Assembly (NCBI GenBank): GCA_951406725.2
Contig: OX597814.1
Coordinates: forward strand, 52,762,001-52,826,000
Length of the DNA: 64,000 bases
DNA from: Octopus vulgaris
Taxonomy: Eukaryota
Direction: 5' to 3'
Both the position numbers and the translations under genes were made by a program. Position 1 is the stretch's first letter; every line of letters starts with the position of its first letter. This document shows positions 1 to 64,000 of the stretch, in pieces. Under the pieces are notes generated by a model. That model saw nothing but the letters and a program-made list of their open reading frames with translations, ran no database searches and was not told the origin of the DNA.

Positions 1-929
1 GTTAGTAGTACGTGTTCTTAACCACTATGCCATATGCCTGTGGGTAATTATGGAGTGAATTTTAGGGCTTATAAATCTATTTTTCTATCCTTCCTTAATA
101 CCAGTTACCATATGATACTCATATCTGCACTCGGTCTGCTTAGGAGGTTGTTGTGTCCTAGCATATGTGCTGCTTCTTTTAGTTTTCATATTTTCCAGTG
201 GTGTTCTCTGTCTATTATTTTAACTTCATCCTACAGGGGGAGGTGGTCTCCATTTTTCCATACATGATCAACTATACTCGATTTATCAATATCTCCTCAT
301 GTCACAGCTTTGTGATGTTCCTCTACTCTTATTTTGAGTGGGGTGGCATGTTTTGCCCTTGTATAACCTACCATGGCTGCATGGGATGGAGTACTCACAA
401 TTTTTGGTCATATTCTCTTCTAATGGTGGTTTTACCCGAGGGAGATATTTGCAAAGTGTTGTATTACTCTTGAATACTGTCCTGATGTCATATGGGTCAC
501 ATATCTTGAATCTTTTCAGAGAGGCCTTTCACATAGGGTAGACAGACTGTAGACAGTTTATTGGTTTCATCCCCTCTTTTCTTCATAATTGGTGTTGATA
601 GTATGTTTTGGGGTAGTTGTTGCTTAGTAGATTGTTACTGAGCTTGATCATTTCTTCGTGGTGGGTATCATGATCACTGCTTGTATTCTTTACATTATTT
701 ACATTTGACAAGTATTTGTCCTCATCTTGTTTGTTAACACAACGTTTTAGCTGATATACCCTCCAGCCTTCGTCAAGTGTCTTGGGGAAATTTCGAACTT
801 GGGTTCTCATTCATAAGGTTTTTTTTTTATCTTCTTCTTCTTCTTCTTATTATTCAGGTCACTGCTTGGAATCGAACTTGGAATCTTAGGGTGAGTAGCC
901 CACATTCTTAACCACTACGCCATATGCCC
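1..929 (-). mobile_element. Penelope-like element remnant: tRNA-like head, (AAT)n, hammerhead, degenerate RT C-terminus + GIY-YIG endonuclease, then a second head
   Basis: Minus strand reads, across frameshifts and stops, VCLPYVKGLSEKI...NCEYSIPCSHGRLYKGKT...RVEEHH...VKIIDREHHWKI*KLKEAAHML, a Penelope/Poseidon-type GIY-YIG domain. The terminal unit at 693-929 recurs at 1-40. Confidence 0.85.
737..780 (-). ncRNA. Degenerate minimal type I hammerhead ribozyme
   Basis: ACAC-TTGACGA-A-GGCTG[loop]CAGCT-AAAAC-GTT-GTGT; both core boxes are mutated. Confidence 0.6.
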
Positions 930-995
930 ATGGGCGTAGTGGTTAAGAGTGCAGCCTACTAACCCCAAGATTCTGAGTTTTATTCCAGGCAGTGA

Positions 996-1037
<42 letters not shown>

Positions 1038-1092
1038 CATCGGAAAAAAAAATACCTTTGGAATGAGAATCCAGGTTCAAAATTTCCCCAAG

Positions 1093-1136
1093 ACACCTGA
1101 TGAAGGCTGGAGGGTATATCAGCCAAAATGTTGTGT
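1093..1136 (+). ncRNA. Minimal type I hammerhead ribozyme, GAAA box mutated
   Basis: ACAC-CTGATGA-A-GGCTG-GAGGGTATAT-CAGCC-AAAAT-GTT-GTGT; stem I is ACAC/GTGT, stem II is GGCTG/CAGCC. Confidence 0.7.
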
Positions 1137-1233
1137 TAACAACAAACAAGATGAGGATAAATACATCAACAACAACAACAACAACATTGAAAATACCTTG
1201 GGAATGAGAACCCAGGTTCAAAATTTCCCCAAG

Positions 1234-1277
1234 ACACCTGATGAAGGCTTGAGGGTATATCAGCCAAAACATCGTGT
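1234..1277 (+). ncRNA. Minimal type I hammerhead ribozyme, GAAA box mutated
   Basis: ACAC-CTGATGA-A-GGCTT[loop]CAGCC-AAAAC-ATC-GTGT. Confidence 0.65.
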
Positions 1278-1549
1278 TAACAACAAACAAGATGAGGACA
1301 AATATCTGTCAAATGTAAATAATGCAACTAATGTAGTATAGGATGTTACCCAGGGACTCAACTAACAGTCCACTACATCTTATAACAGAAACAGCTGTAA
1401 GCTAATGAAGTTCATTACATAACCTTTGTTTTTTTCCAGCATCATCATTTTTTCCTATTACCACTCTATACTCATCTAACATTGTGTTCTGGACCATATG
1501 TATATTGAGGTCTCACTATGCCTAAGTGAAATATTAAGATAATATAATA

Positions 1550-1591
<42 letters not shown>

Positions 1592-2433
1592 TCATATTTA
1601 CATGCACAATAAATCTCAGTGATTCTTACCAAGTTATTCACTTAGAATGCAATAAGTTAGTTTTGGTCTTAATTATTACAGCCATATCAACATATTTTCT
1701 GCAAAATAAATTTTAAAAACCAAGCAAGATTGTAAAACCAAAGTTAAAAGAAATACTCAGTGATAGAATTTTTAATGATTCCAATTTAATTTACCAATTG
1801 TTGACTCCTTGAACAAGGAAACTCTACAGCCTCTTTGTTTATGCAGTCTCATGGTTCTTAGTTTAAATTTTGTTAGACTTAATCTTTTATATTCATTATC
1901 AATGAACTGAATACCTTAATTTTATTGAAAGTAAAGATTGATATAACTATACGGTGTCACCTCCTATGCTGGGGTATTATTGAATGAAGAACATTTGGTT
2001 TGTTTTCAAGTTTTATTTGTTTGATATTATTCCTTATATTTTAATCACCTAAACTTACCAGTATTGTGTAAAGTTTTATCTCTATATTTAATACTAAGCA
2101 TAAACTTTAAACTTGAAATTAATCTGTATACTTAAAACAGATAGGTTCTAAAACTGAGTATGTGGGATCTAAAATTATTTTTGACTTCATGAAACAATGG
2201 TATATAAATGGTGCACTATGTATGACTTGTATAGAAGATATATGTTAGTAGCAATGTAGAATAACATGGAAATTGTCTTAGTGATTAGAGGAATATAGAG
2301 AAATTAACCTGAAAATTAGGTGGTAATATGGAAATTACCTTGCTCATTAAGTGACGGTGTAGGAATTAACCTGTAAAATTGTATTTTACCAATTTTGTGG
2401 CTGAAATAAATCCTGTTTCTCTCTTATCACCAG

Positions 2434-2592
2434 AACCTTATTATAAATTCTTGCAAAGAAAAACTGGCATGGGTTGAAAATACTCCTACAGCAACAACAC
2501 AAGAATTCATCTCACAGCAAGTTGCTTTGGATACTGCATTGTCTGCTGTACTATCTAAAGTTACCAAAAATCTGAATAAATCAACAGTCTGA
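2434..2592 (+). CDS. ANKRD45: Terminal coding exon of an ANKRD45-like protein (Hsp70 C-terminal-lid-like helical domain)
   Basis: Pyrimidine tract + CAG acceptor, then NLIINSCKEKLAWVENTPTATTQEFISQQVALDTALSAVLSKVTKNLNKSTV*. This resembles the recalled human ANKRD45 tail NTILSACRAKNEWLETHTEASINELFEQRQQLEDIVTPIFTKM. No EEVD motif. AATAAA at 2733 and 2836. Confidence 0.7.
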   Translation, partial: NLIINSCKEKLAWVENTPTATTQEFISQQVALDTALSAVLSKVTKNLNKSTV

Positions 2593-3278
2593 GGGTGTAC
2601 TATCCAAAATAGATTCCTTTTCAGAGATTCCAGTTCACTCTGTTCTTAATATTATTGATTTGATTTATTATCCAGACATTGATAATGAATACTTGTTCAT
2701 CAGCCAATTTATAGGGTTTCCTTTGTATTGGAAATAAATCAATGTTAATTGCTGATAGTTCAAAAAGACAAGAAAATTATTTATCAGAGGTGAGTAATTA
2801 TATCTTAGACTACCATTTGATACTTTTTCCTTTCTAATAAAATGAACATAAAATAACAGAGATATTATTAGTTGTTTAGGAAAACAAATCATCCAAAAAA
2901 AATCCATATTGATGTAACTAAGGTGGGAACAAATGAATAGCAGTTAAAAGGAATGGCAACAGAAAGGTATTTATAGAAAGAAAATATGTATAAGGATACT
3001 TTTCCTATGTGTGTTTAAAGATCTTGTTCTCTTTGACTGTCATAGTGTCTTAGGATCATTACACTGAAATGGGGTCCTATTGCTTTCTCTAAGTAGGCAT
3101 GTAAACTAAAGCTTAAGTAAGAAATAAGAGTTGTGGCATTTATTTGTTAATGAAAAGTATTAATAATGGAGAAATGAATATTAACAGCTGGAAATTGAAA
3201 CCAAGCAATGTACACACTTAGCTAGGAGTGCCCTTTATATTTAAATTTGTAGAACAAAAGATTTTCAGTGTATGCACA

Positions 3279-3325
<47 letters not shown>

Positions 3326-3433
3326 ATTAATTTAAAAAATCAGAGAAAAATGAAAAACAAAAAAACACACAAACTTGAGGACATAGCACAAGCAAAATAT
3401 TAATATGATGCTTGGAGAAGGAAAAGAGTAGTT

Positions 3434-3467
3434 ATTTTCATTTTGAGCATAGCTCTTCTTCAGAAAT
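3434..3467 (-). ncRNA. Degenerate hammerhead of a second PLE terminal-repeat family
   Basis: Minus strand: ATTT-CTGAAGA-A-GAGC-TAT-GCTC-AAAAT-GAAAAT. Confidence 0.45.
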
Positions 3468-3619
3468 GGTAAAGTCCAAAAGGCAAAGAAGGAAGGAAAA
3501 AAAAAATCGCCAATAATCTATGCGTGGTTATATTTTTGAAGTTATTGGAAGTAGAAGGACAAAGAGAAAGTGCTTTCTGGGACAGGAGAGTGTAAAGAAT
3601 GCTGGTGCGTGTGCTGAAG

Positions 3620-3905
3620 GGCTGTTCAGGCTCCATGTCTGTTTTGGCATGGTTCCTATGACTAGATCCCCTTACTTACGCTAACCACTTCACAGAATGT
3701 ACTGGGTGCTTTTTATGTGACACCCATAAGATTAGGGATGCCCAGCTGGAGAGGGTTACAAGGGATGAGCCTGTATGCAAAGGCAACCATGCTTCATGTG
3801 TCTTTTCAAGCACAGCAAACTGACAGGTGTCTCGGTGCCCCATCATTCCCTCTGTGAGCCCCAACATTTGTAGATCCTTTCTCACCACTTCGTCCCATGT
3901 TCTCT
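3620..3905 (-). mobile_element. SINE fragment plus RTE-type LINE 3' end relic
   Basis: Minus translation WDEVVRKDLQMLGLTEGM resembles an RTE C-terminus; 3620-3720 matches the (GAT)n-tailed SINE family seen elsewhere in the window. Confidence 0.5.
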
Positions 3906-3936
3906 TTGCAATTAAATAATATATATATACATATAA

Positions 3937-4116
3937 AATCAGAAAATGGAGAAAACCTCAGATTGACAAACACATCGATTAGATTGCATTTATAGCTTAT
4001 TAATATAAAGCATGCCATAACAAATATTTGTTGTCATGCTTTGTATTAATAAATAAGCTATAAATGTGGTTCAATAAATGTGTTTGTCAATCTGAGGTTT
4101 TCTCCATTTTCTGATT
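3937..4116. repeat. 180-bp spacerless inverted repeat
   Basis: Outer 39 bp (AATCAGAAAATGGAGAAAACCTCAGATTGACAAACACAT) are perfectly complementary; the centre is the palindrome AACAAATATTTGTT. Confidence 0.9.
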
Positions 4117-5943
4117 ATTTGCATTGGTTCCTGATAAACTCTTGTGTATCCTGTTACCTGGACTCTATGTGCATGGTGTGCCTGCACATCAAGGCCTGGA
4201 AATAATACAGGTAATAGATAGCGATAGTATATATGAATATTTTATCCCTTAGTCGGTTGTTATAACTGCTAACTCTGTATATATACATAAGCCAACAAGA
4301 TAACCTCAATGTGGTTGCCCAGCTTTGCTATATATAGCAGCTAAATCTCTCTCACATCGTATCTTACTGACTTACAAAATATATATTAGATAATGAAGTC
4401 CTAATTTTTAAAAAAATTTTAGTCAGGAGGGAAGGCTGTGGTTATGACTCTTTACAGGGTTCTGAGACAGTTGGTGTGGAAGGAGAAAGGAATACTGAAA
4501 CTGGAGTCCTGGCCCAAATGCTTGCAATAGAGTGGATTCTGATGAGGCACTCAAGGTGAGGTGACAGTGATAAACCAGGCAATGGAGTAAGTCTATCACT
4601 TGAACTCAGAATACCAAGTGCTGGTAACACACTGTATGACAGAAAAAAAAAGTGCATCACAGCTGAAATACTTTTATGTCTATTTGGGGCTTCTGAGGTT
4701 AATCAACTGTAATTCATAAGGCAGACATTGTTTTTTTTTGTCCTCACTGACTGATGCAATTGGTGTGGTTAATATTGTGTGTAAAATTCTGTCAATTAAT
4801 AACTGAAGGAAAAAACAGACATGAAGACAGGTACAATAGGACACAGTTCTAAGAGAAAGATTCTGGAGCAAATCACTTAGTGAAAAGTTCAGGACAAAAA
4901 GATAAACGAGAGGGGGAGAGGCAGGTGACTTAAGTGAGCTTGGGTGGTGGTAATATGCATCTTGCTAGCTCAAAGGAATGGTGGCAGAAGAAACAAAATA
5001 GAGGTAGCATTGTGTTAGTTGGCTATCAGTTGTGTGTTGCCAATAAACCAAAAAGCATTTTTATGTGATCTACAATGTTTGTGTAATATAGCAGCGATAC
5101 CATTTGATATTTGTGAGAAGTATTCTTGTATGAGTTACATTTGAGCTTTGTAAAGGATTAGTAACTGATCAGCACTTAAGTATTTTCTGGTCCTAAAAGT
5201 GGATATAGCTTTTTGGGTGTAGGTTTGGCAATATTATAGATGTAAGGTTACCATAGCAAATCATTAGAGATTATGAGGCTTTATATTTGATACAAGTTTG
5301 AAAATAGAGGTACGTTCTGAGAAAGTTACAGGAAATTAGAAACATCATCAATATGTAATAAGAATAGTGTGGGAAGAAATATGTACTAAGATTTTATCAA
5401 AGCCAAAAATAGAAAAAAGTAAACTTGAACTTGGGTGTTAGATCAAATTGTAGAAAGTTGGTTCTAACAGAGAAAGTGAGAAAGGAAACCTTTAGTAATT
5501 TGTAATGTAAATTTACCTAAATTTGTAGCATAGCCATTTTGAAAAAAGTTTAGTATTCTGAAAATATAGACTACTATGAGATAAAATATGTGTGATTCAC
5601 AGGGAAAGCATTTAATTGTAATTATCTGCAATATATAAATAACACAGATTAGAGATAAAGCTCTTGATGAGCAGAGCCCATGATGTATGGTTGATGTCAT
5701 TTAACCTAATTTATATTGTTAATATCTCTGGGAAGGGCAAACATGTAATCACACCATTTTAGTCTTTCAAAAGTTCAGGTTTCATAAATCAAAATATTAA
5801 CTTTAGAGATATGACCATTGTGGTTGTGTAAATAAATTTACTTGGCAACAATATGATTCCAAGTTTGACCCCCACTATGTAACATCTTGTGAATCCAATT
5901 TGGTTGATGAAAGCTGTGCAGAAAGCCTGTTGTATACATGCTG

Positions 5944-6122
5944 AAATGATGATGATGTTTATCAAACTGATAAGTTACAACACTGGTTTTAAGCAGTGCA
6001 AACATAAACTTAGATATGTCATCATCATCACAGATGTTAAATGATGATGATAATGTGTTTATGTTTGCACAGCTTAAAACCAGTGTTGTAACTTAGCAGT
6101 TTGATAAACATCATCATCATTT
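5944..6122. repeat. Inverted repeat, 66-bp arms with 47-bp spacer
   Basis: 5944-6009 vs 6057-6122 with 2 mismatches; the spacer holds a (CAT)n/(ATG)n inner hairpin. Confidence 0.9.
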
Positions 6123-8552
6123 AACATTCCCTTTTGCATGATGGTACATCAATAAAGTAGCAGACTGAAATAAGGATGGTAGGGGCAGAGTGTTGATATG
6201 CTCAACTAAAGCTTTAAAAGGTGGTGCTCCAGCAAAGCTAAATTCCAATTTCAAATCAGTAAAAGAATCATCTTATACGATGATCTTTCAGGCTTGCAAG
6301 ATATAGAAGTTGATTTTAGATAGAAGTATAATGAAAAACAGTTCTAAATCTAAGGTTGCCAAATAAGAACCATTAATATTCTGACAGAGGAATTACAAAT
6401 CAACATGTACACATGAGTTTATGAACTGGTGGAGAAAGAAATTAAATTCATAGTCTGTAACAATGAATTTCTGAATATAAGATCTCCAAGAAAATTAGTC
6501 AATTGATATATCAATTTTATACCTGATGTGATGGACAATGAATAAACTATAAAATTGCGAACTAAAGATAGACCAATCTGAGAAAATATCCAAATGCAGT
6601 TAAGTAGAAAGGCTGTCATTGGATATATCAAAAGAAACTCTAATTTCCAAAGAACAGAATTATAAGTTCTCTTTCATTGATCTATAGTTAATGGACAATT
6701 GTATTTAGATCAAGCACATATTTTGAGCATCAATTGATGTAATTCATAAAAAATATGTAATGAAATAAAAAGCAATGTTTAATCCCTTAAGTTTTCATAA
6801 ATATTTCTGTCCAATTTTGATGTTTTACTATTCCACAGCTGTTTTTGTTTCACATTTAGAAGTTATGTGACTTTTTAACAAATTTTGTATATTGAAACAC
6901 TGAAATTTTTTTATATCATAATTTCTGTAATTAAAAAAAAAAAAAAAAAAACGAAACAAAGAGACAAGTTACCTATTTAAACAAATAATCAAATTTTTTA
7001 TTGCTCCAGATTTTGGCTGGAAATGTTGGATTCTTCATGATTTATTGAATGTCCTGGATAGAGGAAGGTTTCATTTGTTCAGGATATATAATTGTTACAA
7101 GTATGTTCGAAGTATGAGTGAATACAGATTCAACCTGACTAATTGTAGGTTCTTAACTATACCAGATGTTGTATTGTCATAAAGACAGTAAACATTAGTT
7201 GATTATAACAACCTATATGCAATGTCTTTACTGGGGGTACCTCATATAGTAAAGGGATAAGTAAATTAATTTTTCCTCAGCATGCATTTTAAAAAGAAAT
7301 GAGTAGTTTGTTGCCTTAAATATCCAATAATGGTATGAGGTCATAATGTCAATATAGCCTCATACCATCATGGAAACCAAGTGATTGAAATTAAACTGAC
7401 AACTGTTAAAAAGCTGCAGTCTTACTCCTTATACACTAGTCTAAATGTTCTTGGTAGGTGAAAAAACATTTGTGAGGAAGATCAAATTAGAAAATGTTTT
7501 TTGAAATGTTTTTCAATCAATATTTAAGACTGAAATCTATTCAACAAATTGTGAAGTTCTTTCTTATGAAGACAAACCATGAATAAAATACAAAGAATTT
7601 GTTATTTAATCTAAATAAGTGTCAAGCATTACATAGAAAGTTGTCAGTTTAGATTATAGAAAAAGTTTCACCATTTAAAATTGTGACAGTTCTGACAAAG
7701 CTATGACTTAAAACTGACAAGAAATATTTAAATAGTCACCTGCTCCACTGATTCACAGCTGAAGGTTAAGTGAAGTAACAGAAAGGGCAGAGTAAATACT
7801 CCCCCCATCTCCCTCCCAAATTCAAATTAGGTGAAGGTAGGTTTCACCTTTCAACATTGCAAGGCCAATAAAAGAAGTTATCACGAAACAAGACTGATTC
7901 AATTGATTATATTCCATCCCAACAAATTTCTGTCATTGTGCTAATATGAGTGCTATAGTTTCCTCGCTGCTTTTAATGTTATAAAAGTTTTAAAAATTAT
8001 CTCCCTTCTTATCTACTAGCCAGCAGTTACATGAAGGCTACTCATACATAACCATCACTAGGTATGTAACCTAACTTGACGAATATAGTAACATTTGTAT
8101 TTTAAAATGATTTTTAGATAATTGTTTCAGTCTTTTTACAGATTTGTCTTATGCATATGCATAGCTCATAAAATTTAAACAAATTGACTACTCCAGAAAA
8201 TCCTATTTTGGTTTACTTCAGAAAGATAGAGTAAAGGATTGGTTATTAGCACAATAATTATTGGAATAGCTTTCATAGCTTTGTCAGACGAAAAGAAATG
8301 GTTTTTTTAACTGAAACAAACTTAGTATTGAATATTAATCCCAACAGCTGTAGGATTGAATTTCACATTGGTGTTTGTAATCACAAATACACTGCTACCT
8401 CTTATTGCCCTGGCTTGGCTGGTTTGATTGAAAAATTTTGTTTCTTTTAAACCTTTTTTTTTTAACTATTCAAGAAGACATTTATTTAAAAACTCATTGG
8501 ATAATGCATGTATATCTAGTTTCCAAGATGAGAACTTGTCAGAAAAATATTT

Positions 8553-8999
8553 AGGCGTAGGAGTGGCTGTATGGTAAGTATAGGCATAAGAGTGGCTGTG
8601 TGGTAAGTAGCTTGCTTACGAACCACATGGTTCCGGGTTCAGTCCCATTGCGTGGCACCTTGGGCAAGTGTCTTCTACTATAGCCTTGTGAGTGAATTTG
8701 GTAGACGGAAACTGAAAGCAGCCTGTCATATATACACACACACACACATATATATATACACACACACACACACATATGTGTGTGTGTGTGTATATGTTTG
8801 TGTCTCTGCGTTTGTCCCCAACATCGCTTGACAACTGATGCTGTTGTGTTTATGTCCCCGTAACTTAGCGGATTGGCAAAAGTGACCGATAGAATAAGTA
8901 CTAGGCTTACAAAGAATAAGTCCTGGGCTCAATTTGCTCGACTAAAGGCGGTGCTCCAGCATAGCCACAGTCAAATGATTGAAACAAGTAAAAGAGTAA
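8553..8999 (+). mobile_element. tRNA-derived SINE with internal (CA)/(TG) microsatellite and duplicated head
   Basis: A box TGGCTGTGTGG, B box GGTTCAGTCC. Same family in reverse at 25363-25814; fragments near 5820, 19340, 23640 and 26880. Confidence 0.85.
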
Positions 9000-9244
9000 A
9001 CATACGAGAAATAAATAAATCATATCCTTCCTTTCATTCAGTACACTAAGACTTAGTTTCTGTGCTGAATCAACTCATTTGATAATTGAACATTACTTAT
9101 AATCCTTAGGAAATGTGTTTGGTGAAAGGGAGAGAGAAAATTTGTGGTATACATTGTTTTCTCTTGACTAAGTAGGTTAGATGATTTTTGAAATGTAATA
9201 CTTTTCTTTTGTTTGAAAAAAAATTTATATCTACTGGTCTACTG

Positions 9245-9319
<75 letters not shown>

Positions 9320-9836
9320 GTTATGACTTACTTTAGTCAGGCAACTGAGTAGACAAATAGATTCAAAATGAGAGAACCTTAATATCAACTATACAAATAT
9401 CTCAAATTTATAGGCATACAATACAAAATCTTTAGGCATAAGAAATAATAAATTAATGCACATTCCCACACATATATACATATATAATTTAATGTATAAC
9501 TCATTCATTTATTACATAATATATTATAGCCTCAACATTGCATTGCTTTAGACAACCAAGATAACTTGGTAACATTTTATTAATTATCTTTTTATGGATA
9601 CAGAGGTGTTAAGGATTCCAGAGGAAAATATGGACCTGGCTCTAATGACTCATGTGAAATGAAAATAGTTGTAAAAATTCAGTTTTTTCTTTTTTTTTTC
9701 TTTTTGCAAGAGTGGAGTCATCAGGTTGATTAGATGTTAAAATGTCTCATTCTTTTTAATCTGGAACTGAGCAACATTTGAATAGTTTCTACTGTATTCT
9801 ATTAAAAAAAAACAAAAACAAAGTAGGAGTGTTTCA

Positions 9837-33558
<23,722 letters not shown>

Positions 33559-33720
33559 TGTGTGAAGGTCAAGCTCTTACGACAGCCGCCTGTGCGGAGC
33601 AACGCTTGTTATCGGTTAGTTACGGCTGCCAAAGCTTAAACCTCACTGCTACAACTTAACTCTTTACATGCATATAGTTACGTAAACTACGTTTTGTTTC
33701 CTGCTTTTTTTCTAAATTGC
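33559..33720 (-). promoter_or_regulatory. Putative DLD 5' UTR / promoter
   Basis: Local CpG retention against a CpG-depleted gene body; TNAAGGTCA (33563-33571) and TTACGTAA (33678-33685) motifs. Confidence 0.55.
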
Positions 33721-35049
33721 ATTTCTTTCAAATGAAAATGTATTTCTATGAAAATTTAGTTTTTAACGCTGTAAACTTATCACATATTTAAAAAAAAAGA
33801 GAATAAAAATATGGCTGAAGGAAAATACTTCAGATGGGCGGATGTGGGGTGTTTTGCATACTAAATATGCACATGGTTAGGTTTCACATGTGATATAGTG
33901 AGATGATAAACTTCAGTCAGTTGCAATTATCTTAACCATCGCTTGAGGAAAACTCCCTCAAGAAATTATAAAATCTTTAAAAAAAAAAGGGAGGTAACTC
34001 CAATAAAACCAAATGCATATTGGAGTGGATCTGGTGTGTGAAGTGAATTGAAAAAAGCAACGACGTGTTTCGGTCTTATTAAATCTTCTCAGTGAAGCAT
34101 TTTTTTTTTTACTTGGCAAAACTAAAAGTGATCAATATATCGATTACGATTAAGGGAAATATTGTGATACCGATTAAAAATTCCAGCTATATGGCTAAGT
34201 GGGGGAAAAAACCTGCAAGGGAATGTTCTGCATTCGAAATACAAATACTCTAGAATATCATATGTAATATTGTGAATTGAAAGATTTCATAAATCTGAGC
34301 TTATCGAAGCAATTTGTAGATAAAGCCTTTTGCTAGGTGTATTAAAAACCGAAAAACAACAAAAAATTGAAATAATTCCAAAAAGATCAGTTGACTGAAA
34401 GTTTTAGATAACATGTATTGGAGTGGATTGGGTCAGCAAAGGCAACTGGAGAAAACAAGGGACATGTTTTAGTCTTGTGAGACCTCCTCAGTTAAGCTTA
34501 ATCTATTTTGTCTGTCTCTCTCAGTTTATGCACATACCCACATATCATCATCATCATAATTCAATATCCATGCTCCATGCTTGAATGAGTTTAATGGTTT
34601 GACAGGATCCACTGGGTCCAAGGACTGCATCATGCTTCAGTTTCTGCTTTGACACAGTTTCTATGGCTAGATACCCTTCCCAACATCAACCACTTGATGT
34701 AGTGGATACTTTTTCATGCCACCATCACTAGAGAGGTCACTACACAGCTTGTGAGACTATAAATTCCAAGATAGGGGATGACTTTATGCTAGGAGCATAA
34801 GGTATAGAATATAAGAGAAAAGAGATGGAAAAGAAGCACGCTCTAAAGCAATGAGCAGTAATGTATTAAAAGTAATTAAGTTTATGTCCGATCATACTAA
34901 CCAATGGTTTTGCATCCACAAAGGCCTTTGTCAAACTCTAAAGCCAAAGACAAAATTATTTTGTCTTCAGCTTTAGAGTCTGATGAGACGTTTGGTTACT
35001 CTATGACCAGACAAAAACTTGATTACTTTTAATATATATCTATACCTAA

Positions 35050-36598
<1,549 letters not shown>

Positions 36599-36811
36599 TT
36601 TACTGGAATGTAATTTCATGTCTTTTGATAAGCTACAATGTTTTGGATGAATTAAAAGACAAGTGGGATTTAGTAATGTTTATTGCCAAAGAATTTTTTT
36701 TTGCAACATCTCTAAAGTTCAATGATGAATTGAAATTGAATTGATGATTTATCTATCTGAAAGCTTGTTTTTTGCACTACAACATTCAGTTTAGAAATAA
36801 AATTAGTTTAA

Positions 36812-36994
36812 CCCTTTTGATACCAGTCTGTCCAAGATCTCCCTAGTTCTGTGATACAAATTTTGCTTTAAGTTGATCTAAACTAAAACCCTACATCAAA
36901 ATTTCATGCTAATTTATGTCACCAAAACCAGCCTTATAATGACAGTTATTTTACCAAATTCTTCATTATATTTAAAATTAATTGAAACAAAGGG
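36812..36994. mobile_element. TTAA-flanked MITE, second family
   Basis: TTAA|CCCTTT...AAAGGG|TTAA. Confidence 0.55.
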
Positions 36995-38059
36995 TTAAAA
37001 CATTATATCATTCCATTGGACTAGGATGACTAATTTTGTATTTTATACTAATTAAATATTGAATTTTATTTTAGTGACTACTGTCTATGGAGAAAGAGTC
37101 TGTAATTTTGTTTTGTTACTTAGAATGATTTCATATTGCATCACTAATGCCTTTGCGAAAGGTAAAAATGTACAAGATTCTATTTCATCTTTGTCAAAAA
37201 CATTGTTGCACACTTGGTATGTTTAAGTATATGTAATTTTAGATGCCAGTGTTAAAAAGAAATAAACCATCGGCCATTGGAGTGCAATATATAGGGTTTC
37301 TAGTTGAGTCATGTTTTTTTTTTGGCAATGCTCCATCCTGGGTTGCATAAACTAAGACTTAGAGATAAATGACCAGAAAATTGTTAAACAGTCATAAGAA
37401 AAAATAAAATTAACATTTATAGACTGTCTCCACCAACTAGACACTTTTAGATTGCATTTATCTTATTAATAACAATTGTCTGTATATCTGTTGTTTGTGT
37501 TAAGTTGATATATTTAGATTGCATTTATATAAAGATTATGTACTTGTTTGATATATCTTTTCCTCTATGTAATGATATATGAAGTCCTTGTTTACCAACA
37601 AACTACTCAAATGATCATTGTTGTCTATTCTGTAAAGTTGACATCTACGACCAGTTTATATTTATTTTGGAAAGCAAAATACTGAAGTTAATTATTCAGA
37701 GACACTATTTACCTGAAAACCAACATTAATTAGTGGTGAACATAATTAACATTGATGAAGAACTTAATTAAAAATACTAATGAGGGGAGGGGAACATAAC
37801 TGAAAGACTAATATTTTAATCATTGCAAATAAGAGAGAAAATTTTGGACATGTTTCAATCTTATCAGAACTTCTCAACAAAGACATGCATTTACCATACA
37901 ATTTTCATTACCAACTCAGGTTGCAGTGCTGTTATACTATTTAATACTACTTCCTTTGTTACTAATGAAGCATAAACTTCACCAATAAGTGAAGTTTGTT
38001 CTTCATTGATAAGTTCCAATAAGACTAAAACATGTTGATAGTGGTCTCCTATTCTTGCT

Positions 38060-38280
38060 GAATGGAGGTAGGGCTTTTAGGTGCCTCCTTCATTGGGTCC
38101 TCTCAAGAGCAACTGTCATTACACTTTCTGATTGAACTCTCTAACATGACCAACTGAGACTATGGATACTATCGAACATCTCCGTTTTGGTCTGCCCCTA
38201 GGTCTCCTACCAGTTAGCTTGGCTTGGAGGATACATCTTGTAATTCTTTCTTGTGACACTCTAATAAACATGTTCATAGT
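38060..38280 (-). mobile_element. RTE LINE 3' end relic
   Basis: RITRCILQAKLTGRRPRGRPKRR. Confidence 0.65.
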
Positions 38281-38451
38281 ACTGAAACTGTGACCTCTCA
38301 ATGTGGGGAAATAGTGGCTCAATGTGGAGAGACTCCTTGATCTCTGAGCTACACAATGTTGGGTTGCTGAAATAATTAAAACACTATTAGACCTAGAGCC
38401 AATATTCTTTCTCCCCTCCAATTTATATATATATATATATATATATGTATA

Positions 38452-38745
38452 GGCACATAGCATAGTGGTTAGAGTGTTACACTCATGATTGCAAGATCAT
38501 GGGTTTGATTCCCAGACCAAGCATTGCATTGTGTTCTTGAGCAAAGCACTTCATTTCATGTTGTTCTGCGATCATTTCATTATCTGACATGTGGCACATG
38601 GTACACCTGCACAGGTAATGTTGATTCAATGGAGAGAGTGAGCTTATGTGTACACAAACATCTGATCACTATAAACAAATCATCTGTGTGGTTGTTTGGC
38701 AAGAAATTGCCGAACCTTCATACATTGTCTAACGATGGGAGAGTT
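38452..38745 (+). mobile_element. tRNA-derived SINE
   Basis: A box TAGCATAGTGG, B box GGTTTGATTCC, followed by a GTGTTCTTGAGCAAAGCACTT core-like segment. Confidence 0.7.
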
Positions 38746-38777
38746 CATGATATATAAATATTAAGGACCACGATATA

Positions 38778-38812
<35 letters not shown>

Positions 38813-38814
<2 letters not shown>

Positions 38815-40620
38815 TACACTTAAGGACCATGATGTATATATACATATATTACACTTAAGCCCAACTTCCTCTCCCATCCCAAATGTAGGCTGATCAACCC
38901 CTCTAAAAGTGAAATGGATATCATTAGCAAATGTATTCTCAATTCTGTCAACTCCAATATCAGAAGAGTTACAGGGCTGACTCAATGGAACTCCAGTACA
39001 GCCATGATCGATTGGTTCCATGGTATTGAGAATAAATCAGCCTGCAAATTCACCTGGTTTGACATTGTTGACTTCTACCCTTCCATATCTAAGCCCCTCC
39101 TTCTGAAGGCCCTAACTTTTGCTGAGCAATACACCAGCATTAAAGATCTTGATATCAGGGTTATCATGAAGGCCAGAAAGTCAATTCTGGTCCATGACGA
39201 TTCCTTCTGGGTGAAGAAGGAAGGTGATCCATTGTTTGATGTCTCTATGGGGAGCTTTGATGGGGTTGAAATTACTGGCCTTGTCGGGTTATACATCTTG
39301 GATACCCTCAAGAGATGTATTCACCCACATAGGTTGGGCCTTTATAGGGACGACAGCCTGGCTATCTCAAGCCATATGAATGGCCATGCCATGGACAAGT
39401 TCAGGAAGGACTTGATAAAAATATTCAAGGATTTCAGCTTGTCCATAACAGTAACCAACCTGACTGTGGTCGATTTCTTGGATATAACTTTAGACCTGAA
39501 TATGGGCAAGTATTACCTGTACAGGAAGCCTATACATCCACAAGAGCTCAAACCATCACCCTACTGTAATTAGAAACCTGGTTTCAGGCATTAGCAAATG
39601 ACTATCTAATCTCTTGGCCAACAGAGAGATCTTTAACAGGGATGACTAGGAACAGGTTTGCTGAGAAGCTCATGTATGTGGACAACCCCTAAACACCCTC
39701 TCTTCACCTCAAAAGGATTTGGAAAAGGAAAATGATATGGTATAACTCCATTTTTTAACCTAGAAGTTTCCACCAACAAAGCTAAGGGCTTCCTGTTGGT
39801 AATTAAAAAGCACTTCTCCAGAGGCCACAAATATTACAAACCCTTCATCCCTCATAATGTCAAGGTGAGCTACTCCTGCTTAGACAACACTTCATCTAAC
39901 ATCGCATGCATCAACAAACATAAAAATGCACCTGCACCACCCCCAACCCCAACCTGAAACTGCTGAAACCATGTGCCTTCAAGAAGGATTCTGCCTCTCA
40001 AGGGCCGTAGTATACAGAGTCACCTTCATGCCATCCAATGGCATTACTAGACACTATACAGGTTTGTTAGCTAATAACTTCAAGGGAAGATACTCCCAGC
40101 ATATGCATTTGTTCAGATCCAGGGACAGAGAGAGCTCTACTTCCCTGTCTTGTTTTCTCTGGATATTCTGTCACTTCTGAGATGAAATACCTAGCATCAA
40201 GTGGACTGTTGTCAACAGAGTGCTACCATATTCACCCAGTGTCCCCAACTGCCAGATCTGACTCATTGAAAAACTGCATATTCTCCAACAACCCACAGTA
40301 TCCACCAACAAGAAATATGATTTATCTTACTTCTGTCACCAGAAGTATACTCTTCTAGTAAATTTCAAGCCTCTGACAACCCAGATATACCACCTTAGTA
40401 CCAGCTGCTACTCTGCACCTAGGGCACCACTATCAACCCCATGAGCAGGACCACCAATTAGCAATCCCTAATGCTTACCAATTCCCAATGCATCTCAAGA
40501 GTATGATGTGCAAGACTTGTTAACATACCTGAGACTGCTGCAGCTATGGTCAGTTTGTTTCTCAATGTAATAAAAACTGAGTACATGACCATCAATAAGT
40601 ATGAAAGCCATCTACTTATT
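38813..40620 (+). mobile_element. Decayed Naiad-type Penelope-like retroelement (RT + GIY-YIG)
   Basis: ITLKDH...PKCRLINPSKSE...QWNS...FDIVDFYPSI...MGSFDGVE...GLYRDD...FLDITLDL...IWYN...KHF...VKVSYSC...CL..AVVY...YTG...FKGRY..H...IKW...CQI*LIEK; several frameshifts. Confidence 0.88.
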
Positions 40621-41769
40621 TGTTCCAAGGATGTCACACAACTCAAAGCAGTAACTTCAAGTACCTCTGGTAAGAAAGACTTCTTGATTTGCAAGAGACA
40701 AGTCTGGAGTGTTCATAACAAGTATTTCAGTCAACAAAGCTGGTCCTCTTCTAGGTGTTTGTAGAGAGCATTCTTCTCAATGGAACTGAAATCTGAACTT
40801 TAAAGGAGCTTCAGCTATATTAACAAACATTAAGTCTTGATGCCCACTTCTTTGACAAACTTTAGTTCCAGGTCAACCACTGCTACCTAACCCCTCTAAC
40901 AAATGTTTGACCAAATGTACTAATCTGCTTACATTTAGCTTTTGTTTAACCAATGACACTTCACACCTCTGACAGCCTTCTAGTTTTAGTTAACCAACAT
41001 TAATCTATCTTTCTGACAACCTGTGTTCTTAGAATAACCAATATGTCATCTTTCTAAGTCTTCAATCCTAACTGATTACCTTCATTTTTCCATAACTCCC
41101 ACCTTTCTGATTACCTTCTGTTCAAGATTAATTAATATTAACTTGCATTAAGTGAGCCTTCAATTCTATTTAACAAATGACAATCTTCAACTCTTGGTTG
41201 TTGTAGTTGTTTATCTCCAGATCAACCCTGAATGAGCAGATTTATGATCAAAGACCTTCTAACTGAGTTTTAAAGGTTTTACATTACCAAATGTGTCCTT
41301 CCTTTTTTGAAGATGCCTGAGTGTTATTTGGTGGAGATTTGGCTTCTATTTCTAGCAGGGTGAGCAACTATCCAGAGGCCTTTTAGCTGGCTTATTCAAT
41401 CTTGACCATCAACTATGGTGTGTCTCTTCTATAGTTATTTCAATATCATCTATTTTGATGAACATTTTAGTGTCATTCTACTTCAAAAAACTATTTGTTT
41501 CACCTAAATTTCTGTTTTCTCACTCATTCTCTAATCTCAATATAACATCTGAGAATATCCACAATAATTTCGTTCTAAAGATTCTCATCTTTCTTTTTAT
41601 ATTTATGTCTTAAGAGTATGAAATTGACATTAACATGAGTCAAATTTTAAAAATTAAGTGAAAAAAACCCCTCTAATATTCAATAGATTCAAAGTTTGAA
41701 AAATATTAGCTGACACACAAAAGGAGGTTTAGAATAAAGGAATTCACTTGATACAAGGGAAAGAGAAAT

Positions 41770-41795
41770 GGAGAGAGAGAGAGAGAGAGCGAGAG

Positions 41796-41830
<35 letters not shown>

Positions 41831-41863
41831 GCAGATGAATGAATGAATGGATGGATGGATAGA
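41770..41863. repeat. Compound (GA)n/(TGAA)n/(TGGA)n microsatellite
   Basis: Seen directly. Confidence 0.9.
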
Positions 41864-42129
41864 TGTGTTATTTAGGTGGCAATAGACATGTTTGAAAAAT
41901 TATGTACGACAGATAGTACCACTGCTATATGTGGTTGAATGGTAAAATAACAGTATCTCATCAACCTAGAACACACATTATTTGCTTTTTATTTTAACAT
42001 TACACGTTATCTGAAATAGATAACAGTCTGTCCTAAATCTATTTTCATGTTTTGTAAACATAATAGATTCTCAGATAAGCATACATTATATATTTGATAA
42101 AACGTAAGTTTTATTTTGCCTACATATGA

Positions 42130-42325
42130 TATTAGTTTCAAATTTTGGCACAAGGCCAGAAGGTTTAGGGGATGGACTAATTTGCTTAAATGAACCCCAG
42201 TGTTCAACTTTCAACCCTGAAAGGCAAAGTCAACACTGGTGGAGTTTGAACTCAGAACGTAAAGATGGAGGAAATGCCACTAAGCATTTTACTTGGCATG
42301 CTAATGATTCTGCCAGCTTACCATC
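42130..42325 (-). mobile_element. SINE, same family as 45647-45870
   Basis: Shared GAATTTGAACTCAGAAC and GATTCTGCCAGCT segments. Confidence 0.7.
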
Positions 42326-42661
42326 TTAGCCTACTTATAATATTGGTTTCAAAATTTAGCACAAGGCTAGCAGTTTCAGGGGAGTGGCTAAGTTGATTAC
42401 ATTCTTATTCTAGCAACTATACCTTTGAAATACCCACTTTCTGCTAATTAAATCACCTCATAAAAACATCAGAAGCTATCAGTACTTCTAGGGAGTCTTC
42501 TGGGTATCTGAAGTAATTTATTCCATGTTTTCTATTACAGCTAACTGCTCCCCTGCATCTGCCATTTATCAAATCTCTCTTCCTTTTCAGCCTGCCTATG
42601 ATTTCCCTACTTATTTTGTACGTCCAGTTTACAATAGATATACCAAATGAAATTTGTGCTT

Positions 42662-42822
42662 ATACACTCACGGAGTGGTTGGCGTTAGGAAGGGCATCCA
42701 GCTGTAGAAACACTGCCAGATCAGACTGGAGCCTGGTGCAGCCACCTGGCTTCCCAGACCCCGGTCGAACCGTCCAACCCATGCTGGCATGGAAAACGGA
42801 CGTTAAACGATGATGATGATGA
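42662..42822 (+). mobile_element. SINE 3' part with (GAT)n tail
   Basis: GGAGTGGTTGGCGTTAGGAAGGGCATCCAGC...GGACGTTAAAC(GAT)n; copies at 53727, 57044 and 63443. Confidence 0.8.
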
Positions 42823-43549
42823 CAGTATACCCATAGTAAACCATAGATGCACAAGAACTATAATAGCCTGGTTGGCAAGAAGGGTAGTCTTCATATATAT
42901 TACCACACATATCAGTTTATAATATTCAGGAACCTGCAGAAAAAGGAAACATGGAAAAACGTGGCAAAAACTGAACCTTACAAAGATAACGAAGGACAGC
43001 AACAAGTGACCAGACACTACAGTGAAGATCCAACCGGAAAAAATAGATGTAAAGTGAGGATGACGATATAATTTATATTTACATAATAATATTATATATA
43101 TGTGTATATATTATTATGTAAATATCTTTCGACTTATTTTCTTCTACAAATAAAAAAATATATATAAAGAGTTAAAAAAAATCATTAAAACAATTTTATA
43201 GATGTTATTATGAAAGAACGATTTTTAAATAATCGTTCATATCTAGAATTGCTTCCCTTGAACTGTAAGCAAAAGCAAGAAATTTTAACGATATTACACC
43301 AGGGATAAAGGTGTATGCTTTAAGACCTCAGAGAACCCGGTGTCACCACGATACAATATCGATGGTGCATCCTCACATGAATGAAGAACTATAGTATATG
43401 CTTGTACAGTTATTTTTTCCGGATTACATTTTGGCATAAGAAAGCCATAGGTAGAGTTGCTTCCCTTGATCTATAAATCAAAACGTGTTAGAAAATAATT
43501 CAACATTTCAATAAAGAAAATCAATTTTATTTATAAACAATGCAATTAA

Positions 43550-43767
43550 CTCTTTAGCATTCATATTACTGTCAAATGTAATACCTATTTATTCACACTG
43601 TTTTCAGTTAATCATGCATTGTGTTATAGCTTTGAGATTTTAATGGTGTGATTGTTTATTCTTAGAATGACATTGTAGGGTAGATGTGAGAAGCCAGATC
43701 TGGCTGATTTAAACATAAAACAGACTGAATATTTGGGCTGCACATGGCCAGTTGAAATGCTAAGGGG
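43550..43767. mobile_element. TTAA-flanked piggyBac-type MITE
   Basis: Homologous to 10206-10422, TTAA on both sides. Confidence 0.8.
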
Positions 43768-45311
43768 TTAAATATGTTTTGAAATATTGAGTGGAATGAC
43801 AAAATATTTGAAGTATTTGAAAGAAAACTTGAGTTTCTAGTATTTATCAATATTATTTATGGATAAATATCATGTTTGATAGCATATATGATGTACTTTT
43901 TCCAAAAAATGTCCCCCCAAATCATCCTGGGTCCTTTAGGAAAAGTTGGGCCTATATTGCATATTTTAATGCACTAAAACCATTTAAAAAAAATATGTAC
44001 TGATGAAATTAAGGTGCTTCTAATATGCCCTTAGGTCTTTTGTGCCTTCAAAGACGGTACTGTTATTTTCATTTACAATTTTGGTTATGTGATCCCAGGT
44101 AACTCTGATTGAAGATGCCTATGAGCAAACACGTTATGGCTGTGACCATCCTGTCATTTTGTAAGACATTGTGCACCCAAGACATTATCCAATATGACCT
44201 TCTTTTTTAAGTAAGTGAAATATGTTTTATGAGATTTGGCTACTATTTCTAACAGGTCAAATGACTGTGTTCAAACTTCTTAATTGACTCACAACTCTTT
44301 CAGTAAATAAATACATGAAATGAACATCATTATGACTGCAACTAGTTCTAACAAAAGAATGAATTCTTGTAACCATATTTTCAATATATGACAAGTATTC
44401 TTTGGTTTAATATATTAATTTTGTCACTGAGATCTATATATTTTGTCAAAACCTCTCTTAATCTGACTTATCACTGCTAAATAGTTATACTGTAAAAGTG
44501 ATGTTTGAATTTATAAATAAGGGAATATACAGACAAATTATAATTTTGTAGGGGAGCGATGTTGAACTTTAACATGCAAGTAATAATTGCATCATTCATC
44601 TTAAAAGGATAAATGACAAAATTACAATCAGCAAAGTTTGAATTTAGAAGAACTAATACACAAGAAGAAGAACTAATACACAAAGCAAAGTATGTAGGTT
44701 ATCTCCTTTGAATTACAATAAAGATTTCTTATAGTGTCAGAGGTGTACAAAATTGTGTACAAACACATTCAATATATCAATAAAAATATGCACAAGTAAA
44801 ATGAGGCAAATCATAAGGTAAAGAGATAAACAAATGAACGACATATGAATTTCGACAAATAAAACACATGGTGAAAGAAGTGCAGAAAAATGAAATGAGA
44901 CAATAACAATCAAAGAGTGTGTAGATTGAAAATAAATACGGGAAATGGAAAAAAAAAAAAAAGAGGATCTAAAGTTTTGGGTCATACTCTTAATCAAAGA
45001 AAATTAGAAAAAATAAGAAAACGGGTATGAAAAATTAGAAATATAACTTTTGTTTACATTGCAGCCTTGGTGTGTGTCTGAGAATGAGTTGGATGCTTAT
45101 TGCTGCAACAATAGGCTCAGAATTAATATGTTTCACATAGCATTGGTGATAAAGTTTAATTATATTGTAACTGCATATCTATGTTGTGATTATATGTATA
45201 CGTTTTTATTGTTGTTGTGTAATTCTGATATCTTGTATGGCTATACCAGTCAGTATAGTAGCTTGGTATATATAAGGTGAACACCAACACAAATGTCATC
45301 CAAGAACAGCT

Positions 45312-45483
45312 TCAGGAAAGTTTCAGCCCAGTATCTCTGTAAGGTCTTGTTATGATTGTATTCACAAGCTGGTTGCTAAATATGAACACTTTTAGGTTAT
45401 GAGCCGCTACAAGGAAGAAAAACAGCAATGATACATACTGCACCCAACCCCACTTTAGTTGGTACAGTAGGCTTGGAGAATAA
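45312..45483 (-). CDS. TMEM231: TMEM231 exon 7 (YSPSLLYQLKWGWVQYVSLLFFFL...GLKLS*)
   Basis: Homology; the acceptor is inferred to be TG after a U12 branch site, with an in-frame AG alternative starting the exon at 45471. Confidence 0.85.
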
Positions 45484-48400
45484 CAAGGAAGAGTCAAGGA
45501 AAAAAAGTAAACTTTGGAGGGAGAGAAAAGAAATGCTGGTCTAAAGAAAAGCTACAAGTTGAATATAAAATTGATTTAGTATCATCAATGTAATGTTTGG
45601 TTTTCCATGCTGATGTATACTAGATATATTTGTAATATATCTTTCCTTTCAAGTTTTGGTACAAGGCCTGCAATTTCAAGGGGAGAGGGTAAATTGATCA
45701 CACTGACACTGCCCCACCCCACCCAGTGTTTAACTGGTACTTCTTTTATAAACTCTGGAAGGATGAAAGGCAAAGTCGACCTCGGCGGAATTTGAACTCA
45801 GAACGTAGTGGCAGACGAAATGCCGATAAGCATTTCGCCTGGCGTGTTAACGTTTCTGCCAGCTCGCCGCCTAATGTGCTAATGATTCTGTCAGCTCACC
45901 ACTTTATATAATGTAAATATTAATTTCAAATTTTTGTGCAGGGCCAGTGGTTTTAGGAGAAGGAGTAAGTCAATTATGTCAAATCCAGGACTCAACTAGT
46001 ACATATTTTATCAACCCCAAAAGGATGAAAAGCAAAGCCAACCCTGGTGGAATTTGAACTCAGATCGTAAAGAGAGACGAAGTACCCCTAACGATTTCAT
46101 CTGGCGTAATAATTCTGCCAGCTTGCTGCCTTATCTCATGTAAATATCAATAATTGTTTTCTCATTAGAAATGAGATTTAAAGTTTGAAAAATGATTATT
46201 GTATTAACAATAATTTGAAGCTATGATGTACATCAGAATAATAAATTAATAATATGCTATGATGTACATCAGAATAATAAATTAATAAATTTCAGCCAAC
46301 ATTGTAAATCAATCTTGAATTTAATTCACACACACAGTATTGGCTATCTAGATTTATTCTGTACTACATCATAGCATCAAAACCAAACACTGCTCATCTG
46401 TCATTAATATATTCACAATAATTTATCTCAAATATTTAATTTCTTAAGCATTACTCTAGCTATCCTCTTTCAAACCTTCTTTAACCTATCCCAAACTCAT
46501 ATTTTCTCTTTTTGTCTTCTAACCGCATTTATCTGGGAGGGGTTAAACTGGCTCCTATTGCATTCAGTGTCACGGGTCAAAACAATCCATGCATGTCTGT
46601 CGGTGGCCAATTCTGTAGTGTGTTGAAGCCATTCCCAGTTCCAGCATTGAATGTCAAAGACTTGAGGACCAGAAATGAGCTCCATATCTGCTTTGACTGT
46701 TGTGAGCCACGTCTTCAGCTGACCACCTCTCCACTTATGCCAACCCAGGGGAGGATTTGATGCTATTGCCTTCTGGATAATTTCAATATGGGGCACTGCA
46801 ATGTATGACCAAACCACTGTAGTCTCCTTGTCAGAAGAGTTCCCTTAGGAGGTGAGAGATTGCAGTGAGCATAAAGTTGTTGGTTCAAAATGCAGTGTGA
46901 GATACACAGTCAGAGAAGATGATGAATACAGAAGCAGTCAAAGACCTCCAACTTCTGGAGATAAGCAACATGCATTGGTCAGGTCTCACAACCATAGAAA
47001 AGAACTGTTTGGACAAGCACCTGGTAAATACAGCATTTTATAGTGAGGCTGTATTATCCACAACACTACACAACTTTATGTTATTCATAACACCATGTCA
47101 CTCTTCAGCCATCTAATCATTTGAAGTAGGCAGAAACTTCGTGAAAGACTGTTTTGCATAACTGTCCTTAAAGAGTTACGACCACAAATATTTTAGCTTA
47201 ATACAGGGTGTCCCAAAAGTCACTGATAGGTTTCAATTTTTAATAACTTCCTTAACTTTACAAATAAATGCATGAAATTTTGATACAATATAAATGATGT
47301 AATGGAAATTAATATGCACAAGTCAAATTTTGCAACACCACTACATCACATATGAAAAATGGACATTGCTTAAATGGTAGCCATTTTCAGCTTTGCAAAT
47401 TGAAACCCATCAGTGACTTTTGGGACACCCTGTACATACCCAAGTTTCTAGTTGCTCATCTTGATATTATTCTATGTAAATGTTTAACCCATTAGCATTC
47501 AAATTATTGTCAAATGTAATACTTATTCATTTACATTATTTTGAATTAATCATGCTTTATCTTGAAGCTTCAAGATTATGATGATGTGATTGTTTATTTT
47601 TAGAATAACATTATAAGGTATGTGTCAGAAGCCAAATTTGACCAGTTTGAACATAAAGTAGAATATTTGGGCCAGATAAGGCCGGTTTGAATGCTAAAGG
47701 GTTAAGACATGCTATAGTTACTTAGGGGGAATATGAAACTCTATCTCATAAGTTTATAAACCAAGTCTTCCATAGTGTTGTATTTTGGTTGATATTTTGG
47801 ATAATCATCATGCTATCACCAGATCCACATTCAACATAAATTATCACCTATATAACAGAGTTTATCTTCTACTTTCATTAAGTTCTCTATCTGAGCAGTT
47901 CATAGTTTTTAATTCATAATTCATATTTCAAGTAAGAACAACACATACTCTTAGCTTTCGTAAACTATTCCCAGCATTAAAAAATTCTTGCTACACATGA
48001 TAGAAAGTTACATAGCTATTCCACTCAGCTATCAATTATAATACCAAAATGCATGTGTGTGCGTGCGCGCATGCACACACACACACACACACACATGAGA
48101 ATGTTGAAGATGAAGAACTGAAAGAAAGTTGGACAATTTAAAAGGTAATGTCCATAGCTTAAATAGTCTTTCAAAAATACCATTTAATAAAAGAAAAATT
48201 AAGAAACTATTTGCATAAAAGAAAATAACTAAATATAATAAAAAATACACAGAGAGTAAAATGAAATTAAATAAAGATTGAAGAAATTATAGAACTCAGT
48301 ACCTCTGCTGGCCCAGAAGTTTTAAATACTCTAATAATAATTAGAGCCAAGGCGATGAGCTGGCAGAATCATTAGCACACCAGGTAAAATGCTTAGCGGC

Positions 48401-51400
48401 ATTTTGTTCATCTTTATGTTCTGAATTCAAATTCTGCCACGGTTGACTTTGCCATTCATCCTTTTGGGGTTGATGTAATTAACTTTTCCCCTGCTCCAAA
48501 ACTGTGCCAAAGTTTGAAACGAACATTAATCAGAGCCAATAAATATTTTAATTCTAAGGCACTCTTTACTCTGTAATGTACTTAAATATGCCCCACTATG
48601 CTATTCTGTTTTCACATCTGTCACCCTTTTTTGATCAGTAACACCTCAGATTACATCCAAATATCATTTACCTTATTGATAGATTTCTCTTCATTCAGAA
48701 TATTTATTCTCTATGATTATGTTGTTATTTCACTACTTGTATCATAATAGAATCTGCTCTTTAAACTTTACTAGTTGCATACAATATTGACTCTTCATGA
48801 ACTCTCCCACTGAATTTGCCTGGCTCCTCATGTGCTGAAAACCCACATCAAAGATTACATTCCAAGGATCCATGCTATCACTAGATTCACATTCAATATA
48901 AATTATTATCACTTATATAACAGAGTTTATTCTTTTACTTTTCAGTAAGTTCTCTATCTGAGCAGTTCATAGTTTTCAATTCATAATACATTATTTCAAG
49001 AAAGAACTACATATACTCTTGGCTTTCATAAACCATTCCCAGCTCTCTGTACTACTCACCAAATTCACAGACTCCAAATTCAAAATTTATCTTAGTCTTA
49101 TCAATTTCAATCATTCTCTCCAGGTTCCAAATTCAAAAAGGTTGTTTATAAGCTATAATAATAGCCTTCTTCCTCAGAAATGAAAATAACATTAAGCACA
49201 GTGCTTAGATCCCTTCTAATCATAAAGGTATCAAACCTCTACAAATGTCTATTTTCAAAGTAAAATACCAGAATGTATTGACCAGCAGCCACTCAATAAC
49301 TCTGGATTTTATGACTAACATACTTCAAGTCAGCTGTAGAAATATTTTAGTGGAGAGAGAAATTATAGAAAAGGTTAGATTTTCTTTTCAGTCATATGAA
49401 GTTTGTTGACATTTATAACCAAATCCATAATTAGCCAATAAACTGACCAACTGACAAATTGCAGAGTTTACTATCTTCTGAAAGAATTACTAAAGTTGGT
49501 AGGTCAGTGAAAGGATACCTATTAGATAGAAGTAAATCAACAAGAACACCAATTATTTCATAATATATTCTTTGAGTTAATGAAGCCCTGATCTTATTTT
49601 CCTTAATAATTTAAGTATTTTATATTTTGCATGCTGTAGAAAGTCATGTTTTTAATTTTTAATAAACCACACTAATTGCTTGTATCTTAGTGATGTGTGA
49701 TTTGGTTATAATAAAAATTATGTATGGAGTGGTGTGGTTGTGTGGTCAGAAATTTGTGGCTTCTGAGTTCAATTCCAGGTAGTGACCTGAATAATAATAA
49801 TAAGAAGAATTTCCCTAAGACAGCCATGAAGGCTGGAGGGTATATCAACCAAAATGTTGAGTTAACAACAAACAAGATGAGTACAAATATCCATCAAATG
49901 TAAATAATACCCAGCTTACCAGTTTTTAGTCAAACTGTCCAGCCTATGCCAGCATGGAAAACAGACGTTGTTAAATGATGATGATGATGGTGATGAAATT
50001 CAACAAAAAGGCATCCTAATCATGGAAAACTGGATGTAAAACTGTAGTCATTTCATTCAAATTAAGGTGCATTCCAGAAGTTTTGAGACTTATTTTACTG
50101 ATAGTAATTTTAGTATGTCATTACTATACATATTATTACCTGACCTGCTGACTTTTATTTTTCCAGATTGAAAGAGACAGCTGTTACAGCACTTTGAACA
50201 CACTCTACTGAACAGTACTTCTCACAGCGGGCTAGCTTGCAGAATGCAGTTGAGATTGAAGACAATTTAGAAGCTTGCTATGCAATAAAGTTTTGTGTTA
50301 AACAAAGCAAAAATGCTACAGACTGTTCATAGATTAACTTGTATGAGCTGAGCATGTTTTTTGCCGCAAAGAGAGATTCAAGGATAATGGAGAGGAGGTG
50401 AGAGACGATGAGAAGTGTATGCATGTGTGTGTGTGTGGGAAAGAGGGACATCAGGACATCCTGAGAAAATTTGCAATGGTTTGGATGAAGAACACTGTGT
50501 GTCTATAAAGACAAAAAGCATAGATTTAGTGTGGCAACCGTACACAGAATTATTCATGAAGATCTGAACATGCAAAAAATTTATGCAAAGTTTGCTCCCA
50601 GAGTGCTCAGTGATCAACAGAAAGGAAGATGTGCTGGAGATGGTTGAGCTCATTACTTCCAGTCCAAGAGTACTTGAATCTCTGGTGACTTGTAACAAAA
50701 GATGAGCCTACTGTTATGATCCAGAAACCAAGAGACAGAGTGCCCAATGTAAGCATCTTGTCAGTCCTAGACCCAAGAAGGTCAGGCAAAGCAAGTCCAT
50801 TGGGAAGCTGATGATGATCCCTGTTTTTAGCAGCAAGGGTTTCATCTATATCTATTGGGTTCTCTCTGATCAGATGGTCAACAAAGAATACTTTGTGGAG
50901 GTTTTGAGAGAGTTCAGAAAAGATTTTGTTGCAAAAGGCCAGAGCTCTTCCACTTGGGTTGGTGGCACCTGCACCAGGGCAATGCACCAGTCTGCAATTC
51001 CATCCTGGTAACCAACAACTTGACAGAGATAAGCATCAAAACTATCCCTCACCCTCTCTACAGTCTAGACCTTGTTCCTAAGACTTTTGGTCGTTCCCCA
51101 AGCTGAAGGAGAACCTCAGGGGCAGTTCTTTTGAAGATGAAGAAGGCTGTGTCAAGAGTCCTGGATACTTTCACTTTGGAGGACTTCCATGGGGCCTTCA
51201 TGAAGTGGCTGGTGCACTACAACAAGTGCATTGAAGCCAGAGGATCCAACTTTGAAGGAGATTAGAGTTTTGTACTTCTTTGAAATTAGTAAATGTATCT
51301 CCTGAAAAAGTTTCAAAAATTCTAGAATGCACCTCAAATATATTCATTTGTCTTATATTCCTTTTCCCAGGCTAGCATGGTTTAAACAAGAACATATTAC

Positions 51401-54400
51401 TGAGGTATTGTTTTACAGCCAGATGCCCTTCCTGTTACTAACCTATCTTACAAGTAAAGGTGTTTTCATTCCACTTGTCTTCAAAAGTAAAGAACTTGCA
51501 AATGATTATTGACAAATATCAATATTACCATCTACAGTTCAGTGCTTTTTTTATATGAATTGTCGAATGTAAATGTACAGATGCACGCTTCTGCTAGCAT
51601 AGAAAAATGAATGAGAAACACACAAATGAATGATTAAAAGGATACATAAATTCTTGCCATGGGTATTTAATGTTCACTGAAATAATAAATGGCATTTTGG
51701 CCCCACGTCCAATGGTCCAAGCATAGTAAGGTTCTATCAATTTGGTGGTCACTGGAAAGAAACAGAAAATTTAGTGCACTGTTATGATAAGGTAAAATAT
51801 AACAAAACTGATTTCATTTTGTATTTATTTTCTCATGATAGCATGGGTGTGATGGTTTTGAGAAATGTTGATGTTTTAAAAATTGGTGACAGGATGAGCA
51901 TCTAACTGTGCCTGAAGTCATTGTACTTGGGAACTTTATCTTTATTGCACATGGCTCCTCTTTCCTCTTGTATTCCTTTCAACCTGAGACTGGTGTCTTA
52001 AACACAAATTCATCTGTCATCCTGAAATGTCTGTACTAGTTCATATCCAAACCTAACCATATCTCAAACACATATTCTGACATACCAGACAACTGTGAAC
52101 TCTTTCTACAATTGGATATTTCTCTATCACTAAGAGTAGTATAAATCTTGTTGTCAATGAGTTAATTCTTTCTGCTGTCAGCATTATGTGAAGGCTACCA
52201 CTAGATGTAATTGTTTTAACTGAAAATCCTTATGTCAATTAGTTATTTTTGTGTAATCTACAGCTGCTGGCAATAGTGTAATATGCTTTTACATATAACT
52301 TTCTTGAACTGTTTACTATTCAGTATAGAAGTTCAAGTTTGAAACAAGATGGATGATAAAACATATATAAACACCATATATTATGAAAGAGATTGTCAAT
52401 TTCTTAATTATTTGACAGGCGATAAAATTTGGTTAAAACAATTTTCAGACAAAAGCTTTTATAAAATTTATACTAGAACACATATTTAACCACAGCTCAT
52501 ATATTTCTCATCCTTGCACACTTGTAGATAGATGTTAAACTGATAATAATGATGATTTCAATGCTTTTTAAACAATATATTTGTGAGAATAGGAATGATG
52601 ACATTAATAACGTGCTGAATACCACTTTCTTTACTGCACATGTAAAAAAAAAAGCAATAAATATGAGCTATGTAAAAAAATTGCCAATGAGATATTTGAC
52701 AAATAAATCAAGGTTATTATCATGTTTTGATACCTGTCCACTCACATAATGCGCCCCAGTTCAGACTACCAAACTACCAACACAACAAATGTCCAGCTCT
52801 AATAAATTTCATTTTCCTAGTGGTTAATTGATGGTTGTAGGAGCAATTTATCTTCTAGAGGTAATTCAAAAGTTGTTTAACATATCTCTTTTGTTTATGA
52901 TTGCATCTGAACTAAGATAATTACTAGTTCTAGGAATATGGAGTTAATAATATAGGAGTTTTTTGCAGAAATATAAAACCTGGAAATGTTTAGGAAGCTA
53001 AGGAAAATGACACCTCATCTTGGTGGTCTAAAGTGAGAATGGTAATGTAAGCAGTCTCAACTAAGACCAACCATGTAGGTGGTTTAAACTAAAATTAGGC
53101 AAATAAGTGAACTAAACTGAGACTAAACTAGAACATGTCAAATAGGTTGGTTACACTGAGAAATGTAGCATTATATCAAAACAAAAAGTTTGGCTATATT
53201 AGGACAAATAGATAAATCAAAATAGATGAAATTGGTGGAGTAAACTAGTAAGTGGAGTAAAGAATGGCAGCTAAGGAAGTTAAAGTAGCACTTCTCAGGA
53301 GATTAAATAAGGATGAATAGATGGCCAAAATTATAAAAATAAAAATAATCTAAAACAAATAGGGGAACTAAATAAAGAAAAGTGAGTGACTAAAATAGAG
53401 CAAATAGGGGAAAAGACTTGGACAAATAGGTGATTAGACTAGGACACTCGACAGGTGTTAAATGAAGCAAGATATTGTTCCTCCAGCAAATTTTTACAAA
53501 AGAATGAACATACCATTTCTTTCATGATACTTCTTCAGGATATTAGACAAATCATAAGCTGAGGCATATACACTGTCAGAATCAATTATGGATGTCTGGA
53601 AATGAATGGGAGAACAGATTGAATTATATACATTGAAAGTATGTTAGTTAATATATCTCATGAAATATTGCGTCAAGATGAATTATATAACATAGAGCTT
53701 GTTTTACAGCAATTTTGCATATCTAATCATCATCATCATCATCGTTTAATGTCCATTTTCCATGCTATCATGGGTTGGACGGTTCGACCGGAGTCTGGGA
53801 AGCCAGGAGGCTGCACCAGGCTCCAGTCTGATCTGGCAGTGTTTCTACAGCTGGATGCCCTTCCTAACGCCAACCACTCCATGAGTGTAGTGGGTGCTTT
53901 TTACATGCCACCGACACAGGTATCACAACCACAATTTCCATTTGATATTTATTTTGATATGATTATAAGTATAATTTCCATATTCTTTGCTTGGTTATTA
54001 TCATTTAAGCAAAATTGGTAAAATGTTGGATAAAATCTCATATACTATTGCATTAAGTCCCAGAGCCAAAAATTGGAGCCAGTGAAGTACTGAGATCAAT
54101 TAAATCAACCATATTCCTCCCACTAAATCTGAAGTCTTGAACATATACTAGAAATGATCACCTCCTTTTGTTCTTGTTAACCTCATTAGAACCAACAATA
54201 CAATTGTCATTGTCCTCATATACCAGCAGCACAATAATACTCATTACTCATTATTATGTCTATATCATTGCCGATGTAATATTCCTCTTTCTCCTCTTCC
54301 CTCCATTGCTACCACCACAACCACCACCCTCACAACTGTAGTTAACATTACCAATCATTAGTCTGCAGTTGATGACTTATGACTGACTGACATTGGAAAG

Positions 54401-57400
54401 CAAATTCACATGAACATAATTCCAAACAAAAAAGAATTGATTACAAACCCCTAAAAGTCAAGAGATCAACTTCTGCTAACGGCAATTTATTGTGCCAATT
54501 TGGCAAACTGTTCCACCTAAATTGTATCCTTAGGCAATTACTACAACTAAATGAAATTCTTGATAAGAATTAATAAGATAGGATCTCCACATACTTAAAT
54601 AATTACTTTCTCAATCCTAAATTTAAAGACAATTGTTTTAAGACTTAACTATAGTTTGTGCTTTCAAATATTGCTGCCTTTATTGCCTTGTATTCTTGGA
54701 TACAGCACATTATCATTTTACATCATTTTACCATATTTGCATGGGTTGTGCAAGTCTTCGTATGTACAGCACATCACACTAGTTGGTGAGATCCTGTATC
54801 TGATCTCATCTTCATCCTCTCCTGAGATCAGCTTTCACCATTTCTTCCTATGCCTTTCTTGGTCTTCCTCTTCCACAAGCTCCAATTGGTTTTAGAAACT
54901 TCTTTCTCATTAAATAATTAATATTAAGAAAGGGTATAAAACCAAAGTCCTTCTACTGTAGAAATATTGGGTTCTGCAAAGCCATCCAACCAATGTAAAG
55001 GTGAAAAATAATCATCATAATTTTTTTTTGTTTAATCTTTTGTTTACTTATTAACATATTTTTACAGGAAGAGGAAGGAGTAACAAGTTGTACACCCCAG
55101 ATTAAACGGTGTGTGCAGCCATGCTTTGTGAACATAACTGCAAAGGCATTGCCATGGAGAGTAACCAGCAATACTCACTGCAACAACTACCTCATCTTGC
55201 AGGGATCATTTCTCAGAGGGGATGTAGTTATCCTGATTTGTGGAGAAATCAACAGTGCAGGATCCAAGAGCACCTGATGGTGACTAGCACAAACAGACTA
55301 GATAGTCTAGATAGTGACTAGCACAAACAAACAATGGCTGGTTAGGCTCCTGTATTTGTTTATCTTCCTCTCCTCTGCATTACGAGTTGCAGCAAGGTTG
55401 GAGCTGGGGAACGTGTTGCAGCATTTTGCAGTTTGTCTCCCTCATATAAGAAGTTTACAGCATCGAAATGCTTACTATCCTTGCAGTCAAGACCTACTGG
55501 CTTCAGTTGTGACATGAAGCCAGCTGTGTGGAGGCCCCTTCTAATTATACCATTCAGGGTGGCATGTCAGGAGAACCCGCCTGCACTATGGCTGCAAAAT
55601 AATTGATGTAGGCTGAATTCATTGACTACAGTTCCATAATGGCATTTGTGTGGCTCACACACAGACCAAGGTGCTGAGCCACCTTGATATGAGTGGACTC
55701 ATCATCAAGATGGTTAATAAAGAAGGGATTGTATTGAGCTATGCACCACTGTTTGACTGTGAAGCAGAATGGAGATGGGCAAGACAGCACTGGTCTAAGG
55801 ATGTCTCATTCTGCCTGAATATAGATTTTGATTTGATGTCATTGCAGTTACATTAGACACCTGTATTCTGGGGGATGGCAAGACCTTCAATGGTCAAATT
55901 GGCCAGAGCTGCCTATTCCAGTTCCTGGGTCACATTGAGTTCAGTCATCCTGTTGGGTGCTTTATTGATGAGGATGTGGCTGGAGGAGATTGAGGAAAAG
56001 ATCATCTACCAGAGCCAAGTCAATAGTGGAATTGAAGCCAAGGCCACTGAACTTAACAGGTAGTTTAGCCTGTTGCCAGCTGGTGCTGTCAAAACTGACA
56101 TTGCATATCAGTTCAGCACAACAACTGATGGTGGCATTGATTTGCCTGAGGCAATCTGTGAGAGGATGACATGGGATGCTACATAGTGAGAAAAGGAGCT
56201 TAGGCAGAGCAAAACAATTCCTCAAAAGGAACAGCGTCGGGAGGGTGGGGTGTCAATGAGATGCAATCTCTCAGACATCCTAGACAAGTCTGCAAGCTTA
56301 GTCTCCAGGCACTTTGTTATGGCTTTCAGGAGGATTGAGAAGCCAAGAATGCAGATGGCATCTCCTGGAGTCAGATGAGCCCCTGCCAAGATGGGTTGGA
56401 TGCTGAATATGGTGTCCTAGAAATCAACCTCATCACAGTTCAAGTTTATCACCTCTGACTTGGGTAGGTTGATCTCAAATCTAAGAAGCTTTAGGGCTGG
56501 GATGACCTGCTGAAAGTCCCCAACTACAGACACAGCTGAGCCAGCCAGGGTCACGTCATCCAGGTACCAGACACTGAAGGGTCAGTGGACTGGTTGGGCA
56601 ACATCACTGACAACCAACACAAAAAGGAGTGGACCATGAAGGTCATCCTGCTGAACACCTGTGGAAAAAGGAACCCTGTTGTCAGCAGCTATGAGTGTGC
56701 TGGATGTTCCAGTCTTTCAAGCTGTTGGTAGCAATATCTGGTCTATAGATGACGCTAGTGCTTCAGTCACAAAAGTATGGGCAGCTTTGGGGATTCTGAT
56801 GATGATTCTCTGCCACTGTGTAAAGCCGGAGATTGACACCAAGACTCATCTTGGCTGAGTGGGGTCTGCTCATAGTATTGAGAAGTATATTCTCCTCTGG
56901 AGGTTAGGCAGCTTGGGCAGTGCCACCAATGCAGGGATTCCAAGGTGCATTGGGTGAGTTTGACACAAGAGAGGTGGAAGAAATTGTTACAACAGTTACA
57001 GCATTTTCTTCCCTATACACACACATAATATATATATATATTGCTGACTGGCCCCTGTGCCGGTGGCACATAAAAGCACCCACTACATTCTCGGAGTGGT
57101 TGGCGTTAGGAAGGGCATCCAGCTGTAGAAACTCTGCCAGATCAAGATTGGAACCTGGTGCAGTCATCTGGTTCACCAGCCCTCAGTGAAATCGTCCAAC
57201 CCATGCTAGCATGGAAAGCGGACGTTAAACGACAACGACGACGATGATGATGATGCTTGTTAAGCATCTTTACGCTTCGTACAAATTTATAATTCATAGC
57301 TATTTAATGCTATTGTGCTTGCAATCCACCTCTGTCACTGCTGGTGTGATACCATCAATTTTAAAATTATACATCAATTTAAAAATTATACATAACACAT

Positions 57401-57415
57401 AATATATTTATTGTA

Positions 57416-57478
<63 letters not shown>

Positions 57479-60400
57479 CAATAAATATATTATGTGTTAT
57501 GTATATGAATTAAAACTTTAAAAAATTTCATTAAATATCTTAAAATGGAAATGAAATTACAGAAAGATACAGGAAAGTAAAATAAATGTCAATCCTCTCA
57601 TTTGTCTGTCTCTCTGCCAACATGATTAATAAGAAGCAAAATGGCTTTTAGAAGGAAAAGAAAAAAATAATGAAACAAAAGGCTGTCCAAGGAAAAGCTT
57701 AAAGTCTAATAAATTCACAGAAAAATTACTCTGTTAAAAAAAAAACAGAAAAAAAAACTCATCAAAAAGACTAACTCGCTTTTATTGTGTTTATTTTCTT
57801 TTTTGTAAGAAAGGACATTCAGTCTACAAGAGGTGAATTTCTAGCTAAAAGGTATTAGTGACACAAAATGTTTGGAAATTCTTCACTGAAGAAAATTCTT
57901 CACTGAAGAAAATTCTTCTAAGATATATGATAAATAGGGCAGTGTTGTCTTGTTAAAAATTACAGCATAATGTTTGTTGTTTTGATTCTGAAGTGGATTT
58001 AATGTGTGAGTGTAGATCAGACAGGACCTTTTGCTAGAAACAACAGTCCAAATTAATGCTGTCACAAATATGAAACCAATGTTAAAGCTCTAACAATGAG
58101 TATTGGTATGAATTACCAAACTTAACTGTGTGATAATATTTTTAAAGGTCATGGAGTTTTAGTTGCATTAACAGTTGTTGCTATTTTTGTTAAGCATCAG
58201 GTTGACTCTTACTGAGAAGACATGTTAGAGGTATTTCATCTGAGGCCATCACTTTTCCTCATTTTTTAAATATTAAGTATTACAATTTCTGAAGTATAAA
58301 TATTCTGTTTTTTTCTAGTGGTTGTTCACAAAAGGAAAAAATGTTGCAAGCATTGGGAAAATGCATGAACGTTGCTATTGCTCTATTTTGTTGAGCATGG
58401 CTTTCTTCTTGCTGTGCTTGGAAACAATCCACATAAGTAGTCAGTAAATAACTATTACAGACTTACCAATCACCACAATCTTCCAATAACCTTATCTTTA
58501 ACATGTTAAAAGTGTTATACACAAATGTTCACTTGTCATACACTCAAGCTGGGTTATCAATAGTGGTCCATATAACAAACATTCTCTTAGATACAGATTC
58601 AGTGATGTTTAGCAAATGAAACATTAACCTCTCTCCTCAAAAGAGGATATCATTTCAGCTTTCCATAATGGGAAAATAGCAGTTACAATCACCATCACCA
58701 TCGTTTAGCATCTATTTTCCATGATGGCATGGGGTGTATGGTTTGACAGGAGCAGGCCAGTTGGAGAGTTGTCCAGATTCCAGTTATTTGTTGTGGCAAG
58801 GTTTCTATGGTTGGATGCATTTTACATGCCATCATTACAATAGTAAACAAAATAAAACAAATATTAAAAGAAGAGGGTGATTTATCTGTAGTAGAAAGGA
58901 GAACAATTACATCATTAAACTTACGTTAAACCGTATATTATTGCCTTTATAGTGAAGTGGTATTCTCTGTACAGTTTCCAATGTACCATACACATTTATT
59001 TTGGCACCTGGTATTACAGATGAATGATGAATATATGCCATAGAATTCATAGTTATTGAACCGTGCTTCTGCAAAAAGAAAGACAATAAGGAATTTAAAT
59101 GTCATGTTATATAACCCATTAGGAACATTACTAAATTGATTACTACAGTAACTTGCTATTGCTATTTATTAAGTCCTGAATAGGATTTTGAACTTAGCAC
59201 AGCAAGGCAACAAAATACTTGAGAATTAAAGTGTTTTCATGGCATTACAACTGACAGTTAAGCACATGGAGGGTTGTATGTCTTTGCCAGTGCGAAGATA
59301 TGAACCCTCAATACCTTAGTTGATAGACTGGTATGCTATTGAATTGAGTGCGTGCAATACAGTCAATATTTTAAAACAAAAAGTCTGTTCATGGGTAAAA
59401 GGCTGGCGATTTGTATCTAGTGGGTTTGTTACTGAAAGCCAGTGTCTTGAGATTCATGCTGAGTGTTGATAGCTAGTAGAGTGGTAATCTATACTTGGTG
59501 GAAGCACATAAGTCATTGATAGCTACTGAACTGATTGTTGATAACTAGTGTATTGGGAGTTTGAAACAAATGATATATTTGTTGACAGATTGTAAGGTAC
59601 TAAAATTCTCCTGAAATTAAATACAGAGAAAAATACTTCATAATAAATATTACCTTTCACGAGTGCCTTGAATATTGTTTTCAAGTCTTACTAAAAAACT
59701 AAATACATTTAACCCTTCAGGATTCAGATTACTCTTTTAAATGTAATGCTTATTTATTGTTTTGAATTAATCATGTATTATCTCATAGCTTTGAGATTTT
59801 GATGAGGTGACTGTCTATTTTTAAAACGACATTGTAGGGTATGTGTGAAAAGCCAAATCTGGCCAGTTTGAATATAAACAGTTGGAATATTAGAGTTGGA
59901 TATAGCCAGTTTAAATACTAATGGGTTAATGCTGCCCTACTTTCTTACTGCTAAATGAGGTAAAACAGAGAATTTCTTGCCACTGTGGAAACCATGCCAT
60001 TTCAAAAAGACTTGCCAACCCCACAAAATCTTCTTATAACCCTATCTCTTAACATGTTAAAAGGTGTGATACACAAAATGTTCACTTGTCATACATTCAT
60101 GCTGATTTCCAAAGAGTAGTCCATATAACAAAAACATTTTACATACATTATCCTGTTTCTGTTACAGGTTATCAATTGAAGGAGGTTGTTGAGTGTGAAT
60201 CAATAGAGTTAAAACTGTTTCTAATTTCAATGATATGAAATATTCAATACTGAACTTACATGCAATTCATAATGGAAAAACAGTAACATTTCAATGGCAA
60301 CGACATTTTCTGAATCATATAGTGGCACTTCAAGGGTAAGCTGTAAGTTATCCAATTTCCCATCACCATTTATGTCTTCTTCCACTGACTGCAATATTTA

Positions 60401-60703
60401 CAATGAATCTTTTTAAAAATAAGCTCTTTGCAATATCCAAATAAACAACTACATAAATAAAAACAAAATTTAGTTCAGTTTTATATTTAAGAGACGAGGA
60501 ATTATGTACATTATTTACATTTGACGGATATTTGTCCTCATCTTGTTTGTTATTAACACAATGTTTTGGCTGATATACCCTCCAGTCTTCATTAGGTATC
60601 TTGGGGAAATTTTGAACATGGGTTCTCATTCTTAAGGTGGTGGTGGTGGTGGTGTTGTTGTTGTTCTTCTTCTTCTTCTTATTATTATTTATTATTTTTA
60701 TTA

Positions 60704-60753
<50 letters not shown>

Positions 60754-62994
60754 AGTCACTGCTTGGAATCTAACTTGGAATCTTGGGTTTAGTAGCCTGT
60801 GCTTTTAACCACTAAACCATATGCCCGTGGGCAATTATGGAGTGAATTTTAGGGCTTATAAATCTAATATTTTCCTATCCTTCCTTAATACAGGTTCCCA
60901 TATGCTACTCATATCTGCTTAGGAGGTTGTTGTGTCCTAGCATATGTGCTGCTTCTTTTAGTTTTTGTATTTTCCAGTGGTGTTCTCTGTTTATTATTTT
61001 AACTTCATCCCACAAGGGGAGATGGTCTCCATTTTTCCATACATGATCAGCTATACCTGATTTATCAATATCTTCTCATGTCACAGCTTTGTGATGTTTG
61101 TCTACCCTTATTTTGAGGGGATGGCATGTTTCACCTTTGTATAAGCTACCACAGCTGCATGGGATGGAGTACATGCAGTCTTTGATAGCTATTGATAAAT
61201 TGGGTATAGCTGATCATGTATGGAAAATGGAGACTATCTCCACCTGTGGAATGAAGTTAAAATAATAGACAGAGAACACCACAGGAAAATACGAAAACTA
61301 AAAGAAGCAGCACATATGCTCAGACACAACAACCTCCTAAGCAGACTGTGTGCAGATATGAACAGCATATGGGAACCGGTATTAAGGAAGGATAAAAGAA
61401 TATTAGATTTATATGCCCTGGAATTCACTCCATAATTGCCCATGGGCATATGGCGTTAAGAGTGTGGGCTACTAACCCCAAGATTCTGAGTCCAATTCTA
61501 AGCAGTGACCTGAATAATGATAATAACATCGAAAAATACCTTAGGAATGAGAACCCAGGTTCGAAATTTCCCCAAAACACCTGATGAAGGCTGGAGGGTA
61601 TATCAGCTGAAATGTTGTGTTAACGACAAACAAGATGAGGACAAATACCCATCAAATATAAATAATGTATAAAATTTAGGTCACCTCTTTTGTTCAAGAA
61701 TTAGAATCTTTACAATTCTTAGTTATAGTTCTTACAATTTTTGTACACAGTATTTTGAATCTTCTATAGCATCCTATTTTGGAATTTCATATCCTCAACA
61801 TAGCTACAAATGTGTTGGAGAGTTTGAGCTTCCTGTTTCAGAGCTTTGGACTATTCTACCCCTTTTGTTTACTAAACTTTAAAAAGTTCAGCTGTTGCTG
61901 GCATCACCACCATTGCCATTTCTAAACCAAAACCAACATACTAACACTCAAACCTGATGAAGAAGCCAATATATAATCTCTCAACCTGTCACAAATAGCC
62001 AAATTCCCTCTAATTAATCCTTGTCTTCCAGGAAGAATACACTGGAATACATGTAGTTATAGATAGACAAAATGACGGCATGGTCATAGCTGGAATGCCT
62101 TTTTTATCACTTAGTTTAAAGTAAAACAGGCAATTTAAGAATGATGAGAGAAAAAGAGGAATTTATCCTTAAATCAAGAGGTCTGGTTTAAATACTTGGT
62201 TGCATTTAGTAGAATGAACCCTACTTTGGTTCTCAAGGACCAGGTGCTGGTTTTAAACTGGGTAACAGGTTAAACCTATTATCCAAGAACTCAGAATACA
62301 AAGAGCTGAAACAGATACTACAAGGTATCTTGTTCAACATGCTATGAATTTTCCCAATCCACTGCCTTGGACTGGTATTTTATTTTATTAACTCTGAAAG
62401 GAAGAAAGATACACTGAATACTGCTGAATCAAGGTTTTAAACCAGTGGTTTGCAACTGGATTCCATATGACCTTTGGGGGTCTATACAAGATTTCATTGT
62501 TAAAAATTATGTGCAATAAATTGGTTATACTTTTACAGTACATGAAATATTTCAGCCATTTCTTTTTGTACAATGCCTAATAATATATAATTATAAAAAA
62601 ATAATAGGATTTTAAAAACATTGCATGGCTATGAGGGTCCACCCAAGTAAAATATGGATAAAAGGGGCCCATAGGTAAAAATGGCTGAGAACCATTGTTC
62701 TAAACAACATTTATTTTACAATGGTTGGAAATATTCTGATGTGTAGATACATCCCTGCTTTGTCAGCCTAGAGAAACAAATAGTAAAGTAATGATGATGA
62801 TTATAATGGCAAAAGCTGGATTAATATACAGCATGGGCCAAAAGTCATGCACAAAATATGTTCAATACGTTCCAGAATTGTTAAAAGGCATGCTTCTATT
62901 TTTCTAAAATTGAATAAAATAAATAAAATGATGATGACTACACACCTACTTGTACATGATAAACTAAATGAACAACAACAACAACAACAACAAC

Positions 62995-63050
<56 letters not shown>

Positions 63051-63872
63051 TAAAACATCAAATGTTTTGGTGTGTGGCTTCTGACTCTCCCTGTACTATA
63101 GAACTTAAAAAATACTGCAGCAAAATAAAAACAACAAAACAAAGTAAAATAATAGAAGTTGAATAAATCTACTCCTCCGTTCATAAATATATCAGAACCA
63201 ATTGTATCATAGGCTGAGGGAAACCTGCTGCTGGTAATCATGTAATCCAGTACCACTTGCTCCAAGACAAGTAGTTGGTGATTAAACTGGACTCCTACTA
63301 GGCCTGCCCAGTAAGTAGGGAGTGTGGAACTTTAGCAGAATAAAAACAAAACCTGTTAAAAGTAATGAACTCCTTGAGAGCCAATGACACCCCTTTCTTG
63401 AGGAGGAAATGGGTGCTACCAGGTTTACCAAGCCCAATGAGAATCATCATCATCATCATCATCATCGTTTAACGTCCGCTTTCCATGCTAGCATGGGTTG
63501 GACGGTTCAACTGGGGTCTGGGAAGCCCGAAGGCTGCACCAGGCCAGTCAGATGTGGCAGTGTTTCTGGAAGTGACAACTTCTATACTGGGTTGATTGAA
63601 AGCCCAGGAGTGAAGAAGATTGGTAAAAAAAAAATTTAGGTACCATAATAACAGAAATGCTATGTGAATGATTTTAGTTTTCATCAATATGAGTTGACTT
63701 ACTTTTATCAGTGGAATCCTTAGGGAATTTTGTTGTAATTTGTTGTAATTTTCAAAAGTACTGTATGTGACATATGACTGAGTGCTACCAGTAGTATATA
63801 AAAGAAAAAGCAGTTCCTTTTTGAATACAATTTTTGGTTGATCTCTGAAACGAGCATCACTAATCCAAATAC
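45312..63872 (-). CDS. TMEM231: Transmembrane protein 231 (ciliary transition zone, MKS module), exons 2-7; exon 1 outside the window
   Basis: Six phase-compatible exons (170, 129, 144, 82, 106, 172 nt) whose translations follow the recalled human TMEM231 order, e.g. EEDINGDGKLD~EEDRNQDGKTD, MNSMAY~MQSMAF, YHERNVTT~YQERNVTT, WVQYVSLL~WVQYVSIL. Confidence 0.93.
45647..46130 (-). mobile_element. Two adjacent SINEs with a Meta-domain-like core
   Basis: Head GGCGGCGAGCTGGCAGAA...GAGTTCAAATTCC, core GTCGACTTTGCCTTTCATCCTT; further copies at ~21530-21705 and 48350-48520. Confidence 0.75.
46500..47100 (-). mobile_element. RTE-type LINE C-terminal relic
   Basis: GWHKWRGGQLKTWLTTVKADM...ELATDRHAW. 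Confidence 0.65.
47204..47432. mobile_element. Tc1/mariner MITE
   Basis: TIRs CAGGGTGTCCCAAAAGTCACTGAT / ATCAGTGACTTTTGGGACACCCTG with TA TSD. Confidence 0.92.
47488..47701. mobile_element. TTAA-flanked piggyBac-type MITE
   Basis: TTAA|CCCATTAGCATTCAAA...TTTGAATGCTAAAGGG|TTAA. Confidence 0.85.
49760..49910 (+). mobile_element. Truncated tRNA-head/hammerhead PLE unit
   Basis: GAGTTCAATTCCAGGTAGTGACCTGA(AAT)n...ATGAAGGCTGGAGGGTATATCAACC. Confidence 0.75.
50063..51336 (+). mobile_element. Full-length but decayed mariner element
   Basis: ~28-bp TIRs (AGGTGCATTCCAGAAGTTTTGAGACT / AGTTTCAAAAATTCTAGAATGCACCT); fragments YAIKFCVK, AKFAPRVL and HPLYSLDLVP. Confidence 0.85.
51646..51751 (-). CDS. 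TMEM231: TMEM231 exon 6 (VTTKLIEPYYAWTIGRGAKMPFIISVNIKYPWQEF)
   Basis: 106 nt, ttccag acceptor, U12-type donor GTATCCTTTT. Confidence 0.92.
53514..53595 (-). CDS. TMEM231: TMEM231 exon 5 (TSIIDSDSVYASAYDLSNILKKYHERN)
   Basis: 82 nt, ttccag / gtatgt. Confidence 0.92.
53727..53918 (-). mobile_element. SINE 3' part with (GAT)n tail
   Basis: Reverse complement of 42662-42822. Confidence 0.8.
55060..56990 (-). mobile_element. Decayed CRE-clade non-LTR retrotransposon (RT + restriction-like endonuclease)
   Basis: Minus fragments GVQQDDLHGPLLF, VWYLDDVTLAG, QQAKLPVKFSGLG, HATLN and LHGNAFAV. Confidence 0.75.
57044..57255 (+). mobile_element. SINE 3' part with (GAC)/(GAT)n tail
   Basis: Same family as 42662-42822. 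Confidence 0.8.
57387..57505. repeat. AT-rich palindrome centred on (TA)n
   Basis: 29-bp perfect arms TATACATAACACATAATATATTTATTGTA / TACAATAAATATATTATGTGTTATGTATA. Confidence 0.9.
58925..59068 (-). CDS. TMEM231: TMEM231 exon 4 (KHGSITMNSMAYIHHSSVIPGAKINVYGTL...IRFN)
   Basis: 144 nt, ttgcag / gtaagt. Confidence 0.92.
59713..59925. mobile_element. TTAA-flanked piggyBac-type MITE
   Basis: Homologous to 10206-10422. Confidence 0.8.
60260..60388 (-). CDS. TMEM231: TMEM231 exon 3 (SVEEDINGDGKLDNLQLTLEVPL...FHYELH)
   Basis: 129 nt, ttgcag / gtaagt. Confidence 0.92.
60505..61668. mobile_element. Inverted pair of 5'-truncated PLE units (GIY-YIG tail, tRNA-like head, hammerhead)
   Basis: Minus copy 61180->60505 and plus copy 61190->61668; same family as 1-1322. 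Confidence 0.88.
61577..61620 (+). ncRNA. Minimal type I hammerhead ribozyme with both core boxes intact
   Basis: ACAC-CTGATGA-A-GGCTG-GAGGGTATAT-CAGCT-GAAAT-GTT-GTGT. Confidence 0.75.
62443..62697. mobile_element. hAT-family MITE related to 19902-20190
   Basis: Degenerate TIRs CAGTGGTTTGCAA / CTGAGAACCATTG; TSD TTTTAAAC / TTCTAAAC. Confidence 0.8.
63443..63567 (-). mobile_element. SINE 3' part with (GAT)n tail
   Basis: Same family as 42662-42822. Confidence 0.75.
63703..63872 (-). CDS. TMEM231: TMEM231 exon 2 (IWISDARFRDQPKIVFKKELL...LRIPLIK)
   Basis: 170 nt, tctcag / gtaagt. Confidence 0.92.
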
Positions 63873-64000
63873 CTGAGAAAAATACAGAATAAAAACAAAA
63901 TAAATGCTCAAAATAGCTCATTTAACGAATGTACTGTCTTTAAACAAAGTGTCCTATGTATTTTTTGGTGCCTATAATAATTTGATATGATTATTGTGAT

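Follow-up and report, generated by a model that had tools for sequence, protein, structure and literature searches.

Where does the sixth intron of octopus TMEM231 end, and which spliceosome removes it? TMEM231 is a cilium gene, and the octopus gene is the ortholog of a ciliopathy gene. A reading of the letters alone (hereafter the sequence-only reading) had proposed that this intron, in the 64,000-nt stretch of Octopus vulgaris DNA analysed here (the window), is a minor-spliceosome intron that begins with GT and ends not with AG but with TG. In the current study, we compared this proposal with assembled sequence contigs, snRNA pairing, protein alignments and orthologous introns.

The exon junction and the end of intron 6

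TMEM231 lies on the minus strand and, in the order of transcription, is laid out as follows.

L073:2200-2340 (outside the window), exon 1
63703..63872, minus strand, exon 2, ordinary GT-AG flanks
60260..60388, minus strand, exon 3, ordinary GT-AG flanks
58925..59068, minus strand, exon 4, ordinary GT-AG flanks
53514..53595, minus strand, exon 5, ordinary GT-AG flanks
51646..51751, minus strand, exon 6, 106 nt, ending in phase 2; Pfam TM231 positions 223-255
45484..51645, minus strand, intron 6, 6,162 nt, phase 2, GT...TG ends, from spliced contigs
45484..45485, minus strand, terminal TG, 10 nt past the branch A; its G is the sole G from 1 to 21 nt after the branch A
45312..45483, minus strand, coding part of exon 7 and stop; Pfam TM231 E 3.2e-10

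All of the runs used here consist of assembled contigs, from which rare isoforms are dropped, and their label as RNA is a guess, hence our term "transcript-like." Contigs from three of three such runs (X3, X8 and X13, from studies P2, P4 and P5) join 51646 directly to 45483, and none joins 51646 to 45471, the competing junction named in the sequence-only reading. The record positions at this join are consecutive and without gaps (535/536, 447/448 and 1809/1810; one contig per run, among the joints listed), and in each of these runs the depth of the exon 7 bin equals that of the single joining contig. In a fourth run (X20), a contig with a depth of 65 ends at 45483, with 853 more letters upstream that are known by length only, and depth is zero across 45486-45629. 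Genomic contigs from four of four runs (X7, X14, X16 and X17, from four studies) run through the TG. Among the differences listed for these contigs, in one comparison all but one or two per record, there is none at 45484-45485, and since these positions lie far from the contig ends, a difference there would be listed; base 45485, which had been singled out for confirmation, is therefore not an assembly error. When the junction was slid from -6 to +6, only shift 0 of the 13 gave the same mRNA, and canonical ends were unreachable. A genome search returned one match, making the locus single copy. We thus confirm that octopus TMEM231 intron 6 ends in TG, not AG, and the coordinates first proposed (donor from 51645, exon 6 in phase 2, TG at 45485-45484, exon 7 from 45483) all hold.

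The protein is consistent with this junction. Exons 2 to 7, joined via 51646/45483, form an open frame of 266 codons that aligns gap-free and with 99.6% identity to the O. sinensis protein P0016, and where the junction falls, the RefSeq proteins of both O. sinensis and O. bimaculoides have the residues I-Y-S/T-P-S. Exon 6 alone matches Pfam TM231 with an E value of 0.0056, under the curated cut-off. Exon 7 supplies the final hydrophobic segment, picked up in windows that begin at about residues 273-276, and transcript contigs extend past its coding part to at least 45030. Two public gene models are wrong here: P0017, built on the same assembly, takes another acceptor and is spliced into the intron at 49519/49518, while P0018 reads through the intron 6 donor. 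Both lack the last transmembrane segment, and the GT-TG intron accounts for both errors in this ciliopathy-gene ortholog.

Minor-spliceosome signals and choice of the 3′ end

Three further features bear on how the intron may be removed.

51636..51645, minus strand, U12-type 5′ splice site GTATCCTTTT, exactly at the contig junction
45493..45503, minus strand, U12-type branch sequence TTTTCCTTGAC, predicted branch A 45494
45472..45473, minus strand, first downstream AG, 22 nt past the branch A and 12 nt past the TG, in frame

In silico, the duplexes of GTATCCTTTT with the genome's own U11 and U6atac reach -8.5 and -7.2 kcal/mol, respectively; the corresponding predictions for four other donors in the window are +0.4 to -2.1 and -2.0 to -3.9 kcal/mol. 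The branch motif TTCCTTGAC occupies 45501-45493, with its A at 45494, and TTTTCCTTGAC is predicted to be the top U12 snRNA pairing site of the whole intron (-12.8 kcal/mol, versus -10.5 for the next). The description of donor and branch as U12 signals is therefore borne out by computed pairing. By way of chance background, the 128 kb of the window (both strands) contain 10 donor-like and 7 branch-like motifs, of which one of each falls exactly at the observed junction. The octopus genome encodes U11, U12, U4atac and U6atac, each with at least one match above the Rfam cut-off. In U12 introns, the optimum distance from branch to 3′ end is 11-13 nt, and a distinct polypyrimidine tract is typically absent (PMC3584512). 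The 10 nt separating the branch A from the end of intron 6 lie at the short edge, at or just under that optimum, and the last 62 nt of the intron are 77% pyrimidine, mostly upstream of and inside the branch motif. Intron 6 is likely removed by the minor (U12) spliceosome, and the proposal of a GT-TG intron of U12 type draws support from spliced and genomic contigs, snRNA pairing and orthology to a human U12 intron.

Our preferred explanation, which we regard as very probably correct, is that the stretch from the GT at 51645 to the TG at 45484 is removed, likely by a U12 spliceosome that chooses the 3′ end via branch distance and not via an AG. The observed junction, the TG in genomic contigs, the single-copy locus, the four minor snRNA genes and the human U12 intron position together support it as the best explanation. 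Under this scheme, U11 and then U6atac would pair with GTATCCTTTT, and U12 would pair with TTTTCCTTGAC, bulging A45494. A 5′ G may favor a 3′ G (or T) as its partner, and since the branch is followed within 21 nt by a single G, that of the TG at +10, ligation would take place there; the AG at +22 lies past the reported 11-13 nt optimum. Selection presumably keeps this register, because an end at the AT (+14) would shift the frame and one at the AG would cost the protein an invariant Tyr. According to PMC2831892, the A at position -2 is held to be highly conserved on the basis of mutant data, and the octopus TG site may therefore splice inefficiently.

Competing accounts of the junction

The sequence-only reading had placed the first AG correctly (45473-45472, 22 nt from the branch A and in frame) and had suggested that it forms a tandem with the TG, both 45483 and 45471 being used meaningfully, so that a second isoform would lack YSPS just before the last transmembrane segment. 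We consider such a tandem unlikely, and the suggestion of two isoforms found no support. The AG is in frame, and for U12 introns PMC3584512 reports alternative acceptors and an error-prone selection of the 3′ site; moreover, since rare variants are lost from contigs, tandem use may still occur at a low level. Nevertheless, an ending at 45471 appeared in none of the four transcript-like runs (bin depths and pieces), although rare variants would be dropped from their contigs, and the AG lies 22 nt from the branch. Its use would remove YSPS and with it Y258, which all 125 aligned rows have (in three of them the Y comes from mis-spliced models), and P260, which 123 of the 125 have; none of the four members of the octopus protein cluster carries the deletion. 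When acceptors 5 to 29 nt past the branch were considered, the AT (+14) and the AC (+27) were rejected as out of frame, and the AG (+22) is in frame and unsupported.

One further putative signal lies inside the intron.

49509..49520, minus strand, internal AG directly before a second U12-type donor motif, GTATCCTTTC; acceptor in P0017 (putative)

This arrangement raises the idea of recursive or competing splicing, in which exon 6 would first be joined to the AG at 49519, regenerating a perfect U12 donor GTATCCTTT that would then be spliced to the weak TG. Were this so, the TG end, as the rate-limiting step, would decide whether full-length TMEM231 or a form without the last transmembrane segment is made. 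An internal AG abutting a donor motif occurs in 0.2-1% of simulated introns (a post hoc count), the 49519/49518 junction is used by P0017, and a depth of about 4 in the 49519 bin in two runs is unaccounted for. However, nothing resembling a U12 branch lies close to 49519 (among the motifs listed, the first one upstream is at 50067), the 49518 junction was seen in no contig, and exon 6 has no extra depth in X3 or X8. We therefore think recursive splicing very unlikely.

It is harder still to credit removal by the major spliceosome, whereby U2AF would define the AG at 45473-45472 and ligation would occur at the upstream TG, as in human U2 introns. The pyrimidine content of the last 62 nt would suit such a process, and the AG, 12 nt away, falls inside the 28-nt limit (PMC2374985). 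TG acceptors of this kind, in GNAS and others, likewise have a nearby AG, but those tandems belong to the major spliceosome and their TG sites have been reported solely as alternative (PMC2374985), whereas the octopus intron carries U12 signals and its TG is the only site seen. Furthermore, the donor GTATCC lacks the U1-type GTAAG or GTATG of four other donors in the window and is predicted to pair with U11 and U6atac, the branch motif is of U12 type at U12 spacing, and the orthologous introns are U12 introns. An artefact (an assembly error at 45485, template switching by reverse transcriptase, or contigs derived from a processed copy of the gene) is scarcely conceivable. The guessed RNA label of the runs would allow for it, but TG is kept in genomic contigs of four studies, the junction shows no repeat and no slide (the longest word shared near its ends is 5 nt), there is one genomic copy, and the junction matches the position of the human intron and re-establishes the reading frame. 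A processed copy is ruled out by the single genomic match. A-to-I editing cannot convert TG to AG, and as a rescue it was rejected, the contigs being unchanged at the junction.

Orthologous introns and the GT-TG class

In the supplements of PMC8280824 and PMC6717393, the human and mouse TMEM231 intron is of U12 type, in agreement with the sequence-only reading, which had named human TMEM231 as a minor-intron gene. The human and mouse minor intron (chr16:75540175-75541349) resembles octopus intron 6 in codon position, phase (2 in human, read from the listed flanks), TTAT exon start and the 10 nt from branch A to intron end (PMC8280824 supplement). It differs in that the human intron is AT-AC and 1.2 kb long, whereas that of octopus is GT-TG (G-type) and 6.2 kb; given the AT-AC human ortholog, which the sequence-only reading had missed, the octopus intron represents a subtype switch. 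The human intron is also listed as CENATAC sensitive, with retention rising from 0.24 in controls to 0.71 after 48 h of depletion (PMC8280824 and PMC6717393 supplements).

In 24 of 64 metagenome loci, the coding sequence is interrupted at the same position by an AG-ending intron, mostly with a U12-like branch, and the donor is GTATCCTTT in all five of these loci in which exon 6 was found (both intron ends read). Branch-to-end distances in the other animal contigs are 11-13 nt. Coding is continuous there, or an intron lies nearby, in 37 loci (judged from translations, seven loci closely); the remaining three (L020, L040 and L063) are not TMEM231. In a group of 23 loci (18 distinct sequences), exon 7 is nearest to mollusc proteins among the proteins compared (top matches at about 62-66%, four loci tested). 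No squid or cuttlefish homologs occurred among the proteins listed (the largest listing being the best 120 of 316), and among cephalopods the intron end was read in Octopus vulgaris only. One plausible history, and the simplest, starts from an ancestral U12 intron that now has AT-AC ends in mammals and GT-AG ends in other animals, with an A-to-T change at position -2 tentatively placed in the octopus line. Alternatively, the TG may have arisen by local duplication of TTCCTTG, of which two copies lie 11 nt apart. Either way, one orthologous intron exists in three states (AT-AC, GT-AG and GT-TG), which suits it to tests of 3′-end choice by the minor spliceosome and of CENATAC sensitivity against the first nucleotide.

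GT-TG is a known U12 subtype: PMC10639083 Table S1 counts 29 such introns in animals (0.039% of the conserved minor introns in that group) and 15 in plants, one has been counted in mouse (PMC1557818 Table 2), and the PMC8280824 supplement includes GT-TG rows for TEPSIN and GOLGA7. The octopus intron shares their RTATCCTT donor, U12 branch motif near the 3′ end and one-letter departure from GT-AG at -2; it differs in coming from a cephalopod and in having transcript-like contigs that show TG as the only form seen. The 29 may already include this intron or the ortholog in O. sinensis, and our literature search found no paper on the octopus TMEM231 intron. The octopus intron is a well-supported addition to a catalogued rarity and involves no new mechanism. 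As a clean case from nature of a minor-intron subtype that is among the rarest, it has both transcript-like and genomic support, and it shows that loss of the A at -2 can be tolerated as long as the branch spacing is retained.

The interior of the intron had been described as full of transposons, which is broadly right. Of the 27 bins of the intron, 17 have a DNA depth exceeding 1000, where single-copy DNA has about 60, and one of the three intron frames tested encodes a recognizable fragment.

50706..51008, plus strand, transposase fragment in the intron, Pfam Transposase_1 (E 4.8e-06, 26.8 bits, cut-off 24)

GT-TG junction of TMEM231 intron 6

In the current analysis, we compared 8 of the 24 listed runs, all consisting of assembled contigs, with the window and found that intron 6 of TMEM231 (minus strand, 51645-45484) has a real and well-supported GT-TG junction. 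The donor GTATCCTTTT follows directly on exon 6, whose phase-2 end is at 51646; at the other end, TG at 45485-45484 is followed by an open frame beginning Y-S-P-S. In 3/3 transcript-like runs (three studies; their status as RNA is a guess), one contig passes from exon 7 (45030-45483) straight into exon 6 at 51646, its positions consecutive and without a gap, as the sequence-only reading had proposed, and the mean depth of the exon-7 bin in each is that of this single spliced contig. A contig of the transcript-like run X20 (organism C, depth 65) ends at 45483 with 853 further upstream letters, and depth across 45486-45629 is zero. Sliding the junction from -6 to +6 gave the same mRNA only at zero, and the locus is single copy in the genome. 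That the base at 45485 is no error, a check proposed at the outset, is borne out by genomic contigs from four studies (X7, X14, X16, and X17; organism labels A, B, and C), which read across the acceptor, none of their listed differences falling at the TG or branch.

The proposed Y-S-P-S frame also held: exons 2 to 7, joined at 51646/45483, give 266 codons with no stops or gaps, 99.6% identical to the O. sinensis model P0016 and 91.4% identical to the O. bimaculoides model P0001. Exon 1 lies ca. 2.2 kb outside the window. Among the four window exons scanned against Pfam TM231, exons 2, 4, and 7 scored above the curated cutoff and exon 6 matched below it. Differences from the window at 45144, 45161, 45276, and 45390 are common to X14, X16, X17, and X20 (labels B, C, and A), which are likely from a sister lineage; the three genomic runs among these keep the TG.

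Minor-spliceosome signals and choice of acceptor

The donor pairs in silico at -8.5 kcal/mol with the 5′ end of the genome's own U11 and at -7.2 with U6atac, while the window's four remaining donors, all of the ordinary GTAAG or GTATG type, pair with these more weakly than -4 kcal/mol. On the acceptor side, the motif TTCCTTGAC at 45501-45493 (minus strand) is the top U12-pairing site across 6,162 nt (-12.8; next, -10.5). Matches over cutoff were found for U11 (5/5), U12 (2/3), U4atac (1/3), and U6atac (43/43, Rfam cutoff). The U6atac matches, at 43 places on many contigs of the octopus genome versus 5, 3, and 3 for U11, U12, and U4atac, are probably dispersed retrocopies. From these sequence signals, we infer that intron 6 would be removed by the minor spliceosome, with branching at the predicted A.

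In the 21 nt that follow the branch A, G occurs once, at +10. Selection would be driven by distance, the first G after the branch being taken. Two features count against a minor-spliceosome reading: the spacing is on the short side of what has been reported, PMC3584512 giving an optimum of 11 to 13 nt, and the acceptor region is pyrimidine-rich. According to PMC1557818, splicing is best with GT-AG and AT-AC, AT-AN and GT-AT being functional as well, and a role for an interaction between first and last nucleotides is mentioned in PMC2831892. TTCCTTG occurs twice, 11 nt apart (45501-45495 and 45490-45484, minus strand), and the second copy finishes with the terminal TG; this intron end may stem from a branch motif that was duplicated locally.

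The downstream AG is, as first described, in frame and 22 nt from the branch, and its use would delete YSPS, including Y258 (125/125 aligned rows) and P260 (123/125). The accompanying proposal of a TG/AG tandem with two isoforms fared less well; among the joints listed for the 8 runs, no contig uses this AG, contigs being prone to drop rare isoforms. Nor does a U2-type TG acceptor beside an AG fit. In the portion of PMC2374985 seen, such acceptors are reported solely where an AG close by serves as the other choice, whereas here TG is the sole form seen and the donor is U12-type.

Internal AG and public protein models

Intron 6 also contains the following arrangement, which arose in 0.2 to 1% of 2000 simulated introns:

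49520-49509, minus strand: internal AG immediately ahead of a second, perfect U12 donor motif

At odds with the TG acceptor, P0017, an O. vulgaris model made on this assembly, takes the AG at 49519 as the acceptor for exon 6 and places two small exons at ca. 49518-49449 and 49334-49296. We read this acceptor as that of a predictor forced to GT-AG, because no U12 branch was found upstream of the AG and depth revealed no second contig over exon 6 in the transcript-like runs X3 and X8. Counting against this reading is an unexplained depth of ca. 4 in bin 49362-49589 of both runs; in X8, further parts of the intron are covered to a comparable depth.

Three public models go wrong at intron 6, being either mis-spliced or read through at the U12 donor: P0017, P0018 (O. 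bimaculoides), and P0010 (Pomacea). All three lack the last transmembrane segment. Met at the junction codon of the read-through model P0018 implies that O. bimaculoides, too, has G at donor +1; P0010 ends Y-P-F there, as would result from reading on past a U12 donor. Over 16 codons at the intron start (51645-51597, minus strand), the read-through peptide matches that of P0018 exactly despite a ca. 9% protein difference, and the start of the intron may be unusually conserved.

Orthologous introns and the GT-TG subtype

TMEM231 is listed as a minor-intron gene in the parts of PMC7507305 and PMC9992838 consulted, the latter reporting retention of its minor intron upon U4atac knockdown in zebrafish. 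In supplement rows of PMC8280824, the human intron shares with that of octopus the exon start TTAT and a distance of 10 nt from branch A to end; unlike the octopus GT-TG intron, it is AT-AC. Its flanks, translated here, read V-I-S|Y-Q, at the same alignment position as octopus F-I|Y-S. Mouse has an AT-type donor, as in human (PMC6717393, supplement rows).

GT-TG ends are themselves known: Table S1 of PMC10639083 counts 29 such introns (0.039%) among the conserved minor introns of animals and 15 among those of plants, and PMC8280824 names them among G-type introns, with rows for TEPSIN and GOLGA7. Intron 6 is thus a real, well-supported, newly found example of a known rare subtype. The terms searched returned no mention of it in the accessible parts of PMC4176328, PMC7367187, and PMC11347168, and no paper on it turned up in the literature searched. 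It may already be tabulated in per-intron databases, since PMC10639083 includes O. sinensis in its species set.

A motif scan of metagenome contigs yielded 64 loci, 61 of them TMEM231. An AG-ending intron occupies the octopus position in 24, with a listed branch-like motif, clear or decayed, 11 to 13 nt upstream of the AG in 23; all 5 loci where exon 6 was located have phase 2 and the donor GTATCCTTT. The branch motif has decayed to TCTTAT or CCTTAT in L012, L016, L018, L026, L028, L034, L061, and L071, loci whose donors were not located, and relatives keep CCTTAAC; possibly, U12-to-U2 conversion is under way in these animal contigs.
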